This document shows, piece after piece, positions 1-64,000 of a DNA stretch of 64,000 nt. The DNA lies in the IMG/VR virus record IMGVR_UViG_3300045988_129625, positions 1 to 64,000 of that record. One strand, 5' to 3'. This DNA is from a virus. The translations under genes were made by a program, and so were the position numbers. How positions within the stretch are numbered: the first letter of the stretch is position 1; each line of letters starts with the position of its first letter. The notes beneath the pieces are model-generated. The model was given only the letters and a program-made list of their open reading frames with translations, was not told the DNA's origin and ran no database searches.

Positions 1-460
1 CAAAATTCAGCACTCTCTTCCAACAAAATTCAGCACTCTCTTCCAACAAAATTCAGCACTCTCTTCCAACAAAATTCAACAGATCAGCGTTTTAAAACAG
101 CATTCTGTAGGTTCTTCAAACAAGATTAAGGATTGCAGTGCTTTAAAACAGCATAATGTAGGTTCTTCCAACAAAATTCAACAGATCAGCGTTTTAAAAC
201 AGCATTCTGTAGGTTCTTCAAACAAGATTAAGGATTGCAGTGCTTTAAAACAGCATAATGTAGGTTCTTCCAACAAAATTCAACAGATCAGCGTTTTAAA
301 ACAGCATTCTGTAGGTTCTTCAAACAAGATTAAGGATTGCAGTGCTTTAAAACAGCATAATGTAGGATTTTCCAACAAAATTAAGACTTACAGCGTTTTT
401 AAAACAGTATTCTGTAGGTAAGAGTTAAGGACTGCATTATGTGAGTATTTTTTTCAATCG
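1..460. repeat. Tandem direct-repeat array: 3 x 23-bp unit (1-69, caaaattcagcactctcttccaa) followed by about 3.6 copies of a 102-bp unit (70-171, 172-273, 274-375, degenerate partial to ~440); each 102-bp unit is itself two diverged ~51-bp half-repeats; array runs off the window start
   Basis: Direct reading: exact 23-mer x3, then near-identical 102-mers at period 102; last copy carries substitutions (ggttcttcc->ggattttcc; caacagatcagc->aagacttacagc). Confidence 0.9.
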
Positions 461-489
461 GAATGTATAACAATTAAAACATAAACAAC

Positions 490-750
490 ATGAACGTATA
501 TGACTTTGCGCCTGACTTAGATTTGAGTAAGGAGGGAGAAGGTTCTATTTTTGGGGTAAGAGGAATAGAAGGTAGTGATGGTATAGTATATGCTAAGGTA
601 GTTAGCTGTGAAGAAGTTAAGGATTACAGTTGTGAGGGGTGTATTTTTAATGATTGTTATAAGAATGAATGTTTATTATCGCGTAGTAATAGTTGTATGG
701 ATGGAGATTGGATTTGTAGGTACGAACAGGCTGCCATAGAGGGGGAGTAG
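490..750 (+). CDS. hypothetical Cys-rich small protein (paralog of 2328..2576)
   Basis: ORF 86 aa; N-terminus MNVYDFAPDLDLSKEG vs MEVITFGPDMDLSSKEVG and shared C..CIFND..C pattern with ORF 2328..2576. Confidence 0.5.
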   Translation: MNVYDFAPDLDLSKEGEGSIFGVRGIEGSDGIVYAKVVSCEEVKDYSCEGCIFNDCYKNECLLSRSNSCMDGDWICRYEQAAIEGE

Positions 751-857
751 GCGGCGCCTTGGGCTAAGGCCTGCGGTTGTAGGTGGAACGTAGGTCGGAG
801 CAGAGCCGGAACAGTTTATTGTGGAACTAAAAAAAATAAAAAGGAGGAGATAGCGAT

Positions 858-938
858 ATGAAAAAGGCATTTAAGATATTTTCTATTATGTTTGTCATAG
901 AAATAGTGCTGATAGCTATTTTAGATGCTATGGCGTAA
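858..938 (+). CDS. 26-aa hydrophobic peptide MKKAFKIFSIMFVIEIVLIAILDAMA (single predicted TM helix)
   Basis: ATG at 858 preceded by strong SD-like AAAAGGAGGAGAT 6-8 nt upstream, rare in this genome; below the 60-aa ORF-track cutoff. Confidence 0.35.
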   Translation: MKKAFKIFSIMFVIEIVLIAILDAMA

Positions 939-980
939 GTGAGAAAAATTTCTTCATTAATTTTCTTATGCTTTAGACAG

Positions 981-1010
981 AATGCTCCCATCTGCGAAGA
1001 TCGGAGCATT
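981..1010 (+). terminator. stable hairpin, candidate intrinsic terminator/processing structure
   Basis: AATGCTCC(981-988)/GGAGCATT(1003-1010) perfect 8-bp stem, inner ATCT/AGAT with GCGA (GNRA) tetraloop, followed by TTGCTTTAT. Confidence 0.4.
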
Positions 1011-1017
1011 TGCTTTA

Positions 1018-1062
1018 TGGGATTCATGGTGCGGTAGGCTGGTTCGATTCCGGCGATCTCAC
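1018..1062 (+). ncRNA. tRNA-like minihelix (acceptor stem + T-arm, no D/anticodon arms)
   Basis: T-arm GCTGG-TTCGATT-CCGGC (1038-1054) with canonical GGTTCGATTC T-loop; 3' strand GATCTCA (1055-1061) pairs 7/7 (2 G-U) with TGGGATT (1018-1024); discriminator C1062; only 13 nt between 5' strand and T-arm. Confidence 0.3.
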
Positions 1063-1085
1063 ACAACATTAAAATAGGGAAGAAC

Positions 1086-1490
1086 ATGTTAAAAGAAGAA
1101 TTTGAAGAACTGATTAAAAGGGAGGTAAACGAAAATCAGTATAAAAACATAGAAACGGCATACGAGGCTTTGCCGGAGTATATGGATAAGATGTATTTAG
1201 CAAGTGCTATTTCAAATGATATTGGGAAAGCTATTAATGTCTTATCGTTTTTAGGATCGTATATAAGCGAGTTAATGGGTTCAATAATAATCGAAAGGCA
1301 AAAGGTGGAATCATGTGCCTATGATTTAATAAATAAATCGCATGAGGAGGATGACTTGAAAGCAAGAGAGATTGCCGTGCGATTAATAGGAGAGAGGGAA
1401 ACAGTGGCATACACAGTAAAAGAAGGGCTGCCATTGTGGGAACAAGATAAAAAGTTTATAATAGAATTGATGAAGGAGGAAAGAAAATGA
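1086..1490 (+). CDS. hypothetical protein (134 aa)
   Basis: ORF in co-directional packed array; stop overlaps next start (ATGA). Confidence 0.55.
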   Translation: MLKEEFEELIKREVNENQYKNIETAYEALPEYMDKMYLASAISNDIGKAINVLSFLGSYISELMGSIIIERQKVESCAYDLINKSHEEDDLKAREIAVRLIGERETVAYTVKEGLPLWEQDKKFIIELMKEERK

Positions 1491-1828
1491 AAGATGGTAT
1501 TACATTACATCCAGAACACGGATTGAATCCGTCTATAGAAGTCTGCATGATATGTGGCGAAGAGATGGGGATTGCTTTATTAGGGAATAACATCAAAGGG
1601 CAGGCGCCGCATCATATATGCACGGGAGAAATATGTGACAATTGCAAAAAGATAATAGATGACGGAGGTTGTTTTATTATCGAAGTCGAGGATGGATCAG
1701 ATCAAAAGAATCCGTATCGTACAGGGAGATATTGCGCGATAAAGAAAGAAGCAGCAAAGAAAATACTTGGACAGGAACATAGTGTTGTGTACATGGAAAA
1801 GTCTGCATACAGTCAAATAATACCATAA
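1487..1828 (+). CDS. hypothetical Zn-ribbon-like protein (CMICGEE..., CDNCKK)
   Basis: ORF 113 aa with two CxxC pairs; ATGA overlap with upstream ORF. Confidence 0.55.
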   Translation: MKDGITLHPEHGLNPSIEVCMICGEEMGIALLGNNIKGQAPHHICTGEICDNCKKIIDDGGCFIIEVEDGSDQKNPYRTGRYCAIKKEAAKKILGQEHSVVYMEKSAYSQIIP

Positions 1829-1842
1829 AAATAAAGAAAGAT

Positions 1843-2154
1843 ATGTTTACAAAAGAAGAGCGATTATTCATATGGAAAAAGGTATATGAGATGATTGATA
1901 GGCAAGAGGATGGGGAATACATATGTGTTGCATTGAGAAATGTAGTATTAATGTTTTTCAAAACACATAATTTTTATGAGTTGAGTTCAAATAAACTGGT
2001 GAGGATATATTTCCCGGAATTGGAAGAGAAGATAGGTATGGCCACAGAACCAGAGGAAACAAGAACGTTTTATGGGTGGTTTGGTTGTATTAGTCCAGAA
2101 ACGAAGGAGATAAGGCTGAATATTGTAAAAGATATTATAAAAAAATTAGAATAG
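1843..2154 (+). CDS. hypothetical protein (103 aa)
   Basis: ORF in array. Confidence 0.5.
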   Translation: MFTKEERLFIWKKVYEMIDRQEDGEYICVALRNVVLMFFKTHNFYELSSNKLVRIYFPELEEKIGMATEPEETRTFYGWFGCISPETKEIRLNIVKDIIKKLE

Positions 2155-2213
2155 TATTTTTGTTAATCTATTTTATTCATCAAATTAAGTTTTGGGTTTT
2201 GGCATGTCGGTTC

Positions 2214-2307
2214 GTGAGGATAGGCATGTCTATTTCTGTATCATAGAGGGATGGCGCGGCGTGCCGGTATGTATGTGTCGGTCCTGGTTCGATTCTGGGT
2301 ATCTCAC
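2214..2307 (+). ncRNA. tRNA-like element, non-canonical (~94 nt)
   Basis: T-arm CCTGG-TTCGATT-CTGGG (2283-2299) and 3' acceptor strand TATCTCA+C closely matching element at 1038-1062 (shared GGTTCGATTCyGGyrATCTCACAmAACA and upstream ATGGyGCGG); TGAG(G)ATA at 2214-2221 can pair with the 3' strand with one bulge; internal GGCGC/GTGCC mini-hairpin; no canonical cloverleaf or anticodon loop found by eye. Confidence 0.25.
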
Positions 2308-2327
2308 AAACAATAAAGCATAATCAT

Positions 2328-2576
2328 ATGGAAGTAATAACATTTGGTCCAGACATGGATTTGTCTTCTAAAGAAGTAGGAGACGTATTTAGATTAAAAT
2401 TGCATGGCATAGAGTGTGACGTCAAAGTAGTTGGTGACGACGAAGACCCTCCTATGTTCTGCAAAGATTGTATATTTTTTAACGACTCTGAACGGTGTTC
2501 ACTCTCAGAATCGCAAGACTGGTGCCTAAAAAAGCAAGTTGTTTACTGTAAAATAAGACATGATGGGGAAATTTAA
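2328..2576 (+). CDS. hypothetical Cys-rich small protein (paralog of 490..750)
   Basis: ORF 82 aa; paralogy noted above. Confidence 0.5.
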   Translation: MEVITFGPDMDLSSKEVGDVFRLKLHGIECDVKVVGDDEDPPMFCKDCIFFNDSERCSLSESQDWCLKKQVVYCKIRHDGEI

Positions 2577-2751
2577 TACGAAAGACGCCAATTTCTTGTG
2601 GTGTCAAATTGGTAGGATTGATGGGGTGATAGAAACTCTGAACCGCACCGGAGGAGAGATGCCGGAGATTATAGCCGGAGTGCTAAAAAGAATAAGAGAT
2701 GATATAGATAAGTTTGTAGACAATAAAACGAAAGATTATGAGAATATATAG
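2560..2751 (+). CDS. hypothetical protein (63 aa)
   Basis: ORF in array. Confidence 0.4.
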   Translation: MMGKFNTKDANFLWCQIGRIDGVIETLNRTGGEMPEIIAGVLKRIRDDIDKFVDNKTKDYENI

Positions 2752-2971
2752 GAATGATATTATAAAGGCGTCAGCGATAAGCACAGGCAACGACAGAGGT
2801 TTGTTGTTGTGTTCAATAACAGATTCAGGCTTTACGTCTATAGCGAGCGTGATATCGGCCGTTAAAGACAAGTTACCAAACAAAGATCACAAGAAGATGG
2901 TTTTTGAAATTTTGAATGATACGAAAAAAGAGTACGGAAGATATAATAATTGCGGAACAAAAGTATTGTAA
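2738..2971 (+). CDS. hypothetical protein (77 aa)
   Basis: ORF in array. Confidence 0.4.
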   Translation: MRIYRNDIIKASAISTGNDRGLLLCSITDSGFTSIASVISAVKDKLPNKDHKKMVFEILNDTKKEYGRYNNCGTKVL

Positions 2972-3024
2972 TAAAGAGCAGAAAACAATATGTTTATGTA
3001 ATGTTAGTTTTTTCATTTTTATTG

Positions 3025-3070
3025 AAAGGAGCGCCGGCCTGTGAAGGTATGTGCTCCTTTGTATTTGTAT
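3025..3070 (+). terminator. intrinsic terminator candidate
   Basis: AAAGGAGC(3025-3032)/GCTCCTTT(3053-3060) perfect 8-bp stem with GC-rich 20-nt loop, then GTATTTGTAT. Confidence 0.45.
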
Positions 3071-3091
3071 AATACATAAAACAATAATAAT

Positions 3092-3346
3092 ATGACAGAT
3101 AATAACATAGATGTGAATATCGTACCTGTAAGGAATGGTGCGAAACGTGTTGTGGTATCATATTACCATTATTCACGCAAGGACAAAAATCACATGAGTT
3201 CCCAAACGGATTACGTGTGGGAAACAAAGAATGAAGAAATGTTTAAATACTTTGAGGCCAGGAGGACAAAAGTATTTTATAGTCAGATTCGTGCCATGTG
3301 TAGATTCTATGGTAAGAAAAATGTACGTAAATACAAAAAGCTATGA
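3092..3346 (+). CDS. hypothetical protein (84 aa)
   Basis: ORF in array. Confidence 0.4.
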   Translation: MTDNNIDVNIVPVRNGAKRVVVSYYHYSRKDKNHMSSQTDYVWETKNEEMFKYFEARRTKVFYSQIRAMCRFYGKKNVRKYKKL

Positions 3347-3673
3347 TGGGTGATTATACACCATTTTACATCAAAGATGAAAAATGATATACATTTGTAC
3401 GAAGCATCATACCGGGTATCACCAATACCCTCTACCGGTTGCTCAAAAGTGAGATCGCCGGATTCTTTTACTAAAAACGTTTTTGATTTTACCCATCTTA
3501 CGTTTTCAAGATGGAACCTTATATCAAAGACCTCTTTTGCCCAACCGTCTTGTCCGAAACGAGGGACTATGTGATTCGATTGAGTGAAACAAAGTTAGAA
3601 AAGAAAAATATGAAATTAAATAACATCCGTATGTTTTATAACATACGTTTAGTGTAAAATATATAATCACCCT

Positions 3674-4483
3674 ATGATATTAAAAACGACAACCAACGAA
3701 TTTTGTTTCATTAACGTAAGTTTCTATGAAACAGTAGCAGACCCGCGTCATTTCTTTTCACAGGAATATGATGAGATGCCGGAATATGAAGAAGAATCAG
3801 ATTTTGATTTTGATTCTTATTGCAATAAGTTTATTCCTTTTGTACAGGAATGGGCGAATAAGGTGGGCGAACGCCTTTATGAATATGGTGTGAATAACAT
3901 AAAGGTAATATCGGTCGGACATCCAAAAGATCGCAATTATGGTACTGATTGGATGGATGTAAGGGTAGAGTTTTGTGATGAATGGAGGCAAAAGATGTTA
4001 TCTAACATTGGTAAGATTGCCAATGATGATAAATGCAAGAAGTATGCGGAGGCTAATTACCGGTCGGTATCAGGATACATCTTTTTAGGGCCTGAAGATT
4101 TAAAGGAATTTGAAAAGGAAATAATAGAAAGAAAGTCAGATTCGGGATATGATGTAACAATATTGTTAAATATGTATCTAACTTTGGCTTTTGTAAAAGA
4201 ATTTGGATTTAAAGCCGGAGAAGCATGGAGTGAAATAACAGAATATGCTTACGGATGTTTGTCGTATTCTGATTTTGCAACAACAGAAATGCTTATACCG
4301 GAAGGTTCGGAGCATTTATTCAAAGACATTTACACGGCAAAGGCCGACGAATTATATCATCATGTCCTGGATAAATTCGGATGGGCGTGGCGTGATCCGA
4401 AATATAAGTCAGAAACAGAATTATGCGCAATGTTAAAATGGGCAAAAGAAAAAGGCTTGGCCATTGAAGAGTTAAGTATTTAA
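3674..4483 (+). CDS. hypothetical protein (269 aa)
   Basis: Long ORF; upstream hairpin CGTATGTT/AACATACG at 3625-3648. Confidence 0.6.
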   Translation: MILKTTTNEFCFINVSFYETVADPRHFFSQEYDEMPEYEEESDFDFDSYCNKFIPFVQEWANKVGERLYEYGVNNIKVISVGHPKDRNYGTDWMDVRVEFCDEWRQKMLSNIGKIANDDKCKKYAEANYRSVSGYIFLGPEDLKEFEKEIIERKSDSGYDVTILLNMYLTLAFVKEFGFKAGEAWSEITEYAYGCLSYSDFATTEMLIPEGSEHLFKDIYTAKADELYHHVLDKFGWAWRDPKYKSETELCAMLKWAKEKGLAIEELSI

Positions 4484-4510
4484 TTGTTAAACATAAGGCA
4501 GTAGTGGTGC

Positions 4511-4795
4511 GTGAGTATAGGTGCTGCCGTTAAAATATTTTATAAGATGAAAAAAGAAGAGATTCAAACTATTTTATACACAATCAAAGAAGGAGACAGT
4601 ATTAAGATCAAAGTACAAGACAAAAGTGAAGAGATAAGACTGCGGGATCATGTAAGAAGAGTACAGAAATACGGATACAGATTTTGTTTGTCTCATTTAC
4701 ATGATGGAATTTTCTATCTGGAGAAGTTAAAAGAAGGGGATAAGGATAAATACTATAGAGTAATAAACAGAGGAAATGGAAAGACCGGAGTATAA
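4511..4795 (+). CDS. hypothetical protein (94 aa)
   Basis: ORF in array. Confidence 0.4.
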   Translation: MSIGAAVKIFYKMKKEEIQTILYTIKEGDSIKIKVQDKSEEIRLRDHVRRVQKYGYRFCLSHLHDGIFYLEKLKEGDKDKYYRVINRGNGKTGV

Positions 4796-5019
4796 CAAGC
4801 TACGTAAAATGGCTAAGACTACTCCAGGTCTGATAGTGGACGAGGCGCAAAACATGATGCGTGTATCGCTATACGATAATGGGGAACTTAAGAAGGTGGT
4901 AGTAGTAATGAAATGCGATTCTTTTTTACAGTCAAAAAGTAACATAGAAAAGATAATGTTATTATCATCTTCTATAGAAGATAGAAAAAACAAGAAAAAA
5001 AATAAAACAAAATCAGAAA

Positions 5020-5403
5020 ATGAACAGAATAACAAAAATAAGAGAAGAAATAGGAGGAAAACAGGTTGATTTGACCTTTTACGGGCGCTTTTGCAGCCTT
5101 ATCGAAGGTGATAGGAAGATAATACTAAGGGCGATAAAAAGCGGTCATAAAAAAGGCGTAATCGGAGCCATTCAGCCTGGGAGACATGATAGAATTTGGA
5201 CCACATGGTCTATTGCTTTTGATGATTTGAAGGTAGGGGATACGGTAGAGTTCAGTACATCTGGAAAATACAATCCCGGATTTCATGCTACGGAAAAGTA
5301 TGTAGGGTGTGTAGAATGGATAAGGGGATCGGAATGTGCGATAAAAACCGGCAATGGAATAGCAGTAGTATTAATTAAACATGTAGAAAGGGTGGTAAAA
5401 TAA
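5020..5403 (+). CDS. hypothetical protein (127 aa)
   Basis: ORF in array. Confidence 0.5.
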   Translation: MNRITKIREEIGGKQVDLTFYGRFCSLIEGDRKIILRAIKSGHKKGVIGAIQPGRHDRIWTTWSIAFDDLKVGDTVEFSTSGKYNPGFHATEKYVGCVEWIRGSECAIKTGNGIAVVLIKHVERVVK

Positions 5404-5684
5404 TGGATTTAAGGATGTTTATAGACCTATTTCAGGAGATTGAGGTAGAGAACTTGTTTAAAGCGTTAGATTTATGTATGGAATATGTAAGATTAGATTT
5501 ACATGTGTTTAATGTAGGAGCTTATGTAACGTGTTCATACAGTAATGATCTTGAATCTCTTTCACAGGCAGAAGGTTGTAATGTGAATATGATAATAGAG
5601 GTACCCCACTTATTCGAAGCATTCATGGAATATGCTTCACCGGAAATGAAGTTGTATTATGAAAAACTAACAGAGATAGTATAA
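5403..5684 (+). CDS. hypothetical protein (93 aa)
   Basis: ORF in array, start abuts upstream stop. Confidence 0.5.
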   Translation: MDLRMFIDLFQEIEVENLFKALDLCMEYVRLDLHVFNVGAYVTCSYSNDLESLSQAEGCNVNMIIEVPHLFEAFMEYASPEMKLYYEKLTEIV

Positions 5685-5685
5685 T

Positions 5686-6159
5686 ATGAAAGAAGAAGTA
5701 GAACGGATAAAGAAGTTGGTAGGCATAGATCATAACAGATGGGAGCAACCTTGTACATGTGATAAATGCAAGAACATGTGTAAGGTTCCTTGTATTGGTA
5801 CGCCAAAAGACATAGAGGCTATCATAGATGCCGGATACGCTGACAGGTTAAAAGGAACAATGTGGATGGTAGGGTATCTTGCAGTGAAAGAAAAACCAAT
5901 AACGATGATCCAGCCAACAGAGAAAGATGGGTGGTGCGCATTCCGCCGGCCGGACGGTCTATGCGAGCTGCATGACCGTGGACTAAAGCCGACTGAAGGA
6001 GTTCTGGCTTCTTGTAAGGTGGTTAAAGAAGACAATGTTCCAACATACGAAACATCCGTACTTAGAGCAGTAGCTCATGAGTGGGTTAAAGTGGAGAACT
6101 TTGGAGATGTAATGAGGGTCGTTTTTAAATTTTTGCATGAAAATGAACGTAGAAAATGA
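5686..6159 (+). CDS. hypothetical Cys-rich protein (157 aa)
   Basis: ORF; CTCDKCKNMCKVPC motif. Confidence 0.55.
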   Translation: MKEEVERIKKLVGIDHNRWEQPCTCDKCKNMCKVPCIGTPKDIEAIIDAGYADRLKGTMWMVGYLAVKEKPITMIQPTEKDGWCAFRRPDGLCELHDRGLKPTEGVLASCKVVKEDNVPTYETSVLRAVAHEWVKVENFGDVMRVVFKFLHENERRK

Positions 6160-6547
6160 ATTAGATAAAGTAGTTAAGATCCTAAAAGAAAAAGGATTTG
6201 TAGTATATAGAAAGGGTGGAAAAGAGCCAGGTGTGTTTTACGCTAAAGAAGGTGACAGTCGAATAGGGTTCGTTTATCCTAATAACGGATATATATATGA
6301 CAGAATAAAAATGTGGTCTTTTTCAAGAATGTACAAACCACATAAGAAAACCGGATCTTCGTGCTTAATGTGTGTCAGCGACGAATTTACGATAGAGAAT
6401 GCGATTAAGAACATAGAGGATAGACTGTGGGTAAATTACATAAAAGACGGTAGCAGAAAACGACCAGAAGAATATAAAAATATAAGAGAATTTGTTGGTA
6501 GCTTCACTAAATTCTACAGCTCTGTAGAATTAGTTGAAGTTAAGTAG
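6137..6547 (+). CDS. hypothetical protein (136 aa)
   Basis: ORF in array. Confidence 0.55.
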   Translation: MKMNVENELDKVVKILKEKGFVVYRKGGKEPGVFYAKEGDSRIGFVYPNNGYIYDRIKMWSFSRMYKPHKKTGSSCLMCVSDEFTIENAIKNIEDRLWVNYIKDGSRKRPEEYKNIREFVGSFTKFYSSVELVEVK

Positions 6548-6625
6548 TTTTCCATGTAAGTTAGTTGCCGGCACTGGTCTGTGAAGATAGGTGTCGTTTT
6601 TTTTATTCAAGGAAGGAGGACAAAG

Positions 6626-7147
6626 ATGGAGAAAATAAGAATAGAAGTAGACAAAGTGATATTATACTATATGGATCGGGTAGACCCTGACGGGAACCTA
6701 TACCGGTTCTATGTATATAAAGATATGGCATCTGAAATAGAATACTTTTGTACGGAAGAGGCAGGTAATATGACTATACCAATCGGAGAAGGAAAGTATA
6801 TTGAAATCGTGCCAAGGGAAATAGTGAAAATACCAGTAAGGGGATACAGAAGGCTTGCTGGAATATGGAATTGTGAAACATGTAACGGAAAGGGATGGTA
6901 TAGGCTTTTTAATTATTTCAAATACAAGCCGACCCTATGTTATTTTAAAAAAGCGGGACATGATGAAAATGGGAACACAAGATACGAAATATCATTATTT
7001 AATGCCACTATGAATGTGACAAGGTGTTTTAATCTGTGGAGAATGAAGCCAGGAAAGCATGCTATGATAACAAACGAGTGTGGCGCCTTGGATATTATAA
7101 AAGAAAAATTTGACAACATAAATATAGTGGAATATGGATCTAAATAA
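6626..7147 (+). CDS. hypothetical protein (start trimmed from 6581 to ATG 6626)
   Basis: In-frame ATG at 6626 preceded by AAGGAAGGAGGA SD-like run; ORF-track start at 6581 lies inside hairpin-rich sequence. Confidence 0.55.
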   Translation: MEKIRIEVDKVILYYMDRVDPDGNLYRFYVYKDMASEIEYFCTEEAGNMTIPIGEGKYIEIVPREIVKIPVRGYRRLAGIWNCETCNGKGWYRLFNYFKYKPTLCYFKKAGHDENGNTRYEISLFNATMNVTRCFNLWRMKPGKHAMITNECGALDIIKEKFDNINIVEYGSK

Positions 7148-7493
7148 ATTGTATAAAGAAATAGAAGAAGCAGAGGTCAGTCTGAATGCAAAAAGATTAA
7201 AGTACATCAAAGAAGCATTAGCAGAAAACAATGGAATTATAAAGCTAAAGTTTAAAGAGTTTAAAGAAACTAATGATGCGTTTGACTTTGATGATCAGTT
7301 TCCGGTGATAATAGAAATTAATGGGATTCCTATGTTTTTAACGGAGGTGTATGTCAAAAAAAACGATTTTCGTATAGTTCTGCTGGATTATGATGATATG
7401 ACTTTAGGTGATTATGATAATACAGGGGAAAATGAACAGGTTGCTTATTTTATTAACTATTGTTTAAATCAAGACAAAGATGGGAAAGAGTAG
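7134..7493 (+). CDS. hypothetical acidic protein (119 aa)
   Basis: ORF in array. Confidence 0.5.
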   Translation: MDLNKLYKEIEEAEVSLNAKRLKYIKEALAENNGIIKLKFKEFKETNDAFDFDDQFPVIIEINGIPMFLTEVYVKKNDFRIVLLDYDDMTLGDYDNTGENEQVAYFINYCLNQDKDGKE

Positions 7494-7668
7494 AAAAGAT
7501 TATGAGAAGTTTCTTAACTCAATATCTCCAGATAGAGACGATGAGACATGGATCATTGGAGGAAAGAACAGGTATTGCGGTAGAGAGAATTATGGCACTA
7601 TGATCAAAAGGTATGATCCTATTGGTTTTAATGTAGGGTACAGAGAGTGGGCAGAACAGCCAGAGTAA
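7480..7668 (+). CDS. hypothetical protein (62 aa)
   Basis: ORF in array. Confidence 0.4.
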   Translation: MGKSRKDYEKFLNSISPDRDDETWIIGGKNRYCGRENYGTMIKRYDPIGFNVGYREWAEQPE

Positions 7669-7830
7669 GGTGGCGCCTGCCCTGCCATGAGATCGGCCTG
7701 GCTGTCTGTGGCCAGGACCGTATATTAGTCAGATAGTGACGGACGCCACAGGAGACAGGTGGGTAAAGTGCGAAGAGCTCCGGTTCGGGGGGGGGGAGAC
7801 GCGGCCTGCATCACATGGCGTAAGGCTACA
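7669..7830 (+). other. GC-rich (~60% GC) structured intergenic island with G10 homopolymer (7797-7806); candidate small RNA or mobile-element relic
   Basis: Compositional outlier between stop at 7668 and ATG at 7869; hairpin GGCCTGGC..GCCAGGaCC; long-range GTGGCG(7669-7674)/CGCCAC pairing; ten consecutive G. Confidence 0.3.
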
Positions 7831-7868
7831 GTAGATGAAATTATTGAACATTTTAAAAGAAGATAATT

Positions 7869-8282
7869 ATGGGATATATATGTACAAGATGTGGTGGAAC
7901 AAAGGTTGCTTGTGAAGCCATAGTAAATCCGAATACCAGAGAAATAATAGATTATTTTGATGGATCTTTCGTGCATGCTATTTGCAGGGATTGTGAAAAC
8001 GAGGTAATAATATCTAACGTTGAAGAAGTCAAACATGAAATTGATTTAAGATTTCATGAATTTTTAGAAAGAACAGGTAAGGAGCCTGAATATGTAGAAT
8101 GTCAGATTGTGCGGAAAGAGACAGGAAATGAACAAAGAAAGACAATAAAACTATCATTGAGCATCAACGATGATGATAATGATGATGTTTTTTGTTATTG
8201 CAATGGGATAGAATCGTTTAAGCAACTTGCTGAATACGGGATGGGAGAATTTATCGTAACAGGTTGTTGGAATTTCTTTTAA
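7869..8282 (+). CDS. hypothetical Zn-ribbon protein (137 aa)
   Basis: CTRCGG...CRDCEN motifs. Confidence 0.55.
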   Translation: MGYICTRCGGTKVACEAIVNPNTREIIDYFDGSFVHAICRDCENEVIISNVEEVKHEIDLRFHEFLERTGKEPEYVECQIVRKETGNEQRKTIKLSLSINDDDNDDVFCYCNGIESFKQLAEYGMGEFIVTGCWNFF

Positions 8283-8319
8283 GAAACATATGTAGTTATC
8301 ATTTTTAATAACATATCTT

Positions 8320-8712
8320 ATGAAAACACAAGAAGAATATGCCCGTGAAATTGACGAAATCGTTCGCCGGGATGTAGAGAGCTGCCAGAGTGACTGGTTT
8401 ATAATCGACAAGGAGATATTTATGCAGCCAGAGAATAAGAACAAGGCATTTATTTTGGGAACAAGAAAGACCGGGTGCGATATGATCGTACTTGGCGGTA
8501 CTAATTGCAGTGGATCCAATATGGATTGGCTTTTCGGTTGCCTTGGCAATGAAAACTTCTATGTATGTCAGCCGCTATCTTTCTATAAATCACAACAAGA
8601 AATCCAGAAAGTAAATCCGCTTTATGCTTTCAAGGTGGCCACTGCTTATTTTAGAGAACAAGGGAAGGTTCCGGTATTTGAAGATAGTAACTGTAGATTA
8701 ATAAAACTATGA
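8320..8712 (+). CDS. hypothetical protein (130 aa)
   Basis: ORF in array. Confidence 0.55.
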   Translation: MKTQEEYAREIDEIVRRDVESCQSDWFIIDKEIFMQPENKNKAFILGTRKTGCDMIVLGGTNCSGSNMDWLFGCLGNENFYVCQPLSFYKSQQEIQKVNPLYAFKVATAYFREQGKVPVFEDSNCRLIKL

Positions 8713-8945
8713 GCATAAAAGTAATAAGATACAGGTTGCCCTCTTATTGGGCTTGCCCGTTAATCAATGATGATTACACTGGATTAACGGATGAAGAATG
8801 TGAGGAAATCCAACGCTTCTTGGAAGCAGCAGAAGGTTATCCGGTAGATGTAGATTTGGAAACACAAGGGTTTTACCGTTGTAATGACGCAGGAACACTT
8901 CCCGGAGAGTGTGCAGATTTTATTTTTCATAAGTGTAATGATTAA
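8709..8945 (+). CDS. hypothetical protein (78 aa)
   Basis: ATGA overlap with upstream ORF. Confidence 0.5.
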   Translation: MSIKVIRYRLPSYWACPLINDDYTGLTDEECEEIQRFLEAAEGYPVDVDLETQGFYRCNDAGTLPGECADFIFHKCND

Positions 8946-8956
8946 ACTAAAATAAT

Positions 8957-9853
8957 ATGGAAACTACAAACAAACTGTTTTATTCAGGTACAAAATTCTT
9001 TACAGAAAATGAAGAAGATTATAGAATAACAGTTAGAATCTCTTTGGATGATGACTGCAAAAATAACATATGCGACTGGAGCATAACAGCCGACGTTGAC
9101 TGGAAAAACAAGCATGGAAAATATGAGGATTACTTAGGAGGCTGCTGCCATGATGAAGTTGCAAAACATTTTCCGGAATTGGCAAAATTCATATCGTTGC
9201 ATCTTTGTAACCATTATGGTGCTCCTATGTATCCGGTGGAAAATGGCACGTATCACATAAAGAATAGCGATAAGTCTGTGGCTATTGAATATTTACGTAT
9301 ATCAGACAAGGAATATTCCAAATTATCTGAAGCGGTGGACGATAAGATGTATTTCAAGTATCTGCTTTTCAATCTGGGGATTGTGGATAGATGGAAACGT
9401 GAATCAGACGAGCTTCTTGTTGAACTTGAAGACCTGTGTGGCAAGAAATGGGTAAATCCATATACACCGGAAAAGGAAAGGTTTACTTTGACATTAACGG
9501 ACGAGGAACGTTTGTTTATTGAAGAGCGCATTAAAGCCGGGTATTATTCCGCAGAAAATATCGAAAAACGCAGAGAAGAGGCTCATAAGGAAAAGATGTT
9601 GAAAAAGCGTGCTGAAATTTGTGAGCGATACAACAAGGAAATCAGACAAATAGAAGCAGAAAAGAAGATAAAGCTCTGTGTGTTTGATTATGGGTTGCCT
9701 GCTGACAATGTTATATACTACCCTCACTCAAACACTTTATCCTTCAACTGGAACAATTGTAAAAACAAAATTACACAAAAGGAGTTTGATGATTTTGTAA
9801 ACAACGTAGACCGCTCTCAGTTGCCGGAAGGCATCAAGTTTGAACTTAAATAA
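8957..9853 (+). CDS. hypothetical protein (298 aa)
   Basis: Long ORF. Confidence 0.6.
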   Translation: METTNKLFYSGTKFFTENEEDYRITVRISLDDDCKNNICDWSITADVDWKNKHGKYEDYLGGCCHDEVAKHFPELAKFISLHLCNHYGAPMYPVENGTYHIKNSDKSVAIEYLRISDKEYSKLSEAVDDKMYFKYLLFNLGIVDRWKRESDELLVELEDLCGKKWVNPYTPEKERFTLTLTDEERLFIEERIKAGYYSAENIEKRREEAHKEKMLKKRAEICERYNKEIRQIEAEKKIKLCVFDYGLPADNVIYYPHSNTLSFNWNNCKNKITQKEFDDFVNNVDRSQLPEGIKFELK

Positions 9854-9861
9854 TACAGGAT

Positions 9862-10152
9862 ATGGAAAGGTTGGATTTTGAAACATTACTTCGTGTTGTA
9901 ATATGGGATTACAACCGTTGTTTTAAGGATGAGTCGTTGGACAAGGATTTGTTCATGGAAAAATACGGGAAAGTTATGGGAGAACATTATTACAACAAGT
10001 TTGTCCATGAATTTGACGGAAATATTCTGAAGATGGTTGGTTACTTCAGAGGTTCCGAAAAAGAGGGGCAAATCTTCTGCGATATGATAACCGAACGTAT
10101 TGAAAAATATGAACAAAGAGGATTATACAGTAGAGGTAAGTTAAACAATTAA
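9862..10152 (+). CDS. hypothetical protein (96 aa)
   Basis: ORF in array. Confidence 0.5.
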   Translation: MERLDFETLLRVVIWDYNRCFKDESLDKDLFMEKYGKVMGEHYYNKFVHEFDGNILKMVGYFRGSEKEGQIFCDMITERIEKYEQRGLYSRGKLNN

Positions 10153-10164
10153 AAGGATATTTAT

Positions 10165-11220
10165 ATGAACAATTCAATGGTCGCTCACTTATGGGCAAAC
10201 GAAAAGCAAGAATCAGCAAATGGAAGTAACTTCTATTTTGAAGGTGAAAGTATTTATTCCTATGGAAGACGTTTTGAGGTCGGAAGAATCGTGCGAAACA
10301 AGCGTGGAGAAAAGGCGTATTTGATTAATGACATATATCGTTCCTCTTCCACAAGCAAACATCAATGTTGTGTTCGTAACGCAATACCAACTGGCTCAAA
10401 GGTATTCAGTGTTGGATATAATATGTCAAATACTGGTAATATGGCATTTGTCACCAGTGGGTTGGAATCCATTAAAGATGCTATTGAAAAATACAAAAAA
10501 GCAAGAACCGAATTGTCCTATCGAGATATTTGGGGAGCGTTTAAAAATCTGATGGATTATATTGAGTTCTTTGATATGGGAACTCCCCAACGTCTTCTTA
10601 AAAAGAGTGCAAACGAATGGCTTAGAACTAACCATGAATTATCATATAAATCAGATAAGATTAAACGTGAGCATGTCCGTGAATTGAAACACATTTTCCA
10701 GATATTGTTGAATCATCAAGCACTGGAAGTCCTTGGAACCGTTAATGTGATTGTAGATGAAGTTTGCGGGGAAGGTACATGGATTAAGTATTCAGAAAGA
10801 TCTGAAAGATGGAGAAAGGGTGAGGAAGAAAGAATAAAATTAGAGAGATTAAGAAAGGAAGAAGAAGCCCGTTACAAGGATTTTGATGAAAAACTGGAAG
10901 AGTGGAAGTCAGGAGAAATAAATTTCTTGAATACACCTTTCTATATTCCTGGTGAAAAACCTAACGCCTGGATCCGTATAAAAGGAAATATTATTGAGAC
11001 AAGTAAACAGATAAAGATTGGAATAGCAGAAGCCAGAAAACTGTGGCGGGCTGTGTCGGCAATGCACCGGGGCGCCGAGTTTCGGCACGGTCTGGTGGAG
11101 GACATCACCGGTCACCAGTGGAGTCTAAATCGGTACGAAAACGATTTGCTAACCGCTGGATGTCATAGGATAGCATATAACGAAATGGAGAGAACAGCAA
11201 AACAACTGGGATGGGTTTAA
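10165..11220 (+). CDS. hypothetical protein (351 aa) with Lys/Glu-rich coiled-coil segment and GC-rich patch near C-terminus
   Basis: Long ORF. Confidence 0.6.
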   Translation: MNNSMVAHLWANEKQESANGSNFYFEGESIYSYGRRFEVGRIVRNKRGEKAYLINDIYRSSSTSKHQCCVRNAIPTGSKVFSVGYNMSNTGNMAFVTSGLESIKDAIEKYKKARTELSYRDIWGAFKNLMDYIEFFDMGTPQRLLKKSANEWLRTNHELSYKSDKIKREHVRELKHIFQILLNHQALEVLGTVNVIVDEVCGEGTWIKYSERSERWRKGEEERIKLERLRKEEEARYKDFDEKLEEWKSGEINFLNTPFYIPGEKPNAWIRIKGNIIETSKQIKIGIAEARKLWRAVSAMHRGAEFRHGLVEDITGHQWSLNRYENDLLTAGCHRIAYNEMERTAKQLGWV

Positions 11221-11260
11221 GTAACCCATCTTATTTTATAACAATTAAAAACGAAAAGAT

Positions 11261-11998
11261 ATGGAAAATCCAATTATTGTTCCGTTTGATTTAAATACGG
11301 CGAGAAAAATCAAAAGCGGAGAAATAGAAGGTTCGGTATTAATTAATGATATTGAAATAGAATTTGTATATGAGTCGAAAAACTGTGCAAGTCCTTATAA
11401 TTTGCTTTTTGTAAAAAAAGATGGATATGGGATAAGCGCTATATATGCTAACACAGAAGGTTGTACTTTTGCTGACGCCACTCTGGAATTGAGGGTAGAG
11501 GCTGGAGCGTATTTTAAGAAAGGAGATGTATTAACAAGCACTAAAGGATGTCAATTTATATATGATGGACTTATTACCAAAGGGGTAATGGGAAGTATAT
11601 GTGGAATGGTAACATCTGGAGATATTGAGTTTGATTGCAAATTATGGACTGATGTGTATGATGGATATAAAAAACGGCATGTAAGAAAGGCTATAGAAGA
11701 AGAGAAGAAATTTTTAGCAGAAAAGATTATAAAAGTCGAAGACAGTAGAAAAATAGATATAATAAAACGATATTTAAGTGAATATGAGTATCTATTAGAT
11801 GAGATGCCGAAACACAATCTCAAACCATTTGAACGAGTGTTGGTGAGAAGAACCAACCAAGAGAGGTGGAAATTGCATCTATTTTCCAGAAAATCAGAAG
11901 TAGACGACAAATATGAATGTTTAGGAGGCGTAACATTTAGTCAGTGTATCCCATACAAAGGGAACGAGCATCTTTTAGGAACTAATAAAAACAAATAA
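11261..11998 (+). CDS. hypothetical two-domain protein (245 aa); parent of downstream split paralog
   Basis: N-domain PFDLNTARKIKSGEIEG; C-domain KPFERVLVRR..ECLGGVTFSQCIPYKGNEHLLGT. Confidence 0.6.
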   Translation: MENPIIVPFDLNTARKIKSGEIEGSVLINDIEIEFVYESKNCASPYNLLFVKKDGYGISAIYANTEGCTFADATLELRVEAGAYFKKGDVLTSTKGCQFIYDGLITKGVMGSICGMVTSGDIEFDCKLWTDVYDGYKKRHVRKAIEEEKKFLAEKIIKVEDSRKIDIIKRYLSEYEYLLDEMPKHNLKPFERVLVRRTNQERWKLHLFSRKSEVDDKYECLGGVTFSQCIPYKGNEHLLGTNKNK

Positions 11999-12002
11999 GA
12001 TT

Positions 12003-12401
12003 ATGGAACAGAAAACAGTAACAATTCCGTTTGATTTAGAAACGGCGAAAAGAATAAACATAGGGGGAATAGTAGGTCGGATTGTGACAGAGAAAGGACG
12101 AAATAGAGCAGAAATAGTATATGAAGACAATTCGTCAAGTTGTCCGTTATTGGTTGTGATTCATTCGATTTCTGTATCGGCAGATTGGTTTTCTGCTACA
12201 GGAAAAGCACTTAGCAGCGAAAATCGCCTCCTTCTTGAAGTTCCGGAATATATTACATTTAAAGATGGAGAGGTGTTAAGCAACGAAGATGGAAGTTTTA
12301 TTTTTATTTTAAATATACATGGGAAATATTTAACATCTTTTTATGTGAGTCTTGCAGCGGGAGTAGGTCTTAATATATCGGATAATTTTTTCTGCATGTA
12401 A
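12003..12401 (+). CDS. hypothetical protein, paralog of N-terminal domain of 11261..11998
   Basis: IPFDLETAKRINIGGIVGRIV aligns to N-terminus of upstream gene. Confidence 0.5.
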   Translation: MEQKTVTIPFDLETAKRINIGGIVGRIVTEKGRNRAEIVYEDNSSSCPLLVVIHSISVSADWFSATGKALSSENRLLLEVPEYITFKDGEVLSNEDGSFIFILNIHGKYLTSFYVSLAAGVGLNISDNFFCM

Positions 12402-12450
12402 TAACGAAATAGAACGCTATAGACTTGCAACAGATTCGGAAAAACAGAGG

Positions 12451-12741
12451 ATGATTAAAGCGTTAAAGAAAAGCAAAAATCCTAAAGCAAAAGAATATCT
12501 AAAACGCTTCTTCGGAATTGAAGAAGAGCCGAAATATGATTTTAAGCCGTTTGACAAAGTGCTGGTAAGAGACGAGGACGATAAAGAATGGCATATCAGC
12601 TTGTTCGCAAGGGAAATTGTGGACGATTCTGATGGATTGTCTTATAAGTATGAATGTTCCAATGGAACATTATGGGACTGTTGCATTCCTTTTGAGGGCA
12701 ATGAATGTCTTTTAGAAACTGCTGAAAATCCAGAAAAATGA
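12451..12741 (+). CDS. hypothetical protein, paralog of C-terminal domain of 11261..11998 (reading frame is open from 12367, overlapping the previous ORF in another frame)
   Basis: KPFDKVLVRDEDDKEWHISLF..YECSNGTLWDCCIPFEGNECLLET aligns to C-domain of 11261..11998. Confidence 0.5.
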   Translation: MIKALKKSKNPKAKEYLKRFFGIEEEPKYDFKPFDKVLVRDEDDKEWHISLFAREIVDDSDGLSYKYECSNGTLWDCCIPFEGNECLLETAENPEK

Positions 12742-13184
12742 AAACGGTAAAGTTATCTGATTTTTCTCCTTATGACAGAAACAAAGGAGGAATACAAGAA
12801 TTGCATCATAAAATTGAGTCCAAAACACTTCAGTATTGGGGTGAAGATAGTGGTATTCTGATCGGCATCACTCCGATATATAAGAGACGTTTGTGGAGCG
12901 AAGAAGTGAAAGTTGTAAATGATAAAATGACAAATATGAAAACAAGAACATACGAAGGGGTGCAGCACGGAGACTGGGTAAGATGTGTCTTATGTGGAGC
13001 ACAAATGCTTCTTCCATGTGGAGCTGACAAATGCCCGGAATGTAGCAGTAAAGATACTTTAATGTGGGTAGATGAGAATAGGCAAGAAATGGACGCTAAA
13101 CATCTGGATTGTCTTGTTCCAATACGCAAATTGGAGTTACAAGAATATCTGTCCCCAGAAATTTTGAAAATGGAACATATATGA
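12738..13184 (+). CDS. hypothetical Zn-ribbon protein (148 aa)
   Basis: CVLCGAQ..CPECSSKD. Confidence 0.55.
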   Translation: MKTVKLSDFSPYDRNKGGIQELHHKIESKTLQYWGEDSGILIGITPIYKRRLWSEEVKVVNDKMTNMKTRTYEGVQHGDWVRCVLCGAQMLLPCGADKCPECSSKDTLMWVDENRQEMDAKHLDCLVPIRKLELQEYLSPEILKMEHI

Positions 13185-13480
13185 AAATAGAATACATACA
13201 AAAATGTAAATGCGGCGCAGTCACTATCAGCTTTGATAATGGTGCTTCGAATAGCATGTTTTGGGAAACATTTGAAAAATTGGATTTGGATGCTGGTGAT
13301 GCCACATGGCTTCACCAGTCCTGCTGCTGCAACCACTGCGTCAACCATTGGGGAATAGACTTATGCGAGTGTGGGTCCGGCGCAAGAGTTGGTGAATGTG
13401 AATGTGGATCCCAAAAGGCACATGATACATTAGGGATTAAATATGATTCGTTTGGAGCAATATTAAAAAACTTTGGATAA
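13181..13480 (+). CDS. hypothetical Cys-rich protein (start trimmed to ATG 13181, ATGA overlap)
   Basis: MKIEYIQKCKCG..CCCNHC..CECGSG..CECGS. Confidence 0.5.
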   Translation: MKIEYIQKCKCGAVTISFDNGASNSMFWETFEKLDLDAGDATWLHQSCCCNHCVNHWGIDLCECGSGARVGECECGSQKAHDTLGIKYDSFGAILKNFG

Positions 13481-13956
13481 TGGATATAGTAAGCAAATAC
13501 ACCGCCTTGTTAGGACAACAGAAACTAAAAGAATCATTTGTGAAAGATTTGGAGCTTGTATTATCAAGAAAAGATCCTAATATAGAAAAAGGGAAACTTA
13601 ATTTCATTCGTTATTCAGAAATGAAAAATTGGAGTGTAAGAGAGTTGTTTGGTGAAGACTTGGAACAAGCTGATAGGGCTTTAATAAACAAGGTGTATCA
13701 TATGCTATTTGATATAGGTTCGGATTTTGAATCGGTTATAAGAATGCTATATAGCTTTCGTAACGGACCTAAATCGGGGATAAAAGTGGCGGATCCAGAG
13801 GATAATTACGAATGGACTAACAAGGACGGAAATGAAAAATATTCTACTAAAAATCTCCCAAAAGCACATTTTAGATGGGATTGGGGAAGATATACCTTAT
13901 CAAAAGAATCCGTTGATAAAATAACGGAGTTTGTAGACGCCATATTAAAATCATAG
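13480..13956 (+). CDS. hypothetical protein (158 aa)
   Basis: ORF in array. Confidence 0.55.
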   Translation: MDIVSKYTALLGQQKLKESFVKDLELVLSRKDPNIEKGKLNFIRYSEMKNWSVRELFGEDLEQADRALINKVYHMLFDIGSDFESVIRMLYSFRNGPKSGIKVADPEDNYEWTNKDGNEKYSTKNLPKAHFRWDWGRYTLSKESVDKITEFVDAILKS

Positions 13957-13963
13957 AGAAATT

Positions 13964-14218
13964 ATGAACGAAGTAATTTTAAGCAACATGTTAGGATGTC
14001 AGACATATTGTATATCAGACAGTCCTTCGAATAGATACTGTTTTATTGGGCCTATTGAATGTAACGGGAAGTTAATAGAAGAGTTTAGGAAGGGAATAAT
14101 AGTAAAATTGAAATATGTGGAAAAACGAGTCCTGGATACATTTACGGACAACGGAATCGACCTGAGCAATTACACTCACTGTATTATTGTGAAGCGGAAT
14201 TTTTATCTCGCTTGGTAA
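13964..14218 (+). CDS. hypothetical protein (84 aa)
   Basis: ORF in array. Confidence 0.45.
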   Translation: MNEVILSNMLGCQTYCISDSPSNRYCFIGPIECNGKLIEEFRKGIIVKLKYVEKRVLDTFTDNGIDLSNYTHCIIVKRNFYLAW

Positions 14219-14236
14219 CAGTAAAATGCAAACGAT

Positions 14237-14899
14237 ATGAACAATTTTGTAATAGATACTCCAGATAATTTCTGGCAAATAAGATGGCTTGACAAGTATA
14301 TGGAGGGCCACAAAGGGTTCATAGCTGGTGGATGTTTTAAGAATATCCTTTCCGGAGAAAAGGTAAAAGATATTGATATTTTCTTTGAAAGCGAAAGCGA
14401 TTTTCAGGAAGCTGTTGATTTGTTCAATGATGAAAAACATCAGAAAGAAGGATGGAAATTTAAGTATAGGAATGAGAAGGTATGCGCATTCCAGAAAGAG
14501 GGAGAAAAGGTATGGGTAGAGTTCATAGAGTCAGAGTTCGGAAAGCCAGAAGAGATTCTCAGGAGCTTCGACTTTACTGTGGCAAAAATGGCCTACTATA
14601 AGGAGCCTAAATACGAAGAAAAGGAAGATGATTATTTTCCATTCTCATCTGCAAGTATAGTAGCATACGAGTACAAACTACTCTATCATGAGAAATTCTT
14701 CGAACATCTTCATATGAAGAGGCTGGTTATTGACGAAAATATCCCTTTTCCAGTAAGTACATGGGAAAGGTCATATAAGTATAAGGGGTATGGTTACAAT
14801 ATGTGTAGGGAGACAAAGAAAAAACTTCTACGGGCTCTTAAAGGTGTAAATGTAGAGGAGGAAGATGTATCTTTGTACACTACTGGAGGATGGGATTAA
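14237..14899 (+). CDS. Pol-beta superfamily nucleotidyltransferase with CCA-adding/poly(A)-polymerase-like head motif
   Basis: IAGGCFKNILSGEKVKDIDIFF matches GGxVRDxLLGxxxxDxDxx (G-[GS], 11 residues, D-x-D) of class II tRNA nucleotidyltransferases; the same spacing also fits the OAS/CD-NTase GS..D.D pattern. Confidence 0.55.
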   Translation: MNNFVIDTPDNFWQIRWLDKYMEGHKGFIAGGCFKNILSGEKVKDIDIFFESESDFQEAVDLFNDEKHQKEGWKFKYRNEKVCAFQKEGEKVWVEFIESEFGKPEEILRSFDFTVAKMAYYKEPKYEEKEDDYFPFSSASIVAYEYKLLYHEKFFEHLHMKRLVIDENIPFPVSTWERSYKYKGYGYNMCRETKKKLLRALKGVNVEEEDVSLYTTGGWD

Positions 14900-15357
14900 C
14901 TTATAAAACAAAATTGCTTATGAAAACATTAGAACAACTTAAACAATTAACATCAAAATGTTTAGACGGTAGAGATTTTAATAGACTGGCTAAATTTGTT
15001 CCATATAGCATGATAAAGGATTTCGGTATGGAGCCGAATGAAGAATATGACAACGAGGAAAAGTGGAACAGTACTGTAGTTGAATTTACCAGAGAAAATG
15101 TCCTGAAACAGCTTGAAGAAGACGTGAGATTCGGTTTTGAAAAGGCATTAAATCAGAGAGGAATATCAGCCAGTTTGATGTTTGAATGTGTGATGATGTG
15201 GAACTACATCCTGGAAGAAGGTCTTGAAAGCTGGGGTGAGGATGATTATGCATTTTATGGACTCCCTCTATTTAAAGCTACGGCTGTAAAATATGGATGG
15301 GACAATCCGATAGGGGAAGACAGCGGGAGAGAAAGAAAATATGATTCACAGTATTAA
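14890..15357 (+). CDS. hypothetical protein (155 aa), possibly functionally linked to the upstream NTase
   Basis: Overlapping start with 14237..14899. Confidence 0.5.
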   Translation: MGLTYKTKLLMKTLEQLKQLTSKCLDGRDFNRLAKFVPYSMIKDFGMEPNEEYDNEEKWNSTVVEFTRENVLKQLEEDVRFGFEKALNQRGISASLMFECVMMWNYILEEGLESWGEDDYAFYGLPLFKATAVKYGWDNPIGEDSGRERKYDSQY

Positions 15358-15539
15358 ATGGGCATATCATGAGCACAAGTAAAGAATACAAGGCAGTAAG
15401 GAACTGTATATTAAATGAACTTCACCTTACCAAAGAAGATATAATAAAAAACATAGAACCATTATTGGAAAAACTCGTAAAACAGTGTATGCTTAATACA
15501 TACGGAGGAAACAATTAGATAGAACATTGGATCAGATGT

Positions 15540-16205
15540 ATGGTAGCAGATGAGCTTAAACAAAGGGATTATGGTTTTGTAGAAAGAATAAGCAAGGAAA
15601 TCATAAAAGATCATGTGTTGAATGAGTTGAACATAATTGTAAGTCCCAAAAATGAAAGATGCGTATGTGAAAATAGAGTACCATCAAGAAAAGATGGTTT
15701 GTATCTAATCTACGGAAATGGACACGCTGAGCCGTTTACCGGCGATAACTCCAAAGATTGTGTACAATACATCGGGTTGAAGCACAGATACATGTCATTT
15801 GCAATCTCACTGACGGAGCATGATATCGTACAATTGCTTGACGATGATAGCCGTGAAGAATCCGGAAGTGGGACATATTACGAACGTGAATGTGATGCGC
15901 TGTTTGACATTGACGGACGCGGCAATACGGAACGCCTTGTAGCCAGAAATCCAAAATTGAGAAATCTGCTGGAAGATGGCGAGTATATACCATCTCTTGG
16001 TCAATTAAATTTAATGGCCCATTATATGGACGAACTAAACAAAGCATTCGCTTATGTTTCGGCATCTCCCCTCTCCTCGACGTGGTATTGGTCCAGCACT
16101 GAGAGCAGCCAGGCCGTCGCGTGGTACGTGGTCTTCTCCAGTGGCCTCACGGGCACCGGCAACAAGCACATCGGAGACATGGTTCGGACGGTAATTGATT
16201 TTTAA
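15540..16205 (+). CDS. hypothetical protein (221 aa) with A-depleted GC-rich C-terminal patch
   Basis: Last ~45 codons dominated by NNC codons (TCC AGC GCC GTC TAC TTC GGC ACC AAC CAC ATC GAC), protein ..STWYWSSTESSQAVAWYVVFSSGLTGTG.. Confidence 0.55.
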   Translation: MVADELKQRDYGFVERISKEIIKDHVLNELNIIVSPKNERCVCENRVPSRKDGLYLIYGNGHAEPFTGDNSKDCVQYIGLKHRYMSFAISLTEHDIVQLLDDDSREESGSGTYYERECDALFDIDGRGNTERLVARNPKLRNLLEDGEYIPSLGQLNLMAHYMDELNKAFAYVSASPLSSTWYWSSTESSQAVAWYVVFSSGLTGTGNKHIGDMVRTVIDF

Positions 16206-16216
16206 AAAGGATTACA

Positions 16217-17023
16217 ATGATAACATCAGTAAAAATAAAAGACAATACGAAAACTCCATTTAAATATGTTTCGGACATAGAAACATTTGAAAATGGCAGA
16301 GAATTTATTTTCAAGCCAGGAGTGAATGTAATTATAGGTAAAAACGGTAGTGGAAAATCGACCTTACTTAATATCATATCAATGTATATGTTGTGTGAGA
16401 AGTATATGTGCTCTGAAATGCCGGCTGAGGCGCTGGATTTTCCACCTATATTTGATGATGATGACAAGGTTCTTGATGGGATTGACATATCATCCGATTA
16501 TGCAGGGAAAGTATTCCGTTTATTACCGTCGGCGGAGATGAATCGAGATAGTGTATTGAAAAACATCAGCAATTTAGATTTGTATGTGAATAATATTCGA
16601 AGATCTTATGGAGAGAAAATGGTGTTATCATTGGAATCACTTTTCAATTTAATGTTCGGTCAAAAGGATTATGTGTTTCCAATACGAGATCTTGTAGAAT
16701 ACAAGAAAAAATCAAATACGTTTTGGATTAAAAGAATTGATAATCTGTTGAAGTATTATAAAAGAAACCACATAACATTAACAAAAAACGATTTTGAATA
16801 TACGGTTCTCATGGATGAGCCAGACAGAAATCTTGACATTGATAACATAATACAAATTTACAATGTATTATCATTCCATAAACCACAAACACAAATTATA
16901 GCCATAGTACACAATCCGGCATTGATTTACAAGTTAAGCAAATTAGATTGTGTGAATTTCATAGAGATGACAGAAGGATATCTAAAGGATGTTGTCAATT
17001 TCATAAGTGAAACAAATAAATGA
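16217..17023 (+). CDS. compact ABC-type P-loop ATPase (AAA_15/21-like)
   Basis: Walker A GKNGSGKST, signature-like SYGEK, Walker B TVLMDEPDRNLD, H-loop IVHNP. Confidence 0.7.
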   Translation: MITSVKIKDNTKTPFKYVSDIETFENGREFIFKPGVNVIIGKNGSGKSTLLNIISMYMLCEKYMCSEMPAEALDFPPIFDDDDKVLDGIDISSDYAGKVFRLLPSAEMNRDSVLKNISNLDLYVNNIRRSYGEKMVLSLESLFNLMFGQKDYVFPIRDLVEYKKKSNTFWIKRIDNLLKYYKRNHITLTKNDFEYTVLMDEPDRNLDIDNIIQIYNVLSFHKPQTQIIAIVHNPALIYKLSKLDCVNFIEMTEGYLKDVVNFISETNK

Positions 17024-17029
17024 AAGAGG

Positions 17030-17383
17030 ATGAGAAAAGAACTGAAAATAATAGGATCAAGAGATCGGCACGTATTTACAGCGACATTCATTCGTTTTGG
17101 ATTCAGGGATGGGTATAAAGGACCTGTAAAGACAATACTTTTACAAGACGTGTTACTCGATGGTAAAATAGTAACAGATCATTTGTGGTTTGATTTGACA
17201 AAAGGATTCGAAAGCGCCGATTTATTACCAGGCGATGTGGTTGAGTTTTGTGCAAGGGTTAGTATTTACGAGAAAGGATATAAAGGATATAGGAATGACG
17301 TATTCGATAGGCCGATAGAAAAGGATTATCGATTGTCAAGACCAACAAAGATTAAAAAGATTGGGAAGAAATCAATAGATTGA
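17030..17383 (+). CDS. hypothetical protein (117 aa)
   Basis: Immediately follows the ATPase. Confidence 0.5.
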   Translation: MRKELKIIGSRDRHVFTATFIRFGFRDGYKGPVKTILLQDVLLDGKIVTDHLWFDLTKGFESADLLPGDVVEFCARVSIYEKGYKGYRNDVFDRPIEKDYRLSRPTKIKKIGKKSID

Positions 17384-17483
17384 CATACTACCGCGAACTT
17401 TAGGTGTGGGAGTATGTCGAAGAGATGACAGAAGGGCATCTTAGTAAAACTTGTATATTTGTGTCTAATTAATTAAAGGTGAG

Positions 17484-17798
17484 ATGAACTGGAAGAAATT
17501 CAAAGAGGAAAAACCTTCAGAGGGAGAAGAAGTGTTGGCTTATCACCCAAGTTGGATAGATGAAGATTTCAACCCAAGAGGTATAAGAATAGGGTTTTGG
17601 AATGGAGGAGACGATTTTAAATCGGCTCATTGGTGGGATTATCAAGATTGTTATATCACAATCTCTCATTGTGATTGTGATGATAATTCTCTTTTCAGTG
17701 ATAGAATAAAAAACAGCATAGAGCCAGAGTTATGGATATCACTTGATGTTATTACAAATTACTTACCTAACATAAAACAAAATCACTTATCACAATGA
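17484..17798 (+). CDS. hypothetical protein (104 aa)
   Basis: ORF in array. Confidence 0.5.
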   Translation: MNWKKFKEEKPSEGEEVLAYHPSWIDEDFNPRGIRIGFWNGGDDFKSAHWWDYQDCYITISHCDCDDNSLFSDRIKNSIEPELWISLDVITNYLPNIKQNHLSQ

Positions 17799-18178
17799 GC
17801 TATTTTATATTAATGGGAAGAAGAATCCCCAAGCAAGCCATAACAGGCTTCAAATTTCAAAATGAAACAGATAACATTCGTCCTTTCTTGTCAATCAGGA
17901 TAAGGGGAAAGGACGAAATTATACCTTTCAAAGATAAAAAGGAGATACAGTCTGTAAAAGCGCATCTGTGTTCTATCTTCTCCGGATTTGTAAAAATAGG
18001 CGACTGGTATCTCAAGATGTCGGAAGTTAAGGAATATAAGCCGGTGACTGCCGAAGACATGAACCCCTACATCTTATTCAAAACATCTAAGTTCGGAAAC
18101 ATAAAAGTTCGTTTCCCGAAAGATGAAGATATGGATGCCGAATTATTGGTGTTAGATCAACTTTTTGATGTAGAATGA
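17795..18178 (+). CDS. hypothetical protein (127 aa)
   Basis: ATGA overlap. Confidence 0.5.
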   Translation: MSYFILMGRRIPKQAITGFKFQNETDNIRPFLSIRIRGKDEIIPFKDKKEIQSVKAHLCSIFSGFVKIGDWYLKMSEVKEYKPVTAEDMNPYILFKTSKFGNIKVRFPKDEDMDAELLVLDQLFDVE

Positions 18179-18202
18179 ATTATTAATCATCTTTTAAAAA
18201 TC

Positions 18203-18454
18203 ATGACCTGGAAAGAATTAAAAGACAAAATATCCCTTATGACAGAAGAAGAGCAACAGCAAGAAGTTGCAGTTTGGGGAGAAAATATGAATCTAATGAA
18301 AGATTGTTCCTTGGAGAAAACAGACGAGGATTTGTACTATAATACTGAATGGGATTATACTTGTGAAGAGAGTGAATTGGAACCGGAAGACAAGAATGAC
18401 CCTGATGTACATAAGGTATATGAAGCAGGAATGCATTATATTTATTCAAATTGA
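18203..18454 (+). CDS. hypothetical acidic protein (83 aa)
   Basis: ORF in array. Confidence 0.45.
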   Translation: MTWKELKDKISLMTEEEQQQEVAVWGENMNLMKDCSLEKTDEDLYYNTEWDYTCEESELEPEDKNDPDVHKVYEAGMHYIYSN

Positions 18455-18472
18455 TTTAAAAAAGATCTGATT

Positions 18473-18766
18473 ATGGCAGCATTAACAACACTAAATATAA
18501 CGGAAAAGAACGCTAATAACAGTTTGTCTGTAACTGTTAAAGTGAATGTCACCAAAGAAGGAGTGTTTACCACTACCTTGTCAAAAGAAGATGTGGACAA
18601 GATTCATTCTTATGGGATCAAATTACCTACAAACAGATTAGGCAACGAAGGATATTTCAATAGTATAGCACTTTCTGATTTGGAAAGTCAAATCAGGGAA
18701 GTTCTGAAGAGATGTTTGAGTTATAAAATAGTAGAAGAAGTGCCTGTTATAATGCATTTAAAATAG
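18473..18766 (+). CDS. hypothetical protein (97 aa)
   Basis: ORF in array. Confidence 0.45.
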   Translation: MAALTTLNITEKNANNSLSVTVKVNVTKEGVFTTTLSKEDVDKIHSYGIKLPTNRLGNEGYFNSIALSDLESQIREVLKRCLSYKIVEEVPVIMHLK

Positions 18767-18900
18767 AATCAAGGTTTCTGACAGGATCGTATGAACAGTT
18801 TTGGATCATAAAAGAAAGTGTTTGCCCGGCTATTAAAGGGGAAGCGGGGTATAGCAAAGAAGAGTTTGATAAGGTAAACAAGGAAAACCAAGATCCAGAA

Positions 18901-19170
18901 TTGGAAAGTATAAATTCCTTCAATAACACTTTGAAAAATGCCAATGAAATTAAAGACAGGGTGTTGAAATACGTGTACAACATAAAACAAGAGCGTTCAT
19001 ATAACAATGACCTGGTTGGCATCTTTGAAAGGTATAAAGATATAGCAGACGGTGATATGGAGGTAGCTATGAATTTTATTAAGGAGGCCTATCCATTCAA
19101 TGAAGAAACAGAATCGTTTATCAGGAAAAAGTTTGACATGCCTATACCGGACGAATCAAAAGAGCAGTAA
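18901..19170 (+). CDS. hypothetical protein (89 aa)
   Basis: ORF in array. Confidence 0.4.
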   Translation: MESINSFNNTLKNANEIKDRVLKYVYNIKQERSYNNDLVGIFERYKDIADGDMEVAMNFIKEAYPFNEETESFIRKKFDMPIPDESKEQ

Positions 19171-19572
19171 TTAAGCCAAATTAAATCATTTTGAATCTTT
19201 TTTATTATCAAAAGACATATCTTTGCCCAAAAAAAACAAACATAATGGAAGAAAAAGAGATAAAAGAAGCAATAATCGAGAATAATGCATAACCCATACA
19301 AATCATAAACAATTTGTATTGTATTATGCATAATAGCCAAAAGCTATTCCGATTATTAGCCTAAGTGTTGAAACAAACACTACGTTATTTAAGAATAGAT
19401 AGTTACCTACGGATGTTTGCCCAAGTTCGTAGCTCTAAGGTAAGTGATTAAACAGTTCTGGTATTCAGGAACAGTGTTGCTTACAAAAAAAACCTTAAAT
19501 AACATTGGCGATGGGTACTAACAGAGTTTCACTCTGACTTATGTTGAATAAACATTAAAAACGTTTGTAGAT
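19171..19572 (+). ncRNA. candidate IscB omega RNA / IS200-605 left-end region
   Basis: 400-bp non-coding stretch immediately 5' of iscB; nested hairpin ATGCATAA-ATACAAAT-[cataaaca]-ATTTGTAT-TTATGCAT (19285-19331); TTACCT..AGGTAA/CTACG..CGTAG structure near 19390-19440; CAGAGT-ttc-ACTCTG and ATGTT..AACAT stems just before the ATG. Confidence 0.5.
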
Positions 19573-20799
19573 ATGGTGTACGTACAAGACATAAATGGTA
19601 AACCTATGATGCCTACAACAAGGCATGGTAAGGTTAGGAGACTGCTTAAAGACAAAAAGGCAATCGTTGTAAACCTATGTCCGTTTACCATCAAATTAAT
19701 GTACGTAACATCTGATTACAAACAAGAAATTGTGTTAGGCGTTGATGCTGGTACTAAACATGTTGGTCTATCGGCTACAACGAAAAGCAAAGAACTTTAC
19801 AGCAGTGAAGTTATTCTTAGAAATGATATCGTAGATCTTTTGTCTACCAGAAGGGAGCTACGAAGATCAAGACGAAATAGATTGAGATATAGAAAACCTC
19901 GTTTTGATAATAGAATAAAAAGTAGGCGTCCGGGATGAGTAGCACCTTCGGTGAAATACAAAGTAGACGCCCATATTCGTGTTATTGACAATGTATGTTC
20001 TATATTACCAATATCTCGTATTGTTATCGAAGTAGCTCAATTTGATACTCAAAAGATTAACAATCCTAATATATCAGGTAAAGAATATCAGGAGGGTGAT
20101 CAACTTGGATTTTGGAACGTTAGGGAATATGTTTTAGCAAGAGATGGACATAAATGCCAGCATTGTAAGGGAAAGTCAAAAGACCCAGTATTGAATGTTC
20201 ATCATATTGAATCACGAAAGACAGGTGGAGATTCCCCATCTAATCTTATTACCTTATGTGAAACTTGTCATAAAGAATACCATAAAGGTAATATAGATTT
20301 AAAGATCAAACGGGGATCGTCGCTTCGCGACGCAGCCGTAATGGGAATAATGAAATGGAGATTGTATGAAGAACTAAGGTCTAAATACAACAGAGTTTCT
20401 ATGACTTTCGGTTATGTTACAAAATACAATAGGATTAAACATGGTATTGAAAAATCTCATGTTTTCGATGCATTTGTTATTTCTAAAAACTTTGATGCTA
20501 TAAGGTTAGGATATTATTATAAAGTAAGATTAGTAAGAAGACATAATCGTCAGATCCATAAACAAAAGATTCCAAAAGGAGGGATAAAAAGACCAAATCA
20601 ATCTCCTTTTGAAGTTTTTGGTTTCCGATTGTTTGATAGGGTTATGTTTGAAAACAGTTATTATTTTATATTCGCAAGGCGTAAAACCGGTAGTTTTAAT
20701 ATTCGAGATATTGATGGTAAAAACCAAAGAGATATTACATACAAGAAATTGAAATTATCAAGGTGTAAACGCTTTATGGTACAAAAGGAAATGGATTGA
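19573..20799 (+). CDS. iscB: IscB RNA-guided nuclease (PLMP-RuvC-I-bridge helix-RuvC-II-HNH-RuvC-III) interrupted by one in-frame TGA at 19936-19938
   Basis: PLMP-like N-term (KPMMPTTRHGKVRRLLK), RuvC-I LGVDAGTKHVGLS, Arg-rich bridge helix RRELRRSRRNRLRYRKPRFDNR, RuvC-II IVIEVAQFD, HNH CQHCKGK..NVHHIESRK..LCETCH, RuvC-III SHVFDAF; ORFs 19573-19938 and 19951-20799 are in the same frame, separated only by TGA + 12 nt. Confidence 0.85.
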
Positions 20800-20822
20800 T
20801 TAATTTGAATAAAAATATAGAC

Positions 20823-21293
20823 ATGAATCGTTGGTTTGAAATTACGGTAAAAGCCGAGATTGATAATATCGAGAACGGCAAAAAAAAGAAAGTAACTGAA
20901 AAGTATTTAGTGGATGCCTTGTCTTACACAGAGGCAGAATCAAGATCGTTGGAGATCTTCAAGGATTTGTACAATTCTTTCGAGGTTGTAAAAATTAATC
21001 CTATTAAAGTGTCGGAAATCTTCTTCAACGGAGAAGCTGAGTACTGGTATAAGTGTAAGGTGAATTACATTACACTGGATGAAAAGAAAGGTAAAGAAAA
21101 GAAAACTCCATGCTATATGTATATCCAGGCCGGCAATCCTAAGGATGCCGAAGCTGTGTTGACTAAAGGTATGCAGGGTACGTTAGGAGACTGGAATTGC
21201 GAGTCTATTGTGGAAACGAAAATCATTGAAGTGTTTAAATACGATCTTCAGAAGGGAGCTGAAAAATTAGGCGAGAAGAAGAGTGAAGAGTAA
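20823..21293 (+). CDS. hypothetical protein (start trimmed from TTG 20796 to ATG 20823)
   Basis: First ATG in frame; begins 23 nt after iscB stop. Confidence 0.5.
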   Translation: MNRWFEITVKAEIDNIENGKKKKVTEKYLVDALSYTEAESRSLEIFKDLYNSFEVVKINPIKVSEIFFNGEAEYWYKCKVNYITLDEKKGKEKKTPCYMYIQAGNPKDAEAVLTKGMQGTLGDWNCESIVETKIIEVFKYDLQKGAEKLGEKKSEE

Positions 21294-21522
21294 GGCTGAT
21301 GTAGTTTCCAACATAGCGCTTGTTGTGGCGATAATATCATTGCTTTCAGCAGGCGCTTTCCTTCTGATAGTGATTAAGACAGACGAGGTATCTAAATTAT
21401 TAATGAACGTACCTTATCTACTGGCTTCAGCGGGATTATTCTTTTCAATAATATCATTATTATTCGAATGGAAAGCAAGGAAAAGAAGCTATACGTCTGC
21501 GAAAAATGCGGACGAAAAGTGA
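21283..21522 (+). CDS. small membrane protein (two hydrophobic helices)
   Basis: IALVVAIISLLSAGAFLLIVI and LLASAGLFFSIISLLF segments. Confidence 0.5.
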   Translation: MKSKADVVSNIALVVAIISLLSAGAFLLIVIKTDEVSKLLMNVPYLLASAGLFFSIISLLFEWKARKRSYTSAKNADEK

Positions 21523-21995
21523 TGATAAGAAGTCATGGCTTATGCCAGGCTTGCAGGAGTAAAGAGTTGACTCCGAAGAAAAAAGACAGAATTACATCCA
21601 TTAAAAACAGCAGCAAGAAGAAAAAGTTAGAGAACACGGATTTATCCGTGTTTTTTCGTCTTATGCTGGAAGAGTTAAATAATAGTCGGATGTCTATGAC
21701 CGGTAAGGCTATTCATTTTCCTACAGTATGTAACGTCTGTCACATACTTCCGAAAAGGATATATAAGTCGGTTGCTACTTGCAGGGATAATATAGTTTTC
21801 CTTCATGAATCGGAGCATACGGTATTCGACATGTATCTTGACCGGATGGAATTTGATAAACTTGAAACAGAATTTCCTTTTGTGTGGAAGTATGCGGTAA
21901 AGAAGGTACTGGATATGGAAAGCAGAGGAATGATCAAGGAAAGAGGTAGGTTGATTATTGAAATAATTGATAGATATGATAGAAGAAAAGATTAA
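21468..21995 (+). CDS. hypothetical Zn-ribbon protein (175 aa)
   Basis: CEKCGRK..CQACRS. Confidence 0.5.
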   Translation: MESKEKKLYVCEKCGRKVMIRSHGLCQACRSKELTPKKKDRITSIKNSSKKKKLENTDLSVFFRLMLEELNNSRMSMTGKAIHFPTVCNVCHILPKRIYKSVATCRDNIVFLHESEHTVFDMYLDRMEFDKLETEFPFVWKYAVKKVLDMESRGMIKERGRLIIEIIDRYDRRKD

Positions 21996-23295
21996 AATAT
22001 TAATAGATTTAGGGTTTGTACCTATGGTGGAAGGAGAAGGAAATACGTTGTTTAGAATGAACGATGTTGTGATGTCAGTATCAGATCCTAATCAAACACC
22101 GGAGCAATTAAAAAAGGAAGCTATGTCTTTAATAAAGAACAGAGACATAGCAGAAAGAGGCAGACAGGTTCCAGTAGTTAAAGAGCCGGCGCCTGAGCCA
22201 GAGCCGGTCCAGAAGGAGGAACCGGAAGCTCAGGCGGAGGAAGCCGCTCCTAACCCTGGAGAAGAAGATTCGAATCCGTTTACAGAAAATCAGGAAACAT
22301 TAGAGCCGTTTTATATCTGTGATGAGTTAAAGAAGATTGAGACCCCCAAATTCGTAAGATTGACATTAGACGATAATCGTTTTTATGTAAGAAAGATGGA
22401 TGATGGGACGGCTAAGATATATGCTTCGGTAACAACTTTAATCAAAGATGGGTATGTAGATGATAAGACAGCACTTCAGGAATGGAAGCAAGAGATAAAG
22501 ATGCTTGGTCGCAATCCAGAAGAGGTAGCGCAGTATGAAGCCGATAAGGGAACGATCATGCACTACTTATACGGATTGTACCTAACAGGTAGAGATATGG
22601 TCTTAAATCGAAGCTTTGTGGTTAAGACAGTGCAAGAAGGCAAGCTGAAGATATCTAAGAAAAATCTTGATCGGTTCTTTAATAGCATAGATGATCTTGA
22701 CGATATGATTGTCAGGGTCATGAAGTTTGCCAAATTCTGTTCTGATTACAAGGTGAAACCGATGATGATAGAAAGAATCCTTTCTTTAGAGGATTACCTT
22801 GTAGCAACACCTATTGATGCGATGGTTAAAATGACATTCAAATACAAAGAAGAAGGTTATTTTGGAGCCGTGTATCAAAGGGCTACCGGACAGTTCAAAA
22901 AAGGTGATCCGAAGAAGGAAGTAAGAGAAGTGGAAAAAGAAGAAGTGGTCATTCTTGACTTTAAATCGGGAGGAATATGGGAATCATATGCATTCCAATT
23001 GGAAGCTGAAAGAAGAATGGTTAAAGCATGGTATGGCATTGATGCACGTATTATGAACTTTTCTCCAAAAAGCACGAGCAGTAAAGGATATACGCTGAAA
23101 GAATGGACAGAAGACAGTGTAGCACTTGAAAAGGCGGACTGTGTGTTCCAACAAGGTATGTTGAATCACCTTAGAAAAGATAAGAAATTCAAAGTGAGAA
23201 AAGGAGTGTTGAATATCAATAAACCATACAATGAAGAGGATCATACGGTTGTATATGATATTGCAGAGGAAATATCTAAAAGGTTCATGATATAA
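21967..23295 (+). CDS. PD-(D/E)xK-family nuclease domain protein (442 aa)
   Basis: ..VVILDFKSGG..YAFQLEAERRMV resembles RecB/Cas4 D-x-K + QhxxY motifs; acidic low-complexity linker PAPEPEPVQKEEPEAQAEEAAPNPGEED. Confidence 0.45.
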   Translation: MIDMIEEKIKILIDLGFVPMVEGEGNTLFRMNDVVMSVSDPNQTPEQLKKEAMSLIKNRDIAERGRQVPVVKEPAPEPEPVQKEEPEAQAEEAAPNPGEEDSNPFTENQETLEPFYICDELKKIETPKFVRLTLDDNRFYVRKMDDGTAKIYASVTTLIKDGYVDDKTALQEWKQEIKMLGRNPEEVAQYEADKGTIMHYLYGLYLTGRDMVLNRSFVVKTVQEGKLKISKKNLDRFFNSIDDLDDMIVRVMKFAKFCSDYKVKPMMIERILSLEDYLVATPIDAMVKMTFKYKEEGYFGAVYQRATGQFKKGDPKKEVREVEKEEVVILDFKSGGIWESYAFQLEAERRMVKAWYGIDARIMNFSPKSTSSKGYTLKEWTEDSVALEKADCVFQQGMLNHLRKDKKFKVRKGVLNINKPYNEEDHTVVYDIAEEISKRFMI

Positions 23296-23317
23296 AAAGC
23301 AATGAGAGGAGCTAAGG

Positions 23318-24331
23318 ATGCTTGATTTTAGAAAATACGAAAACGTACCTCGGTTTCAACTTGACCGCAGGCCTGGCAGGAGCCGACTGAAGCTAACCTG
23401 CCCGGCTTGCGGGAAAAGCCGGTGCCTTACCCCTTATATTGATGTGGCGACCGGTCAGGTTGTTGGAAACGAGTTCGGAAGATGCGATCATGAACGGACT
23501 TGCGGTTACGATAAACGACCTACCGGCAAGGATGTAGGTGATAAAGATCTTTGGATTTCAGGAAATAAATGCATAAGAGCTTATCGTCCTCCTGTAAACC
23601 CTGATGTTATAAATTACATACCTTTTAGCGAGTTTGAGAGGACTGTGGTTCCAGATGATAGAAATACTGTATTTAGGTTTTTATCGTCTCTATGGGGAAA
23701 AGAAAGGGTATCTGACGTGTTTAGAAGGTATCATGTTGGAACAATGGACTTATGGGGATGGAAAGGGTGTTGTATATTCTGGCAGATAGATAAGGACTTT
23801 GTATGTAGAACCGGCAAGATTATGGATTTTTACATAAAGACCGACAGCCAGGGGAATGAGATTGATGTAAAAAGAGTGAAGGAAAAAGATGGTGACAATG
23901 AGCGACCTCATGTCATGTTTTATCACTCGTTGCATGCAAGAGACTTCTTGTTTAGACAATGCCTGTTTGGAGAACATCTTCTAAGCCAGTATCCGGATAA
24001 GGTGGTTAATTTGGTGGAATCAGAAAAGACGGCTATTATATGCGCTATGAATAAACCGGATAAGTTATTTGTAGCTACCGGTGGGTTGCAGAATCTAAGG
24101 CCGGAAGTGATAGATGTTTTAAAAGATAGAAAGACTGTAGCTTTTCCGGACAAAGGACAAGCATTTGAGACATGGAGTAAAAAGATAGATGGGATGATGA
24201 TGAAGTCAAGGATAAAAGTATCGGACTATCTTCAAAATGTTGAAAATGTAGGAGACGGAGATGATGTGGCAGATTTGATAATCAATAACAAGGTAAAAGA
24301 AAAATATCATGAGCCTGGATGTTTATATTAA
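23318..24331 (+). CDS. putative DNA primase (Zn-binding N-terminus + TOPRIM-like region)
   Basis: LTCPACGKSRC..GRCDHERTCGY; later ESEKTAIICAM..ATGG..VAFPDKGQAF acidic TOPRIM-like motifs. Confidence 0.45.
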   Translation: MLDFRKYENVPRFQLDRRPGRSRLKLTCPACGKSRCLTPYIDVATGQVVGNEFGRCDHERTCGYDKRPTGKDVGDKDLWISGNKCIRAYRPPVNPDVINYIPFSEFERTVVPDDRNTVFRFLSSLWGKERVSDVFRRYHVGTMDLWGWKGCCIFWQIDKDFVCRTGKIMDFYIKTDSQGNEIDVKRVKEKDGDNERPHVMFYHSLHARDFLFRQCLFGEHLLSQYPDKVVNLVESEKTAIICAMNKPDKLFVATGGLQNLRPEVIDVLKDRKTVAFPDKGQAFETWSKKIDGMMMKSRIKVSDYLQNVENVGDGDDVADLIINNKVKEKYHEPGCLY

Positions 24332-24659
24332 GAACAAGAAGAAAGAAGATCGTGAATGGGTTGCAAACATTACCCACAACATGAACAAGATGGCACAAAG
24401 AATATTCGTATCAGAAAATAAAGAAACGCTGTACGATTATGTTTGGAGACCAGAAGAATTGGGTAGGGAAATAGATACCGATGAGATGAAGAATGTACTT
24501 ACAAAAGGTATATGTATTATGATCTCTAAGAGAAAAAGTCTTTTGAAATACGAGCCGGAAAACGGATGGGGGTCTTATGATTCATTTCTTAAGTTTCTTA
24601 TCGAATATAAAGAGGCGTGTGAAGATCATCCGGGTTATATAATTGAAGCAAGTAGATAA
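24309..24659 (+). CDS. hypothetical protein (116 aa)
   Basis: ORF in array. Confidence 0.5.
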   Translation: MSLDVYIKNKKKEDREWVANITHNMNKMAQRIFVSENKETLYDYVWRPEELGREIDTDEMKNVLTKGICIMISKRKSLLKYEPENGWGSYDSFLKFLIEYKEACEDHPGYIIEASR

Positions 24660-24918
24660 TATGGAAAATTACAAAAACACTTTAAACGAGGTAGTGGTGA
24701 TTGAATCGTCGCCAGAAACGTATTTTGTTTACGCTATTCGTAATGCTATTCGTATCTCTAAATGTGCGTATCCGACAGCCAAGAAAGTAATTTTCAAAAG
24801 AGAGGACGTAGAGGTAGAGATCTCAGAAATGGAAACTGAAAGCAGTTTGTATGAAAAGTTTAAAGAAAAACAAAAGAATAGGGTATGGAACTTAATGAGC
24901 GCCAACAACGGGTTTTAA
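24643..24918 (+). CDS. hypothetical protein (91 aa)
   Basis: ORF in array. Confidence 0.45.
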   Translation: MKQVDNMENYKNTLNEVVVIESSPETYFVYAIRNAIRISKCAYPTAKKVIFKREDVEVEISEMETESSLYEKFKEKQKNRVWNLMSANNGF

Positions 24919-25451
24919 GAGGCGAAATTTGTCCTTATTGCGGAAGGGAAACCGAGCTGGTCAATGCCGATAAAATATATAGCAGAAAAGGCTTAGGTAT
25001 GGTTATGATGTGCAAACCATGCAATGCTTATGTCGGTGTTCATGAATCAGGGCCGAATAAGGGAAAAGCTAAAGGCCGGCTTGCGGGGCCATCACTGAGG
25101 TCTCTTAAGATAAGAGTCCATGCCGAACTTGATAGACTATGGTCTACGCCGGAGGAACGGGAAAGGACGTATAAAGATTTATCTGAATTTCTCGCTATAC
25201 CAGAAGAATACACACATATAGGTATGTTTGGCGAGAAGACGATGGGAAAAGTCTTTCAGTTCTGTCATGCAAACAAAGAACGATCAGGTTCGAGAATAGA
25301 ATGGCATAAGCCTGGAGATAAGTGCCCTAATAAAAACAATCAAATAGTGTCAGGAAGTAGCGCATGTAGAGGATGTCCTGAGTATCTTCATGATGAGAAA
25401 GACGGGTATGTCTGGTGTGATCCTGATATGAGCTACGGCAGGTTGAAATAG
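24885..25451 (+). CDS. hypothetical Zn-finger protein (188 aa)
   Basis: CPYCGRE..CKPCNAY..CRGCPEY. Confidence 0.55.
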   Translation: MELNERQQRVLRGEICPYCGRETELVNADKIYSRKGLGMVMMCKPCNAYVGVHESGPNKGKAKGRLAGPSLRSLKIRVHAELDRLWSTPEERERTYKDLSEFLAIPEEYTHIGMFGEKTMGKVFQFCHANKERSGSRIEWHKPGDKCPNKNNQIVSGSSACRGCPEYLHDEKDGYVWCDPDMSYGRLK

Positions 25452-25503
25452 GGCGCGAATTGCCTATCTTTGTGCTATTATTAATCAAAAAAAATATAAG
25501 CAC

Positions 25504-25782
25504 ATGGGTAGATCGACAGAGTACTACAGGACTCATCCCGAAGCCAGGAAGAAAAAGGCTAAAAAGGACAAGGAGATAAATGCCAGACCGGAACAGAAAG
25601 CCAAACGCCGAGAGCTTGGTCGTAAAAACTACGAAACGGACAAGAAGAAGGGTAAGGGCTGGAGAAAAGGAAAGGATTGTTCTCATACCAAGAACGGTCT
25701 TAGGTATAAATCAGTAAAAGCTAATAGGGGATCCAAATCGGATACGAAAGGTGACAAAAATGCAAGAGGATCTGAAAAATAA
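25504..25782 (+). CDS. highly basic Lys/Arg-rich small protein (92 aa), candidate nucleic-acid-binding protein
   Basis: About 40% K+R; overlaps the helicase start by 32 nt. Confidence 0.45.
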   Translation: MGRSTEYYRTHPEARKKKAKKDKEINARPEQKAKRRELGRKNYETDKKKGKGWRKGKDCSHTKNGLRYKSVKANRGSKSDTKGDKNARGSEK

Positions 25783-34537: not shown

Positions 34538-35948
34538 ACTTAGACCTTACCAAAAAGAGGCAGTAGATGCCGGGCTTAAGTTTCTTACAGGAAGATCTAA
34601 GAAGCCTGGCATAATCGTAGCTCCATGCGGATGTGGAAAGAGCCTTCTGATATCCAAGATAGCACATGAAATAAATAGACCGACATTAGTATTACAGCCC
34701 TCAAAAGAGATTCTGGAGCAGAATTATGCAAAGGCCGTATCATTCGGTTCTAAACCTACTATATATTCTGCTTCATGTGGTATAAAGGAACTGTCGGCTA
34801 TGACTTATGCTACACTTAAAAGCATAAAGAAAGACGTAGCAAGGTTGAAAGATATAGGGATAGACACCTTATTGGTGGACGAATGCCACTCGGGGTATTC
34901 CCCGGAGGAAGGTTCTGAATTTATGGGGTTTATGAACGGGTTTCCAGAGGCGAAGGTGCTGGGCTTCACCGCCACTCCCTGCCGCCTCCGAACCTACAGT
35001 TCCATGCTGGAAGGGAACTATAGCAAGCTCAATATGCTGACGAAAGACGAGCATAACTTCTTCAAGAAAATAGTTCATGTGACTCAAATACAAGAACTAA
35101 CTTCTCAAGGGTTTTGGTGTCCACTTAAGTACGAACGATGGTCGTTTGATGAATCGGCTCTGATGTTAAACAGTACCGGAGCCGAATACACCAACGAATC
35201 TATTAAAGAAAGTATTGTACGAAACGGCTTAAACAACTCTATCTACAAGCGCCTTCTTCAACTTATGAACGAACGTAAAGCCATTTTGGTCTGTATGGAT
35301 TCTATCGAATCATGTAATAGAATATCAGAGTTTATGAATGCCAGGATGGGAGCCATAACTGGTGTCGTAACATCGCTAACAACCAAAAAGAAAAGAGAGC
35401 AAATCATATCAGATTTCAAAGAAGGCAAGTTGAAGGTGGTTTTTAATTATTCAACGCTTGCTACCGGATTTGATTTTCCCGAACTTGATTGTGTGATGTT
35501 TGGGCGCCCAACATTCTCATATTCAACATATTACCAGGTGCTCGGCAGGTGCGTTCGTATTCATCCTGACAAGAAAGAGGCACTGATAGTTGATTGCTGC
35601 GACAACATGAGGCGTTTCGGCCGGATAGAAGATTTAACGATCGAACAATTTCCTTCTAAGGGCTGGTGTATGTTTGCCGGTAATCAGCTTCTATCCAATA
35701 TAAGGATGGGGGATATTATTACCAAAGACGAGATCCTTCGTCGGGCAGCTTCTCTTAAATCTGTGAATGGAGATGGTAGGAGAGAAGACGATCTTGACAG
35801 CATAATAATGTGGTTTGGAAAATATGAAGGAATTAGATTCAAGGACATACCAGTGTCGTATTTTAGGTTCTTGGCTGAGAATATGGCAGTAAAACCAGGA
35901 GACAGGAAAGAAAAGATTATCGAATATTATAATAGAATAAAAGCATGA
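34527..35948 (+). CDS. SF2 DEAD/DEAH-box helicase (type III restriction Res-like)
   Basis: Motif I APCGCGKS, II LLVDECH, III GFTATP, VI YYQVLGRCVRI. Confidence 0.75.
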   Translation: MGFELRPYQKEAVDAGLKFLTGRSKKPGIIVAPCGCGKSLLISKIAHEINRPTLVLQPSKEILEQNYAKAVSFGSKPTIYSASCGIKELSAMTYATLKSIKKDVARLKDIGIDTLLVDECHSGYSPEEGSEFMGFMNGFPEAKVLGFTATPCRLRTYSSMLEGNYSKLNMLTKDEHNFFKKIVHVTQIQELTSQGFWCPLKYERWSFDESALMLNSTGAEYTNESIKESIVRNGLNNSIYKRLLQLMNERKAILVCMDSIESCNRISEFMNARMGAITGVVTSLTTKKKREQIISDFKEGKLKVVFNYSTLATGFDFPELDCVMFGRPTFSYSTYYQVLGRCVRIHPDKKEALIVDCCDNMRRFGRIEDLTIEQFPSKGWCMFAGNQLLSNIRMGDIITKDEILRRAASLKSVNGDGRREDDLDSIIMWFGKYEGIRFKDIPVSYFRFLAENMAVKPGDRKEKIIEYYNRIKA

Positions 35949-36307
35949 ACAGCAAAAGACGTAAGAAAATAGAGGATATTATTTCCAATTTGGAAAAGCA
36001 TAAAACAGATCTTGAGTTTATCAAATCAAAGCTGTCAGAGGTTAGGCATAATCTGGATTCAGCCAAGGATGATGTTGATATGATTTTAGACGAAGAGACG
36101 GAAGCAAGAGATAATATGCCGGAGTCGTTACAAGATACAGAAAGATATTATCAATCAGATGAGGCTGTAGCTAATATGGAGGCGGTTGTTGATGATATAG
36201 AAAGTATTGTAGGGGATTTAGAGAATGCGGTTTCAACCATTGATGATAAAATCAATGACATAGAAACTGGTATTATAGGGAATTTAGAGGCAGCCATAGG
36301 CGCATAA
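35945..36307 (+). CDS. hypothetical acidic coiled-coil protein (120 aa)
   Basis: ORF. Confidence 0.5.
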   Translation: MNSKRRKKIEDIISNLEKHKTDLEFIKSKLSEVRHNLDSAKDDVDMILDEETEARDNMPESLQDTERYYQSDEAVANMEAVVDDIESIVGDLENAVSTIDDKINDIETGIIGNLEAAIGA

Positions 36308-36355
36308 CGTAAAAATATAATCATAAAATTTAACACAATATATTTGTATAGATAT

Positions 36356-36390
36356 AATACGATACATATTCTTGTATCGTATTATTTTTT
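36356..36390 (+). terminator. intrinsic terminator
   Basis: AATACGATAC-atattctt-GTATCGTATT perfect 10-bp stem followed by ATTTTTT. Confidence 0.6.
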
Positions 36391-36404
36391 ATGTGTTATA
36401 TTTT

Positions 36405-37139
36405 ATGAAAACAAATGTTACAATGGTATCAAAAGACCGAGAATTATTTGGCGTAATAATTAAGCAGGACACTAAAACTTCGTTTATGTCCTTAACAGAC
36501 CTTCAGGAAGCCTATACGAAGAAGAGGGTTGAGATGGGGTGGAATGAAAAGAGAATAGAGAATATCCTATCTAATAAGGAGAGTGCGGAACGTGTTTACT
36601 ATATCCTTGAAAAACAAGGATATAAGATAGAATCAGGATTTCCTGGTTTTATACAATCTGTTGAAAAAGAGTCACTTATAAAAGTGATGAAAAAAATGGG
36701 AGCTTATAAGACAATGGGTAGAGGAGAGAATAGGAGAACTATGTGTAATCCATATATATGGGTGCTTGTAGCTATGGAACTAAACCCTATGTTGTATGCT
36801 GAGGTTGTTACGTGGTTAACAGATAAGCTTATCTTAAACCGAATAGAGGCAGGTGATAAATACAATGTCTTGTCAAGAGCTATATCAAGATTTCCGGATG
36901 CCGATTACTCCAAGATGGCTAAAGGCTTAAATTGGATTGTATTTAATGAGCATGAAAGCATGATAAGAAATAGGGCTACACAGGAGCAGTTGAAAGAACT
37001 TGAAACCCTACAGTCTAATCTTGCATTCTGCATAGAGATGGGAACCATCTCTTCTTTCTCTAATTTAATGAACATGATGAGATCTATATATGTAAAGAAA
37101 TGGGGAGAAGAGGCTGTAACTTCTAAAAACGTAAAATAA
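36405..37139 (+). CDS. KilA-N domain-like protein (start trimmed from TTG 36372, which lies inside the terminator)
   Basis: MKTNVTMVSKDRELFGVIIKQDTKTSFMSLTDLQEAY... Confidence 0.4.
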   Translation: MKTNVTMVSKDRELFGVIIKQDTKTSFMSLTDLQEAYTKKRVEMGWNEKRIENILSNKESAERVYYILEKQGYKIESGFPGFIQSVEKESLIKVMKKMGAYKTMGRGENRRTMCNPYIWVLVAMELNPMLYAEVVTWLTDKLILNRIEAGDKYNVLSRAISRFPDADYSKMAKGLNWIVFNEHESMIRNRATQEQLKELETLQSNLAFCIEMGTISSFSNLMNMMRSIYVKKWGEEAVTSKNVK

Positions 37140-37140
37140 T

Positions 37141-37428
37141 ATGGGAGTAAAAGAAATAAGAGAACTACTTAGACTCTACAATCTCGAACATAGTGTCGTC
37201 CAGAACAAAAACTCTGGGCGGTATTCTATTATTCTCCATAACAACATCATAGGAACGAACGTAGATGGAGAGAAGGTAGTTGTGTTCAGAACCATTCCGG
37301 ATGGAAGCAATACGTTCTCTATGGAGCGAAATAGATTCTATGAGGGGTTTGTAGAGGCTTTTGATGACGATAAGGCGATTGAAGCCGTAAGACAGTATTT
37401 TGAGAAAAACAGAAATGATAGGGTATAA
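37141..37428 (+). CDS. hypothetical protein (95 aa)
   Basis: ORF. Confidence 0.5.
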   Translation: MGVKEIRELLRLYNLEHSVVQNKNSGRYSIILHNNIIGTNVDGEKVVVFRTIPDGSNTFSMERNRFYEGFVEAFDDDKAIEAVRQYFEKNRNDRV

Positions 37429-37480
37429 GACGAAGATGGATTATATTACTATCGAAATGAGGTAAAACAACGATAAAGCA

Positions 37481-38038
37481 ATGGAGAAGATGGATGATAA
37501 TACTAAAAATATCCTTTATCCAAAAGGATCTATTTTTCGCATATTAAAAGATGATATAATCAGTGCCGAATTAGAAATAGCCAGAGGAGCTATAGTGGAG
37601 GCAGTATCAGACATAGAGGTAGATGATGAATATGCGGAGGTTTGTTGCAATGGGGAGACGTTCGTCATAGAAACGGATATTATGGATATTATTCTTACCA
37701 AAGACCCCATAGAAAACAAATCGGTGAAAAATGACATCATTGATGATAAACTACGATGGGATTTGCTTCCAATGGAAGAGATTGAGGACATTGTAAAAGT
37801 CTATCATGCCGGAGCCAAAAAGTACGATCCTAATACTTGGCAGAATCTTGACAACGGCTTTGAACGGTATCGAGCTGCAATGTTTCGACACCTGATGGAA
37901 TACATGAGAGGAGAAAAAGTGGATTCCGATACAGGATGTTTTCATCTTGCACAATGTGCATGGAATTGTATAGCTATGCTGTGGTATGATAAGCACGGGA
38001 AAGGATTAATACCATTAAATAAGGAGGAAAAGAAATGA
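37481..38038 (+). CDS. dATP/dGTP pyrophosphohydrolase-family (dGTP_diPhyd_N-like) protein
   Basis: GAKKYDPNTWQN..RYRAAMFRHLMEYMRGEKVDSDTGCFHLAQCAWNCIAMLWY matches KYG.NW...R..AAL.RHL..W..GE.D..SGL.HLAHAAWN..ALL. Confidence 0.55.
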   Translation: MEKMDDNTKNILYPKGSIFRILKDDIISAELEIARGAIVEAVSDIEVDDEYAEVCCNGETFVIETDIMDIILTKDPIENKSVKNDIIDDKLRWDLLPMEEIEDIVKVYHAGAKKYDPNTWQNLDNGFERYRAAMFRHLMEYMRGEKVDSDTGCFHLAQCAWNCIAMLWYDKHGKGLIPLNKEEKK

Positions 38039-38346
38039 CAATAGAACAACTAAATTATTTATTAAGAAAAGAGCTTTATGCTATAAAAAACCATAAAGAC
38101 AATATTGATAGAATCAAAAAAGAATATTTTGATTCCAATTATGGGTTAAAAGAAGGAGATAAGATCCGTATTTTACACGAAGCAGGAGATGAAATGATAG
38201 GCTTCTTGAAAAAAGTTGAAGTATGTGAAGACGGAGATCTGTACTTGACAATCCAAAAACAAAACGAAAAAGGCGACAGAGGCAGAGGAACATGGAATAT
38301 GTATCTATCATCAAAATCAATTAAAATAGAAAAATTATTAAATTAA
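38035..38346 (+). CDS. hypothetical protein (103 aa)
   Basis: ATGA overlap. Confidence 0.5.
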   Translation: MTIEQLNYLLRKELYAIKNHKDNIDRIKKEYFDSNYGLKEGDKIRILHEAGDEMIGFLKKVEVCEDGDLYLTIQKQNEKGDRGRGTWNMYLSSKSIKIEKLLN

Positions 38347-38353
38347 TAACGAT

Positions 38354-38896
38354 ATGATTAGAGCAAGATTTTACATTAAAAAATCCGACTGCGGTAATGA
38401 CTACCGTCCAGTCAAATGGCCTATAAAATATCCATATTGGTGTAGTGCAGAATCCAGTAATTCATTTGTATTGGTGGCGTATGCTGAAGATGAAGACAGC
38501 ATAAAAGAACTGTGGCCGGAGGCGTATGATATTAATGTCTTAGAGAAAGATACCGAAATTAGATTCACATTAAGATTTCCTAAGCCTAAATGGTATGAAT
38601 TGCAAGAAGAGAGATCAGAAGAGTATGGTAAATTATATGGTAAATTCGTATGGGTTACAGACATGTGTCTAAAAGATGGGAAAATAAGAAAGGTAAAAGC
38701 CAGAATAGAAGATTGTGGTGGTCTTTTATTAGCCGACACCCCTGGTCGTTACACCCCTTATCAGATAGGGGATTGTGCTTTTGAAAGCAAGGAAGAGGCT
38801 TTAAAACATGCAGAGGAACAGAGAACGAATTTAATTAAGTCTCTTAGGTTACAAATACATGAACTTGAAAATCTAAAATTCGAATGCGATGATTAA
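38354..38896 (+). CDS. hypothetical protein (180 aa)
   Basis: ORF. Confidence 0.55.
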   Translation: MIRARFYIKKSDCGNDYRPVKWPIKYPYWCSAESSNSFVLVAYAEDEDSIKELWPEAYDINVLEKDTEIRFTLRFPKPKWYELQEERSEEYGKLYGKFVWVTDMCLKDGKIRKVKARIEDCGGLLLADTPGRYTPYQIGDCAFESKEEALKHAEEQRTNLIKSLRLQIHELENLKFECDD

Positions 38897-39602
38897 CTAT
38901 GCAGCAAAAGCCAGAAAAGCTTATTTGATAAACAATTTCGATAAGATTCTTAACAGTCTCAACACGCTTCATTCAACGGTTGAGACCATGACGCTGTTCG
39001 TAAACGACCAGGCTTATAATTACATTCTTAAGCTAAAGGAAGTGATTAAGGGTGGTCCTATGTATAAGCACAATATCAAGCGTCTTTTAAATGATATGGA
39101 CAAAGAGATAAAGAGGTACAATGCTTCTATCTACTACATAAATAAAGAGCGTAGTGAGGTTATAGCTGATATAACACAAGCGATGGAGGATTGCCTCATG
39201 CCATACATAGACGACCTGGCCGGCGCTATAAGGGCAGCCGTGTGGTCGAAGGGCGTGTCCGAGGAGCGGACGGAAGCGGCGGTACTGTCCCTAATCGTAT
39301 CCTCCTTGGCTACGACATCAGGCAGACTTATTTCAGGTGGATATCAGATCATGAAAGAAATGGGTGGAGGCTGGGGTGGTAATCCATTTACGTTTATGAG
39401 CATTGATAAGATAAGACACTTATCTACATCATTATCTGATGCTATTACCGGTGGAGAAATAGCTCTTGAAGAAAAAGAAGCCAATGACATAACTAAGGCA
39501 ATGGATGTTTTTATTGAGAAAATGTCTGATTCGGATATTGTTGATAAGGTGATCAGCATACTTGAAGAGGCTGAATCTAAAAACAAGGAGGAAGTATCAT
39601 GA
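38889..39602 (+). CDS. hypothetical protein (237 aa)
   Basis: ORF; contains GC-rich patch 39190-39310. Confidence 0.55.
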   Translation: MINYAAKARKAYLINNFDKILNSLNTLHSTVETMTLFVNDQAYNYILKLKEVIKGGPMYKHNIKRLLNDMDKEIKRYNASIYYINKERSEVIADITQAMEDCLMPYIDDLAGAIRAAVWSKGVSEERTEAAVLSLIVSSLATTSGRLISGGYQIMKEMGGGWGGNPFTFMSIDKIRHLSTSLSDAITGGEIALEEKEANDITKAMDVFIEKMSDSDIVDKVISILEEAESKNKEEVS

Positions 39603-40081
39603 ATTTAAAACTCGTATGTCCTAAGTGTGGTGCCAAGCACAATCCCAACTCTGCACATTCAATGAATGCCTCGGATTTCATAGAAGGGGACATTAGGACC
39701 ATTATGGAAGAACGTGGGTGGTGCTTTCAGTGCGCCTGCTGGCAGAATATATACAACGTACACAAAGACAATCCAGGATGGGTTAGAATCGATGGCGTAA
39801 GCTGGATTATCAAACCTATGGCAGCGATCGTACCAGGTGGATGGAATGCTCTTGGATGCGGAGGGAGAAAGATGTATATTAACATCGAGGGAAAGGGTAT
39901 TGTTGTATCTAATAATACCTGGTGTCAGGGCTATGTTCCAAAAGTCTTTAAGGAACTGATGCCTGATAATGCCACTTGGGCTACGAAGGAGGAATTTGAC
40001 AAAGCTCCTGTAGTAGGATACGTTATAGAAGGTGTTGGTTTAGTTTTCACAGATAGGATAGGTCATGAAGTTAATGCTTAG
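39599..40081 (+). CDS. hypothetical Zn-ribbon protein (160 aa)
   Basis: CPKCGAK..CFQCAC. Confidence 0.55.
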   Translation: MNLKLVCPKCGAKHNPNSAHSMNASDFIEGDIRTIMEERGWCFQCACWQNIYNVHKDNPGWVRIDGVSWIIKPMAAIVPGGWNALGCGGRKMYINIEGKGIVVSNNTWCQGYVPKVFKELMPDNATWATKEEFDKAPVVGYVIEGVGLVFTDRIGHEVNA

Positions 40082-40125
40082 AAATTTATTTCATGTTCTG
40101 CTTATACAAGAAAAGATGGTGACTG

Positions 40126-40170
40126 CAACAATCCCCAACCATACAATAGGCGTACGGTTGGGGATTGTTG
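40126..40170. terminator. bidirectional terminator at the convergent module junction
   Basis: CAACAATCCCCAACC(40126-40140)/GGTTGGGGATTGTTG(40156-40170) perfect 15-bp inverted repeat, 15-nt loop, between + gene end 40081 and - gene end 40171. Confidence 0.7.
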
Positions 40171-40953
40171 TCATATCGTAAAATTAAGTGTTTTTTCTAA
40201 TATCAGATATTCAGTATGAACTTTACTTCCGCCATCATCTACCAAGTCCAAATTAATATAAGCTGTATATGATACATGATGATCACCAGGAGCAGGACGT
40301 TTCATTTCTGGTAAGAACATAGAATTTAAACCTTGGCCAGACCATGATTCTGGATATGGCAAAGGTGTAAAGTCGGCATCTGTACATCTTACAACCCAAG
40401 TAAGATTAGGATCTGCCCTAACTATTCTATCATGAGGTCCATCAATTACAAGATCTGGCATCTCATATTGGTAACTATCATAATTAAGGACAATAGGATC
40501 ACCAAAGTTTACACCGTATATAGCAGCAGGTGGAGTAAAGCTTGTTATTAAAAAAGTTCTATTAACCCTATTGGTTGTTCTTAGTGTAAACTCATCAGAT
40601 GCTATCACACTTACTCTAAATCCATAATAAGGAGAGGTTGTTAAAGCAATAGCAAGAACCACTGAATCCTGTTCAAGCAATTCCTCTGTCGTATCAACCT
40701 GACTATCGATCTCTTGCCTATCTTCCATTGGAACACCGCCTTGGACACTTATGGAATCCAGCCGTTCTTTTTTAGACAGAAAGATAAATTGCCCACCCTG
40801 TGGAATGGTGCCTACTTTCTTTCCTTCTACGATTACCCCCATCCCTATTTGAAATCTTCGTCTCATGATTTTTGTTTGCAAGATAGCAATAATTGACAAC
40901 ATAAAAGAAACCGGTTCTCTATCATCTCTGACTGAGAACCGGTAAGAAAACAA
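40171..40953 (-). CDS. hypothetical protein (260 aa), possibly structural
   Basis: ORF, first gene of the minus-strand module. Confidence 0.6.
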   Translation of the reverse strand: MFSYRFSVRDDREPVSFMLSIIAILQTKIMRRRFQIGMGVIVEGKKVGTIPQGGQFIFLSKKERLDSISVQGGVPMEDRQEIDSQVDTTEELLEQDSVVLAIALTTSPYYGFRVSVIASDEFTLRTTNRVNRTFLITSFTPPAAIYGVNFGDPIVLNYDSYQYEMPDLVIDGPHDRIVRADPNLTWVVRCTDADFTPLPYPESWSGQGLNSMFLPEMKRPAPGDHHVSYTAYINLDLVDDGGSKVHTEYLILEKTLNFTI

Positions 40954-41079
40954 TTTCAGAAAAAATTAAACCTACATAATCTTTCAAGTAAGAACAAAAA
41001 ACGTACAATCTACTCTTTGACGATGCTAATATAACATATTGGAATCATACAAAAACAATGCAAGTCCGATATTCTTCGT

Positions 41080-44000
41080 CTATTTGTAACTAACGTCATC
41101 GTCTCCTTCCGAATCAGGAGTAGCGCCGATGAAGAACATCATTGACTTGTTGTTTGTCTGCTGCCACCAATTATAGGCGCGCGCTACGTCTTCCGGCGTC
41201 TTGATATTATACCATTGTTTGATAAACGTCTGTTTGGCGAGTTGCCTAAATAACTTAAACTCTCCTTTGTATGTGCCGGATGTTACTTTATCAAGTGAGT
41301 AATTCCTAAGATCAGTAAGATCCTTCAACTTCCGCCCCATGACAAACGGGTCGTTAATGATATCTACAACGTTAAGCTCCATAATAAACGGCATCTGTGA
41401 AGCTATTTCGTTTATGGTTCTGAATCCGACATAGGATCCAAATTGAGTAAGCCAACTTTCTTCGTTTTCATCATCATCACGCCATCCGGCAAGAAGCATG
41501 GATACGGCTTGCATGATAAGGAACGTGCCGGCATAGACACTGAGACGTTTTATATTGGTTTTCTCTACCTCATTCATATTGTCTTTATTTTCGTTCCAGG
41601 CATCTATGATGTTTTTCATACCAGACTCGGAAGCTAAGCTAAATGTTTTGGCTATCATATTCTTTAACGTAATTGACAGTCCTTCCTCTTCTTGCATTGT
41701 CTGGAAATTGAAGCCACGTCTTTTCCACAGACGTTGAGCCGCCAGCACCAACCATCCTCGGTGGGCGGTCATGAACCTGGCTATCCAGTTGCGCGATGCG
41801 GCAGTTCGGTTTTCTTCATTCAAAGATCCGTTACATATCTGCGACAAGCTACGAACTTGATTTCTGGTTATAGCCATCTGGGTTTCAACTTCCTCAACAG
41901 TAACACCCGATCCTGGCTTTACAACCACCTTCCCATCCACGACGTCTACCATACTCCATAAAGTACGATCTTTTAATGCATTCCATTCTCTTTTTATGGT
42001 ACTCTGTTCTTTATTACGTTCTTTTTCCATCTTGAAATCTTGGAACGTGTAGAACCGGCCTTTGTAATAACGAACATTGTCCATAGTAGCAATCATAACC
42101 TGCGGATCAAGAGGGTAGTTCAGGATTTCCATAAAAGCATACATAGGCGAACGCATTAAGGTCCTGGCCGCTCTATTGTATCCGGCACCATACATACGAT
42201 TTCGGATATTGAATATCCCCATTCTCTCACCTATGACATATAATTTGCTTTTCCTATCTATGTCTCCGGTTTCTGCTATACAAGATGGCGCAAGACGTGA
42301 AAACTCAGCCGATGCGTATTTAAGGGAGTCTTTGCTTATATACTGTCCTACGGCAGATTCCATGATGAGGTTGATATGACCTGTCAGGGCGCCGGTAGCT
42401 GCCACAAACGGAGACAGTGCCAAGTTCATAACCGACATAAATCTTTCAACAGCCATCATAATTCTTGTAAGGTCTACCGTATATCCTCCGATGTTCACCG
42501 TAAGTTTTTTGGTGTTCATCCTAATGCCATAATAATGATCGTTGAAGAAGTCCCTGAACATCTGATATGCTTGGGTTGCTTCAGCCTTCTTACCGCCTTC
42601 AAATTGTTTATTCAGTAACATCTGCTCCAGTCCTTGGGCAAGCTCTATAGACTTCTGCTTTTCGTTATATAACGATGACTGCATCATAAGCATCGAATAA
42701 GAGTAGCCAAAATCGTGAGATACATCATCTTGGTTCTCCAACTCATATATGTAGTATTTAGGTATAGACCTAAGTCTGTCTTCCGGATCATATACTTCCC
42801 CTTGCCTGGTCTTACCATATAGAGAATCGTCTACTCTGTCCAGGCACAGATCTGATACAAAATTACGAACCGTATTTTTGAAGTTAATACCCAATCCTTC
42901 CATACGTTCTATGTCTTGTTTTGATATCTGTGGAATAGCATACAAATTGGGACTCTGCTCTTTGTATAGATCAAGGGATTGTCTTTTTATTTCCTTGAGT
43001 TTTTGAATCATATTCCACTGCTCTACGTTTTTAGTAGCAACTTCATTACCGTCAGCATCATACTTGATACCAAAGTCATTGAAATACGATTCATCACGAT
43101 ACAGGCTTTTCTTAGGCATGCGATGACCATACCCATGATCTTTTACATAATCAGGATTACGGCCGCTATTTTCGGCTTCAGATTCAGCCACCCATGCCCT
43201 TGCAGGATCGAAAGACAGGTACGATATGTCCATGCCATAATCTTGGGTGGATGTACCGTTTTGTACGTCCTTAACCATCTGCGCCACATCTATCTCACCT
43301 CGACCTATTTTGTCGATCATGGCCGCATATCCGGTAGGCGCCATGCGTTTATAGTACGAAAAGACCTGGCTCCTGGCAAATTCATTAACAATAGCATTGG
43401 TCTCTTCTATGCCCTCTTCTCTTGTATTATTTAAAAACAAGCTGGCCATCTTAGCATTAACAGCATTCCTGAAATCTCTACCGTCTAATTCTTTGCTTAT
43501 ACCAAGCTTTTCTGACAGGTAGTTGGTTTCAGATACGGTAAACAGATATCGGTTATCAGCAGCCTTAAACAGCTTATCCCTTAAAGCCTGAATCCTTTTT
43601 GCTTTCTTCGCCGTAGTATGACGTTGTACGAACTTCCATTCCACTTCCTTGGAGTCAGCAAGAGCATTTAAATAAGACTGATTTACTTCGTTTTCGGCCT
43701 TACTGCTTTTAGTAAGGTACTTATCAATATCTTCAAGACCCACCATCTTAGCATAATCTATTAAGATAGCGTAATCAGCTTCAATAGCTTCAGATGCGGC
43801 CCTAAAAGCATCTCTTTCAGATGAGGTAAATGTCGCTTCGTTAATTTCTCCGATATCAGCCACATCTCGGTTGTTTCCGATTATTTCCTTGATAATGGCC
43901 TTATTTTTTTCTATATCTTTCACAATCGAATCCACGTCAGTCGCATCTCTATCACTTGTCGTAGAACTAATGATATCATGCGCCATTTTAAGATACGAAG

Positions 44001-47000
44001 CCTTGTTATTTGATTCGGTACGCGCCGACTGTTCCGATTCTACTTCATTCCAAAACCGATCATTGAACGACAGGTGACCTCCCAACATAAGTGTCTTCAG
44101 CGCAGCTTCTCCTCCCGACTCGCTCTGAATCGTTCTTAATTTTTGCAAAAACGATTCTGATACGGCATTGGTAACATTATTTGATTCCTTTCTCCAAACT
44201 TCATTTATAGCTTGTATTTCTTTAGCCATCTTAAGTTGGTCGCCGGTTTTTTCCACTCTCCTGGTTCCTACATATATGTATTCTGAAGCTGCTTCCTTAC
44301 GTTGTTTACGAAGCAGTCCTTCTTCTTCGTAATTGCTGCTTTTAAAATAGGCAACCTCATCAAAATTACCACCGCTATCAATAAAAGGCTGCCTCAATAT
44401 CCGTTTTTGCCTGGATAGAGCATTAAGGTATTCTTTGGTTGTTTGAGAAACCGGATGCCCTAATTCTTCTTTAGCCTTTTTGTATATGGATTCCATTCTT
44501 GTGGCATAACTTTCGCTAAATTCCAGTTCCGAATTTTCAGCATCCCACTTTTCCATCTGTTCTGTATAAATCTTTTCCTGCTCGATGGTAAAAATATCGG
44601 TATTAACTCTATCAGACGATGGTTTGAATTTAGCGTTTTCAGTAACCGTATTTCCATCCTTGTCAACTACTTCTCTTTTAAATACGTAATTACGGTTATT
44701 GTCAACCACATCACCAATTTCTTCTTCTGATATCTCTATGTTCATGGCAGTCGCAAACGCTCGCATCTGCGCCAGCTTCTTATTACGATCGTATTTAGCC
44801 ATATCAAGAGCACTACGAAGGTAATTAGAAGTTTTGCCGTCTACTTTCTGAAGCAGTTTTTCAAATTCAGATTTGTTAAAACCATGCTTTTTAGCATATG
44901 CCAGGAAGTCGGATATGGCGGGCTGGGCATTCACCATCGCATTGTAATTGTCTTTGGCAATCATAGCTCCAAGAGCGTTATTGAACGGACTGGAAGAATG
45001 CTCTAATATACCAAACCACCTACTTATCCAAGAAACATCGTGTTGAACCTTGTCGAAAAATTCTTTTACTCTCTTTACCTTATCTGCCGGCACATGAAGT
45101 TCGTTCATTAACTTATCAAGCAACGTACTTTCATCAAGGTCTTGTACTGATTTAATATCAGATTGAATACCATTAATGTCGGCAATGACGGTATTGATCC
45201 TATTTGTATAATCCTGCTTTTCACGTTCATCAAATTCGGTACTTCTGTTACGGATATATCCTCGAAGATCGTTCATGATCGGAAGAACCTGATTGTTGAT
45301 AATATCTACGTTCTTTCGATCATTGGTATTGAAGTGAAGCTTACCGTCTTTGGTATCACCATGAAGGATGGTGTTTACCACATTGCTTAAGTATCTGACC
45401 TGGGCTTCGGCTGTGGAGATCATGCTGTTCATGGCAGCCGCCATCTCATTCTTGTCTATTTCGGTCTCTACTTTATTTATCTTATCTTCTATGGTCTTAA
45501 GCTGCGCAAGGGTCATAGACGTAGTTACAGCCCTATCAGAGCTTATCTGACGTAAGTCTCTTAAGGTTTTTCTTAATGCCAGGATCTTAGACTCAAGAAA
45601 CTTGTTCTTGTTCATAGAAGAAAGGGAGTATAATGTAAAGTCATTATCCTTTAACAGAGAGGTGTCAAATCCTTTATCTATGTCAGTAATGGCAAGATCA
45701 CGAATGTTTTTAATAACGTTATTCAAATCTTGTCTTTGGGTTGATAAAGCTGATTTAAGCCAGCTTACGATTCCAGATAGAAACTGCCGGACGCGCCCCA
45801 GGAAGGAGGTGGGCTCTACCGGCGCCTGCGCTGTGCCGGTCTGCATCTCCCTGGCGAGGATCTTTCCAAGAATTTCTCTCCTAACGGCATTATCAAGCTC
45901 AGCTCCTTCATATACCTTACCGTATGTATTATAATACTGACCTGCATACTGGTTCCACTCTTCCGTACCTTCTACATCTTGCAGAACAGCCTCAACAGCA
46001 TTCTGATCTCTGTATGCCTCTACAAGGAAGTGGGCTGTTTCTTCTACTAAATCGGATAAAGTAGCATCTTCACCAACTGCTATTACGTTATTGGCAATAT
46101 CCGCCAATGCCTTAGCAGAAGGTTCATGCCCGTATTTGGTTTGGTACTTCTCTATATAGTCGGTCATACCTATGACACTAACGCCAAGAGTTTTCAGTAT
46201 CTCGACAATAGAATTTCGTTGGTCACGTTCCTGCCTGCTATAATCTGATACGATCTTAGCTTTAGTATCAGCATAAAGATCGTTGTCTTCTAATATGAAT
46301 GAAACTACAAGCGCATCAAAATGATCGTACTTGGCGTCCAATTCATTGTATCTTCCTGACTTAAGATCGTTCTTTATCTGCTCTTTGCTAACCCTTTCCG
46401 TTCCTCCGGTGGCGAGTCTCATCGTTACCTTACTGTTATCCAACGAGCTTATGGTTATCATACCTTGATCGTTCATGGAAACATCGGAACCAAAATGATT
46501 ACGGAGCTCAGTGTAGGATAAGGCTGAATTGAAAAGTCTAATTTGTCCTGTATGACCTTCTCCTGTAAGATAATAGCTTCTTGTTTCAGGATCGAATATC
46601 TTAGATCCGGACAAAAGACCTTTCTTTATAAGGTAGTTAATTATACCACCTTTTGTTGATAAAGAAGTGGAAGCAGAAGCGGTCATGACCGGTATAAAAG
46701 ATTTTGGATTATTAAGAACATACTTTCCAGCTTTGTAAGTAATGTCTGCCACGCCATCCACGGTAGATTCTTGAACAGTGCCTGATAAGAATCCTATTCT
46801 AATATCATTCCCGCCAGAGCGAAGAGCTTCTCCGTAATCTTCAAATAATTGACTACGATCGTTCATGAAAAACAAACGAGGCTCTCCGGTCTGATACGTT
46901 ACACCCACAGGATTAGAATCTGTTTCTGGTAACTCCTCTGGGCTAAATATCTTAAGACCGTCTTTTATAACCATATAATTAACACCCTTATCCTGTACCA

Positions 47001-47502
47001 TAGATACGGGAGTGAAGTCCGAAGATATAGCATCTTGTAGATACTGCCCGGCGTCTATTCCTGGTTCTTCCGGTACGGAAATACTTGATGGGACCATAGC
47101 ATCCACCAACATAATATTATCACCCAGATCTTGGCTGTAGAATCCAAAGCCCGATTCTCGGATTTCATAAGGTGCATCTGATTTTGATACAAGAACAGGG
47201 TTACTCATCTTAGAAGCCTTATCCAGCACCCTTTCTCTATAGGCTTCTGGGATAAGATCGATGTTGGATTTTACCTTATTATAAGCCTGTTTGTTGATAG
47301 GCACTCTCTTTCTCCAGTCGCCAAAAGCCTTTAAGAACTTATTAGAAAATACGGTTTTAAAAACAGTAGTAGCCCGTTCCCTATTCTCCATAAGGGGAAC
47401 AGATGCTATTTTATCAAACAACATAGACCTGTCCCCTGATCTGGTAGAGACAGAAACAACTTTCTTTTTATTATCTCTTTTAATAATACACGCTGATGTC
47501 AT
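41080..47502 (-). CDS. giant protein (2140 aa), putative virion/ejected protein; speculative RNAP-like
   Basis: Uninterrupted 6.4-kb ORF; the segment ..IKYDADGNEVATKN.. weakly resembles the DxDGD metal-binding motif of multisubunit RNAP beta-prime (speculative). Confidence 0.6.
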   Translation of the reverse strand: MTSACIIKRDNKKKVVSVSTRSGDRSMLFDKIASVPLMENRERATTVFKTVFSNKFLKAFGDWRKRVPINKQAYNKVKSNIDLIPEAYRERVLDKASKMSNPVLVSKSDAPYEIRESGFGFYSQDLGDNIMLVDAMVPSSISVPEEPGIDAGQYLQDAISSDFTPVSMVQDKGVNYMVIKDGLKIFSPEELPETDSNPVGVTYQTGEPRLFFMNDRSQLFEDYGEALRSGGNDIRIGFLSGTVQESTVDGVADITYKAGKYVLNNPKSFIPVMTASASTSLSTKGGIINYLIKKGLLSGSKIFDPETRSYYLTGEGHTGQIRLFNSALSYTELRNHFGSDVSMNDQGMITISSLDNSKVTMRLATGGTERVSKEQIKNDLKSGRYNELDAKYDHFDALVVSFILEDNDLYADTKAKIVSDYSRQERDQRNSIVEILKTLGVSVIGMTDYIEKYQTKYGHEPSAKALADIANNVIAVGEDATLSDLVEETAHFLVEAYRDQNAVEAVLQDVEGTEEWNQYAGQYYNTYGKVYEGAELDNAVRREILGKILAREMQTGTAQAPVEPTSFLGRVRQFLSGIVSWLKSALSTQRQDLNNVIKNIRDLAITDIDKGFDTSLLKDNDFTLYSLSSMNKNKFLESKILALRKTLRDLRQISSDRAVTTSMTLAQLKTIEDKINKVETEIDKNEMAAAMNSMISTAEAQVRYLSNVVNTILHGDTKDGKLHFNTNDRKNVDIINNQVLPIMNDLRGYIRNRSTEFDEREKQDYTNRINTVIADINGIQSDIKSVQDLDESTLLDKLMNELHVPADKVKRVKEFFDKVQHDVSWISRWFGILEHSSSPFNNALGAMIAKDNYNAMVNAQPAISDFLAYAKKHGFNKSEFEKLLQKVDGKTSNYLRSALDMAKYDRNKKLAQMRAFATAMNIEISEEEIGDVVDNNRNYVFKREVVDKDGNTVTENAKFKPSSDRVNTDIFTIEQEKIYTEQMEKWDAENSELEFSESYATRMESIYKKAKEELGHPVSQTTKEYLNALSRQKRILRQPFIDSGGNFDEVAYFKSSNYEEEGLLRKQRKEAASEYIYVGTRRVEKTGDQLKMAKEIQAINEVWRKESNNVTNAVSESFLQKLRTIQSESGGEAALKTLMLGGHLSFNDRFWNEVESEQSARTESNNKASYLKMAHDIISSTTSDRDATDVDSIVKDIEKNKAIIKEIIGNNRDVADIGEINEATFTSSERDAFRAASEAIEADYAILIDYAKMVGLEDIDKYLTKSSKAENEVNQSYLNALADSKEVEWKFVQRHTTAKKAKRIQALRDKLFKAADNRYLFTVSETNYLSEKLGISKELDGRDFRNAVNAKMASLFLNNTREEGIEETNAIVNEFARSQVFSYYKRMAPTGYAAMIDKIGRGEIDVAQMVKDVQNGTSTQDYGMDISYLSFDPARAWVAESEAENSGRNPDYVKDHGYGHRMPKKSLYRDESYFNDFGIKYDADGNEVATKNVEQWNMIQKLKEIKRQSLDLYKEQSPNLYAIPQISKQDIERMEGLGINFKNTVRNFVSDLCLDRVDDSLYGKTRQGEVYDPEDRLRSIPKYYIYELENQDDVSHDFGYSYSMLMMQSSLYNEKQKSIELAQGLEQMLLNKQFEGGKKAEATQAYQMFRDFFNDHYYGIRMNTKKLTVNIGGYTVDLTRIMMAVERFMSVMNLALSPFVAATGALTGHINLIMESAVGQYISKDSLKYASAEFSRLAPSCIAETGDIDRKSKLYVIGERMGIFNIRNRMYGAGYNRAARTLMRSPMYAFMEILNYPLDPQVMIATMDNVRYYKGRFYTFQDFKMEKERNKEQSTIKREWNALKDRTLWSMVDVVDGKVVVKPGSGVTVEEVETQMAITRNQVRSLSQICNGSLNEENRTAASRNWIARFMTAHRGWLVLAAQRLWKRRGFNFQTMQEEEGLSITLKNMIAKTFSLASESGMKNIIDAWNENKDNMNEVEKTNIKRLSVYAGTFLIMQAVSMLLAGWRDDDENEESWLTQFGSYVGFRTINEIASQMPFIMELNVVDIINDPFVMGRKLKDLTDLRNYSLDKVTSGTYKGEFKLFRQLAKQTFIKQWYNIKTPEDVARAYNWWQQTNNKSMMFFIGATPDSEGDDDVSYK

Positions 47503-47562
47503 AGTAAAACATTTTTGTTATGAGACAAAGGTAGTTAAAAATCAAGCATATCATAAAAAATA

Positions 47563-47592
47563 AAGCCATCTAACTTCTCAGTCTGATGGCTT
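47563..47592 (-). terminator. hairpin terminator for the upstream minus-strand gene
   Basis: AAGCCATC(47563-47570)/GATGGCTT(47585-47592) perfect 8-bp stem; A-run on + side = U-run on the minus transcript. Confidence 0.45.
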
Positions 47593-47644
47593 AAAAATAA
47601 TATGAGAAAAAATTATAATCTGACGAAAAATCGTCAAGTTTAGC

Positions 47645-47968
47645 TTATATGTAATGAATGTACCCATCTCGGTGTATAAACCTTCCCGATTCAAAGCGCT
47701 CAATATCTTCAGGGCAAATAGAGCCTGAATCTTCTCTCCTGGCTTCAAACCAAAGCCCCGGCTTACGAAGTCGGCAAGTTATGATATAGTTGAAGCAATT
47801 GTGCGTAAAATGGAAAACAGATCCTACAGGGAAATACCTATCAGCTTGAAATACGATTCTTTTTCGTTTAGTATCAAACGTGATATCTCCTACTATCTTA
47901 GCCACGTAATAGCTTCTGCCATTTAACGTTTCATCTGTTTGTGGTATCCAATAATAACCTCTTGCCAT
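47645..47968 (-). CDS. hypothetical protein (107 aa)
   Basis: ORF. Confidence 0.5.
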   Translation of the reverse strand: MARGYYWIPQTDETLNGRSYYVAKIVGDITFDTKRKRIVFQADRYFPVGSVFHFTHNCFNYIITCRLRKPGLWFEARREDSGSICPEDIERFESGRFIHRDGYIHYI

Positions 47969-48016
47969 GCCACAAATATATAAAAAAATCGGACAAGATA
48001 CATGTCCTACTTTATA

Positions 48017-48187
48017 TTACTTTGATTCGTTTTCAAACCGCTTTATAAGAGAAGCAATATCATCACCACAAATAAACATCATTCGACGTTCTTCTTTTGG
48101 TTTATGAGACACTGGGATGGTTTTGTTTATCTTAATCTGATTCGCCAGACCTCTGCCTAAACGAATATCAACTTTTTTACCTTTCAT
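48017..48187 (-). CDS. hypothetical small basic protein (56 aa; MKGKKVDIRLGRGLANQIKINK...)
   Basis: ORF below the track cutoff, fills the gap between neighbouring minus-strand genes. Confidence 0.35.
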   Translation of the reverse strand: MKGKKVDIRLGRGLANQIKINKTIPVSHKPKEERRMMFICGDDIASLIKRFENESK

Positions 48188-48494
48188 GAATTATTTGTTT
48201 AAACAGACCAATTCCATCTATTATAATATGACCGCTTTGCATACGACCATTATTAGGATTATGTAGAAAATTGAAACCACTTTCTTTTTCCTGTCTTTCA
48301 AAAGAACTGATATCCTTTCCTCTACGGGCTCTTTCAAAAGCTTTCTTGAACAACTTACCCCTGAAGGTCTTGACGAGGATCTTGGTAGCGTTATTGCCGG
48401 CTCTTACCATTGCTTTCCTTGCCTGGTCCTCCGAGACAAAACTGCTTCGGAAAATATACGATGCTGCTGCTTGTATGTCCTGCTTGGTAATCAT
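48177..48494 (-). CDS. hypothetical protein (105 aa)
   Basis: ORF. Confidence 0.5.
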   Translation of the reverse strand: MITKQDIQAAASYIFRSSFVSEDQARKAMVRAGNNATKILVKTFRGKLFKKAFERARRGKDISSFERQEKESGFNFLHNPNNGRMQSGHIIIDGIGLFKQIIHER

Positions 48495-48841
48495 ATGATA
48501 AACATTTCTTTCAGAATACTGATCTTTATTCCGTATATCAGTTTTATTTCATCTTTATCATATACGTCAAAAAAGGATTCACTTAAGTCCCTTGAATCTG
48601 CGCTCAATTGAATTATGCAATTACCAGTATAAACCTTAAGCTTGTAATTATCGGAATATATATCATGCATGGTTTCAAATGTCTCAATCAAATTTTCAAC
48701 AAGGGCTCTGTTAAATGAAAAAGGTTCTTTACCATTACCTTTAAATGTGATATGATCTAAATTTATGTTGTCAAATTCATACTCTAACTGATTGCCGTCC
48801 ATCATATCATAAAATATTGACTTTCTGATTATAAATCCCAT
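48491..48841 (-). CDS. hypothetical protein (116 aa)
   Basis: Overlapping stop/start. Confidence 0.5.
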   Translation of the reverse strand: MGFIIRKSIFYDMMDGNQLEYEFDNINLDHITFKGNGKEPFSFNRALVENLIETFETMHDIYSDNYKLKVYTGNCIIQLSADSRDLSESFFDVYDKDEIKLIYGIKISILKEMFII

Positions 48842-48858
48842 ATTGTTTTATTTTTTAG

Positions 48859-49164
48859 TTAATACAAATCTTCTGAATACAACTGTTCTCTAATGGCATT
48901 CCTATCTACCACCATCTCCTGATTATTGTTTCTAACAAGTTCAGACGCTTCCTCTCTTGTTAAAAACCGATTCTTGCTTGTCAAAAATCCTTGAACACTG
49001 CGGTTTTTATGGGCTATACCGTATGCCGCAAGTTGCGATATTATGGAACAATGCCTCAATCCACAAAATACGGTTCCAGATGGTATATTTACTGGACCGT
49101 GAGGCTTGTTCTTGTGATCTTGAACCCATATAGCTGCACATACAACAATTTCCTTATCACACAT
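48859..49164 (-). CDS. hypothetical protein (101 aa)
   Basis: ORF. Confidence 0.5.
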   Translation of the reverse strand: MCDKEIVVCAAIWVQDHKNKPHGPVNIPSGTVFCGLRHCSIISQLAAYGIAHKNRSVQGFLTSKNRFLTREEASELVRNNNQEMVVDRNAIREQLYSEDLY

Positions 49165-49167
49165 AAA

Positions 49168-49443
49168 TCAATAATTTAAAATACCGTTTTTACCAATATG
49201 CTTCTTTTCTTCTTCAGTAGGCCATTCTTTCTTGAACTTACCGTGCCACGTTCCAGGAACTACCACCACTTCGCCTCCCTTGCTATATTCAATAGCGGCA
49301 CATTCAGAACAAAGAGGCTTGCCTTCATATCCCTTTAGCGACTTATCGTAAATACGATTCTTACAAGGTCTTATAAGAGCCCAGTAATATGATGTGGCTG
49401 TATTATCTATACAGCCACATTTTGAACATACAAACAAACTCAT
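49168..49443 (-). CDS. hypothetical Zn-ribbon protein (91 aa)
   Basis: CSKCGC..CSECAA. Confidence 0.5.
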   Translation of the reverse strand: MSLFVCSKCGCIDNTATSYYWALIRPCKNRIYDKSLKGYEGKPLCSECAAIEYSKGGEVVVVPGTWHGKFKKEWPTEEEKKHIGKNGILNY

Positions 49444-50303
49444 CCCGCAATCTCCCAGTCATTAGACATAATATCATGTTCGGTTGGATTCCAATTTGAT
49501 GCTACTTTTTGACCTGTATCTACCATCAATATATTTACGTCAAACATACAGATATACTTTTTACCCCAATCGATTCTTTTTATCTTACGACCTAATTTAA
49601 GCCGTTCTAAAGCCTGTTCGAATGTCATGCCACGACGAGGCAGTTTGAGATACTTTTTAAGTCTGTCGGCAGCTTCATTTGGTGTATGGCCATCGTATTC
49701 GAAAGCGGTTTCTCTTTCAGGAACATCAAACAAATCCCAGTATTTGCTTTCATAGTGATTAGATACCTGACCGGTAGGTAGGATCGCCATCACAATAAAC
49801 CAATCATCAGAACCGAAGCATTTTTCTCCGTCGCTGTGTCTCCTTGATTTGCAAACTTCAACCTGTCCGCTTCTGGCTAATAGATTAAAGAAGGCAGCGT
49901 TATACAACATGCGATACCGATACAATTCATTGAAAGTATGGTATCCATCAGAAACTTCTCCCACGTCTACAGGCTTCTTGTTTTGAATACTACCCAAAAT
50001 CTTCTCTACATAGAGCTGTATTTTATACAGACCCATTTCGGTGTGGCCGTATTTGTTCAAGATATTATTGACATCGTATTGTATATTAAAATCTTTTTCA
50101 AATTCTACTTCAGGATGATTAGGATAGAAGTAGTCCACTGATGCTTCTAACACTGACTTTACGTGTTCTATTATCCTCGCAACATCATCATGTTTAAAAA
50201 AATGCTTAAAACTTTCAATGAATTTAATATCTTCGTTGATTGCTGATTCGAACTCTTCTTTTGTCATCACTCTAATTACATCTTTAAAATCTTTTAATTC
50301 CAT
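49440..50303 (-). CDS. hypothetical protein (287 aa)
   Basis: ORF. Confidence 0.55.
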   Translation of the reverse strand: MELKDFKDVIRVMTKEEFESAINEDIKFIESFKHFFKHDDVARIIEHVKSVLEASVDYFYPNHPEVEFEKDFNIQYDVNNILNKYGHTEMGLYKIQLYVEKILGSIQNKKPVDVGEVSDGYHTFNELYRYRMLYNAAFFNLLARSGQVEVCKSRRHSDGEKCFGSDDWFIVMAILPTGQVSNHYESKYWDLFDVPERETAFEYDGHTPNEAADRLKKYLKLPRRGMTFEQALERLKLGRKIKRIDWGKKYICMFDVNILMVDTGQKVASNWNPTEHDIMSNDWEIAG

Positions 50304-50326
50304 GATTTGTTTTAAATTAATTGTTA

Positions 50327-50962
50327 CTATACTTTCTTTATCCTACAATACAAACCCCACAAAAACTCAGCGGAGAAACTATCCCATACATTATTCTTCT
50401 GCCAAAGTTCTACTTTGTTAACAAACCAAGACCATGTGGGACCCCCATATGGAGAATCAGATGATGATCCCAATCCGATTTTCTCCATTTCATTCGCCAC
50501 ATCAGAATAAGGGTCTAAAATTACTCCCCTAATCATGTTAATGATATCATCCTTGTCTAATGTAAATTGAAACCGCTCCTTGTTAGTAAGCGAATCTTGA
50601 TTCAATTTACCAGTCGCAAGCCATTCTCCATCATGATACAATTCGGCAAGTTTCTTTACCTTATTTTTAAGAAAAGAATACTCTTGTGTGACTTCTATAA
50701 AATCAGCTTCGTTAGCTTTACCCTCTATGAAGATAACGGTTTTGCTTCCAGGTCTATGATCGTCTAAGCTTGCCGGGATTCCCAATATCGTCCATCCTTT
50801 AAACTCAGCTATCTTAAAACGCATGACATCAAACACCTTATAGAAATCATCACAATCTACAGATTCTATTACCTTAATATCCTCTTCTGTGAATTTACCT
50901 CGTATTGGAATAACGTGATGACCGGGGCAGCCATCGGTTCCGAAATATGCGATTCTAACCAC
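50327..50962 (-). CDS. hypothetical protein (211 aa)
   Basis: ORF. Confidence 0.55.
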   Translation of the reverse strand: MVRIAYFGTDGCPGHHVIPIRGKFTEEDIKVIESVDCDDFYKVFDVMRFKIAEFKGWTILGIPASLDDHRPGSKTVIFIEGKANEADFIEVTQEYSFLKNKVKKLAELYHDGEWLATGKLNQDSLTNKERFQFTLDKDDIINMIRGVILDPYSDVANEMEKIGLGSSSDSPYGGPTWSWFVNKVELWQKNNVWDSFSAEFLWGLYCRIKKV

Positions 50963-50982
50963 GATATTTACAATATTTTAAT

Positions 50983-51198
50983 TTATTTTACTAAAACATT
51001 CATATAACACGGCACATCTACTACATCTCTTCTACGAAGTCCCTTATCAAAATAGGAAACCATATAAGTATTTTTACCTTCGTGATCAGGTCTGGGATCA
51101 AAACATTCAAAAACGAATCTTGTTATACCTTCCAAATGACCAAGCATGAAAACAAATTCGCCACTGTATCTTTTATTAGCCAATTCTTCTACAGTCAT
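50983..51198 (-). CDS. hypothetical protein (71 aa)
   Basis: ORF. Confidence 0.45.
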   Translation of the reverse strand: MTVEELANKRYSGEFVFMLGHLEGITRFVFECFDPRPDHEGKNTYMVSYFDKGLRRRDVVDVPCYMNVLVK

Positions 51199-51422
51199 AA
51201 TCTGTCCCCTCCTAATCCCGAATTGATGCTAACGTACTTAACACGGACATCATTTCCACGTCCAAGCTGACCCCAGCCGGGCGATGGCGTTCCCTTAGCC
51301 GGAGCAGGGACAGCCCTAAGCCGAGGCCAGTCCTGATTTTGCCTCATGGCTTCAGCCTCTTTGTAATACCGGTTACACAGTTCTTGATCTTCGTAACCAA
51401 CGTAATCTTCCTTATTTTCCAT
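51195..51422 (-). CDS. hypothetical protein (75 aa)
   Basis: ORF. Confidence 0.45.
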   Translation of the reverse strand: MENKEDYVGYEDQELCNRYYKEAEAMRQNQDWPRLRAVPAPAKGTPSPGWGQLGRGNDVRVKYVSINSGLGGDRL

Positions 51423-51502
51423 ATAGAATACTTTTTCAACAAAAGTACGACATTCATAAATTAATTAGATTTAAAATAAAACAATATGAATTAAAATAAA
51501 AA

Positions 51503-51527
51503 CCCGATACGTTAAAATCGCATCGGG
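51503..51527 (-). terminator. hairpin terminator (minus strand)
   Basis: CCCGATaCG-ttaaaat-CGcATCGGG with A-run on the plus 5' side. Confidence 0.4.
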
Positions 51528-51548
51528 CCTGGTATTGAAAAAATAGGT

Positions 51549-51731
51549 TCAGATCTTGGGTAAAGATTCGAGCCAATTTTTAACATCTTTATATTTAGGG
51601 TCTTTATCTATTCTATCTTTCAGTTCATGTAATGCCGTGTCCATAACCGTATTCGGTACGCCAATCAACTCTCCTATTAAATACAATGGGGTTTTATTCG
51701 ATTTAGATTCGTGTGCTATATTCATATCCAA
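51549..51731 (-). CDS. hypothetical small protein (60 aa)
   Basis: ORF. Confidence 0.4.
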   Translation of the reverse strand: MDMNIAHESKSNKTPLYLIGELIGVPNTVMDTALHELKDRIDKDPKYKDVKNWLESLPKI

Positions 51732-51888
51732 AAAAAAGTTATGTGAAACAAACCGGCCACGGGTATTCTATTGCCCGCCGACCGGTATAACATTTTTATT
51801 CTTTTTTTCCAAACGGGAAAAACGGGAATGCGGGAATCATATTTTTTACTATGGCTCCCGCACCACCGGAAGGACCTGGATCTGGATC

Positions 51889-52656
51889 TCAGGTCAGATC
51901 CTTCCAGTTTATTTTTTCGCCGAGGTAATCTTGCACGGCAAGCCATCTTAATAGTTCCCATTTTCCAAGACCGTTTCTAAACATAAACTTAGCTTCTTCA
52001 AGAAATGATCGAAGATTCTTTTCGGCGATGATGATTCCATTCTGTTCTAACTTTTTAGCAATATCACGAATCAACCACATATTATTATGGTCTACCTTCC
52101 TAAAAGACTCGGCAAATTCCACATCAGGCTTATGCTCTTCTATTGTTTTCAAGGCTTGTTGCTTCTCTGCCTCTGCCTGCGACTTTTCAGCTATAGCTCT
52201 CTGAGCGGCTTCATACTGATCAGCCCAGGCCCTTGCTGCATCTGCTGGATTAGAAAAATCAGGAACCAAAATACCCTTTCCGCCTAAACTTGTTTTGTAT
52301 TCTCCTGTTTTACGAATAGAAGGAAGAACCTCAGATGTTATCCATCGTTTAAATCTCTTAGCAGATTCTAATTTCGAAGATAATATAAGAGAATATAAAC
52401 CAGATTCATTAATGATTCTTATATTATCTATGTATCTGGTTTTCAATAGGGATTGATTCACGCCCCATTGATTATCAGATACTTGCAAAAGTGTAGAATC
52501 ATCATCATCCACATGTCTTTTTACCGCATCTTTAGCATTTATATATCCAAGAGATTTTGCCACGTCTGACGCCACAAACCATACATCACCTTTTGGATCT
52601 ACAATAATTCTAAGCTCTCCAAAATCTGAACTTTCAAAAACAGAAACTTTATCCAT
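51889..52656 (-). CDS. Bro-N domain antirepressor-like protein (Bro-N + KilA-C/ANT-like C-terminus)
   Basis: MDKVSVFESSDFGELRIIVDPKGDVWFVASDVAKSLGYINAKDAVKRHVDDDD matches the Bro-N consensus. Confidence 0.75.
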   Translation of the reverse strand: MDKVSVFESSDFGELRIIVDPKGDVWFVASDVAKSLGYINAKDAVKRHVDDDDSTLLQVSDNQWGVNQSLLKTRYIDNIRIINESGLYSLILSSKLESAKRFKRWITSEVLPSIRKTGEYKTSLGGKGILVPDFSNPADAARAWADQYEAAQRAIAEKSQAEAEKQQALKTIEEHKPDVEFAESFRKVDHNNMWLIRDIAKKLEQNGIIIAEKNLRSFLEEAKFMFRNGLGKWELLRWLAVQDYLGEKINWKDLT

Positions 52657-52689
52657 AATAAAAAAAATAGGCCCAAAAGAGAATGTCAG

Positions 52690-54260
52690 ATCCCACTATG
52701 ACAAACCCTAATGAGCCAAAAATATCTTTCAACATTAAACAACCAGAGGTGGGATCTCGTTGTTCATTGTTTCTGAAACAAAGATAGGAACAGAATCTTA
52801 AATAGCAAATATTTTAATACTTTTTAAAACGATCAGGGCCCGCATCACTGCGAACCCTGATCTACATTAATCTAAACTAATACCATGAAAAACTTAAATC
52901 TAAAAACTAAAGAACACACAAATGTAGGTGATTATATATCACCTTACGCCAGAAGCGTAAAGTGATACACATTTATACGGAAATCCGTACTGGGTTCCAC
53001 CAAAACCCTCTACCTTCTGGTAACATCGTTACATCAAAGGATTCTTTTTCTGATTTTCTAATGATGTTAAAAGCACCATTAATGTCAGCATTGATGATCT
53101 TACCAAACGAGGTTTTAAACAATCCCCGTTTGGTTCTTCTTCCTTTGTAAGATTCATGTTTGCAAATCCGTTCATTATCCAAAAAGCTACATTTTGAAGT
53201 ATAAGATTCTTCAACAATCTTAACATTAATACCTTCTAATGTTGCTTTATAAGATATCATTGAGATAAACATATTAAAAGGAATAGATACAAAGTTCTGA
53301 TTATTTCGTTTTCCAATATTGATCTCTTGTTTCCAGCATTTGTTATGACCGATTATGATCGTGTTAATACCATTGGAAACTACGTGATTAACCAATATCC
53401 TACTTGCCTTATGAAGATAATCTTTGATCTTATTATTCCTTTTGTTAGTTAATAACCTGATTTGTTTTGAAGTATGTTTATTATCTTTTAATTTAGATTT
53501 TAAATATGAAAGTCTTTTGTTATAATACTGGTTGATAGACTTCAGTGGTCTACCATTGATGATAAAACAAGAACCGTTATTAGAAACACAAGATGCTAAA
53601 TTATCTAATCCTATGTCGATACCAAGATAAGATCCATTATATGACATAAGATCCTTTTCCTTCTTATTGTAAACTATTTCAAGAATAATGTACCCATTCT
53701 TAGGAATGAATCTAAGTTGTTGGATATTTTGTTTATTGGTTCTTGTTGTAAAGGAAAACTGTTTTGGTAACTTAACAATGCCTTGTTTTATCCATTTTTG
53801 AGAAAAAGCATTTGTTGCAAAAACAGCAGGAAACAAACCATCCTTGTTGAGATACTTTGGCATTCTTACTTCCTCATAATACTCACCTCTATTCTTTTTA
53901 TTTAAAAGATTGAAGAACGATTTAAAGTTTCTATCAACCATCATCAACACTTGTTGAGCAACCGGTACTGGTAAAGCACGATAGTCGACATCGTTTTCTG
54001 TTTTTAGTTTCTTTTCAAGAGAATAGTAGTTTAGGTATTTGTATTTTACAGTATTATCATCTTTATATTGAAAATAATGTTGCCTAACAACATACAATCC
54101 TTTGTTGTATAAGTTTTTACACTTATGCAACAGGTCATAAAGTTCATTGTAATAGACAGAACTTGGCTTGATCGTATGTTGTTCAACTAATCTCATGGCA
54201 CAAATGTATGAAAATGTATGCTTTTCACAAAGAATCTGTATCCTATTCTTTTGTGTGATT
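52690..54260 (-). mobile_element. IS605-family TnpB-only element or its relic; ends approximate
   Basis: About 300 bp non-coding 3' of tnpB with three perfect hairpins (GATCAGGG..CCCTGATC, GGTGAT-tatata-ATCACC, CTTACGC-cagaa-GCGTAAG) and ~450 bp non-coding on the 5' side. Confidence 0.35.
52973..54196 (-). CDS. tnpB: divergent TnpB-like protein lacking the canonical RuvC-II Glu and the CxxC zinc finger
   Basis: RuvC-I YLGIDIGLDNLA; the YIFIEDLNIEGMK position of the other TnpB reads TIIIGHNKCWKQE; YTSKCSFLDNERICKHE replaces CxxC..CxxC; RuvC-III INADINGAFNIIRK retained. Confidence 0.8.
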   Translation of the reverse strand: MRLVEQHTIKPSSVYYNELYDLLHKCKNLYNKGLYVVRQHYFQYKDDNTVKYKYLNYYSLEKKLKTENDVDYRALPVPVAQQVLMMVDRNFKSFFNLLNKKNRGEYYEEVRMPKYLNKDGLFPAVFATNAFSQKWIKQGIVKLPKQFSFTTRTNKQNIQQLRFIPKNGYIILEIVYNKKEKDLMSYNGSYLGIDIGLDNLASCVSNNGSCFIINGRPLKSINQYYNKRLSYLKSKLKDNKHTSKQIRLLTNKRNNKIKDYLHKASRILVNHVVSNGINTIIIGHNKCWKQEINIGKRNNQNFVSIPFNMFISMISYKATLEGINVKIVEESYTSKCSFLDNERICKHESYKGRRTKRGLFKTSFGKIINADINGAFNIIRKSEKESFDVTMLPEGRGFWWNPVRISV

Positions 54261-54643
54261 CAAGACATGGGATATAGTTCTGATACTTAATCCGGTTTGA
54301 TTTTGTATCAGATTATAAATATAAGATTTTGAAACTACAGTTCTTAATTGACCTAAATCATTCATAATGTTTTTATACATAAGATGAATGCTGTTGTTAC
54401 GTTTGATGGTACTGATTCTCATTTCCTACTGTTATTAGTTACGTTCGGTTCTTACTTTTTCTTTATTTCCATAATCCCTTCCTGAAACTAATATTGCAAA
54501 CTTAATAAAAATAATTCATAAACAATGAAAATCTAACTTTTCTTGTATGTTGTTGATATACGTGCATATGCAAGAAAAGTGAGACTTTCACAAGCCCCAC
54601 TTCCCAAATTGTAATTATAAAAAACTATATATGTGTACAAAAA

Positions 54644-56899
54644 TTATTTGCATTCTAATTTGTTAAGATCATCCAATTCAGACTTGCTTACGATCATATC
54701 TTGCGTCAAGCCAGATCTGTTTTGGTATGGAGCGTAATCGGTTTCTACCGTCTTAGCCTTCTGAGTAGAATCGTATTTCACCTCCGATTCGGTTCCTGTC
54801 AGATTTTGGTAGATAGAGCCGGAACTACTTTCGCCGACTTTAGTGAACACTATGTTTCCTATTCTGATAAAATTATCATACAAACCTTCTACGATAACAT
54901 TATCATCCTGATTAGTTATGTTATGACCCCGAACCTCATTTAAGAGATTAGGATGTTTTGTAAAAAGATCGTGATAGAAATCAGAACCGGCATATAACAT
55001 ATCATAATAATCCAAATAGAACAGATCTGTAAAAGAAGGATCGGTGCTGCTCATGCTATACTCAAATAACTGCTCACGATCATTACCTGCCAAAGATAGT
55101 TCAATTTGTTTTAACGTATCCGGATCTGAAACGGTAAGACCCAGCAAATGATCCGGTTTGAAATCAAGATACTTGTATGCCCCTTCATACACTTCCGTAT
55201 TATGAAGCTTATTTTCAAGATAAGATTGGTATAAATCGAATAAGAGTAAAGGATTCTCTTTGTCCTGCTTTCTGTTTATGTATCGGCTAAACTCCCGTTC
55301 TTCATTAACATACGGACTTTCAGGAATAACAAGATGACCGAACGCCAATCTGGTAGCATTCATCTCTTCCGTATTCTGAGAATCGGTATAAGACAGAGTG
55401 TATTTTTTAATAGAATCAGCAAGGACCTTACTATCTACGTTTTCCACGCGGCGCTTATCTAAAACACCATCCTTAAAACAATATTCAGGATAGATACCAG
55501 GTGGGAAATAAGTTAGACTCCGCTTGGCAAGCTCGGCAGCTATATCGTACAAATCACCTAAATTATCTCTTTCTACCTTATGATATAGGTTTCCACCAAG
55601 ATAAAGCAGAGAATGATTTTCAAATGCCGATACCGGATCTATGTCAGATTCCATATAAACGATATTCATATTATCCATATACTCTGGCAGAAACATAACA
55701 CGGCTATCCCTGCTATCTCCAAGAACATCATCAATAGCAGAAGCTAAGGTAGGAGCATAAGTGTCATCGTTGTGCCTTGCTACATAAATATCGAGATCCA
55801 ACATCAAGCTATCAATTTTATTCAGCGATTCTTCTGTTCCGTCGTATGCTTTAGACGCCCCTACGATATCTATACCAAGACCCACACAAGCCTCTTCTAC
55901 GTCCCATATCATACTTCTAAGGTCTTCTTCTGTATCAGCATTAACCCTATTTAGAAAGGCTGATATACGAGCCCGTAATGACTCAGCATTAATAGGGCTA
56001 TAATAAGCATAATCTTGCAACTTTGACAATGACCGTCTCTTCCCTTCTACGATATTATTATCTTCTAAAGCCACAACCGGAACGATGTTCATATTCGAAA
56101 ATTCGTTGAACATCGACAAGACAAAACTCTTATCCGACTGATATCTTTCAACTAACTCCGGATATGAATCAGATAAAGATTCGAAAGCAGCATCAAACTC
56201 TGAAGCAACACTAATACCTCCTACTGTATTTTTTATAACCTCGTAAACTTCAGCCGGATTGTATGATGCTCTCTTTCCTAATTTATTGAAGACGCCATTT
56301 TTATACACAACAGGACCGTATGGTTTTTCTACGGTTGTGAAGTAAGACTCTTTCCCGAGATCGTGTTCGTTATTAGAATAGTCTAATAATAGCCTCATAA
56401 AAGAGCTGACCTCATTAAGTACAGAAGGATTATCTAATATCCTACTTATTTCCGTCTCATTATACAAACCGGATCTCCTTAGATTTTCTTCATTTAGGAT
56501 AAGATTGCCATCCACATAAAAAGAGCTTCTAACTCTATTAATAAGAGATCGTATGCTATATATGGAATTGGATATCATAACATCTCTTACGTCCTTAACA
56601 TCCTGAGCCGTTAAAGGATCGGAAAAATAAGCCTGACGCTTCATATACGACAGCACGTCTTCTAAAAGAGGTTCGCCATTGAGATCGGTATTAAACATCT
56701 CCCCTGGAGCCGGGTTATTCCAATGACCATAATACGACAAAAAATCAGAGGTGTAAGCCTTAGCCCATACCTGAAGAGCTCGCTCACTATTTCCTAATAA
56801 TTTTAAGGCACTTTCGTAAAGAACGGAAGGCTCACCGTTAGGAGCCTCAACCCGTTCTATTTTATTTTCCTTTTTTTCTATCTGACATTTGACGCCCAT
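54644..56899 (-). CDS. large hypothetical protein (751 aa), probably virion-associated
   Basis: Uninterrupted ORF in the late module. Confidence 0.6.
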   Translation of the reverse strand: MGVKCQIEKKENKIERVEAPNGEPSVLYESALKLLGNSERALQVWAKAYTSDFLSYYGHWNNPAPGEMFNTDLNGEPLLEDVLSYMKRQAYFSDPLTAQDVKDVRDVMISNSIYSIRSLINRVRSSFYVDGNLILNEENLRRSGLYNETEISRILDNPSVLNEVSSFMRLLLDYSNNEHDLGKESYFTTVEKPYGPVVYKNGVFNKLGKRASYNPAEVYEVIKNTVGGISVASEFDAAFESLSDSYPELVERYQSDKSFVLSMFNEFSNMNIVPVVALEDNNIVEGKRRSLSKLQDYAYYSPINAESLRARISAFLNRVNADTEEDLRSMIWDVEEACVGLGIDIVGASKAYDGTEESLNKIDSLMLDLDIYVARHNDDTYAPTLASAIDDVLGDSRDSRVMFLPEYMDNMNIVYMESDIDPVSAFENHSLLYLGGNLYHKVERDNLGDLYDIAAELAKRSLTYFPPGIYPEYCFKDGVLDKRRVENVDSKVLADSIKKYTLSYTDSQNTEEMNATRLAFGHLVIPESPYVNEEREFSRYINRKQDKENPLLLFDLYQSYLENKLHNTEVYEGAYKYLDFKPDHLLGLTVSDPDTLKQIELSLAGNDREQLFEYSMSSTDPSFTDLFYLDYYDMLYAGSDFYHDLFTKHPNLLNEVRGHNITNQDDNVIVEGLYDNFIRIGNIVFTKVGESSSGSIYQNLTGTESEVKYDSTQKAKTVETDYAPYQNRSGLTQDMIVSKSELDDLNKLECK

Positions 56900-56925
56900 A
56901 GTGATTAACTTTTTTGCAAAGTTAA

Positions 56926-57465
56926 TTATAAAATCGACTTATACAATGACGGATCCCAAACTCCTTCTATATAAATCTCTGGAAAACTCAAACCGCCATC
57001 ACGAAGAGTAGTAACTTCCAAACTGGGAATATTAAAAACAGTGCAAACATCACCAAACTCACGGCTCAACTTAATAGCATTTCCGCTGTTATTAGCTTCA
57101 TAATAACAATAACAATAATTTTCATTAATGTTTGGATCATATTCGTACCAATATGTTAGATCCTGTATATGATCTTCTATATTACCAATTTTATTTTCAC
57201 CTAATATAAAAATACCATTATTGCTATGATTATAAACCATAGATTCATAACCACCATGATTCCAATCACTATTAAACATTATGTAACTAACATCAGAATC
57301 ATGATCTTTTAACACAGGTCCTATATGTATATGAATTTTATTAAACTGACATACATAAGATCTTTTTCCTCCAAGCCTTTTTATATCCTCATTAGATAAC
57401 TTATTATAACATCCTCCCACGAAATTATCCGCAGCATTAAAAAATCTCCTTCTCATACTCAACAC
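56926..57465 (-). CDS. hypothetical protein (179 aa)
   Basis: Start overlaps upstream gene end by 7 nt. Confidence 0.55.
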   Translation of the reverse strand: MLSMRRRFFNAADNFVGGCYNKLSNEDIKRLGGKRSYVCQFNKIHIHIGPVLKDHDSDVSYIMFNSDWNHGGYESMVYNHSNNGIFILGENKIGNIEDHIQDLTYWYEYDPNINENYCYCYYEANNSGNAIKLSREFGDVCTVFNIPSLEVTTLRDGGLSFPEIYIEGVWDPSLYKSIL

Positions 57466-60400
57466 TCCTTATTTAACTCATTTATCGAATCCGAATTATC
57501 AGAACCTTCTACAAGATTCTTATTCCTATCTATCTCTTCCTGGCTCATATTACTAATCATATTTTGTATTTTCCTACCAGATTGAGATAAAGAACGGATG
57601 AATGCACTGGAACTTATCTTAACTCCAAGATCCGGTTTTGCCCTAAACGCTTCACCGGTACTGATATTATACAAATCATACACACCTGAGTTCATATAGA
57701 ATTTATATATCCAGTTTCCACCAGCTTTTTTGTACCCTAATTTGGTTAGCTCGACTACACTCATACCAAATTTAATTCCATTACGACCCATTATCTTCTC
57801 CGGTATAGGTTCTACCTTAGCCGGAACAGATGAATATGCTTCGTCACCTCCGTACAGAAAATAAGGGGTTGTCACCCTTGATATGTAAGTAAGCGGTTCT
57901 TCGGATATACGAGGTTCGTCTTTTTCTATTTCTCCTTTTGTATATCCAGGTAATTCGACATTTCCTTTAACTTCGACATTTGTTCTGGATTGTCCTTTGC
58001 CTTCTCCATCTCCCTTTTTATCGCCATCTTCCTCAGTGCGTACTGCACCGCCTCCTGTACTTCCTTCTTTTCCATCATTTAAAATATTATCTGATTCTGA
58101 CTCTATAGACTCCACAACGGTATCATACCCTGGTATGCCGCTAAGGAAATCTGCTACGTTATTCAAAAACTCTATTTTTTCCTCGTTTGTCATATTAAGA
58201 CTTTCCACGGGCTCCCATATAGCAGGCAAGTTATTTGATTTTATTGCAGTAGAAACATCTTCTACAGTTTGATTATCCACCGTAGGCAAAACTTTAGAAA
58301 CCAGACTATTAATATCAGATTCCATTTTTTCTACTTCCTCTTTTGTGCCATATTCTTTTAGGGTATCCATGCCATTGACTCTAAGAGAATAATTCAAAGC
58401 CTTACTCGGAACAAAATTAATATATTTCAAAAAGTTTTTCAACTCTGATATAATTTGTTCGTCAGATCTTGGCCCAACATAATCAACCACCACCTGATCT
58501 GTTTGAGAACGAAGCCAAGAAACGTATTCATCTAAGGTCTTACCACCTTTCTTAGAAGGAGTGGATATTTTATCACCTACTGTTCCTTTAGGTTCTAATC
58601 CCATTTCCTCCTTAAGACTTTTAGGATTACCTCTCTCACGAAGAAACCTCAAGTCACCTCCTACAATCTTCCTTGCTATAAAATCAAAAATATTAGCATA
58701 AAGCGGCAATCCCTCTTTTTCTGTATGAGATTCTATTTCACTCAACATAATAGAGAAGTTTTTCCTGGAGGTACGCTTCTTGCCAGGTAAAGACTGCGTA
58801 GCTTGTGCCGCAGGAGCCGGCTGGGCTAATGGCGCTGGCTGAGTCTCCCGGACAGCCCCTTCCTCTGGCATTTCCTCTTCATAAACATCCACGTCTTCCT
58901 TAGAAGTAACGGTCTTACCCTCATCAGAGAAAGGAAGATCATCCTCTATAAGTGATTTAGGTCTTGAAGATGATTTACCAAACTGGATCCTGATCTTAGG
59001 AGCGACAAACATCTCACCTTCGAAATCTATTCCAGATTCTACTTCAGACGTCACAATGTCTTTCACATTCCTGCTTTCATCTTCTACCCACTTAACAACA
59101 TCAGGAACCGTAGATAATTTCTCTATAGCCTCACGAGCTTTTCTAAGCCCTGAAATAGGATTCAAATACGATACTTGATACGAAGCCGGATCAAGGCCTA
59201 ACTTGGTTAGATACGCATTAAGATCTTGTATATCATCTTGACCCATCTGTAGCAATTCAGAATCACCAGATTCAAGCAGCATATCTATAAAAGACATCCA
59301 TTTCTGCCCTTCCTCTGATTCTACAGAACGTAGGCTAACTGGGAAAAGATAATTAAGACCGTTTTTACCTTTGATGACAACTACCGGAACTCTTACATTT
59401 TTGTAATTATTCCCCTTGTCATTTAATATAGAATAAGCAAATGGGAAGCCTGTGTATTTAGATCCGTTCTTAAGCACGACTTTGCCATTTAATACATATC
59501 CGACATCAGATACTTTTTCAGCACCTTTTTCGGTAATAGGGAGATTTTCTACCTGGCCATATCCTTGACCGTTTACCTTCATGTTAAACACCGGTCTTCC
59601 GGGGAGGGTCTGGGCAACAACATGCGTTCCGACGCCGATGGTGGCCGACCGACCAGCATCTTTCTTCCACTTGTTAAAAGCCGTTCTTCTTATTTTACTT
59701 ATACCGTCTATGCCCCCTGTGTCAGCTTTTACAACAGAAACGAATCTGTTCCCACTCATGACCTTGATAACCATATTGGACACCAGTTTATTCTCAGCAG
59801 ATTCTATTCTTTTTTTATCGCCGGACTGAACAGCATCATTGTATTCGGTAAAAAGAGACTGATTATAGGTATCATTTACATCTATTTCGAGATTAACCTT
59901 ATCTCCTTTTTTCAAAGAAGATAATGCTTCCTGATCTATTTTATCTACTTCATTCTCTCCGAATCCGACACCCGTTCTGTACGGAACCAACTCATCTGAA
60001 TCAAGACGCTTATAAACCAAAGAATATGAATTACCCACGTCCTGAATAGACACGTCTGTGTAGCGATTAAGAACACGAGCCGATTCTTTGTCTATAGACC
60101 ATCTCGCATGATAAGGCAGTTCAATTATAGTAGCCGTTTCCCCACCTATGTTAAGAGAATACCTTTTAGTGCCATTAGCGTTCGTTTCAGAGCTTATTTG
60201 AATAGGAACCAATGATTTTATGGAAGATATAAATTTATCGGCTCTAAGACCCGCAATTTCATACCTTTCATTGCCATCATTAGAGATTCTTCTTACCATC
60301 AACGTCTCTGGATTCTGGGCGCTATCTATATTGGCTCCCGGTGTATTATCGGATTCATCTAACTCATTTACAAGAGAATCTATATTAGCATCATCCTCCC

Positions 60401-63400
60401 CAAAATTACTTAACGTAGATTCGGAAATACGACCTTTATCAATAATCCTGTTTTGTTCGATATAAGGAAGGAGATCTGTGATGTTTCCAACTTGACCAAG
60501 ATCTTCTATAGTAAATACCGAATCAGCAAGCTTATCTTCGTCAACTTCCTCCCCTTTATCTCGTCTGTTCATTATATCAACATACGAAGAAATAGCATCA
60601 TCAAGTTCCTTCCTTTGATCTGGTTCCAAATTAGATTTAGCCATATCAATAATAGCTTTATTATCCTCATACACAGGTCTAGGACTTGTAAGCCTGTCAG
60701 CCTTTTCAGATAATGATTTTATGAGATTAACGGGACTGTCACCCAAAGACGATACATAATCATCAAAATCTTGTTTGTATTTATCATACACATCTTTTTC
60801 TCTCGCAGTAAGAAGGTCGGCATTACCTGTATATAGTTTATCAATTATAGACTGCCTTACGACCGGAACCATAATAGGATTATCCATAGCAGCCTCATAA
60901 TCTTCATCCGATACAGACTCCGTAAGCGGTGACTCTTTTATATCGTCTTCTGCTTCCTTCATCCTATCTTCCCTTACTTTATCAAGAGCATGCATAAAAG
61001 CCTTGATAGTCCAAGCTTCGTCTTCCGAAATCTTACCTTCTGACACAGCTTGATCTACTACCTCATCAGTGTCATATTCACCAACTTTATTAGGCTCTGC
61101 AAAATCAGGAACCTTATCATCCCCCTTATAAGGAGTAGACCATAGAGAAGACAGCGCTTTTGAAAACCCCCTGTTTTCCTCAGCTAAGAATCTTTTATCA
61201 AGCATCTTAGACAAGAAGTTATTCATATTCCTATAGTCCATCAAACTTCTTCGGTATTCATTTACCAAGGATCTCATGGCTTTGTCTTTGGCTGTAAACT
61301 TCTTTTCCTGTCTTGATTTTACATTGAAATAATCATCAAAAGCTACAAGCGTATCATAGGCCTCTATTACATCTTGTGAACTTATAGGAGAAAGAGGTGA
61401 TGATAAAACAGATTCGGTTCTACTTGCCAACTCTTCTATCGAAAACTCTTTTCCTATTAACGTTGATAACTCAGACAACGAATTGTTGTAATTGGTTCTA
61501 AGACTTTCCAATTCTTTGGTTTTTCGTTGTATAGATTCAGCTTGTGGATCTTTTCCATCTACGTTACGAGGACGAGTAGCAAGATCTTCTATTTCGGATT
61601 CAAGTTCTTCTATCCTTGACCGTATGCCACGGATAGCCATCGCCCGCTCCCTTGCCCTGTCCGACAGCCGGGAGAACGTACTTAGTGCATATGCCACGCG
61701 AGGCTGACCCGAAAGCGTTTCTATGACAGAAGCTATGTCTTTCATTCTTGATTCCGATTGAAGACCAAGAAAAGCATTACGAGCCACGTATTTTCTAAAC
61801 TCAATCTTAGAATCATCACCTATAAGATCTTCGGCAAAACTCTGGGCAGATCTGAAATCCGAAAGACGATTATTATAATTATCAATAATAGAATCCTTGT
61901 ATTTCTTTGCCTCTTCCAAAGACATTCCGTTGGCTTCGGCTATTTCCGAAATAGGCATCATATCAACCATCTGCCTGAAATTTTCAGCCGAATCCTCTAA
62001 GGTTCCCATTTGGTTGTCAATCGACATCTTTTCAAACATTGCATCATCAAGCTCCTTGCCGGTCATAGACTGAGCATCGGAACGAACTTGAGGCCCTAAA
62101 CTCATTGACTTTTTCAACGTATTCAAAGCCGCCGTATTAAGATTAGAAGATGCTTTGTTATATTCATTTACTTGCCTTTCCAGCAATATCTGATTATTAC
62201 TATACTCTTTCACTCCAAAGAAGCCTTCCCTCATACCAAACAAAGAACCGATAATAGCACCGATTCCTATTTCAGTCCATCCTTCTTTAGACGTATATTG
62301 TTTTTTAAATCCTTCAGAAATAGCATCAAGAACATCAACGGCCCCGTTCATAGCAACATTGTCATATCTTGACTTAACATATTCCTCAGCCGTATTCTGG
62401 ACAGCACCTTGAGATCCTTCTTCCCATAATCCTTCAGATACCGGTCTTTTCATGATATTGAAAACATTGCCTGCTATCTTCTGTCCTATATTGGGATTGG
62501 TTATTTTAATAGCCATCTCTCCCGGCTTCGCAACTTCCGTCCCTAATCCAAATAAATGCTTGTTGAGCTTCTTTTCCAACCCAGGTATAGCCTTGCCTCC
62601 TAACCCTATATACTTACCGAAAAGAAGCCAGTTAGATAATCCTACGATACCCATATTGGCGGCAAATATAGCACTGCCTACATCAGCATTAGAATTACGA
62701 AAAACAGCCATTTCCTCTGCATTGGGATCACGACCATAAATCTTACGATAATAATCCTTAAAATCAGACTCAGATTGCTTCATAAAAGAATTTGCTTCAA
62801 CCGATGACTCGAATCCAGCACTGGTAGCCAACAACGTCATGGTCTTAGCCGCCTCCCCTACATTTCTTCCGGTGGCAACTCCTTTTCTCACATAGTCGTT
62901 AAACACGCTTTTAAGGCTTCCTATTCCCCTATTGGCAGCTTGCCTTACTGCCAACTTAGCTCCGATTCTTCCACCTAATTTAGCACCTATATTGCCCAAT
63001 GATCCAACTCCAAGTCCTCCGGTCATGTAAGCTGATATCATGGCCCCTACGGTAAAAGACATACCATTACCGAGGACGTCATTCCACAAGAAATTACCGG
63101 TATCCTTAAAAAGCTTCTGACCAAAATTATAATCTTCTACCTCTTTCTTGTAATAATGGGGAAGAAGCATGTCTATTTGCTGGTCAAGATCACCTACAAA
63201 CTTATCCATGTTAGTGTTTAACGCAGCTTTGTAACTTCCCTCAGATGCCATATTGATAAGTTTGTCAGGCAATGACACAACTCCTTGTGCACCGTATAAT
63301 GCAGACTTTAAAGCGAATTTACCTACACCATTCCAAAACTTGCTCCATCCGCTCTGTCTTCTGGCATAATAATCCTCATTGTTTATACCTGGAATATAAT

Positions 63401-63791
63401 TGGGATATTTTGTACGCCATACCCCATCATTACCCATCTGATGACTTTCACGGATACTTACCTTTGGTCCATAAGGATTAAGAGGCGGCGGCGCAGGTGT
63501 AGCCCCCCTGTAGCTGTTACGAGCCAGTGCCTCCGAGTAGCTGTTGCTTATCTCCTTGGCTATATACGGTTCTTCGTATTCGGCAGCAGCTATCCTTGAT
63601 GCGTAATCCGGAAATTTAGGTTGGGCATACACACCTTCACCAGGCATATAATTAGGAACCAGAGGCGTTGTCGTCTCTGGTAATGTAGCCGGAGTGTAAT
63701 TCTCTTCTTCGGCTAATTTCCTTTGCCTTGCCACATCTTCGTAAGTGGTTTTAGCAGCAGGATTATATCTATCTATGTTATTATCAGCCAT
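57459..63791 (-). CDS. giant protein (2110 aa) with Gly-zipper membrane-like segments; putative ejected/tape-measure-like protein
   Basis: Segments FTVGAMISAYMTGGLGVGSLGNIGAKLGGRIGAKLA and GIGAIIGSLFG; Pro-rich N-terminus; long acidic coiled regions. Confidence 0.6.
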   Translation of the reverse strand: MADNNIDRYNPAAKTTYEDVARQRKLAEEENYTPATLPETTTPLVPNYMPGEGVYAQPKFPDYASRIAAAEYEEPYIAKEISNSYSEALARNSYRGATPAPPPLNPYGPKVSIRESHQMGNDGVWRTKYPNYIPGINNEDYYARRQSGWSKFWNGVGKFALKSALYGAQGVVSLPDKLINMASEGSYKAALNTNMDKFVGDLDQQIDMLLPHYYKKEVEDYNFGQKLFKDTGNFLWNDVLGNGMSFTVGAMISAYMTGGLGVGSLGNIGAKLGGRIGAKLAVRQAANRGIGSLKSVFNDYVRKGVATGRNVGEAAKTMTLLATSAGFESSVEANSFMKQSESDFKDYYRKIYGRDPNAEEMAVFRNSNADVGSAIFAANMGIVGLSNWLLFGKYIGLGGKAIPGLEKKLNKHLFGLGTEVAKPGEMAIKITNPNIGQKIAGNVFNIMKRPVSEGLWEEGSQGAVQNTAEEYVKSRYDNVAMNGAVDVLDAISEGFKKQYTSKEGWTEIGIGAIIGSLFGMREGFFGVKEYSNNQILLERQVNEYNKASSNLNTAALNTLKKSMSLGPQVRSDAQSMTGKELDDAMFEKMSIDNQMGTLEDSAENFRQMVDMMPISEIAEANGMSLEEAKKYKDSIIDNYNNRLSDFRSAQSFAEDLIGDDSKIEFRKYVARNAFLGLQSESRMKDIASVIETLSGQPRVAYALSTFSRLSDRARERAMAIRGIRSRIEELESEIEDLATRPRNVDGKDPQAESIQRKTKELESLRTNYNNSLSELSTLIGKEFSIEELASRTESVLSSPLSPISSQDVIEAYDTLVAFDDYFNVKSRQEKKFTAKDKAMRSLVNEYRRSLMDYRNMNNFLSKMLDKRFLAEENRGFSKALSSLWSTPYKGDDKVPDFAEPNKVGEYDTDEVVDQAVSEGKISEDEAWTIKAFMHALDKVREDRMKEAEDDIKESPLTESVSDEDYEAAMDNPIMVPVVRQSIIDKLYTGNADLLTAREKDVYDKYKQDFDDYVSSLGDSPVNLIKSLSEKADRLTSPRPVYEDNKAIIDMAKSNLEPDQRKELDDAISSYVDIMNRRDKGEEVDEDKLADSVFTIEDLGQVGNITDLLPYIEQNRIIDKGRISESTLSNFGEDDANIDSLVNELDESDNTPGANIDSAQNPETLMVRRISNDGNERYEIAGLRADKFISSIKSLVPIQISSETNANGTKRYSLNIGGETATIIELPYHARWSIDKESARVLNRYTDVSIQDVGNSYSLVYKRLDSDELVPYRTGVGFGENEVDKIDQEALSSLKKGDKVNLEIDVNDTYNQSLFTEYNDAVQSGDKKRIESAENKLVSNMVIKVMSGNRFVSVVKADTGGIDGISKIRRTAFNKWKKDAGRSATIGVGTHVVAQTLPGRPVFNMKVNGQGYGQVENLPITEKGAEKVSDVGYVLNGKVVLKNGSKYTGFPFAYSILNDKGNNYKNVRVPVVVIKGKNGLNYLFPVSLRSVESEEGQKWMSFIDMLLESGDSELLQMGQDDIQDLNAYLTKLGLDPASYQVSYLNPISGLRKAREAIEKLSTVPDVVKWVEDESRNVKDIVTSEVESGIDFEGEMFVAPKIRIQFGKSSSRPKSLIEDDLPFSDEGKTVTSKEDVDVYEEEMPEEGAVRETQPAPLAQPAPAAQATQSLPGKKRTSRKNFSIMLSEIESHTEKEGLPLYANIFDFIARKIVGGDLRFLRERGNPKSLKEEMGLEPKGTVGDKISTPSKKGGKTLDEYVSWLRSQTDQVVVDYVGPRSDEQIISELKNFLKYINFVPSKALNYSLRVNGMDTLKEYGTKEEVEKMESDINSLVSKVLPTVDNQTVEDVSTAIKSNNLPAIWEPVESLNMTNEEKIEFLNNVADFLSGIPGYDTVVESIESESDNILNDGKEGSTGGGAVRTEEDGDKKGDGEGKGQSRTNVEVKGNVELPGYTKGEIEKDEPRISEEPLTYISRVTTPYFLYGGDEAYSSVPAKVEPIPEKIMGRNGIKFGMSVVELTKLGYKKAGGNWIYKFYMNSGVYDLYNISTGEAFRAKPDLGVKISSSAFIRSLSQSGRKIQNMISNMSQEEIDRNKNLVEGSDNSDSINELNKEC

Positions 63792-63993
63792 AATTTTTTT
63801 GCAAAAAATCGTTCAACTTACTAAACTTGTCATTCATGTTGGGCATGATATTTATTCCTCTCATATACGGATCCCTCATCTGATCAAGACGCTCTTGAAC
63901 AGCCTCCTTCACGTATTTTACAAAGAAGTACTGAGGACACTTCTGGTGAATGTTATTCCAGTAATCCGCATACTCATCATTACCAGGATCCAA
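63784..63993 (-). CDS. hypothetical protein (69 aa)
   Basis: ORF; stop overlaps the giant gene start. Confidence 0.45.
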   Translation of the reverse strand: MDPGNDEYADYWNNIHQKCPQYFFVKYVKEAVQERLDQMRDPYMRGINIMPNMNDKFSKLNDFLQKNYG

Positions 63994-64000
63994 AGGAACA

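Follow-up and report, generated by a model that had tools for sequence, protein, structure and literature searches.

An anticodon-less tRNA acceptor/T-arm minihelix between phage genes belongs to a widespread phage RNA family

Described tRNA-like elements and the phage minihelix

Mimicry of tRNA for RNA processing is known from organelles and from eukaryotic viruses. In tRNA punctuation, in the MALAT1 mascRNA and in the TMERs of MHV68, tRNA shapes are excised by RNase P and RNase Z, which sets the ends of the neighboring RNAs. RNase P, RNase Z, and CCA-adding enzymes require the stack of acceptor stem and T arm, and synthetic acceptor/T-arm minihelices serve RNase P, CCA-adding enzyme, EF-Tu, and AlaRS as minimal substrates. 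Plant mitochondrial t-elements were found via the motif GGTTCRANYCC; cleavage by RNase P and RNase Z at their edges generates the 5' and 3' termini of mRNAs, and the excised element can bear a non-templated C or CCA (PMC1920247). In M. smegmatis, the tRNA-like domain of YrlA is an RNase P substrate to which CCA is added, and some YrlA RNAs are phage-encoded (PMC4201824).

A preliminary description of the viral DNA studied here (the window; the whole analyzed stretch of 64,000 nucleotides, positions 1 to 64,000 of IMG/VR record IMGVR_UViG_3300045988_129625) had recognized a tRNA T arm, a 3' acceptor strand, and a discriminator, with the complementary 5' strand 13 nt upstream, and these sequences are exactly as it gave them. 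We found that the 45-nt element at 1018–1062 is a real conserved RNA structure, composed of a tRNA acceptor stem and a T arm with no anticodon. Like t-elements, it is non-decoding and lies beside protein-coding ORFs; it has an acceptor-like stem within a non-canonical tRNA-like fold, and its T arm contains the GGTTCRANYCC motif (GGTTCGATTCC at 1041–1051). Among known systems, t-elements would be the closest functional analogue of the mechanism proposed below. On the other hand, they belong to an organelle lineage, have no sequence homology to the phage family, and are irregular cloverleaf remnants with no shared linker, whereas the phage family is a uniform 44–45 nt long, carries (C)AUGGUG, and is often multicopy. 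Cleavage has been demonstrated for t-elements and would be predicted for the phage elements.

Other systems differ in different respects. tRNA punctuation, mascRNA, and TMERs are eukaryotic and involve full tRNAs or near-cloverleaf mimics, whereas the phage elements correspond to the acceptor/T-arm half and occur in bacterial viruses. The tRNA-like domain of tmRNA shares with the phage element the acceptor stem, the T arm, a GG-bearing D-loop analogue, and the lack of a D stem and an anticodon arm. Unlike tmRNA, the phage element has no tag ORF, no pseudoknots, and no P2 helix; its discriminator is C (or variable) rather than A, its CCA is not encoded, and a G3.U70 pair is not conserved throughout the family. 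YrlA is likewise a non-decoding RNA with a T arm and an acceptor-like stem, but its Ro60-binding stem, D arm, and neighboring rsr (Ro60) gene were not seen at the phage element: no Rfam match to Y RNA was obtained at the gathering or a relaxed threshold, and no Ro60/TROVE domain was detected in the 20 neighboring ORFs scanned. Synthetic minihelices share the 12-bp coaxial acceptor/T-stem helix and its T-loop cap; they are laboratory constructs without a linker, whereas the phage elements are natural, have a conserved 12–13-nt linker, and lie within operons. A phage family of anticodon-less tRNA halves is absent from Rfam 15, and no description was found in the literature searched. A compact and uniform anticodon-less tRNA half between genes of many unrelated phages is apparently undescribed.

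Structure of the element and its paralogues

In the copy at 1018–1062 (type A, plus strand), the 5' acceptor strand UGGGAUU (1018–1024; tRNA positions 1–7) pairs with the 3' strand GAUCUCA (1055–1061), and the discriminator C is at 1062. The pairs are U-A, G-C, G.U, G-C, A-U, U-A, and U.G. The preliminary description called this stem perfect; all seven pairs do form, and two of them are wobbles (G3.U70 and U7.G66). A 13-nt linker on the same strand (1025–1037; CAUGGUG plus six nucleotides) takes the place of the D arm, anticodon arm, and variable loop, and leads into the T arm GCUGG-UUCGAUU-CCGGC (1038–1054, plus strand), which has a 5-bp stem and a canonical T loop. As in a canonical tRNA, a 7-bp acceptor stem rests on a 5-bp T stem with a UUCRANY-type loop, but only 13 nt connect the acceptor strand to the T stem, and the D arm and the anticodon arm with its 7-nt loop are missing. 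Because both arms are absent, the element cannot decode. The discriminator, which is C in 33 of the 34 distinct cores of types A, B, and C (see below) and the unrelated contig L035, is followed by ACA and not CCA, so that no CCA is encoded.

Pairing is retained among type A variants. The acceptor stem stays paired in CGGGAUU/AAUUCCA (L063), which has three changes on the 3' side, and the T stem is intact in GUCGG/CCGGC, GUCGG/CCGAC, and GUCGG/CCGGU. CAUGGUG shows no variation among all type A copies recovered, and its GG is a candidate mimic of G18-G19 of the D loop. The five nucleotides after it are variable and unpaired in the clade (GGU changes to AGC, AAC, or AAU). The minihelix is the minimum-energy fold of the commonest type A variants (−10.1 kcal/mol, pair probability 0.92); for the variant in the window it lies 0.5 kcal/mol above an alternative fold, with a pair probability of 0.46. 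This alternative (GGU/AUC plus GUG/CAC, predicted by ViennaRNA) was rejected: the GGU changes are uncompensated in relatives, and variants with AGC, AAC, or AAU have the minihelix as their minimum-energy fold. Nearest-neighbor folding energies gave no signal over shuffles (z about 0). RNAalifold proposed another pairing for type A (UGGUG with CAC.CA) and two for type B (distal UGGG with CUCA; UCAU with AUGR); these were rejected, all their pairs being invariant and hence uninformative.

The motif GGTTCGATTC-N5-ATCTCAC occurs twice in the 64-kb window against 0.11 expected, and a scan for a canonical T arm with an abutting 6–7-bp acceptor stem returned exactly two sites in the window, types A and B, against 0–1 per shuffle (about 0.13 on average). 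ARAGORN predicted no tRNA gene and no tmRNA in the window. Rfam made no call for the element at the gathering threshold, and the tRNA clan gave no match even at E-values up to 10. The relaxed Rfam search that the preliminary description had recommended yielded a single local match, the 17-nt T arm to beta_tmRNA, with 9.8 bits against a gathering score of 84.

The type B paralogue is 61 nt long (2247–2307, plus strand) and was identified by the motif scan, the T-arm/acceptor scan, and pair statistics. Its 5' strand AGGGAUG (2247–2253), T arm CCUGG-UUCGAUU-CUGGG (2283–2299), and 3' strand UAUCUCA (2300–2306) with discriminator C (2307) are all on the plus strand. The linker is 29 nt long, with a possible mini-hairpin at 2254–2262 and a central arm at 2264–2281 (7 bp, 4-nt loop; central arms of types B and C have loops of 4–5 nt). 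All changes in the central arm of type B are compatible with pairing, and the arm is dispensable, being deleted in L041 and L074. At pair 3:70 we counted GU 41 times, AU twice, and GC once, and at pair 4:69 GC 41 times, GU twice, and AU once. Thermodynamics alone predicts the acceptor stem (P 0.9) but not the T arm (P 0.01–0.14). The distal strand is absent from L013 and L068, where the minihelix is kept, which argues against distal pairing, and a two-sided change in the L016 variant favors proximal pairing.

Relatives have up to three paralogues, of which two fall within the window and were recovered as a pair from no fewer than 119 related gut-phage contigs; the third copy lies about 1.9 kb upstream of it. 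In type C, a sample that no search pattern had selected, 99.7% of positions are paired and six of six helices are supported. Its nucleotide diversity (~0.07–0.085) is not below that of the flanks; the support for selection is therefore compensatory change and not invariance. An H-type pseudoknot was considered 5' of type C, both helices of which are supported. Since the connecting loops are just 0 and 2 nt, simultaneous formation is sterically doubtful, and these helices were left as an alternative or unusual fold. A possible fourth copy at 774–818 has the identical 13-nt spacing and T-stem sequence with the loop AGCAGAG; it was not accepted as a member because of uncompensated changes and deletions in its variants.

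The linkers of types A, B, and C could not be aligned by MAFFT, and a single covariance model for the three types was dropped for this reason; their stems were compared on a trimmed gap-free core. In this clade alignment (types A, B, C, and L035), 92% of cells are paired against 76% in shuffles and 33–59% in slid controls, with two-sided changes at 6 of the 12 pairs. Pairing is missing at position 1:72 in 27 of the 34 clade variants.

Att cores that target tRNA genes usually consist of the T arm and the 3' acceptor strand, and the preliminary description had offered as one alternative the 3'-half tRNA copy of an attP core, which would serve site-specific integration. However, the complementary 5' acceptor strand is present as well, and relatives carry as many as three paralogues. 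In a search of 185,579 genomes (one per species) restricted to exact matching, none of 61 matches overlapped an ARAGORN tRNA, and the only true match among them was a phage contig binned into a MAG. No integrase was annotated in the 50 kb inspected of a related record. The attP idea is not supported because no bacterial tRNA gene with this 3' half (...GGTTCGATTCCGGCGATCTCAC) was found; no result that we obtained favors it, and it can hardly be correct.

An RNA family in unrelated phages

The element at 1018–1062 is a member of a phage RNA family that is widespread and has a uniform length of 44–45 nt. The same architecture, with different covarying stems, was detected in many unrelated phage lineages (34–69% GC), often in several copies. 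In each, an acceptor stem of 6–7 bp is stacked on a T stem of 5–6 bp to give a helix of 12 bp that ends in a tRNA-type T loop; a linker of 12–13 nt that starts with (C)AUGGUG bridges the two 5' strands, and a single discriminator follows without CCA. Because the search patterns prescribed CAUGGUG as well as the T loop, the invariance of both across lineages is partly circular. The window copy agrees with this family in anatomy, context, and model score.

A covariance model built from 15 other-lineage sequences only recovered positions 1019–1061 of the window at 29.7 bits (E-value 5.9e-5), the only significant match within 64 kb. Type B, which shares the stems but not the linker with the other-lineage family, is missed by this model; the one part that every type shares is the acceptor/T-arm stack. 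Against 0.45 Mb of bacterial DNA, the model returned nothing under an E-value of 0.09, and on phage loci it gave 67 matches at E-values up to 0.1 and 47 at E-values up to 0.01, new paralogues included. One locus (L217) has four copies with four different acceptor stems, and some of these copies have non-canonical T loops (CUCGCUU, CUCGUUU).

Among unrelated phages, acceptor stems average 6.4 of 7 pairs against 2.97 with mismatched partners, and the T stem is paired at 5/5 positions in 21 of 22 sequences, against 5.5% of mismatched partners. In a model-based alignment of 38 distinct members, 93.4% of cells are paired compared with 55.4% in shuffles, and two-sided changes were observed at all 12 pairs, including the 5 T-stem pairs. 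Position 7:66 is often unpaired across the family, and the +1 base is rarely G. The idea put forward at the outset, an acceptor/T-arm minihelix without D and anticodon arms, is thus backed by covariation both in the clade and across unrelated phages. The second copy, the large family, and the separate recurrent nature of the upstream hairpin (see below) had escaped the preliminary description.

These two-sided changes also bear on whether the elements are remnants of phage tRNA genes, or linkers for recombination, that do not function as RNAs themselves and persist because their short conserved cores promote exchange of phage cassettes. Such linkers could account for L102, in which types A and B are fused at the T loop and the genes between them have been lost, for a 5'-truncated type B in L013 and its absence from L206, for the gene after type A, which differs in many relatives, and for the degenerate look-alike at 774–818. 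Pseudogenes, however, would not retain pairing in this way across unrelated phages, nor would they hold a uniform length and an invariant linker, and the members examined are oriented with transcription. We consider this explanation very unlikely.

Genomic context and possible functions

As the preliminary description stated, the type A element lies between a small ORF (858–938) and the next ORF (1086–1490, plus strand), which encodes 134 amino acids of unknown function and has its start codon 23 nt past the discriminator. The ORF after type B (2328–2576, plus strand, 82 amino acids) starts 20 nt past the discriminator. Family members examined in clear intergenic gaps have the same orientation as the flanking genes, and in most lineages examined 13–43 nt separate the end of the element from the next ORF start. 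Lineages with the tightest spacing have the previous stop codon 0–17 nt before the element, in abutting cases 0–5 nt, and in most lineages other than that of the window phage the upstream ORF ends 0–5 nt before the element without a protective hairpin. The downstream genes are mutually unrelated, no partner protein is consistently adjacent, and several downstream genes have a weak or absent Shine-Dalgarno sequence. The elements are located in an early accessory-gene region near the genome end, amid genes of unknown function.

The type A element is preceded by a strong hairpin with a GCGA loop, as described before; it was previously given as a plain 8-bp stem, and folding showed that it spans 980–1011 (plus strand) and consists of 9 bp, a 1x1 C.C mismatch, and 4 bp, followed by UUUGCUUUAU. 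Three of its pairs show two-sided changes. A hairpin 5' of type B (2201–2230, plus strand) has 8 bp, a 1x1 mismatch, 4 bp, and a GUGA loop, followed by UAUUUCUGUAUC, and the architecture recurs at 6569–6596 and, on the minus strand, at 40910–40943 and 47563–47592, compared with about 0.35 per shuffle. The U tract of the 980–1011 hairpin is interrupted, and a simple terminator scan makes no call despite its strong stem; sister hairpins have good U tracts (e.g., 6569–6596, followed by TTTTTTTTATTC). Most members of the minihelix family in other phages have no upstream hairpin. The hairpin at 980–1011 is thus a separate, recurrent, terminator-like module outside the minihelix family. A promoter and terminator consensus scan found nothing specific at the type A or B elements. 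In addition, TATGCTTTAGAC was considered as a repeated promoter-like motif and rejected: it has two exact copies in the window, the second of which seems, to judge from its sequence, to fall within coding sequence, and matches with two or fewer mismatches are not enriched.

Of the alternatives in the preliminary description, whose overall interpretation is partly supported, we favor a processing signal. A reasonable hypothesis, to which we assign a probability of about one half, is that the element may punctuate early operons in the manner of t-elements, as a minimal substrate of RNase P, RNase Z, and CCA-adding enzyme. Known enzymology makes it plausible that RNase P, the CCA-adding enzyme, or EF-Tu would accept it, in line with the preliminary description. 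It would be transcribed within an early polycistronic mRNA and offer the minimal structure recognized by the host enzymes that process tRNA ends. RNase P would cut at its 5' edge and RNase Z 3' of the discriminator, the latter being permitted because no CCA is present there, and the excised minihelix might then be capped by CCA-adding enzyme. The cuts would part the upstream cistron, left in the window phage with the terminator-like hairpin at its 3' end, from the downstream cistron, left with a short A-rich leader of 20–30 nt, and the selected product could be either the cleaved mRNAs or the released minihelix.

Several observations support a processing signal. The only shared part of the elements is the acceptor/T-arm stack, and the extra arms of type B can be deleted. 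The missing CCA matches the RNase Z route, and the genuine tRNAs of the phage likewise have no encoded CCA. The elements are also intergenic, co-oriented, and close to the flanking ORFs, which is fitting. Other observations weigh against it. Unpaired 1:72 and 7:66 positions and the rarity of a +1 G could lower or shift RNase P cleavage, and a 5' cut in lineages that lack the hairpin would leave an unprotected mRNA 3' end. The non-canonical T loops of some L217 paralogues, folding energies equal to those of shuffles together with the energetically unfavored T arm of type B, and the diversity of type C also count against it.

The short and fixed spacing to the start codon, the weak or absent Shine-Dalgarno sequences, and the stop codons abutting the tightest-spaced elements, which fit a 3'-terminal protective structure, could instead indicate a cis-regulatory or stabilizing structure that stays uncleaved in the mRNA and controls neighboring genes. 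It might protect the upstream cistron as a tRNA-like 3' cap once a single 3' cut has been made, shield or activate the downstream cistron as a 5' structure, or be bound by a tRNA-binding regulator. However, a generic stable hairpin would suffice for such roles, the retention of the T loop, 12-bp stack, and discriminator over phages of 34–69% GC is left unexplained, and the downstream genes are unrelated to one another. This possibility appears unlikely.

The invariant CAUGGUG and the conserved discriminator suggest recognition beyond simple cleavage, since these features and the T loop are kept far more strictly than cleavage alone should need. The main rival to the processing signal is that the excised, CCA-tailed minihelix acts in trans as a tRNA mimic, a decoy or sponge for host factors that bind the acceptor end or the elbow, its operon position merely providing expression without a promoter of its own. 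We regard this as a less likely possibility. Candidate targets are abortive-infection toxins that modify the acceptor end, of the MenT/AbiEii nucleotidyltransferase or toxSAS/CapRel type, as well as acceptor-stem nucleases, AlaRS, EF-Tu, and SmpB. Several paralogues per genome with differing acceptor stems, and the location among early accessory genes, are consistent with a trans-acting role. So is the G3.U70 pair between G2-C71 and G4-C69, which types A and B and the unrelated contig L035 share with tmRNA and tRNA-Ala, although U70 was fixed by the first search pattern. G3.U70 is replaced by G3-C70 in type C and by A3-U70 or G3-C70 in some variants of types A and B, it is absent from most other lineages, whose stems are unrelated, and the A73 discriminator of tmRNA/tRNA-Ala identity is C here; AlaRS identity was thus rejected as a unifying feature. 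Moreover, a trans-acting RNA would not need a tight, consistent start-codon spacing, no partner protein is consistently adjacent, and the same processing steps as in the main explanation would still be required.

A phage nucleotidyltransferase-like ORF within the window (14237–14899) would also be in line with a trans-acting mimic. The preliminary description termed it CCA-adding-like; it has no Pfam match and no PDB sequence match, but it shows a weak PHROG "nucleotidyltransferase" match (phrog_1614, E-value 1.4e-9), and its homologue in a related GenBank record is annotated as "polyA polymerase/CCA-adding enzyme". With the Pfam and PDB results negative, the assignment as a CCA-adding enzyme was rejected. 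The link between this ORF, 13 kb away, and the minihelix is weak.

It is rather doubtful, though conceivable, that many phage lineages produce free-standing top-half tRNAs that are excised, CCA-tailed, and active in trans, those of types A, B, and L035 possibly being charged with alanine. Possible roles include decoys that absorb host defense enzymes attacking the acceptor end, or tmRNA-like domains that disturb ribosome rescue. If they act in trans, they would represent a new RNA-based class of counter-defense and provide decoy candidates against tRNA-directed defense, and free-standing top halves would be natural instances of the minihelix that has long been suggested to be the ancestral half of tRNA.

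On the other hand, if RNase P and RNase Z cut the elements as a processing signal, phages would use host tRNA-maturation enzymes to punctuate and stabilize their early operons. The family offers a sharply defined, easily synthesized 45-nt substrate with a clear covariation model and is present in highly prevalent human-gut phages, so that the question is directly testable in public metatranscriptomes and by simple in vitro assays. Cleavage of the elements would constitute a layer of phage gene expression that is now missed by gene callers and RNA annotators. As a separate observation, a CDS is annotated in GenBank across one copy of the family.

The tRNA-like element and its paralogue in the window

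The element at positions 1018–1062 of the window is a conserved RNA-type structure which corresponds to the acceptor/T-arm half of a tRNA and lies between cistrons on the coding strand. Its 5′ acceptor strand TGGGATT (1018–1024, + strand) pairs with GATCTCA (1055–1061, + strand), which directly adjoins the T stem. Sequence inspection placed the T arm at 1038–1054 (+ strand), with a 5-bp stem GCTGG/CCGGC around the loop TTCGATT. The discriminator position (1062, + strand) is a C, followed by ACA and not CCA. Since the linker between the 5′ strand and the T stem is just 13 nt (CATGGTGCGGTAG), D and anticodon arms are excluded for lack of room. The preliminary description had recognized in 981–1062 a tRNA T arm and 3′ strand with discriminator and a 5′ strand 13 nt off, and the sequence is as it stated; the acceptor stem that it called perfect can indeed pair at all seven positions, but two of them are G·U. 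An alternative fold of this minihelix (type A) given by ViennaRNA was dropped because the variable linker nucleotides show no covariation with any other position in the csAssE clade, which comprises phages related to the window and to phage csAssE-Sib.

ARAGORN called no tRNA or tmRNA in the whole window, and Rfam at gathering thresholds did not call the element. Rfam in relaxed mode (700–2400) added just a 17-nt T-arm match to a tmRNA model (9.8 bits, E = 2.3). A decoding tRNA or tmRNA was ruled out by these results, and none of the Rfam Y RNA models matched the element. The sole Rfam match in the window at gathering thresholds was a HEARO (IscB-type omega) RNA at 19330–19522 (+ strand, 113 bits). 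It is followed by an ORF (19951–20799, + strand) with RRXRR and HNH domains whose product, at only 282 aa, may be a phage-borne, truncated IscB-like nuclease.

The motif GGTTCGATTC-N5-ATCTCAC occurs twice in the window (1041–1062 and 2286–2307) against 0.11 expected. A script scan for a canonical T arm abutted by a 6–7-bp acceptor stem found exactly these two sites, compared with 0 or 1 in shuffled windows. The second site is a larger paralogue, type B (2247–2307, + strand), which consists of the 5′ strand AGGGAUG, a 29-nt linker holding a 7-bp arm with a 4-nt loop, the T arm CCUGG-UUCGAUU-CUGGG and the 3′ strand UAUCUCA, then C. Both types occupy the sole sizeable intergenic gaps among a series of short, closely spaced + strand ORFs, with the next start codon 23 nt after type A and 20 nt after type B. 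An attP core, suggested earlier as a copy of a host tRNA 3′ half, was rejected because both acceptor strands are present, several paralogues exist and none of 61 exact matches in 185,579 species, each represented by a single genome, fell within a tRNA gene. The only true match among the 61 was to a phage contig that binning had placed in a Veillonella MAG.

The sequence at 774–818 (+ strand; CGGUUGU, 13-nt linker, GUCGG-AGCAGAG-CCGGA, ACAGUUU-A) resembles type A and has a GC-rich hairpin (756–770) in front and a 26-aa ORF (858–938) downstream. Its "T arm" shows uncompensated changes and deletions among relatives, which gives it the appearance of a decayed copy or of an element of another kind. 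Tandem repeats at 1–78 (23 bp × 3.4, 100% identical) and 62–419 (102 bp × 3.5, 96%) are found immediately ahead of the first ORF, near a position that is a genome end in the related record; iterons, a regulatory region or terminal repeats are candidate identities.

Covariation and mosaicism in related phages

The window is about 94% identical to csAssE-Sib (OR575929, 151 kb, human gut), where the element region forms one end of the linear record, among hypothetical proteins. A motif scan of IMG/VR matched at least 119 contigs; among the matches listed, most have two copies 850–1250 bp apart. BLAST recovered 38 type A, 44 type B and 29 type C distinct sequences from these loci. Type C is a third paralogue, a three-way junction about 1.9 kb upstream of type A and just outside the window (1593–1667 in the relative L139, and equivalents), with acceptor UGGUUGU/GCAACCU, a 32-nt linker with one central arm, T arm UCCGG-UUCGAUU-CUGGA and discriminator C. 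A fourth version, in an unrelated contig (L035/L130, 47% GC), shares its acceptor sequence with type B, but its T stem is entirely different.

In the clade alignment (34 distinct cores, linkers trimmed), 92.2% of cells were paired, compared with 75.6% after shuffling (0 of 500 shuffles reached the observed value) and 33–59% in slid controls, whose partner was shifted by 1–3 columns. Two-sided changes were found at 6 of 12 pairs, and pair 1:72 (tRNA numbering) was unpaired in 27 of the cores. For type C, whose sample was chosen by no search pattern, RNAalifold alone predicted the acceptor, central arm and T arm; these helices were 99.7% paired overall, with six pairs changed on both sides. Rare type A and B variants with an altered 3′ strand keep pairing, such as GAUCUCA to AAUUCCA in one relative (L063) and G4-C69 to A4-U69 in another (L016). 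Compensatory changes were also present in the hairpin upstream of type A.

The OR575929 depositors annotated a 52-aa hypothetical CDS over type B (2541–2699 of that locus, window about 2165–2320). This CDS is unlikely to be a real gene, because the G run before the type B 5′ strand varies from 3 to 6 G among relatives, two of which carry a 14-nt deletion.

Upstream of type C, two interleaved helices (AGUACG/CGUACU and GCCUGUA/UUACGGGC), both with compensatory changes, are either alternative folds or together make up a pseudoknot whose loops are very short. From the motif TATGCTTTAGAC to type C, about 420 nt of non-coding leader are conserved (L139 about 1100–1590, outside the window). This 12-mer recurs at window 967–978, 2 nt ahead of the type A hairpin, and might act as a promoter or in processing, or belong to a larger non-coding RNA.

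Within the csAssE clade, mosaic boundaries fall at the elements, and the gene after type A differs between relatives. One relative (L102) is an A/B chimera with the junction in the T loop and the genes in between deleted. Type B is truncated at its 5′ end in L013, missing from L206, and without its central arm, lost between direct repeats GCCGGT, in L041 and L074. These boundaries resemble the cassette shuffling known at PeSL motifs in T4-type phages. That the minihelix itself is a remnant of recombination at such boundaries seems very improbable to us, as two-sided changes keep its strands paired across unrelated phages.

A wider family of phage minihelices

Scans with patterns that fixed the linker motif and T loop but neither acceptor strand found at least 120 loci outside the csAssE clade. 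They lie in many unrelated phage contigs (34 to 69% GC), which come from numerous metagenomes and from some genomes of isolates. The recurring unit of 44–45 nt has an acceptor stem of 6–7 bp, then (C)AUGGUG and about 6 nt more, a T stem of 5–6 bp closing the loop UUCGAUU, and finally the complementary 3′ strand with one further base. Stem sequences are wholly different between lineages, with complementarity kept. Among 22 representatives, 6.4 of 7 acceptor positions pair, compared with 2.97 when the two strands are taken from different lineages, and all T-stem positions pair in 21, compared with 5.5% of mismatched combinations. ARAGORN called no tRNA in any family example checked.

A covariance model trained on 15 sequences, all from lineages unrelated to the window, found window 1019–1061 with filters off (29.7 bits, E = 5.9e-5; next matches E about 10), and nothing below E = 0.09 in 0.45 Mb of bacterial DNA. 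The window element is almost certainly a member of this family. On phage loci, the model recovered its training examples together with further paralogues not seen before, close by and of the same orientation, including four copies in L217 (acceptor stems AGCAGG, GCUAGG, GACAGG and AACAGG) and two each in L254, L228, L230, L239 and L226. Type B, whose linker differs, was not detected by the model. In the model-based alignment (38 distinct rows), which is fitted to the model's own structure and derives from patterns with a fixed linker motif and T loop, 93.4% of cells were paired, compared with 55.4% shuffled and 44–57% in slid controls, and two-sided changes occurred at 12 of 12 pairs.

Where an examined member lies in a clear intergenic gap, it has the orientation of the ORFs on either side. 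The previous stop is 0–17 nt ahead of the element in the lineages with the tightest spacing, and the next ORF starts 13–43 nt after it in most lineages examined; the neighboring proteins are mutually unrelated and have no assigned function. A 60-nt relative in another gut-phage lineage (L207–L224; e.g., L207 5337–5396) combines a perfect 9-bp acceptor-like stem (AGCUAAUAG/CUAUUAGCU) with CAUGG in the loop of its central hairpin, and the distance to its next ORF is about 300 nt, not 13–43 nt. Both L254 copies (352–396 and 1096–1139) are followed by the same 30-nt trailer holding the palindrome GAGAAUAUUCUC, and the repeated unit there reaches beyond the minihelix.

The family is absent from Rfam 15, and full-text literature searches turned up no account of phage elements of this kind. 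Among about 10,000 candidate phage RNAs, a catalogue from 2023 speaks in general terms of tRNA-like ones, which may or may not include the present family. We regard the minihelix as tRNA mimicry, known as a processing or recognition signal, in a new form; the family is compact, widespread, multi-copy and directly testable.

The upstream hairpin and a possible processing signal

The hairpin preceding type A (980–1011, + strand) had been described as GNRA-capped with an 8-bp stem; the hairpin and its GCGA loop are real, but the stem consists of 9 bp, a C·C mismatch and 4 bp. The hairpin preceding type B (2201–2230, + strand) shares this unusual build of basal stem, 1×1 mismatch, 4-bp apical stem (often RUCU/AGAU), GNRA loop and U-rich tail. 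A scan of the window found 5–6 such hairpins, compared with about 0.35 per shuffle: a similar one lies at about 3027–3060 (+ strand), and the same architecture followed by a good U tract at 6569–6596 (+ strand), 40910–40943 (− strand) and 47563–47592 (− strand). The U tracts ahead of types A and B are weaker and interrupted. As this hairpin recurs elsewhere with U tracts, and also with U runs but without the tRNA-like part in a distant relative (L137, 25% GC), it is this phage's usual terminator-like element and a module apart from the minihelix. Most minihelices of other phages have no such hairpin upstream. Its conserved shape suggests a protein-recognized terminator or processing site.

What RNase P, RNase Z and CCA-adding enzymes need at minimum is a 12-bp acceptor/T stack with a T loop as its cap, and it is the lack of CCA that lets RNase Z cleave. 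CCA is missing here and also from this phage's own tRNAs. Given these features, the simplest reading is that host tRNA-maturation enzymes would cut both edges of the element. In this phage, the upstream cistron would then end in its terminator-like hairpin, whether transcription stops or reads through, and the downstream cistron would be released with a 20–30-nt A-rich leader. We assign a probability of about 0.5 to such processing. [quoted passage not shown]

The frequent mismatches at 1:72 and 7:66 are a weak point of the processing reading. Because of them, the non-canonical T loops of some paralogues, the absence of a protective upstream hairpin in most other lineages, and a conservation of linker and discriminator which would seem stricter than cleavage alone needs, three other explanations stay in play. 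One is a decoy acting in trans, which we consider unlikely; another, a stabilizer that stays uncleaved, appears somewhat more doubtful still, and the third is the recombination remnant, the least probable of the three. A CCA-adding-like nucleotidyltransferase had also been pointed out in the phage. This ORF (14237–14899) has a weak PHROG "nucleotidyltransferase" match (E = 1.4e-9) but no Pfam or PDB sequence match, and its homologue in a related phage record bears the depositors' label poly(A) polymerase/CCA-adding enzyme.

Follow-up and report, generated by a model that had tools for sequence, protein, structure and literature searches.

What is the function of an RNA element that carries the T arm and acceptor stem of a tRNA and has no anticodon loop? 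The question arises at positions 2201 to 2307 of the window (the whole 64,000-nt stretch of phage DNA analyzed here), where the first-pass annotation recognized a tRNA-like 3′ end shared with an element upstream. We found the shared signature at both loci, CCTGG-TTCGATT-CTGGG-TATCTCA-C at 2283–2307 and GCTGG-TTCGATT-CCGGC-GATCTCA-C at 1038–1062, together with its reported upstream echo, in which ATGGCGCGG (2251–2259) resembles ATGGTGCGG (1026–1034). The 2283–2307 stretch comprises a canonical T arm, an acceptor 3′ strand and a discriminator C. On either strand of the 64 kb, no site other than these two loci has a TTCRANN loop on a 5-bp stem with G53/C61. Both elements, here called E2 (2201–2307) and E1 (981–1062), consist of two modules: a recurrent post-stop hairpin with a U-rich tract, and then an anticodon-less tRNA mimic.

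In E2, an AT-rich spacer (2155–2200, + strand, as are all features below unless stated) separates the stop codon of ORF 1843–2154 from the first module, a hairpin at 2201–2230 with the sequence GGCATGTC-G-GTTC-GTGA-GGAT-A-GGCATGTC (8 bp, a 1x1 mismatch, 4 bp and a GNRA tetraloop). A U-rich, single-stranded linker, TATTTCTGTATCATAG (2231–2246), leads to the 5′ strand of an acceptor-like stem, AGGGATG (2247–2253), which occupies the position equivalent to TGGGATT in E1; G2248–G2253 pair with T2300–C2305, and A2247 and A2306 are mismatched. Next come a connector in the D-arm position, GCGCGGCGTG (2254–2263), where a 3-bp CGC/GTG mini-hairpin is possible, and an extra arm in the anticodon or variable-arm position, CCGGTAT-GTAT-GTGTCGG (2264–2281; 7 bp, 4-nt loop). 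The T arm CCTGG-TTCGATT-CTGGG (2283–2299) and the acceptor 3′ strand TATCTCA with discriminator C2307 (2300–2307) complete the mimic; no CCA is encoded, and AAACAAT follows.

We counted pairing on 44 distinct variants of E2 and 39 of E1. Across the E2 variants, the fold composed of a local hairpin and an adjacent acceptor is 98.7% paired. The hairpin has 98.9% of its cells paired, with two pairs altered on both sides (UA to CG, CG to UA) and several switches between GC and GU or UG and UA. The acceptor stem, made of six pairs plus a mismatch at 1–72 (A/A or G/A), is 97.7% paired and its changes are all one-sided (GU to AU, GC to GU, GC to GU/GA); a G/A occurs at 7–66 in 6 of the 44 variants. 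The T loop is invariant and the T stem is 99.5% paired through switches between CG and UG, UG and UA/CG, and GU and GC. The extra arm evolves fast (diversity 0.089) and five of its pairs vary on one side, with 98.6% pairing retained; in two natural variants, L004 and L119, it has been deleted (14 nt, between GTGCCGG repeats). A further variant, L093, keeps the mimic and has no 5′ hairpin. The connector is nearly invariant (diversity 0.027) and the three inner pairs of its mini-hairpin never vary; the longer GGCGC/GTGCC version proposed at first does not hold, its second pair failing in 30 of 42 variants and its outer pairs failing as well. A TCTAT/ATAGA stem within the linker, suggested by minimum free energy folds, was also rejected, being lost in variants where TCCAT and CCAAT break the pairing.

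The first-pass annotation had given the acceptor 3′ strand a more distant partner, TGAG(G)ATA, and thus a structure of ~94 nt. That motif lies at 2215–2222 (TGAGGATA), one base off the 2214–2221 first assigned, and forms the loop and 3′ strand of the local hairpin 2201–2230. Pairing in the long-range helix amounts to 86%, with the last pair lost in 39 of the 44 variants and no covariation; AGGGATG (2247–2253) makes the better partner. By our own estimate, a 6-of-7 acceptor partner within 130 nt has a chance expectation of about 80%. Single-sequence folding z-scores are unremarkable (−0.2 to −2.4); therefore, thermodynamics alone is uninformative here.

E1 has the same architecture in its hairpin, AATGCTCC-C-ATCT-GCGA-AGAT-C-GGAGCATT (981–1010), in which three pairs are altered on both sides (AU to GC in 15 variants, UA to CG, CG to AU), a level of covariation reached by 0 of 500 shuffles. 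Its second module (1018–1062) is a minimal tRNA top half, with acceptor TGGGATT/GATCTCA, T arm GCTGG-TTCGATT-CCGGC and discriminator C1062; it has a 7-bp acceptor, a 13-nt connector and no internal arm. None of the 39 variants alters the acceptor stem (7 of 7 pairs) or the T loop, and the T stem stays 100% paired through swaps between CG and UG. The connector has a diversity of 0.117, and its 3′ half varies freely. We rejected an extended T-arm hairpin from the minimum free energy fold (GGU/AUC, GUG/CAC), which is broken in the commonest variant, GCAGCAA.

A third family member, E0, is found some 0.9 kb ahead of the window, with an H-type pseudoknot joined to a tRNA mimic that has no D arm. 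It differs from E1 and E2 on both acceptor strands, yet these pair (6–7 bp), and seven of its pairs are altered on both sides, T stem and internal arm included, again a level reached by 0 of 500 shuffles. In its upstream pseudoknot and tRNA mimic, E0 resembles the tRNA-like structures of TYMV and TMV, which form the 3′ end of RNA genomes and use a pseudoknot as their acceptor arm; by contrast, the phage elements are internal to DNA-encoded transcripts and their acceptor is an ordinary helix. TYMV tRNA-like structures are RNase P substrates (review PMC11143913).

The stretch flagged at first pass is no chance resemblance but a genuine, conserved RNA structure encoded on the strand of the genes. 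E2 is conserved in more than 170 related IMG/VR gut-phage contigs and in GenBank OR575929.1, the closest named record being csAssE-Sib. Taken together, the acceptor stems and T arms of E1 and E2 are polymorphic at 11 of 62 positions, compared to 175 of 352 third codon positions in flanking genes, and the T loops are essentially invariant (diversity 0.003). The stems stay paired through exchanges of GC with GU and UA with UG, and the hairpins also through double changes. The many conserved G-U pairs fit an RNA of the + strand only, which is the strand of all neighboring genes. Because all homologs are close relatives, most covariation is one-sided, and in neither E1 nor E2 does the acceptor helix contain a double compensatory change. 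Within the region, conservation is highest in the spacer 2155–2200 (diversity 0.004 in 50 collinear variants versus 0.063 at third codon positions), which is possibly a promoter or a protein-binding signal; a scan of the conserved AT-rich spacers and a reading of them by eye found nothing convincing for sigma-70 or Bacteroidetes-type promoters. Literature searches turned up neither this phage nor elements of this kind.

E1 and E2 are not decoding tRNAs. Both have the T loop of a tRNA (T54-Psi55-C56-R57-A58, with G53-C61), and they share with canonical tRNA (RF00005) the TTCGATT T arm and an acceptor-like stem stacked on the T stem. Unlike canonical tRNA, the mimics have neither the anticodon arm (5-bp stem, 7-nt loop) nor the D arm, and they span 45 nt in E1 and 61 nt in E2. 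The first-pass annotation could not fold E2 as a canonical cloverleaf or locate an anticodon loop; E2 indeed has none, and its internal arm ends in a 4-nt GUAU loop. ARAGORN called no tRNA or tmRNA in the 64-kb window and, on the window plus 16 loci, called genuine tRNAs alone. The Rfam models for tRNA (RF00005), tRNA-Sec, the rest of the tRNA clan, tmRNA and YrlA gave no match for E1 or E2, even at E≤10 on 131 nt; with gathering and E-value thresholds alike, Rfam matches in the window were a HEARO elsewhere and the bare T arm of E1 against beta_tmRNA (9.8 bits). Since ARAGORN and Rfam call none of E0, E1 and E2, the suppressor tRNA that had been entertained is effectively excluded; there is no anticodon arm, and the internal arm is absent from two natural variants.

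The elements also resemble the tRNA-like domain of tmRNA, having an acceptor and T arm without an anticodon arm and a G3:U70 pair; unlike tmRNA, no tag frame or pseudoknot ring lies between the acceptor strands. We rejected a tmRNA, as only 13–46 nt separate these strands, ARAGORN is negative and the discriminator is C, not A. G3:U70 is invariant in E1 and present in 42 of 44 E2 variants. An AlaRS/tmRNA-like identity was rejected as a family feature, the pair being G3-C70 in E0 and lost in two E2 variants.

The hairpin module recurs across the genome. Its architecture (8 bp, 1x1 mismatch, 4 bp, GNRA loop) occurs 4 times in the window compared to 0.03 times in shuffles. One copy, GGAGCGCC-G-GCCT-GTGA-AGGT-A-TGTGCTCC (3028–3057), follows the stop codon of ORF 2738–2971 with no mimic after it. 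Family copies also follow the stop codons of ORF 3674–4483 (4498–4527) and ORF 6137–6547 (6568–6597, with TTTTTTT next); these three copies come from a structural scan. On the − strand, copies with the exact architecture lie downstream (40912–40941) and upstream (47563–47592, with TATTTTTT next) of a 2140-aa virion gene. Some copies thus sit between genes without a mimic, and a mimic is therefore not required at every boundary. The family hairpins lie 40–140 nt past stop codons and have U-rich tails; the consensus terminator scanner misses them because of the internal mismatch. As a repeated post-stop hairpin with an internal mismatch and a U-rich tail, located at junctions of small-gene gain and loss, the module resembles T7 RNase III sites, intrinsic terminators and T4-type PeSL cassettes; for an RNase III substrate, however, a stem of 13 bp is short. 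The only Rfam match of the module is an 11-bit one to a Bacteroides sRNA terminator. Its apical consensus, G-GYYY-GUGA-RRRU-A, suggests specific recognition and matches no described family.

The same hairpin type, followed by a 7-nt U-rich linker, stands 5′ of the real tRNA-Met of this phage, which opens a Met-Gln-Arg-Cys tRNA cluster without encoded CCA; an ORF begins 16 nt past the real tRNA-Cys. Because it lies 7 nt before tRNA-Met, this hairpin must be part of the transcribed pre-tRNA leader and must be read through. E1 and E2 share with these tRNAs a single discriminator base, the lack of an encoded CCA and a similar distance to the ORF: the next ATG is 23 nt past E1 and 20 nt past E2 in the window, and 16–23 nt past E0 in relatives.

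The tRNA "top half" is recognized by RNase P, RNase Z and CCA-adding enzymes. We propose, with a confidence that falls a little short of even, that E1 and E2 are former hairpin-tRNA units kept as cis-acting RNase P and RNase Z processing signals. The first-pass annotation had listed repeated RNA processing signals among its options; our data support paralogous structured units, and that option is still the best functional reading. From the structure, its conservation, its strand, the lack of an anticodon and the matching layout of the genuine tRNA cluster, we infer the following enzymatic steps. RNase P would cleave just 5′ of the acceptor stem (at about 1017/1018 and 2246–2247/2248), leaving an upstream mRNA that ends in a protective hairpin. 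RNase Z would cleave past the discriminator (1062/1063 and 2307/2308), freeing a downstream mRNA whose start codon lies about 20 nt further on. A phage nucleotidyltransferase may then add CCA to the excised minihelix. The helices of all three mimics have the size of a minimal RNase P/RNase Z substrate, in which coaxial acceptor and T stems total about 12 bp under a T loop (7+5 bp in E1, 6+5 bp in E2, 6–7+5 bp in E0), with 5′ linkers of 7 nt and 16 nt and A-rich 3′ trailers. Judging from E1, which has no internal arm, from E2, whose arm can be deleted, and from L093, which has no hairpin, the tRNA top half is the only indispensable part. Phage RNAs and polycistronic mRNAs are among the known non-tRNA substrates of RNase P (review PMC11143913). 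Efficient termination at the hairpin and U tract, should it occur, would leave few read-through transcripts that include the mimic.

A candidate for the tailing step is the 220-aa product of ORF 14237–14899, a class II tRNA-nucleotidyltransferase-like protein (CCA-adding enzyme/poly(A) polymerase head) with the motifs GGxFKNxLxGxxxKDIDIFF and FDFTVTK. It matches phrog_1614 nucleotidyltransferase (E 1.4e-9), and the top 40 PDB fold matches of its AF2 model (pLDDT 76; best E 1.9e-4) are all CCA-, A- or CC-adding enzymes or PAP I. A Pfam search did not recognize the nucleotidyltransferase, while the fold search did, and the GenBank annotation of the csAssE-Sib ortholog also supports the assignment. 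The enzyme could supply the CCA that neither the tRNAs nor the mimics encode. At 220 aa, it is unusually small for a class II nucleotidyltransferase.

Eukaryotic and organellar precedents, MALAT1-mascRNA and mitochondrial tRNA punctuation, have been demonstrated experimentally. As in those systems, a tRNA-shaped module lies within a longer transcript, the recruitment of RNase P and RNase Z is the only role proposed for it, and the excised mimic can be CCA-tailed. The upstream 3′ end is protected by a triple helix in MALAT1 and would be protected by a GNRA hairpin in the phage elements. In contrast, the phage elements belong to a DNA phage of gut bacteria and their processing is predicted; mascRNA retains a cloverleaf, whereas E1 retains the top half only. 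If our proposal is true, tRNA mimics reduced to the part read by RNase P, RNase Z and CCA-adding enzymes serve as punctuation in the polycistronic transcripts of a phage lineage abundant in the human gut, a prokaryotic-virus counterpart of mitochondrial punctuation and MALAT1-mascRNA. It would then be possible for phage "tRNA genes" to be retained for processing and not for decoding, and tRNA-like debris that tRNA finders miss would be explained. The analysis also defines three testable RNA motifs for which Rfam has no entry: that of E1 and E2, the pseudoknot-bearing E0 and the intergenic hairpin capped by GUGA.

Alternatively, the elements could be stand-alone, trans-acting small RNAs, in which the excised hairpin-plus-mimic or minihelix acts alone. 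Such an RNA could be a Y-RNA-like ligand of Ro60, a CCA-tailed and perhaps alanine-charged minihelix, or a decoy for host factors or defense toxins with an affinity for tRNA acceptor ends. We regard this as unlikely, though several observations speak for it. The near-identical phage csAssE-Sib encodes, besides the CCA-adding-like enzyme, a TROVE/Ro60 protein (rsr, 73,091–74,725, + strand). Bacterial and phage Y RNAs are modular, joining a stem to a tRNA-like domain, and the YrlA of M. smegmatis is cut by RNase P and CCA-tailed (PMC4201824). G3:U70, the identity pair of AlaRS and tmRNA, is present in E1 and E2, and three different 5′ modules accompany mimics, each under purifying selection. YrlA (RF02553) is also like E1 and E2 in joining a helical module to a tRNA-like module with a canonical T arm, in phages encoding Ro60. 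However, the ends of YrlA form the Ro-binding stem, with its T arm, acceptor-like stem-loop and D arm internal, while E1 and E2 have a 5′ hairpin and an open-ended acceptor stem.

Known Y RNAs are encoded on the strand of the Ro60 gene and no more than about 4 kb from it (PMC4201824). The csAssE-Sib elements lie at about 148.6–150 kb and about 0.5 kb on the opposite (−) strand, about 75 kb from rsr, which itself adjoins a separate, weak YrlA-like candidate. We therefore rejected YrlA membership, which fails on position, on the RF02553 model (E≤10), on the D arm and on the GNCGAAN0-1G motif, of which E1 has only UGCGAAG, inside its tetraloop. Alanine charging is countered by the G3:U70 pair missing from E0 and from two E2 variants and by the discriminator C in place of A. 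A joint version, in which host enzymes release the mimics as phage-made, anticodon-less minihelices that are CCA-tailed and become Ro60 ligands, alanine acceptors or decoys, strikes us as distinctly improbable. With its Ro60, YrlA-like RNA, PNK-phosphatase and minimal CCA-adding-like enzyme, the phage offers a compact system in which to study how viruses manipulate tRNA-related pathways.

The elements could instead be functionless tRNA pseudogenes, decaying after hairpin-tRNA duplications and conserved in appearance because the relatives are recent. They can be arranged as an erosion series, from the cloverleaf-like E2 with its tetraloop arm through the D-armless E0 to E1 with its top half only, and the GC-rich block 751–830 contains an apparent relic T arm with a non-T loop. 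Diversity in the E1 connector and E2 extra arm is at or above the synonymous level given above, and a more distant phage, whose neighboring protein is 60% identical, has no such element in 12 kb. Yet T loops and acceptor stems vary far less than synonymous sites, stem substitutions keep pairing, E0 has double changes that restore pairing in both its T stem and its internal arm, and every relative has the elements in the order E0-E1-E2 while the genes around them are gained and lost. Overall, we consider decay without function quite unlikely.

At the DNA level, the elements might be recombination or integration sites, either attP-like tRNA 3′ fragments or anchors of cassette exchange. E1 and E2 do sit at cassette junctions, as the first downstream gene is present or absent among relatives: a 134-aa gene or not past E1, 82-aa and 63-aa genes or not past E2; past E0 it is a 56-aa or a 68-aa gene. 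Moreover, the DNA turns hypervariable just 3′ of E2, from about 2311, and a 10-nt direct repeat, ACAATAAARC, flanks the 2328–2737 insertion. Indels after the elements are equally explained, however, if the spacer alone tolerates gene insertion. A search of 185,579 species genomes for the 3′ signature returned one 3.9-kb phage-like contig and one chance match, so the 3′ end matches no bacterial tRNA, against the integration signal proposed earlier. No integrase was found among the neighboring ORFs scanned, and the GU wobbles, compensatory changes and invariant T loop point to an RNA fold and not to identity with a host target. We judge this reading very improbable.

The junction position was one part of the first-pass annotation that stood, while a duplicated cassette bounded by the elements did not. 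The Cys-rich ORFs 490–750 and 2328–2576 are indeed paralogous (39% identity over 70 aa, E 1e-7), and their symmetric placement is loose: a GC-rich conserved block and a 26-aa ORF separate gene 490–750 from E1, and E2 abuts gene 2328. The arrangement reflects two hypervariable paralogous genes and not a duplicated cassette.

The original reading of E2 as a ~94-nt non-canonical, possibly suppressor, tRNA closed by TGAG(G)ATA (2215–2222) and TATCTCA (2300–2306) is scarcely credible: most variants can form six of its seven proposed pairs, G2219A in csAssE-Sib coincides with C2303T (compensatory if G2218 bulges) and the same genome was reported to hold a TGA-interrupted iscB, but most GAGAATA variants keep C2303 and hence give no consistent covariation, the 5′ strand is taken by a hairpin that has covariation of its own and recurs elsewhere in the genome, the analogous upstream TGAGA of E1 is lost in some variants with the 3′ end unchanged, and E2 has no 7-nt anticodon loop and an internal arm that natural variants delete.

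Finally, E2 is listed in OR575929.1 as a protein gene, the 52-aa CDS WOZ57404.1. We rejected this assignment, as the reading frame is not preserved: near-identical relatives differ by a G-run of 3 to 6, the 14-nt deletion and a 22-nt duplication. The structured RNA described here corrects that database annotation.

Comparison of every copy pulled from related loci, all of them close relatives (39 distinct variants of element 1, E1, and 44 of element 2, E2), shows that both elements, on the + strand at 981-1062 and 2201-2307, are split into two modules. The first is a hairpin capped by a GNRA tetraloop, its stem divided by a 1x1 mismatch into 8 bp (outer) and 4 bp (inner), and is located at 981-1010 in E1 (AATGCTCC-C-ATCT-GCGA-AGAT-C-GGAGCATT) and at 2201-2230 in E2 (GGCATGTC-G-GTTC-GTGA-GGAT-A-GGCATGTC). 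In E1, three pairs show double-sided substitution, among them AU to GC in 15 variants (reached in 0 of 500 shuffles), and E2 has two such pairs and several wobble switches. The second module is the top half of a tRNA. E1 has an acceptor stem (TGGGATT, 1018-1024, with GATCTCA, 1055-1061), a 13-nt connector, a T arm and discriminator C1062; E2 has an acceptor stem ((A)GGGATG, 2247-2253, with TATCTC(A), 2300-2306), a conserved connector (2254-2263), a 7-bp extra arm with a GUAU loop (2264-2281), a T arm (2283-2299) and discriminator C2307. The acceptor stems are supported by invariance, one-sided changes and paralogue comparison, and an acceptor partner matching at 6 of 7 positions can readily arise by chance in a 130-nt stretch.

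The shared 3′ signature described in the first-pass annotation reads as given (CCTGG-TTCGATT-CTGGG-TATCTCA-C at 2283-2307 and GCTGG-TTCGATT-CCGGC-GATCTCA-C at 1038-1062), and the full T-arm pattern occurs at these two sites only on both strands of the 64 kb. The TGAG(G)ATA motif, proposed as its distant 5′ partner, is present one base away from its assigned position (2215-2222) and is accounted for by the E2 hairpin, as its loop plus 3′ strand. The resulting long-range helix is 86% paired, with its last pair broken in 39 of 44 variants and no covariation, and the second pair of the proposed mini-hairpin is broken in 30 of 42, compared to 98.7% pairing across the 44 variants for our fold. A suppressor tRNA is excluded, as the anticodon arm is missing. 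ARAGORN was negative for both tRNA and tmRNA throughout the window; Rfam reported only a HEARO RNA elsewhere in the window at gathering thresholds and, at E<=10, a single tRNA-like match, that of the bare T arm of E1 to beta_tmRNA.

In relatives, a third element (E0; L007:1556-1663) precedes E1 by ~1.9 kb, which places it ~0.9 kb outside the 5′ end of the window. Its 5′ part is an H-type pseudoknot, in which AGTACG/CGTACT and GCCTGTA/TACGGGC interleave, and its 3′ part is a tRNA mimic that has no D arm but has an acceptor stem (TGGTTGT/GCAACCT), an internal arm, a T arm (TCCGG-TTCGATT-CCGGA) and a C as discriminator. E0 is 96.9% paired across 34 variants. Double-sided changes affect 7 of its pairs (0 of 500 shuffles) and occur in the T stem, the internal arm and each of the two pseudoknot stems. 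ARAGORN makes no call on E0 and GenBank does not annotate it; a CDS annotated as hypothetical in the relative csAssE-Sib probably overlaps the E0 pseudoknot. The order E0-E1-E2 is constant in all relatives. We conclude that the elements are genuine: a conserved family of tRNA mimics that lack an anticodon and are associated with a recurrent hairpin.

The exact hairpin architecture has 4 copies in the window, compared to 0.03 in shuffles, or 12 compared to 2.6 when one outer mismatch is allowed. Further copies with the 1x1 mismatch (+ strand: 3028-3057, 4498-4527 and 6568-6597; − strand: 40912-40941, 47563-47592, 52832-52861 and 54575-54604) are intergenic, most of them shortly after a stop codon, with U-rich tails and the apical consensus G-GYYY-GUGA-RRRU-A. 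In these copies, the tetraloop is GUGA, the mismatch is often G/A, and an A(G)TTTTTTC-like motif is often found 20-30 nt upstream; a terminator, a processing site or a protein-binding (boxB-like) element are candidate roles.

The phage's genuine tRNA cluster is Met-Gln-Arg-Cys, without an encoded CCA in any, and an ORF starts 16 nt downstream of tRNA-Cys. Directly before tRNA-Met is the same hairpin type and a 7-nt U-rich linker (L082:545-582; TATGCAGG-C-GTCT-GTGA-AGGC-T-CCTGCATA + TTTTTAA), which must therefore belong to the pre-tRNA leader. Consequently, we infer that E1 and E2 are hairpin-tRNA units whose tRNA lost its D and anticodon arms, and regard the hairpin at tRNA-Met as decisive.

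The acceptor/T-arm half of a tRNA is the part recognised by RNase P, RNase Z and CCA-adding enzymes. The genes around E1 and E2 are on the + strand without exception, as part of a long arm of genes with one orientation, some small and unknown and others for replication (including DnaB, a primase and helicases). The most economical reading, in which we have moderate confidence, is that the mimics are retained as processing signals. RNase P cleavage would end the upstream mRNA in the hairpin, and RNase Z cleavage would release the mRNA downstream, starting ~20 nt ahead of its ATG; at the real tRNA cluster, this outcome is a necessity. We class the mimics with tRNA-like processing or mimic elements. 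RNase P substrates beyond tRNA include phage RNAs and polycistronic mRNAs (PMC11143913). The phage also encodes a 220-aa class II tRNA-nucleotidyltransferase-like protein (14237-14899) with CCA-adding/PAP head motifs and fold and motif A/B-like signatures. Its top 40 PDB fold matches are all CCA-, A- or CC-adding enzymes or PAP I, and at 220 aa it is about half as large as the known enzymes; the local Pfam copy does not recognise it, and its homologues carry precomputed PF26128. This protein could tail CCA-less tRNAs and mimics.

Alternatively, E1 and E2 could work in trans, for example as Y-RNA-like molecules. The csAssE-Sib genome encodes a TROVE/Ro60 protein, and Y RNAs likewise join a stem with a tRNA-like domain (PMC4201824). 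However, E1 and E2 are ~75 kb from rsr on the other strand, a weak YrlA match adjoins rsr, and neither element matches the YrlA model or has the D arm and GNCGAAN0-1G motif characteristic of Y RNAs. E1 and E2 do have G3:U70, a pair that hints at alanine identity, but E0 lacks it and two E2 variants have lost it. At the TROVE/Ro60 locus (L211:10571-11090 and 11091-12725; 72.5-74.7 kb of csAssE-Sib, outside the window), the weak YrlA match, a tRNA-Tyr and a tRNA-Lys come before the protein gene, each preceded by a repeated GGTGATGG...ACTTCGAA leader, and may be Y-RNA-like modules built around whole tRNAs.

An attP or recombination site would account for the variable presence of the first gene after each element and for the sharp drop in conservation just downstream of the E2 3′ end; from both observations, the spacer after the mimic is a tolerated insertion point. 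No bacterial tRNA in the 185,579 species genomes scanned has a matching 3′ end, which argues against such a site and against the integration signal first suggested. The Cys-rich ORFs at 490-750 and 2328-2576 are indeed paralogous, and are the region's hypervariable spots (diversity about 0.3, compared to about 0.03 around them). The latter (+2560-2751) is missing from most relatives, with ACAATAAARC direct repeats on both sides (2310-2319 and 2720-2729). The 134-aa gene directly 3′ of E1 (1086-1490) is an indel: many relatives go straight from E1 to the Shine-Dalgarno sequence and start of a 113-aa Cys-rich gene (window 1487).

Neutral pseudogenes without present function are contradicted by the conservation and covariation pattern. 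Across 50 collinear variants, diversity is 0.034 in the acceptor stems and T arms of E1 and E2 (11 of 62 positions polymorphic) and 0.003 in the T loops (1 of 14), compared to 0.063 at the third codon positions of three conserved genes (175 of 352), 0.117 in the E1 connector and 0.089 in the E2 extra arm (8 of 18). The extra arm is missing in two natural variants (L004 and L119), and a third (L093) lost the 5′ hairpin while retaining the mimic. Therefore, selection acts on the tRNA top half. Many conserved G-U pairs are compatible with + strand RNA only. In GenBank, the E2 region (L001:2541-2699, window about 2164-2322) is entered as a hypothetical protein of 52 aa (WOZ57404.1). The length of the G run varies among relatives, which also show a 14-nt deletion and a 22-nt duplication; such indels shift the frame and exclude a coding gene, so the entry is a mis-annotation of a structured RNA.

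Window 400-3000 is 94.8% identical to csAssE-Sib (OR575929.1; 151 kb; human gut), and the region is also present in >170 IMG/VR gut-phage contigs; E1/E2-type elements were not found in the more distant phage examined. A 3.9-kb contig binned in a Veillonella MAG (NZ_DXLG01000138.1) is a fragment of this phage containing E1 and the 113-aa gene; its placement there is probably a binning error and not a clue to the host. Between 751 and 830, a GC-rich, almost invariant block (diversity 0.005-0.06) within an AT-rich region contains GTAGGTCGG-AGCAGAG-CCGGA, a T-stem flank copy with a non-T loop; the commonest E1 variants of relatives have this flank (GTAGGTCGG-TTCGATT-CCGGC), and the window's own E1 has GTAGGCTGG. 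The block may be a remnant, or may represent a fourth element that has diverged. Between it and E1 is a conserved 26-aa hydrophobic ORF (858-938; MKKAFKIFSIMFVIEIVLIAILDAMA) with a strong Shine-Dalgarno sequence. Two tandem-repeat arrays occupy 1-419: a 23-nt unit present 3.4 times (1-78), and a 102-nt unit, itself made of two 51-nt half-units, present 3.5 times (62-419); their copy number differs between relatives, many metagenomic contigs end there, and they are possible iterons or a regulatory array. The HEARO (IscB omega-RNA) match (113 bits; 19330-19522) with its downstream HNH-type ORF (19951-20799) and a TnpB-like transposase ORF (52973-54196, −) are OMEGA-type elements within the phage genome.

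Follow-up and report, generated by a model that had tools for sequence, protein, structure and literature searches.

A probable short form of the Gabija anti-defence family Gad2, derived from a class II nucleotidyltransferase head, in a crAss-like gut phage

What is the role of a small phage protein that carries the nucleotide-transfer motif of CCA-adding enzymes on a chain too short to be one of the usual kind? The question is raised by a gene located in a 64,000-nucleotide stretch of viral DNA (positions 1 to 64,000 of record IMGVR_UViG_3300045988_129625; "the window" below means this whole stretch), which is ~97% identical to the genome of the crAss-like gut phage csAssE-Sib. The sequence-only reading had noticed here a Pol-beta-type nucleotidyltransferase (NTase), and had proposed tRNA repair, anti-defence or nucleotide signalling as possible roles. 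The ORF and its motif are real and lie where they had been placed (Table 1). The product is 97% identical to WOZ57379.1 of csAssE-Sib, whose copy of the gene carries the annotation "polyA polymerase", and a PHROG profile search assigned the ORF to phrog_4400 (E 1.3e-65). Purifying selection acts on the gene, the population dN/dS being 0.088 over 58 unique population alleles. The gene is surrounded by early genes and by DNA replication and recombination genes; in Pfam and PHROG searches its neighbours within the window are anonymous. The reading that we favour, with a probability of roughly 0.55, is that this gene is a short form, reduced to the NTase domain, of the phage Gad2 (Gabija anti-defence 2) family, and that its product is very likely an active stand-alone nucleotidyltransferase.

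Table 1. Positions of the NTase gene, of its conserved segments and of the flanking ORFs in the window.
Feature	Position	Strand	Residues and sequence	Remarks
Upstream ORF	13964..14218	+	84 aa	no family
CDS, short-form Gad2-like nucleotidyltransferase (class II NTase head and partial neck)	14237..14899	+	220 aa	stop codon included
Motif A	14315..14386	+	27-50, GFIAGGCFKNILSGEKVKDIDIFF	G31-G32 turn, metal-binding D45-x-D47
E95	14519..14521	+	95	acidic, central beta-strand; possibly a further metal ligand, peculiar to the short clade
Motif-B-like segment	14546..14593	+	104-119, PEEILRSFDFTVAKMA	D112-F113-T114 conserved
Motif-C-like segment	14696..14734	+	154-166, FFEHLHMKRLVID	aligns to class II "G..Dl..k.iR"
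Neck helix	14744..14794	+	170-186, PFPVSTWERSYKYKGYG	invariant R178, Y182, G186
C-terminal tail	14870..14896	+	212-220, SLYTTGGWD	Y214 and terminal D220 nearly invariant
Downstream gene, phrog_5706	14920..15357	+	145 aa	function not assigned; 21 nt after the NTase stop

The conserved residues of the protein were analyzed over 69 diverse homologs. In motif A, GGCFKNILSGEKVKDID has the same spacing as the class II signature GGxVRDxLLGxxxxDxD, and the segment aligns to motif A of the human, E. coli and other CCA enzymes. G31, G32, D45, D47, D112, R178 and Y182 are invariant among the homologs, and position 95 is always acidic (54 E, 15 D); hhalign pairs the E95 strand with the "E-x-A-L-A-R" strand of class II enzymes, at a register shift of two residues. 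The "RRD" of motif B is the ribose 2'-OH sensor of class II enzymes. Both of its Arg are replaced in the NTase, where a variable position 110 and Phe at position 111 precede D112: hhalign maps "eeDl.RRDfTiNA.A" on "Peeil..FDFTItKfA", neither D112 nor F113 varies, and S, N, K or Q are found at positions 109 and 110. In the motif-C-like segment no homolog deviates at F155, and conservation exceeds 90% at L158 and V164. Motif D of class II enzymes, "EDxxR", is an amino-acid template for CTP and ATP. It is absent from the neck helix: hhalign leaves EDplR in a 7-residue gap and aligns R178 and Y182 to the next "R..RF", an alternative HMMER alignment brings S-T-[FW]-x-R to the place of E-D-x-x-R, and the Glu and Asp are kept in neither. 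At the C-terminus Y214 is found in 67 of the 69 homologs and D220 in 64, and in 62 of them the protein ends with this Asp; the confidence of the AF2 model is low for the last 55 residues. Since G31-G32, D45, D47, D112, R178, Y182 and E95 are all kept and the dN/dS is low, the NTase is very likely catalytically active, as judged from its retained residues.

The resemblance to class II tRNA nucleotidyltransferases and poly(A) polymerases was borne out by Pfam, PDB-profile and hhalign comparisons. With a class II head-plus-neck profile built from 8 sequences, hhalign gave a probability of 83% and an E-value of 9.2e-6 over 177 columns. This 8-sequence profile was needed: with the single E. coli Cca sequence, motif A alone was aligned. 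PDB searches by a single sequence or a narrow profile found nothing, and with a diverse profile the best PDB matches, which are weak, are mostly CCA enzymes or poly(A) polymerase (PAP). The Pfam family PolyA_pol (PF01743) scores 15.2 bits on the NTase (E 0.028), below its gathering threshold of 23; its head is the sole recurrent Pfam match of the family, weakly present in 26 of the 69 members (best E 1.8e-5). The head-domain fold is nearest to class II enzymes, and Pfam and fold comparisons led us to reject membership of the CD-NTase, MenT, MNT, ANT and RlaP families. The protein had been described as a minimal head domain, which is right for the head and imprecise for the extent, the class II alignment covering the head and part of the neck (residues 6-201). 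Canonical CCA-adding enzymes usually have about 330-450 aa (one phage CCA enzyme in this analysis has only 246), and their body and tail domains bind the acceptor/T arm of tRNA. By descent, the NTase corresponds to the head of a class II tRNA nucleotidyltransferase/poly(A) polymerase together with part of the neck; the body and tail that measure tRNA are gone, and so are the RR by which motif B senses the ribose and the base-templating EDxxR. For the NTase domain of the Gad2 family, the analysis shows a descent specifically from class II CCA-adding enzymes and poly(A) polymerase, with loss of all elements of tRNA and CCA specificity.

To the question of function, the Gad2 family provides the most direct answer. 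In precomputed annotations, PF26128 ("Gad2") is assigned to all but one of the 120 homologs listed, and to a 95%-identical protein, P0016 (E <= 1e-5). The profile of the family matches the validated Gad2 of Bacillus phage SPbetaL7 with 72 bits (E 3e-24, Gad2 residues 16-180, in its N-terminal half), and BLASTP of the NTase against this protein gives E 4e-8, the identity being only 22%. PHROG matches are reciprocal: the NTase matches phrog_18122 at 2.5e-10 and Gad2 matches phrog_4400 at 7.9e-27. The NTase also shows 47% identity (E 8e-62) to a 214-aa Streptococcus suis protein, which is a Gad2 homolog in Supplementary Table 10 of the original study, where the short homologs have no verified mark. 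In published work, SPbetaL7 becomes sensitive to Gabija once gad2 is knocked out, and Gabija no longer protects when a 394-aa homolog from Brevibacillus is present; an NTase domain is predicted in Gad2, whose expression is toxic. Anti-Gabija activity is thus on record for long forms alone, i.e. the 400-aa SPbetaL7 Gad2 and the 394-aa homolog. The anti-defence role, one of the possibilities raised from the sequence, is the best-supported function, by the Pfam family and by homology to a validated anti-Gabija protein, and the gene is an ordinary new member of an already catalogued anti-defence family. The assignment to Gad2 corrects the public annotation "polyA polymerase / CCA-adding enzyme", which is misleading.

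Short form and Gad2 (SPbetaL7 ORF_159; PF26128) are both phage-borne and have homologous NTase domains, with A-G-G, D-x-D (at positions 45 and 47 in both), F-D-F-T and the R..(K/R)Y of the neck helix in common; identical residues are found in the aligned Gad2 at G31-G32, D45, D47, D112-F113-T114, R178 and Y182. They differ in length (220 versus 400 aa), the short form having no counterpart of the ~220-aa C-terminal half, and they belong to separate PHROGs (4400 and 18122). At E95, K35 and K117 of the short form, Gad2 has Q, T and M. We looked for a separately encoded C-terminal half by comparing Gad2 residues 185-399 with 645 ORF segments of the window: there was no match (best E 0.34), and such a gene is absent from the window. 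The C-terminal half might be needed for target recognition. To say that the short form works like Gad2 fixes no chemistry, because the mechanism of Gad2 is still unsolved as of 2026. The enzymatic nature of Gad2 sets it apart from target-binding inhibitors such as Gad1.

The distribution of the short form was then considered. It comprises 1,138 clusters at 50% identity, with a typical length of 190-230 aa, and occurs almost only in phages (112 phage records); a search with the close subfamily in 185,579 species genomes gave 1 match, on a single MAG contig. Homologs 54-55% identical to the NTase are borne by Bacteroides fragilis phages, and members are frequent in Streptococcus and Listeria phages of 30-40 kb. 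The short forms, reduced to the catalytic domain, make up a much larger family, with members in a very abundant human-gut crAss-like phage, in Bacteroides fragilis phages and in dairy Streptococcus phages. The gene mostly lies within modules for DNA replication and recombination. Over 14 lineages no conserved neighbour indicates a function, and only generic replication and recombination genes recur: SSB (5/14), helicase loader (4/14), RecT, RusA, dUTPase and DnaB. Streptococcus phages carry it with the exonuclease on one side and SSB on the other. In Bacteroides-phage-type contigs it lies between dUTPase and two thymidylate-synthase/dCMP-hydroxymethylase-like genes, with a carbamoyltransferase, an AAA_28 protein and an SNF2 helicase close by. 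No informative domain fusions were found among longer relatives. B. fragilis is reported to encode Gabija, the expression of which was associated with protection from a Bacteroides phage.

Some features of the immediate surroundings had to be corrected. A start-overlapping 155-aa ORF had been described downstream of the NTase. The PHROG match, the reference annotation and the homolog alignments all begin at its residue 11, i.e. at the actual start given in Table 1, and the ATG at 14890 simply arises from the codons of the conserved G-W-D (GGATGGGATTAA). Homologs of this downstream ORF are found in Ackermannviridae-type phages devoid of the NTase; because the two sets of phages are nearly disjoint, the ORF is not regarded as a partner. 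A two-gene module was rejected given this start, the different phages and the lack of recurrence beside the NTase in the 14 lineages. We also rejected the 311-aa fusion of the upstream ORF with the NTase, which appears in many database entries: it is an artefact, as none of the 79 population variants lacks a TAA or TGA stop after the upstream ORF, and the entries translate TAA as Q, as seen in P0001. Nor is stop-codon recoding retained for this phage, with only 3 TAG read-through candidates and a csAssE-Sib reference that has no suppressor tRNA. Read with the standard code, the sequence has a coding density of 0.91. As for the tRNA-like minihelices that had been proposed in the same genome, a scan of the 64 kb with ARAGORN yields neither tRNA nor tmRNA, and Rfam at E <= 0.1 gives a HEARO RNA only.

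How such a protein could act can be outlined as follows. The NTase would be expressed along with early and replication genes, and would use a nucleoside triphosphate to place an NMP or dNMP on an acceptor. The most likely acceptor would be the 3'-OH of a polynucleotide end, the kind used, to our knowledge, by every characterised class II enzyme. This transfer, made without templating of the CCA type, would blunt a host defence of the Gabija kind. Gabija consists of an OLD-family nuclease and a helicase, and is currently viewed as acting at phage DNA ends. A more specific version, which we put forward as a long shot, is that the bare class II core adds untemplated (deoxy)nucleotides to 3' ends of phage DNA or to recombination intermediates, and so disarms a defence that senses DNA ends, e.g. 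Gabija. The idea fits the loss of the 2'-OH-sensing RR of motif B, the recurrence of genes for SSB, RecT and exonuclease beside the family, and this current view of Gabija. If true, the short form would reveal the mechanism of Gad2, and a new activity of class II NTases, on DNA ends rather than on RNA, would be at hand. In any case the 220-aa short form is a compact candidate for studying how a nucleotidyltransferase defeats an OLD-family defence.

Readings closer to the known class II enzymes keep RNA as the substrate. The GenBank label suggests a poly(A)/poly(N) polymerase, which would tail host RNAs for decay or block tRNA 3' ends in the course of host takeover. We consider this unlikely: the NTase lacks both an RNA-binding C-terminal region and the RRD and EDxxR that bacterial PAP retains, its PolyA_pol score stays below the Pfam cut-off, and the label, though compatible with the anti-Gabija phenotype of the homolog, leaves it unexplained. 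A canonical or minimal CCA-adding enzyme, restoring the CCA of host or phage tRNAs trimmed by nucleases, would share the class II head and neck fold, and would find company in the near-identical csAssE-Sib reference, which has 6 tRNAs, a polynucleotide kinase/3'-phosphatase, an NrnA-like phosphodiesterase and a Ro60 homolog; moreover small Pol-beta NTases without extra domains, such as RlaP, do add nucleotides to damaged RNA. Yet the tRNA-binding body and tail, the motif B RR and EDxxR are all missing from the NTase, the 6 tRNAs are outside the region of the window, which itself has none, and the RNA-repair genes of the reference are roughly 16 kb or more distant. A tblastn search with E. coli Cca 1-240 recovered 423 phage CCA enzymes at E <= 1e-8, and the record of this phage is absent among the 30 matches listed; the 30-40 kb Streptococcus and Listeria phages show no RNA-repair genes in the regions examined. 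The tRNA-repair function that had been proposed for the ORF is for these reasons distinctly unlikely, and we do not retain it.

Other readings move away from polynucleotide ends. An enzyme of DNA modification or nucleotide metabolism, for instance one activating a modified base or nucleotide, could protect phage DNA indirectly; base hypermodification is published as protecting against Gabija. Loss of the 2'-OH-sensing RR would, by inference, permit deoxynucleotide substrates, and the dUTPase and thymidylate-synthase-like neighbours in Bacteroides-phage-type contigs go in the same direction. Such a context is nevertheless seen in only 2 of the 14 lineages and is absent from the window, and we know of no class II NTase that acts on nucleotides or bases, which makes this reading improbable. 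Still less credit can be given to a small-molecule or protein NTase akin to aminoglycoside/lincosamide NTases or MNT antitoxins, including the variant in which the enzyme would AMPylate GajA or GajB. Class II enzymes score twice as high, no NTP_transf_2 or ANT family recurs in Pfam over the 69 members, and acidity is no argument, the E. coli Cca head plus neck alone being equally acidic (pI 5.27). Placement with aminoglycoside NTases or MNT antitoxins, which the sequence-only reading had named as the outcome that would overturn it, is thus not what was found: the nearest fold is class II. The same reading had considered a CD-NTase/OAS-like signalling enzyme, and one may add an enzyme that would produce decoy nucleotides and thereby subvert immunity based on cyclic nucleotides. 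The generic hG[GS]...DxD spacing is compatible with it, and minimal polymerases producing such decoys have been reported. The fold and profile similarity to CD-NTases does not exceed that to other Pol-beta families, and this role appears highly improbable.

The short form can finally be compared with other small NTases. PDB 2la3 (S. pneumoniae NP_344798.1) is a stand-alone "CCA-adding enzyme head domain"; it scores below full class II enzymes, and no sequence relationship to the NTase is detectable. RlaP (PF10127), an RNA-ligase-associated Pol-beta NTase, resembles the short form in being small and without an accessory RNA-binding domain, and has been reported to add 1-2 NMPs to RNA 3'-OH ends. 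By analogy, RlaP illustrates the kind of mechanism of which a minimal NTase may be capable. It belongs to a different family, PF10127 giving no match to the NTase at E <= 1, and no RNA ligase is found among the NTase neighbours or in the csAssE-Sib reference annotation. The "head-only" NTases of podophages (Klebsiella phage fHe-Kpn01 Gp22, 182 aa; Pseudomonas phage Emajogi gp22) are likewise small, stand-alone, class-II-like and encoded in early/replication regions; no Gp22-like gene is evident in the region examined of KP34. The NTase matches phrog_1614 at 1.4e-9, over the head only. Structural analogues exist in LIMEzero, PP2 and fHe-Yen3-01, and these podophage proteins are Foldseek neighbours of the short form. 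The podophage proteins are remote from the short form, with 12-18% identity in BFVD alignments, and toxicity is their only known property. Their motif positions nearly match those of the short form (hG[GS] at ~29, DxD at ~44, hDh at ~114), and some of them are annotated as "Gad2 family".

The ORF at 14237..14899 (+) encodes 220 aa, and its residues 27-50, GFIAGGCFKNILSGEKVKDIDIFF, have a spacing identical to class II motif A (GGxVRDxLLGxxxxDxD), which confirms both the ORF and the motif proposed by the sequence-only reading. The 64-kb window is AT-rich (GC ~0.37), changes coding strand near 40 kb and is ~97% identical to the human gut phage csAssE-Sib (OR575929.1, 151 kb), whose structural genes are a crAss-like set. 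The counterpart of the nucleotidyltransferase (NTase) in this phage, WOZ57379.1, is labelled 'polyA polymerase; CCA-adding enzyme'; the GenBank label poly(A) polymerase is a mis-annotation. The best 80 viral-contig matches are all 95-99% identical and one identical protein was found on 131 contigs; gut metagenomes contain this phage lineage at very high abundance. Two features previously associated with the gene were not recovered. The 155-aa ORF said to overlap it truly starts at M11 (14920), 21 nt past the NTase stop, the upstream ATG being created by conserved Gly-Trp-Asp codons, and no tRNA or tRNA-like RNA was detected within the 64-kb window, where tRNA-like minihelices had been announced for the same genome. 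Many public entries for the gene (database entries P0001-P0010 and others; window 13964-14899) are 311 aa long because gene callers read the TAA stop of an upstream 84-aa ORF as Gln. TAA or TGA is kept at this stop in the DNA of 79/79 variants, and we rejected these 'fusions' as an annotation artefact that inflates the fusion count.

Sequence comparison shows homology between the NTase and the enzymatic half of Gad2, a validated anti-Gabija protein. Precomputed annotation assigns PF26128, named 'Gad2' in gene tables, to all but one of the 120 homologs listed. Gad2 of Bacillus phage SPbetaL7 is a 400-aa protein with an AlphaFold-predicted NTase domain; its expression is toxic, its knockout renders SPbetaL7 fully sensitive to Gabija, a 394-aa homolog from a Brevibacillus prophage abolishes Gabija defence, and 170 homologs were reported in phages and prophages (bioRxiv 10.1101/2023.05.01.538930). 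Its mechanism was still described as not elucidated in February 2026 (PMC12904381). Using the Gad2 sequence from Supplementary Table 7 of the former study, our family profile matched residues 16-180 (72 bits, E 3e-24), and BLASTP aligned the window protein with 22% identity over 175 residues (E 4e-8). Gad2 falls in phrog_18122 (1.1e-89) and cross-matches phrog_4400 (7.9e-27); the window protein matches the same two families at 2.5e-10 and 1.3e-65, respectively. Both proteins have A-G-G, D45-x-D47, F-D-F-T, R178 and Y182 in common, whereas E95, K35 and K117 of the short clade are Q, T and M in Gad2. No counterpart of the C-terminal half of Gad2 was found within the window; this half, absent from the short form, may be needed for targeting. 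Short-type proteins of 214 aa from Streptococcus suis already figure, unmarked as verified, in the discoverers' homolog table (bioRxiv 10.1101/2023.05.01.538930), and one shares 47% identity with the window protein (E 8e-62). The family is already catalogued (Pfam Gad2; short proteins listed as Gad2 homologs in 2023). Our analysis adds the recognition of the catalytic-domain-only form as a large, almost entirely phage-borne sister family, together with its occurrence in a crAss-like phage that is highly abundant in the gut.

The ancestry of this domain was analyzed at the profile level. The only Pfam match of the NTase is a sub-threshold one to the PolyA_pol head (15.2 bits vs 23); across 69 members PolyA_pol is the sole recurrent family (26 match, best E 1.8e-5), and fold comparison matched CCA-type enzymes of Aquifex, Arabidopsis, human and Bacillus, with Z down to 7.1. 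Alignment of the family profile by hhalign with a class II head-plus-neck profile (E. coli Cca, PcnB and six phage CCA enzymes) gave Prob 83% and E 9.2e-6 over 177 columns, residues 6-201. Motif A is retained. Motif B, 'eeDl.RRDfTiNA', maps onto 'PEEIL..FDFTVAK': the Asp-Phe-Thr core is kept and the two arginines are replaced by a variable residue and Phe111. A motif-C-like segment, 'FFEHL..KRLV', can be recognised, the EDxxR template is aligned to a gap, and R178 and Y182 line up with the R..RF helix that follows it. From this mapping the NTase is therefore a class II head with part of the neck; compared with class II enzymes, it has lost ribose-, base- and tRNA-specifying elements. This specific ancestry, with its motif-by-motif account of loss, is a further addition of our analysis. 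The earlier proposal of a CCA or tRNA-repair-type NTase is supported as to the class II head and its motif A and unsupported for the remainder, RR, EDxxR and the tRNA-specifying elements being gone; identity as a CCA-adding enzyme or PAP was rejected on these losses. A CCA repair enzyme is improbable with its defining motifs and domains missing. The record of the NTase-bearing phage is not among the 30 listed of the 423 canonical phage CCA enzymes matched by tblastn (query E. coli Cca, E <= 1e-8).

Among phage records, 112 carry homologs (Streptococcus thermophilus, Bacillus, Aeromonas, Maribacter, Bacteroides fragilis, Listeria and others), and a search of 185,579 species genomes for the close subfamily gave only 1 match, on a MAG contig of Bacteroidaceae. 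In a survey of same-strand neighbours in 14 independent lineages, SSB (5/14), DnaC/DnaI-type helicase loaders (4/14) and HNH endonucleases (3/14) recur, as do RecT, RusA, dUTPase and DnaB; its place in S. thermophilus phages is between an exonuclease and SSB. On B. fragilis-phage-type contigs it sits among a dUTPase, two thymidylate-synthase-like genes and a carbamoyltransferase. Such a context would suit an enzyme of a DNA-modification pathway, but it is found in just 2 of the 14 lineages, and this role is slightly harder still to credit than CCA repair. For an NTase acting on proteins or small molecules, fold similarity to such enzymes is weak and we hold this to be the least probable of the three. 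Within the window the neighbours are anonymous genes; the downstream 145-aa gene (phrog_5706) is found mainly in Ackermannviridae-type phages without the NTase. No informative domain fusions were found among NTase relatives. Some Streptococcus phages seem to have the gene in two pieces, an N-terminal and a C-terminal ORF, as in BFVD A0A286QMX6 (111 aa) and A0A286QMX1 (108 aa) of Streptococcus phage P0095, for which a true split, a frameshift or an insertion could be the reason; a separate PHROG, phrog_24565, matches the window protein in its C-terminal half only. In B. fragilis-phage-type genomes, namely records L178 (Logan ERR4796164 contig, 1-7489) and L002 (Bacteroides phage BF503P4, 2942-6457), the Gad2-like gene is surrounded by a dUTPase, two thymidylate-synthase/dCMP-hydroxymethylase-like genes, a 605-aa carbamoyltransferase, an AAA_28 protein, DUF3310 and an SNF2 helicase, which together resemble a pathway of DNA base hypermodification.

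The gene is genuine and under constraint: dN/dS is 0.088 for 58 unique alleles from the population of the NTase-bearing phage. Clustering of the homologs at 90% and 50% identity gives 1,128 and 1,138 clusters, respectively, almost all with lengths of 190-230 aa. G31, G32, D45, D47, D112, F113, F155, R178, Y182 and G186 are invariant in 69 diverse relatives, and residue 95 is acidic in all of them (54 E, 15 D). The protein end is a nearly invariant Asp in 62/69 relatives; in the tail of the short family, Y214 is kept in 67/69 members and the terminal Asp in 64/69. This tail, without class II counterpart and of low confidence in the structure model, could be a partner-binding or active-site-capping element. 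As judged from its residues, the NTase belongs to the class II lineage as a conserved member and retains those expected for catalysis.

D45, D47 and D112, with E95 in the short clade, would perform two-metal nucleotidyl transfer, with the Gly-Gly turn of motif A and K35 holding the donor triphosphate. A polynucleotide 3'-OH would be the most probable acceptor, since to our knowledge all class II enzymes characterised so far use one. With RR and EDxxR lost, CCA templating is not expected and dNTP discrimination may be absent. As biological role we favour counter-defence of the Gad2 type, predicted for the short form with a probability of about 0.5-0.55. Gabija is encoded by B. fragilis, where an association was reported between its expression and protection from a phage (PMC13139388). 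On the current view Gabija acts at the ends of phage DNA once RecBCD is blocked, and its OLD-family relatives cleave tRNA, so that tailing of DNA ends and of RNA 3' ends are both possible. The replication/recombination context and the lost 2'-OH sensor slightly favour DNA ends; that related proteins are toxic when expressed alone fits either.

Features of the window and of the reference phage
Feature	Position	Strand	Remarks
C-terminal tail S-L-Y-x-x-G-h-D-COOH of the NTase	14870-14896	+	conserved across the short family
DUF3988/Lcl_C-like gene	15369-16205	+	two genes 3' of the NTase; in-frame TAG at 15516-15518
ABC/SMC-type ATPase, 268 aa	16217-17023	+	Pfam SMC_N, AAA_21; without nuclease domain
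HEARO RNA, full-length	19330-19522	+	Rfam RF02033, 113 bits vs gathering score 83
IscB-like ORF with RuvC and HNH motifs	19573-20799	+	3' of the HEARO RNA
RNA repair/quality-control set of OR575929.1	L089 2615-7027; L090 22756-24725 (DNA records of OR575929.1)		outside the window

Other elements of the window are collected in the Table. The IscB-like ORF is cut by a single in-frame TGA into 19573-19938 and 19951-20799; with the HEARO RNA it may form a mobile OMEGA-type element, decaying or read through. The TAG of the DUF3988/Lcl_C-like gene is CAG (Gln) in 28/30 population variants and AAG in 2/30, no suppressor tRNA was found in the reference genome and the window has only 3 TAG read-through candidates; the TAG is most simply a nonsense mutation in the window genome, stop-codon recoding being unsupported. 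The ATPase gene, 1.3 kb 3' of the Gad2-like gene, has PADLOC matches to mad3 (1.3e-16), AriA (2.3e-12), PtuA, LmuB and, weakly, GajA, several of which, GajA included, span the Walker-A region only; its product might conceivably serve as a decoy for, or an antagonist of, defence ATPases of the OLD family. The reference phage encodes, ~16 kb or more from the NTase, 6 tRNAs, a PNK/3'-phosphatase, an NrnA-like phosphodiesterase and a Ro60 (Rsr) homolog that adjoins tRNA-Tyr and tRNA-Lys, the four further tRNAs completing the set; no RNA ligase is annotated in OR575929.1. A DGR cassette and two TnpB genes are further features of this genome.

Follow-up and report, generated by a model that had tools for sequence, protein, structure and literature searches.

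The window analysed here, a whole stretch of 64,000 nucleotides of viral DNA, carries an iscB gene preceded by about 400 bp in which no credible ORF is found. The locus raises the question of what this leader is, and whether it forms with iscB a mobile insertion or a unit taken over by the phage. The first-pass annotation, made from the sequence alone, had proposed 19171-19572 as a candidate omega RNA and offered two readings of the unit, a minimal IS200/IS605 insertion or a domesticated nuclease with its RNA. It is highly probable that the segment from 19272 to about 19555 is an IscB omega RNA, forming the right-end module of a 1551-bp non-autonomous element of the IS200/IS605 type (19272-20822), which is inserted in a crAss-like human-gut phage directly 5' of the ATG of a DUF4494 gene. 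The RNA, the protein and the type of element are all already known; the RNA, under the names HEARO and IscB omega RNA, has reportedly been treated by Weinberg et al. in 2010 and Altae-Tran et al. in 2021. No description of the phage-borne IscB family or of its start-codon insertion pattern was found in the searchable literature. The locus comprises the following features.

19171-19271 (+): left flank, phage intergenic sequence and the first codons of a small ORF, outside the element; 92-96% identity to element-free relatives.
19256-19271 (+): candidate guide AGAGATAAAAGAAGCA, 16 nt directly 5' of the scaffold, placed after the published IscB architecture.
19272-20822 (+): whole mobile element, 1551 bp, with omega RNA and iscB and no transposase gene; from the occupied-versus-empty comparison and multi-site conservation.
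19272-19555 (+): omega RNA scaffold (HEARO), which is the transposon right end; from the Rfam match, the start of conservation, P1 compensation, pair counts and fold z.
19272-78 with 19350-56 (+): P1 stem, compensatory across three right-end types.
19285-19331 (+): long hairpin, inside P1.
19332-19348 (+): short hairpin, inside P1.
19330-19522 (+): Rfam HEARO core, from the covariance-model match.
19522-36 and 19541-55 (+): 3' hairpins, the 3' part of the scaffold.
19573-20799 (+): iscB, 408 codons with an in-frame TGA, a pseudogene in the window copy; from translation, Pfam, PDB and the comparison at codon 122.
20800-20822 (+): terminal 23 nt, the left end (LE) in the transposase frame, serving the next gene as A-rich leader; conserved across sites as far as the ATG.
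20823-20825 (+): putative target-adjacent motif ATG (CAT in transposase orientation), the DUF4494 start codon; ATG at 14/14 sites, clean empty sites.
20823-21293 (+): DUF4494 gene, from a Pfam match.

A scan of the whole window against Rfam gave only one match above the gathering score, HEARO (RF02033), at 19330-19522 on the plus strand. This match scores 113.1 bits (gathering score 83; E = 1.5e-22) and covers model positions 1-211 of 211. It lies on the same strand as iscB, directly 5' of the ORF with the Pfam domains RRXRR and HNH, and the omega RNA as delimited here, from 19272 to about 19555, precedes the iscB start at 19573 (+). The covariance-model search thus bears out the proposal of an omega RNA in the leader. 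The proposed extent of 400 bp is too long: 19272-19572 belongs to the element and 19171-19271 is ordinary phage flank. HEARO has been equated with the omega RNA of IscB, and its Rfam model lacks structural elements located further downstream (Meers et al., PMC10055086). Extra hairpins 3' of the model, as these authors describe, are also found here. The pseudoknot-forming GCC...GGC and the core helices of HEARO are conserved and, as in that family, the scaffold starts at the transposon end, with the variable 5' flank as the candidate guide.

The scaffold really starts upstream of the Rfam alignment, at the transposon terminus 19272. Its terminal seven bases, ATAATCG (19272-78), complement CGATTAT (19350-56), situated just 5' of a conserved TAGCC, and the two form the P1 stem. 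Three end types are found among the copies (ATAATCG/CGATTAT, ATAACCC/GGGTTAT and ATATCCG/CGGATAT). As the other two types pair at the same positions, P1 is kept by fully compensatory changes; a subfamily with ATTCTCG or ATTTTCG termini shows weaker P1 pairing (5/7). P1 encloses the nested hairpin noticed in the first pass, which is indeed present at 19285-19331. Its outer arms are ATGCATAA (19285-19292) with TTATGCAT (19324-19331), its inner arms ATACAAAT (19296-19303) with ATTTGTAT (19312-19319). In this long hairpin and in the short one that follows, the sequence varies among copies and the pairing is kept. The fold of 19256-19360 has a z of -7.4 on the plus strand, with 0 of 200 shuffles as good. 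The Rfam alignment begins only at 19330 because this insert in P1 exceeds what the model allows. Two features thus set the RNA apart from HEARO as modelled, the large family-specific insert enclosed by P1 (47-nt and 17-nt hairpins) and the three interchangeable 5' modules within one phage family.

Covariation supports the whole structure. RNAalifold predicted 40 pairs from 26 diverse copies, 14 of them compensatory. Together with P1, the short hairpin and the hairpin at 19541-55, this consensus gives a 56-pair structure, which was scored on 26 relatives. The bases are paired in 95.7% of 1442 cells, in comparison with 29-42% in slid controls. Changes on both sides affect 21 of the 56 pairs, against 3-7 in the slid controls, and 0 of 500 shuffles reach the observed values. 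The covariation score is 0.284, compared with 0.143 ± 0.007 in the shuffles (again 0/500). Among the smaller stems listed in the first-pass annotation, CTACG..CGTAG (19408-12 / 19428-32) and CAGAGT-ttc-ACTCTG (19522-19536) belong to the consensus structure and show compensatory changes. The stem TTACCT..AGGTAA is to be dropped: it lies outside the Rfam and RNAalifold consensus, and AGGTAA takes part in another helix (19440-48 with 19476-84). The minus-strand ORF at 19089-19340, judged probably spurious in the first pass, is regarded as spurious here too; it is antisense to the covarying RNA as well as to the 3' end of a conserved upstream plus-strand gene.

Over 65% of a query of 6.5 kb, the window shares 93% identity with csAssE-Sib, a human-gut phage (OR575929, 151 kb). 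The annotation of csAssE-Sib includes ring and muzzle proteins, which we take to be names of crAss-like structural proteins, and a diversity-generating retroelement; a literature search on this phage found no papers. It is without the iscB unit and has an 86-aa ORF in its place. The left flank of the unit (19171-19271) is 79% identical to csAssE-Sib. The corresponding small phage ORF of the window, with its ATG at 19246, is truncated, only its first 15 codons being left, compared with 86 aa in element-free relatives.

The comparison with element-free related phages, which the first-pass annotation had suggested, defined the ends of the element. Copies at different sites match the window from 19271-19276 to 20825-20830 and not past these positions. 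On the left, conservation starts with AT(AA/TC/TT)TCGCGAATAAT and the preceding sequence is site-specific; on the right, it runs through ...AAAATATAGAC and ATG, and site-specific sequence follows. The copies occupy at least 14 sites, sharing a common sequence from 19272 on and differing wholly upstream. At eight of these sites csAssE-Sib is without the element, and five of the comparisons with this phage (L022, L024, L025, L032, L043) are exact to the base, showing insertion 5' of an ATG with neither duplication nor loss. In one example (junctions marked by slashes), the empty allele TTTATATC/ATGAAAG stands against the occupied TTTGTATC/ATAATCGCG...ATATAGAT/ATGAAGG. From these comparisons the window element extends over 19272-20822, with the terminal sequences ATAATCGCGAATAAT... 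and ...AAAATATAGAC, and is followed by the ATG at 20823-20825. This agrees with the first-pass observation that the next gene begins 23 nt past the iscB stop (stop 20797-20799, ATG 20823).

In the main subfamilies, the element is directly followed by an ATG at 14/14 sites. At 10 of these 14 the ATG begins an ORF of 82-919 aa and is therefore regarded there as the start codon of a gene; at one site a tRNA gene lies downstream of the insertion. For the window's own site, 80 related loci were collected by searching IMG/VR with the protein of the downstream DUF4494 gene, and the element is present in 16 of them and absent from 64. Another IMG/VR scan, with the IscB protein, showed that at least 302 stretches encode relatives, some contigs having two copies. 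The best 80 of these are 81-100% identical and lie on phage contigs of mostly 76-190 kb, with a few shorter fragments and one contig of 253 kb. In view of the identical termini at 14 or more sites, it is unlikely that loss of an ancestral phage gene, and not insertion, produced the presence/absence pattern.

No TnpA was found among the Pfam families listed for the 77 window ORFs, in the csAssE-Sib annotation or near any fetched copy of the element. A tblastn search over 1.69 Mb with an IS200 TnpA gave no match either, although this is a weak test. Since no Y1 transposase was found, the element is considered non-autonomous, and its transposase-mediated mobility is deduced from the junctions only. 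The junction rule, the multi-site distribution and the architecture would place it with the IscB elements of the IS200/IS605 group, of which TnpA and a left-end hairpin are two defining features. The omega RNA end carries a strong, covarying subterminal hairpin; at the other end, in the last 126 nt (20700-20825), no significant hairpin was detected (z ~0). In the published IscB elements, the scaffold derives from the right end (RE), the guide lies outside the RE and transcription enters from outside; the target-adjacent motif (TAM) in Geobacillus is TTCAT, whose reverse complement on the iscB strand is ATGAA (Meers et al., PMC10055086). The geometry found here fits this scheme, with iscB antisense to the transposase frame, the scaffold as right end and the target motif flanking the left end.

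The closest parallel is provided by the ISGst IscB elements of Geobacillus stearothermophilus (IS200/IS605; Meers et al., PMC10055086). Both are non-autonomous units of omega RNA and iscB with the guide (a candidate one here) outside the RE, no target duplication and protein-less derivatives, and in both a short motif flanks the other end (TTCAT in ISGst, which is ATGAA on the iscB strand, and ATG(R) here). In contrast to ISGst, which resides in a bacterial chromosome, the host here is a lytic-type crAss-like phage, neither a cognate TnpA nor an LE hairpin was detected, and the surviving insertions are almost always exactly at the start codons of phage genes. The element may also be compared with the free-standing HNH homing endonucleases of phages, such as Seg and Mob of T4, which are likewise small nuclease genes between conserved phage genes with presence/absence polymorphism. 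Those enzymes recognize their targets by protein, whereas here recognition would be by an RNA guide and a 3-nt motif; the present element differs too in having defined transposon termini and in moving to unrelated sites.

At the window's own site the insertion is not a simple one. About 240 bp of the small ORF, present in the empty alleles, have no counterpart here between the left junction and the ATG of the DUF4494 gene. The right junction of the element is constant at this site, and the left junction takes at least six forms in different phages (window 19246-19271 versus L002, L006, L007, L009 and L010). A base-by-base comparison of six junction types placed two of them, ATAGTAA/ATGAAG and AACAGA/ATGGAAG, exactly 5' of an ATG in the naive allele. 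The window junction, GAAGC[T]/ATGATT, also lies 5' of an ATG but for one changed base, A for T at 19271. As ATG occurs at about 4% of the segment positions, the placement of the junctions was judged to be non-random, on a small sample. Such junctions would fit an adjacent deletion by a TnpA-type enzyme, the right end being joined beyond a nearby target motif; recombination between copies at neighbouring ATGs would fit them too. Nested left junctions are seen at two more sites (L044 versus L048, L024 versus L068).

The 5'-proximal bases were inspected as a guide, as the first-pass annotation had proposed. In the published IscB architecture the guide is 5'-adjacent to the transposon right end and outside it (PMC10055086), and a length of 16 nt was assumed from known IscBs. 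The candidate guide thus delimited has a 15/16 match, AGAGATAAAAGAAGCT followed by ATGATT, in 66 related loci, the mismatch being the last base. In the alleles that keep the small ORF, the matching position is the corresponding point of this ORF. No better target of the guide was found within the window. About 45 nt upstream of the element, TATCTTTG (19218-19225) is preceded by TTTG (19190-93) and is a possible source of a guide-containing transcript. TTTG ... TATCTTTG resembles the Bacteroidetes -33/-7 promoter consensus. Motifs of the TATCTTTG type are not enriched in the window (8 matches versus 5.1 expected), and a sigma-70 scan remained at background level.

The protein encoded by iscB is a compact IscB. 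Its product matches Pfam RRXRR (3.5e-60, residues 2-175) and HNH (4.3e-09, residues 195-238) and aligns to solved IscB chains, including OgeuIscB, with E of about 1e-42 to 1e-44. A RuvC domain split by the HNH insertion, an Arg-rich bridge helix and an N-terminal PLMP segment are all present. This organization is that of OgeuIscB, which comes from a human-gut metagenome (PDB 7utn, 7xht; PLMP-type segment, E = 1e-42). In comparison with the 496 aa of OgeuIscB, the window gene has 408 codons, is only distantly similar and phage-carried, and contains a premature stop. The gene extends over 19573-20799, and its in-frame TGA at 19936-19938 was overlooked in the first-pass annotation. This TGA is codon 122, the position of a conserved Trp122, and TGG is found in 98/98 relatives readable there. 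The reading frame of the window iscB is thus interrupted, and most of the scored relatives are fully intact.

A sequencing or assembly error as the source of the TGA was ruled out, as the exact 121-aa truncated product is called on seven contigs from independent samples (ENA, JGI and Logan). Because this allele occurs in seven independent assemblies, the window copy is a real, circulating pseudogene. Of the four TGA contigs compared, three match the window at 99.9-100% identity across 4.7-6.4 kb and have the same left junction; one of the three is a 153,986-bp scaffold (ENA ERZ28659079 scaffold_85). The fourth contig, L178, has the same TGA in a second lineage, with about 10 substitutions clustered within 190 bp around codon 122. 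This patch covers gene nt 230-440 (window 19802-20012) and includes changes such as GTA to ACA and AAA to CGG; outside the patch, the gene does not differ from the window iscB, and no donor allele for the patch was found among 80 relatives. Sporadic decay is seen in other copies as well, L005, L006 and L027 containing stops and L128 an internal deletion. The intact copies have a median dN/dS of 0.088 over 55 pairs, with a maximum of 0.19 and dS of up to 1.4; the IscB family is under strong purifying selection. We conclude that iscB became a pseudogene recently in the window copy, which travels with a successful phage lineage.

Three other readings of the locus have to be weighed. According to one, the TGA at 19936-19938 is read as Trp, either through recoding as in some crAss-like phages or through programmed read-through throttling IscB, so that the unit would be functional. 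The TGA does fall exactly on a conserved Trp codon, it occurs in seven contigs from independent samples and it persists in the second lineage, which differs by the patch of substitutions around it. However, every other gene of the window reads under the standard code, two of them being ORFs of 2145 and 2117 aa, and wherever else two ORFs meet in the same frame, a stop followed by a start marks an ordinary gene boundary. The window contains no tRNA, no suppressor tRNA is annotated in csAssE-Sib, and each of the 98 scored relatives has TGG. TGG to TGA is moreover a single transition, and a few other copies have also decayed. A functional unit is therefore very unlikely in our view. An alternative code used throughout the phage, with TGA, TAG or TAA as sense, was likewise rejected, the window giving no sign of recoding, ordinary gene boundaries and no tRNA.

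The unit might also be a domesticated IscB with its omega RNA, of benefit to the phage (e.g., by cutting competing phages or host DNA) and fixed in an early operon. Such a role would agree with the strong purifying selection on IscB in the phage family, with the abundance of the family in viral contigs (at least 302 stretches, in comparison with nine relatives in bacterial genomes) and with the match between the guide and alleles found in related phages. Synteny and an intact frame would be expected of a fixed, beneficial gene, whereas this unit is missing from 64 of 80 relatives at the window's site, has many alternative sites with a guide that changes from site to site, behaves as an insertion with defined termini and carries a nonsense codon here. 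Domestication is accordingly very unlikely. The choice left by the first-pass annotation falls on the minimal IS200/IS605 insertion, supported by the absence from relatives, the many sites and the clean ends; the domesticated alternative is unsupported for the window copy, because its nuclease gene carries the nonsense codon. The least probable reading, to which we give hardly any weight, is that of an ordinary phage intergenic or regulatory leader with terminator or attenuator hairpins unrelated to IscB. It takes its arguments from 19171-19271, which is phage sequence present without iscB, and from a terminator-like pattern flagged at 19522-19536. That hairpin covaries as a part of the RNA, however, and 19272-19572 travels with iscB to every site. 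For 19272-19572 this reading is refuted by the HEARO match above the gathering score, by the absence from empty alleles and by the covariation.

With the locus read as an IscB element, a mechanism can be proposed by analogy with known systems. The omega RNA would be made by transcription entering from the upstream phage genes on the same strand. Its first ~16 nt (19256-19271), derived from the phage flank, would serve as guide, and the rest would fold into the scaffold bound by IscB. An intact IscB-omega RNA complex is expected to cut guide-matched DNA with an adjacent ATG target motif. This DNA would be an element-free allele, either the excision product or that of a co-infecting phage without the element, and recombinational repair could copy the element back into the cut allele. 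New insertions would need a TnpA transposase supplied in trans. The nuclease gene of the window copy is inactivated by the change from TGG to TGA at codon 122. The RNA may still be made, but without another IscB of that genome to use it the unit is a passenger in decay.

More tentatively, crAss-like phages may have in this IscB family an RNA-guided homing element, a possibility that we consider less likely than not. As the target motif would be ATG, surviving insertions would be placed exactly at start codons and would be harmless there. Because the guide would derive from the flank, an intact copy would cleave the element-free allele brought in by a co-infecting phage, and the element would be copied in during repair. 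The nested left junctions would record transposase-type events resetting the guide. In a 2026 review of OMEGA systems, such "transposon non-restorative homing" between co-infecting phages is described as still theoretical (PMC13565253).

The annotation of the locus is settled as a known RNA family, a known nuclease and a known transposon type; the boundaries are exact, and both a disabling mutation and a candidate for the guide have been located. The phage family also offers a natural data set of several hundred contigs. It includes numerous insertion sites together with the corresponding empty alleles, copies both intact and decayed, and omega RNA derivatives that lack the protein. Two questions could be addressed with it: whether OMEGA nucleases drive the spread of elements from one co-infecting virus to another, and how the places where such elements can survive depend on a target motif of 3 nt. 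The compact IscB of 408 aa with its apparent ATG motif may be of interest to genome-editing groups, an interest of the conventional kind.

Derivatives of the element were observed among the fetched loci. An element of 541 bp in L118 (5154-5694) has an omega RNA of the ATAACCC... end type and is without iscB. The same iscB-less element is found in L121, L122, L128, L131, L134, L137, L140 and L153. A 59-aa ORF replaces iscB in it, and the TGA of this ORF overlaps the ATG of the next gene. The insertion lies exactly 5' of the ATG of a replication-factor gene, where the window is empty at 21976 (...GATAGAT/ATGATAGAAG). In another subfamily (L029-L031, L034 and L061, about 4725-6250), the end hairpin is shorter and the right end carries its own ATG (...AAAAATATGAAT/AACGG). 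The insertion falls among the first codons of a gene, for which csAssE-Sib has the empty allele ATGGCAATAACAGGTAACAACGG. With its own ATG at the right end and its position inside the first codons, this element seems to supply a new start codon.

A scan of bacterial genomes gave nine IscB relatives, distant or probably phage-derived, the best being 79% and 69% identical; none of these nine matches has a TnpA neighbour. The closest relatives in the bacterial collection, L166 (a contig labelled Vibrio olivae) and L167 (a Phocaeicola MAG), are on short contigs, and L166 shows yet another end type. Both may be phage contigs or contamination rather than host copies.

Other OMEGA-type genes are present in these phages. 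A 408-aa gene of csAssE-Sib annotated as "TnpB family" was examined as a possible IscB; it has no tblastn similarity to IscB and is therefore regarded as a true TnpB. The window itself carries two TnpB genes on the minus strand, at 32808-33980 (390 aa) and 52973-54193 (406 aa), with the Pfam domains OrfB_IS605 and Cas12f1-like TNB. Together with iscB, this gives three OMEGA-type nuclease genes in a 64-kb stretch of one phage.

Follow-up and report, generated by a model that had tools for sequence, protein, structure and literature searches.

When two neighbouring open reading frames (ORFs) of a phage together spell out one nuclease, and are parted only by a TGA that lies where a tryptophan is expected, is the gene broken or is the TGA read as an amino acid? 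This question is raised by a locus in the IMG/VR virus record IMGVR_UViG_3300045988_129625, of which positions 1 to 64,000 were analysed (this stretch is termed the window, and coordinates refer to it unless stated otherwise). Two plus-strand ORFs, 19573–19938 (121 aa) and 19951–20799 (282 aa), share a common frame, with starts that are 378 nt apart in the ORF list. A preliminary description of the DNA had offered three accounts of the pair: that TGA is decoded as Trp, that the gene was acquired from a TGA-recoded genome, or that a very recent TGG to TGA mutation has created a pseudogene. We consider it highly probable (about 0.9) that this is a standard-code phage in which a G>A change at 19938 turned Trp-122 (TGG) into TGA, giving a loss-of-function allele of iscB.

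An interrupted iscB and its mobile element

Read continuously, positions 19573–20799 form a single frame of 409 codons, which would encode a 408-aa IscB if the stop were bridged. The TGA at 19936–19938 (context DNRIKSRRPG-stop-VAPSVKY) is the only internal stop, as had been claimed, and the frame ends with another TGA at 20797–20799. The bridged product matches the Pfam family RRXRR (PF14239) over the full profile (positions 1–174 of 174; E = 3.5e-60) and HNH (PF01844) across residues 195–238 (E = 4.3e-9), and it aligns to solved IscB structures, OgeuIscB (7utn/7xht) and others, with E of about 1e-43. Codons 1–121 (19573–19935, plus strand) encode the PLMP-like N-terminus (GKPMMPT), RuvC-I with D58 and the arginine-rich bridge helix, as placed by Pfam RRXRR and the OgeuIscB alignment; codons 123–408 (19939–20799, plus strand) hold RuvC-II (E153), HNH (H210/H211, N224 and H233), RuvC-III (H296 and D299) and the C-terminal domain, as placed by Pfam, the OgeuIscB alignment and conservation. 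The HNH domain, catalytic residues included, is situated between RuvC-II and RuvC-III, as is characteristic of IscB, and D58, within LGVDAGT, pairs with LGIDPGR of OgeuIscB. Conservation was assessed in an alignment of 107 diverse sequences, comprising the uninterrupted protein P0002 and 106 relatives that each represent a 50%-identity cluster: D58, E153, H210/H211, N224, H233, H296 and D299 are all present in the window copy and are 89–100% conserved (92–100% when D58, E153, H210/H211, H296 and D299 are considered). Pfam, the structural alignment and this conservation agree with the earlier statement that the two ORFs make up a complete IscB with its catalytic residues.

In the alignment to OgeuIscB, ‘RFDNRIKSRRPG[stop]VAPSVKY’ stands opposite ‘RFNNR--KRPVGWLTPTANH’, and the stop column is the W of ‘RP(V/K)GWLTPT’; codon 122 is therefore the Trp position of the post-bridge-helix motif GW[LV]xP[ST]. 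The preliminary description had placed the stop on an invariant Trp, which was right as to the motif column but not as to invariance: the column holds W in 71 of the 107 sequences (66%), R in 17 and other residues or gaps in 19. The PLMP-like N-terminus, RuvC-I, bridge helix, RuvC-II, HNH, RuvC-III and C-terminal domain follow one another in the same order as in OgeuIscB (PDB 7utn, 7xht, 8csz), and the locus resembles OgeuIscB-type OMEGA systems in its catalytic residues, in the HEARO/omega RNA directly upstream on the same strand and in the absence of TnpA. It differs from OgeuIscB in its length (408 aa versus 496 aa), with about 35–40% similarity in aligned blocks, in being carried by a crAss-like phage and in the interruption of the ORF at codon 122. 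Judged from its sequence, the window copy is an IscB by descent and architecture in the form of a nonsense allele: the expected features are present with the exception of an unbroken ORF, in which the TGA at 19936–19938 intervenes.

The closest complete phage, at about 94% identity to the window, is the 151-kb human-gut csAssE-Sib (OR575929.1), for which nothing was found in the literature; parts of a 153,986-nt metagenomic scaffold (ERZ28659079, XIEH16-1 scaffold_85) match the window with 100% identity. The phage belongs to the epsilon group of crAss-like phages, its genome size (about 154 kb) and gene content being in line with the Epsilon group described by Yutin et al. 2021 (PMC7886860); a search for IscB and crAss-like phages together in the literature found only a general review. 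Two further genes of the window, at 32808–33983 and 52973–54196 (both minus strand), encode apparently intact TnpB proteins of 391 aa and 407 aa with the Pfam domains OrfB_IS605 and Cas12f1-like TNB. The first of these lies antisense inside the plus-strand replication block, and the GC skew there falls to about 0. A 220-aa protein encoded at 14237–14899 (plus strand), annotated as polyA polymerase in csAssE-Sib, has a precomputed Pfam match to Gad2 (PF26128) on an identical protein, and a 287-aa protein encoded at 49440–50303 (minus strand) has precomputed matches to Tad2-like (PF11195) and WDGH on an identical protein; both are possible candidates for anti-defence genes.

The iscB gene forms part of an IS200/IS605-type IscB–omega RNA element without TnpA, with approximate ends at 19272 and 20800 (plus strand). 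These ends were placed by its absence from csAssE-Sib and by the breaks in homology of copies at other genomic sites, which fall at about 19271–19276 or 19348 on the left and about 20754–20826 on the right. The omega RNA scaffold (19330–19522, plus strand; Rfam RF02033 HEARO) lies directly upstream of iscB on the same strand, another characteristic of IscB loci, and scores 113.1 bits against a gathering score of 83 over model positions 1–211 of 211; it is followed by a small hairpin and a T-rich tail (19522–19545, plus strand), a putative terminator-like feature from a consensus scan only. This RNA differs from that of the closely related TGG strain L002 in a single feature, an A-run of unequal length (A8 versus A7), and it is apparently undamaged in the stop-bearing strain. 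There is no counterpart of window 19273–20783 in csAssE-Sib, which instead has an 86-aa gene just upstream of a DUF4494 gene, and relative to that phage the element is flanked by a truncated small gene on one side and by the DUF4494 gene on the other. The 86-aa gene has been mostly replaced, with only its first ~10 codons (MEEKEIKEA...) left at window 19245–19292 (plus strand) against L001 9292–9552; this remnant points to an insertion within that gene, or to an insertion accompanied by deletion. Related elements are found in many phage contigs of 80–155 kb, in 2–3 copies in some, and this distribution marks the element as a mobile IscB–omega RNA unit without TnpA. The compact form (406–408 aa) is widespread in crAss-like contigs (IMG/VR loci L010–L088, for example 3300045988_121141 with L021, L060 and L073). 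Its alleles are strongly mosaic (recombinant) and end in variable C-terminal tails (...MVQKEMD, ...PIILK, ...MIQMELNK), a pattern suggesting that transposition and gene conversion continue among phages.

The phage uses the standard genetic code

Stop-codon reassignment has been documented in crAss-like phages, mostly in late genes, and phages a short phylogenetic distance apart can differ in it (PMC7886860). Like the recoded crAss-like phages (TGA to Trp or TAG to Gln in late genes; PMC7886860; bioRxiv 10.1101/2021.08.26.457843), the window phage has an in-frame TGA where a Trp is expected, and it belongs to the same broad assemblage. The recoded phages, however, have many in-frame stops in late genes, avoid ending genes with the reassigned codon and often encode suppressor tRNAs; the window phage shows none of this. 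Indeed, 88 ORF segments of 80 codons or more lie on the coding strand of the window, and about 30 of them end in TGA, including iscB itself and the gene of a 2110-aa virion protein, and seven gene pairs overlap as ATGA start/stop, where TGA must act as a stop. It had been remarked that no other long ORF in the window contains TGA, which is true but holds by the definition of an ORF; the proper test is given by homologous Trp positions. When the ORFs of csAssE-Sib were aligned to the window (coding strand only, 18,236 codons), 228 of 238 Trp positions were TGG and none was TGA, and this comparison yielded just one genuine in-frame stop, the TAG at 15516 within a DUF3988-like gene. No breaks interrupt the late and structural genes of the window or of the 10 kb that follow it on the same scaffold (L101), and in csAssE-Sib the genes for TerL, portal and MCP and the 6.8-kb muzzle gene are intact.

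The tRNA complement gives the same picture. ARAGORN detected no tRNA genes in the window and only Cys-GCA, Arg-CCT, Gln-TTG, Met-CAT, Tyr-GTA and Lys-TTT in csAssE-Sib, and six related genomes of 145–157 kb have the same Met/Gln/Arg/Cys tRNA cluster or part of it, one of them with Arg and Cys only. A search for a suppressor tRNA with anticodon UCA, as the preliminary description had proposed, found none in the window, the 10 kb past its end, the complete csAssE-Sib genome or the tRNA clusters of the six relatives, a scope that stops short of the remaining ~77 kb of this strain's contig (including its tRNA clusters) and of the host. Thus, none of the three features of recoded phages that were tested (in-frame TGAs at Trp elsewhere, terminators depleted of TGA and a tRNA-UCA) was found. 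The phage uses the standard genetic code, and genome-wide or late-gene recoding of TGA is contradicted by terminator usage, by the codons at Trp positions and by the tRNA scans.

Other adjoining ORFs in the window are also parted by TGA in a shared frame, and these were set aside as probable coincidences rather than cases of readthrough. The homologues of 16217–17023 and 17030–17383 in csAssE-Sib are separate genes, as are those of the plus-strand run 17795–18178, 18179–18454 and 18455–18766, with TGA at 18176–18178 and 18452–18454, where one junction is out of frame and the arrangement is probably a coincidence; counted together (16217–17383 and 17795–18766), two of the three plus-strand TGA junctions are out of frame in csAssE-Sib. 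The minus-strand pair 49458–49168 and 49167–48859 was taken as a coincidence too, the comparison with csAssE-Sib having covered plus-strand pairs only.

Origin of the stop at codon 122 and its fate across strains

A protein search returned an uninterrupted 408-aa IscB, P0002, that is 99% identical to the bridged product and belongs to a cluster of 3063 members on contigs of up to 149 kb. Its contig, L002, can be aligned to the window over 21,228 nt with 99.94% identity, the two being separated by 12 substitutions, all of them transitions, and one A-run indel. The element occupies the same genomic site upstream of the DUF4494 gene in both strains, with 99.8% DNA identity across it; the four differences within the element include TGG in L002 versus TGA in the window, and the ORFs differ by three SNPs. 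Codon 122 is TGG in all 79 IMG/VR loci that matched the flanking pattern in a pattern scan and in 81 related loci overall, and P0002/L002 and IMG/VR L010–L088 differ from the window in having TGG at this codon within a continuous ORF of 406–408 aa. Since TGG is present in the near-identical L002 and in all 79 pattern loci, the comparison with related genomes that had been proposed for this site identifies the TGA as derived, by a G>A transition, from a TGG background. The changed base had been given as 19937; set against L002 it is 19938, the third codon position.

The same strain carries a second nonsense SNP, CAG>TAG (Gln to stop) at 15516–15518, in the DUF3988-like gene (15369–16205, plus strand). 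This gene encodes 278 aa and is unbroken in L002 and csAssE-Sib, and the TAG in the window yields ORFs of 49 aa and 221 aa. Nonsense changes account for 2 of the 12 SNPs between the window and L002, and the second of them indicates that this strain carries ordinary deleterious polymorphisms.

A G>A transition is expected to leave just such a trace, a TGA on a conserved Trp codon, since only two codon types, TGG among them, can turn into TGA by a transition; the position of the stop is therefore no argument for code-4 decoding, and the case serves as a caution on that point. In the intact gene 23 transitions create a stop, six of them in the three Trp codons, and TGA is reachable by transition from eight codons only, three TGG and five CGA. 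The prior chance that a transition-derived TGA lies on a Trp is hence 3 in 8, and the coincidence is without weight. The other two Trp codons of the window iscB are TGG. As to a hotspot or selection at codon 122, in a rough binomial comparison at least ~2 of 7 independent nonsense events against 2 of 23 transition routes was not significant, with alleles that were themselves ascertained via codon 122.

Stops at codon 122 are found in several strains, their apparent frequency being biased as they were looked for specifically. The exact 121-aa product was called on seven public contigs, and L007 and L008 are identical to the window; two different assemblies match it exactly over 12–20 kb, and the presence of the same base in different assemblies shows that the TGA allele is real. 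Another strain, L009 (ERR11284060), also has TGA, with flanks that are about 5% diverged and a mosaic patch around the stop. When L009 1–1325 is set against window 19537–20860, the ORF is identical over 837 nt (20006–20842) and nine changes are clustered within 75 bp (19932–20005), which looks like a short gene-conversion tract that kept the TGA. L089 and L091 (ERR14001004 and ERR14000951) have TGA on the commonest haplotype together with a 407-bp deletion in the gene (window coordinates 20219–20625), and constitute a further-decayed TGA lineage. The preliminary description had regarded additional disabling mutations in closely related genomes as telling against its view of the gene, and these two contigs carry them. 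A different stop, TAG, occupies codon 122 in L090, L093 and L094; from the sequences it is an independent TGG>TAG event, and no rescue of it is possible through decoding of TGA as Trp. Codon 122 is therefore TGA on three haplotypes and TAG in three further contigs, and the ORF is flawless apart from the stop in the window strain, L009, L090, L093 and L094.

Lesions elsewhere in the gene are common amongst relatives. Nonsense changes were found at Q5, K41, W182 and Q196, frameshifts in P0123, P0124, P0130, L022, L031, L092 and others, and internal deletions in P0144 and P0146. About 9–12 of 54 fully covered IMG/VR copies are broken, and other lesions disrupt about 15% of related copies; on these counts the decay of iscB appears to be routine in these phages, though most copies stay intact. 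The proposal of a very recent pseudogene mutation has accordingly been borne out as regards the nonsense mutation and only partly as regards its age: 12 SNPs in 21 kb separate the window from a TGG strain, but TGA also occurs in more diverged backgrounds and in other samples.

Readings of the allele and its meaning

A single G>A transition at 19938 in this strain changed codon 122 from TGG to TGA, and under the favoured reading translation would stop after residue 121. The resulting fragment would comprise the PLMP-like region, RuvC-I and the bridge helix and would lack RuvC-II, HNH, RuvC-III and the C-terminal target-recognition domain, which would inactivate the RNA-guided nuclease. Codons 123–408 are predicted to be translated weakly or not at all in this allele; gene callers choose GTG at 19951, 12 nt past the stop, as the start of the downstream ORF. 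The truncated product is presumably non-functional, with RNA-guided cleavage lost, and the allele is probably neutral or nearly neutral for the phage; it would be on its way to a pseudogene, with the omega RNA gene untouched.

UGA is the leakiest of the bacterial stop codons and is misread mainly by tRNA-Trp, as was established in classical work on E. coli and Q-beta. The allele could on this account be hypomorphic or conditional, either through readthrough by tRNA-Trp, which would restore the wild-type residue, or through re-initiation at the GTG at 19951, which would give a two-piece IscB; residual nuclease activity would remain, possibly selected to dampen a costly nuclease. The undamaged downstream ORF and omega RNA, the position of the GTG and the occurrence of codon-122 stops on several haplotypes in several samples are in keeping with such an account. 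The context of the stop, however, is the same as in TGG alleles, so that nothing appears adapted for readthrough; Trp would not be regained from the TAG alleles, a 407-bp stretch is gone from the gene in L089 and L091, relatives bear numerous other inactivating lesions at scattered points of it, and a split product would be without residues 122–126, including the conserved W and P125. We regard residual activity of this kind as improbable. The otherwise flawless ORFs and the stops at codon 122 on several haplotypes could nevertheless reflect longer persistence than a dead gene should have, or residual function; that these stops (TGA/TAG), which mostly come with an intact omega RNA, reflect more than drift, being kept since a switched-off or dampened nuclease is advantageous or since a leaky UGA supplies a low dose of wild-type enzyme, is a speculative proposition to which we give little credence.

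An error of sequencing or assembly, with G as the true base at 19938 (TGG), would dispose of the stop altogether, and the allele is indeed a single-base difference known here from assemblies rather than reads. This is very unlikely: the exact allele is present in ERZ28659079, ERZ24849287 and Logan contigs that are 100% identical to the window over 12–20 kb, and three other runs (ERR11284060, ERR14001004 and ERR14000951) yielded diverged strains that have TGA too. Decoding of TGA as Trp, whether code-4-like or by a suppressor tRNA of the phage or host, would leave the gene intact. It draws on the precedent in crAss-like phages (PMC7886860), on the Trp codon at which the stop sits and on a tRNA scan that for this strain spanned the window and 10 kb beyond rather than the whole contig. 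Against it stand the frequent use of TGA as a genuine terminator, at iscB and in the ATGA overlaps, the count of 0 TGA in 238 homologous Trp positions, the unbroken long late genes and the lack of a suppressor tRNA in the window, csAssE-Sib and six relatives; furthermore, the near-identical L002 has TGG, other strains have TAG at codon 122 and the TGA lineage of L089 and L091 has decayed further, so that we find this reading barely credible. Least probable of all, and to our minds next to impossible, is a recent import of the gene from a TGA-recoded genome together with its TGA-Trp codon. The element is mobile, with near-identical copies in phages of ~80–155 kb and at several sites within one genome, yet codon 122 is TGG in all 81 other sampled loci of the family, the remaining two Trp codons of this gene are TGG and three SNPs in the ORF separate the allele from a TGG counterpart at the same site in the genome; the import reading fails because the source family uses TGG.

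The nonsense allele thus favoured resembles decaying IscB/TnpB pseudogenes, in which a selfish-element gene bears a single inactivating lesion and sister copies have frameshifts, nonsense changes and deletions. Nothing substantive sets the window copy apart from them, as it stands at an early stage with one lesion, and a nonsense-mutated transposon nuclease is in itself already known and ordinary. For annotation, the pair of ORFs is best treated as a single iscB pseudogene (or nonsense allele) rather than as two genes, and it should not be taken as evidence for an alternative code. From the sequences compared here, the window allele is a circulating loss-of-function allele of a selfish-element nuclease that is present in several strains. 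Of mild practical interest is the compact 406–408-aa IscB with its 193-nt omega RNA, which abounds in epsilon crAss-like gut phages, in multiple copies and for the most part unbroken.
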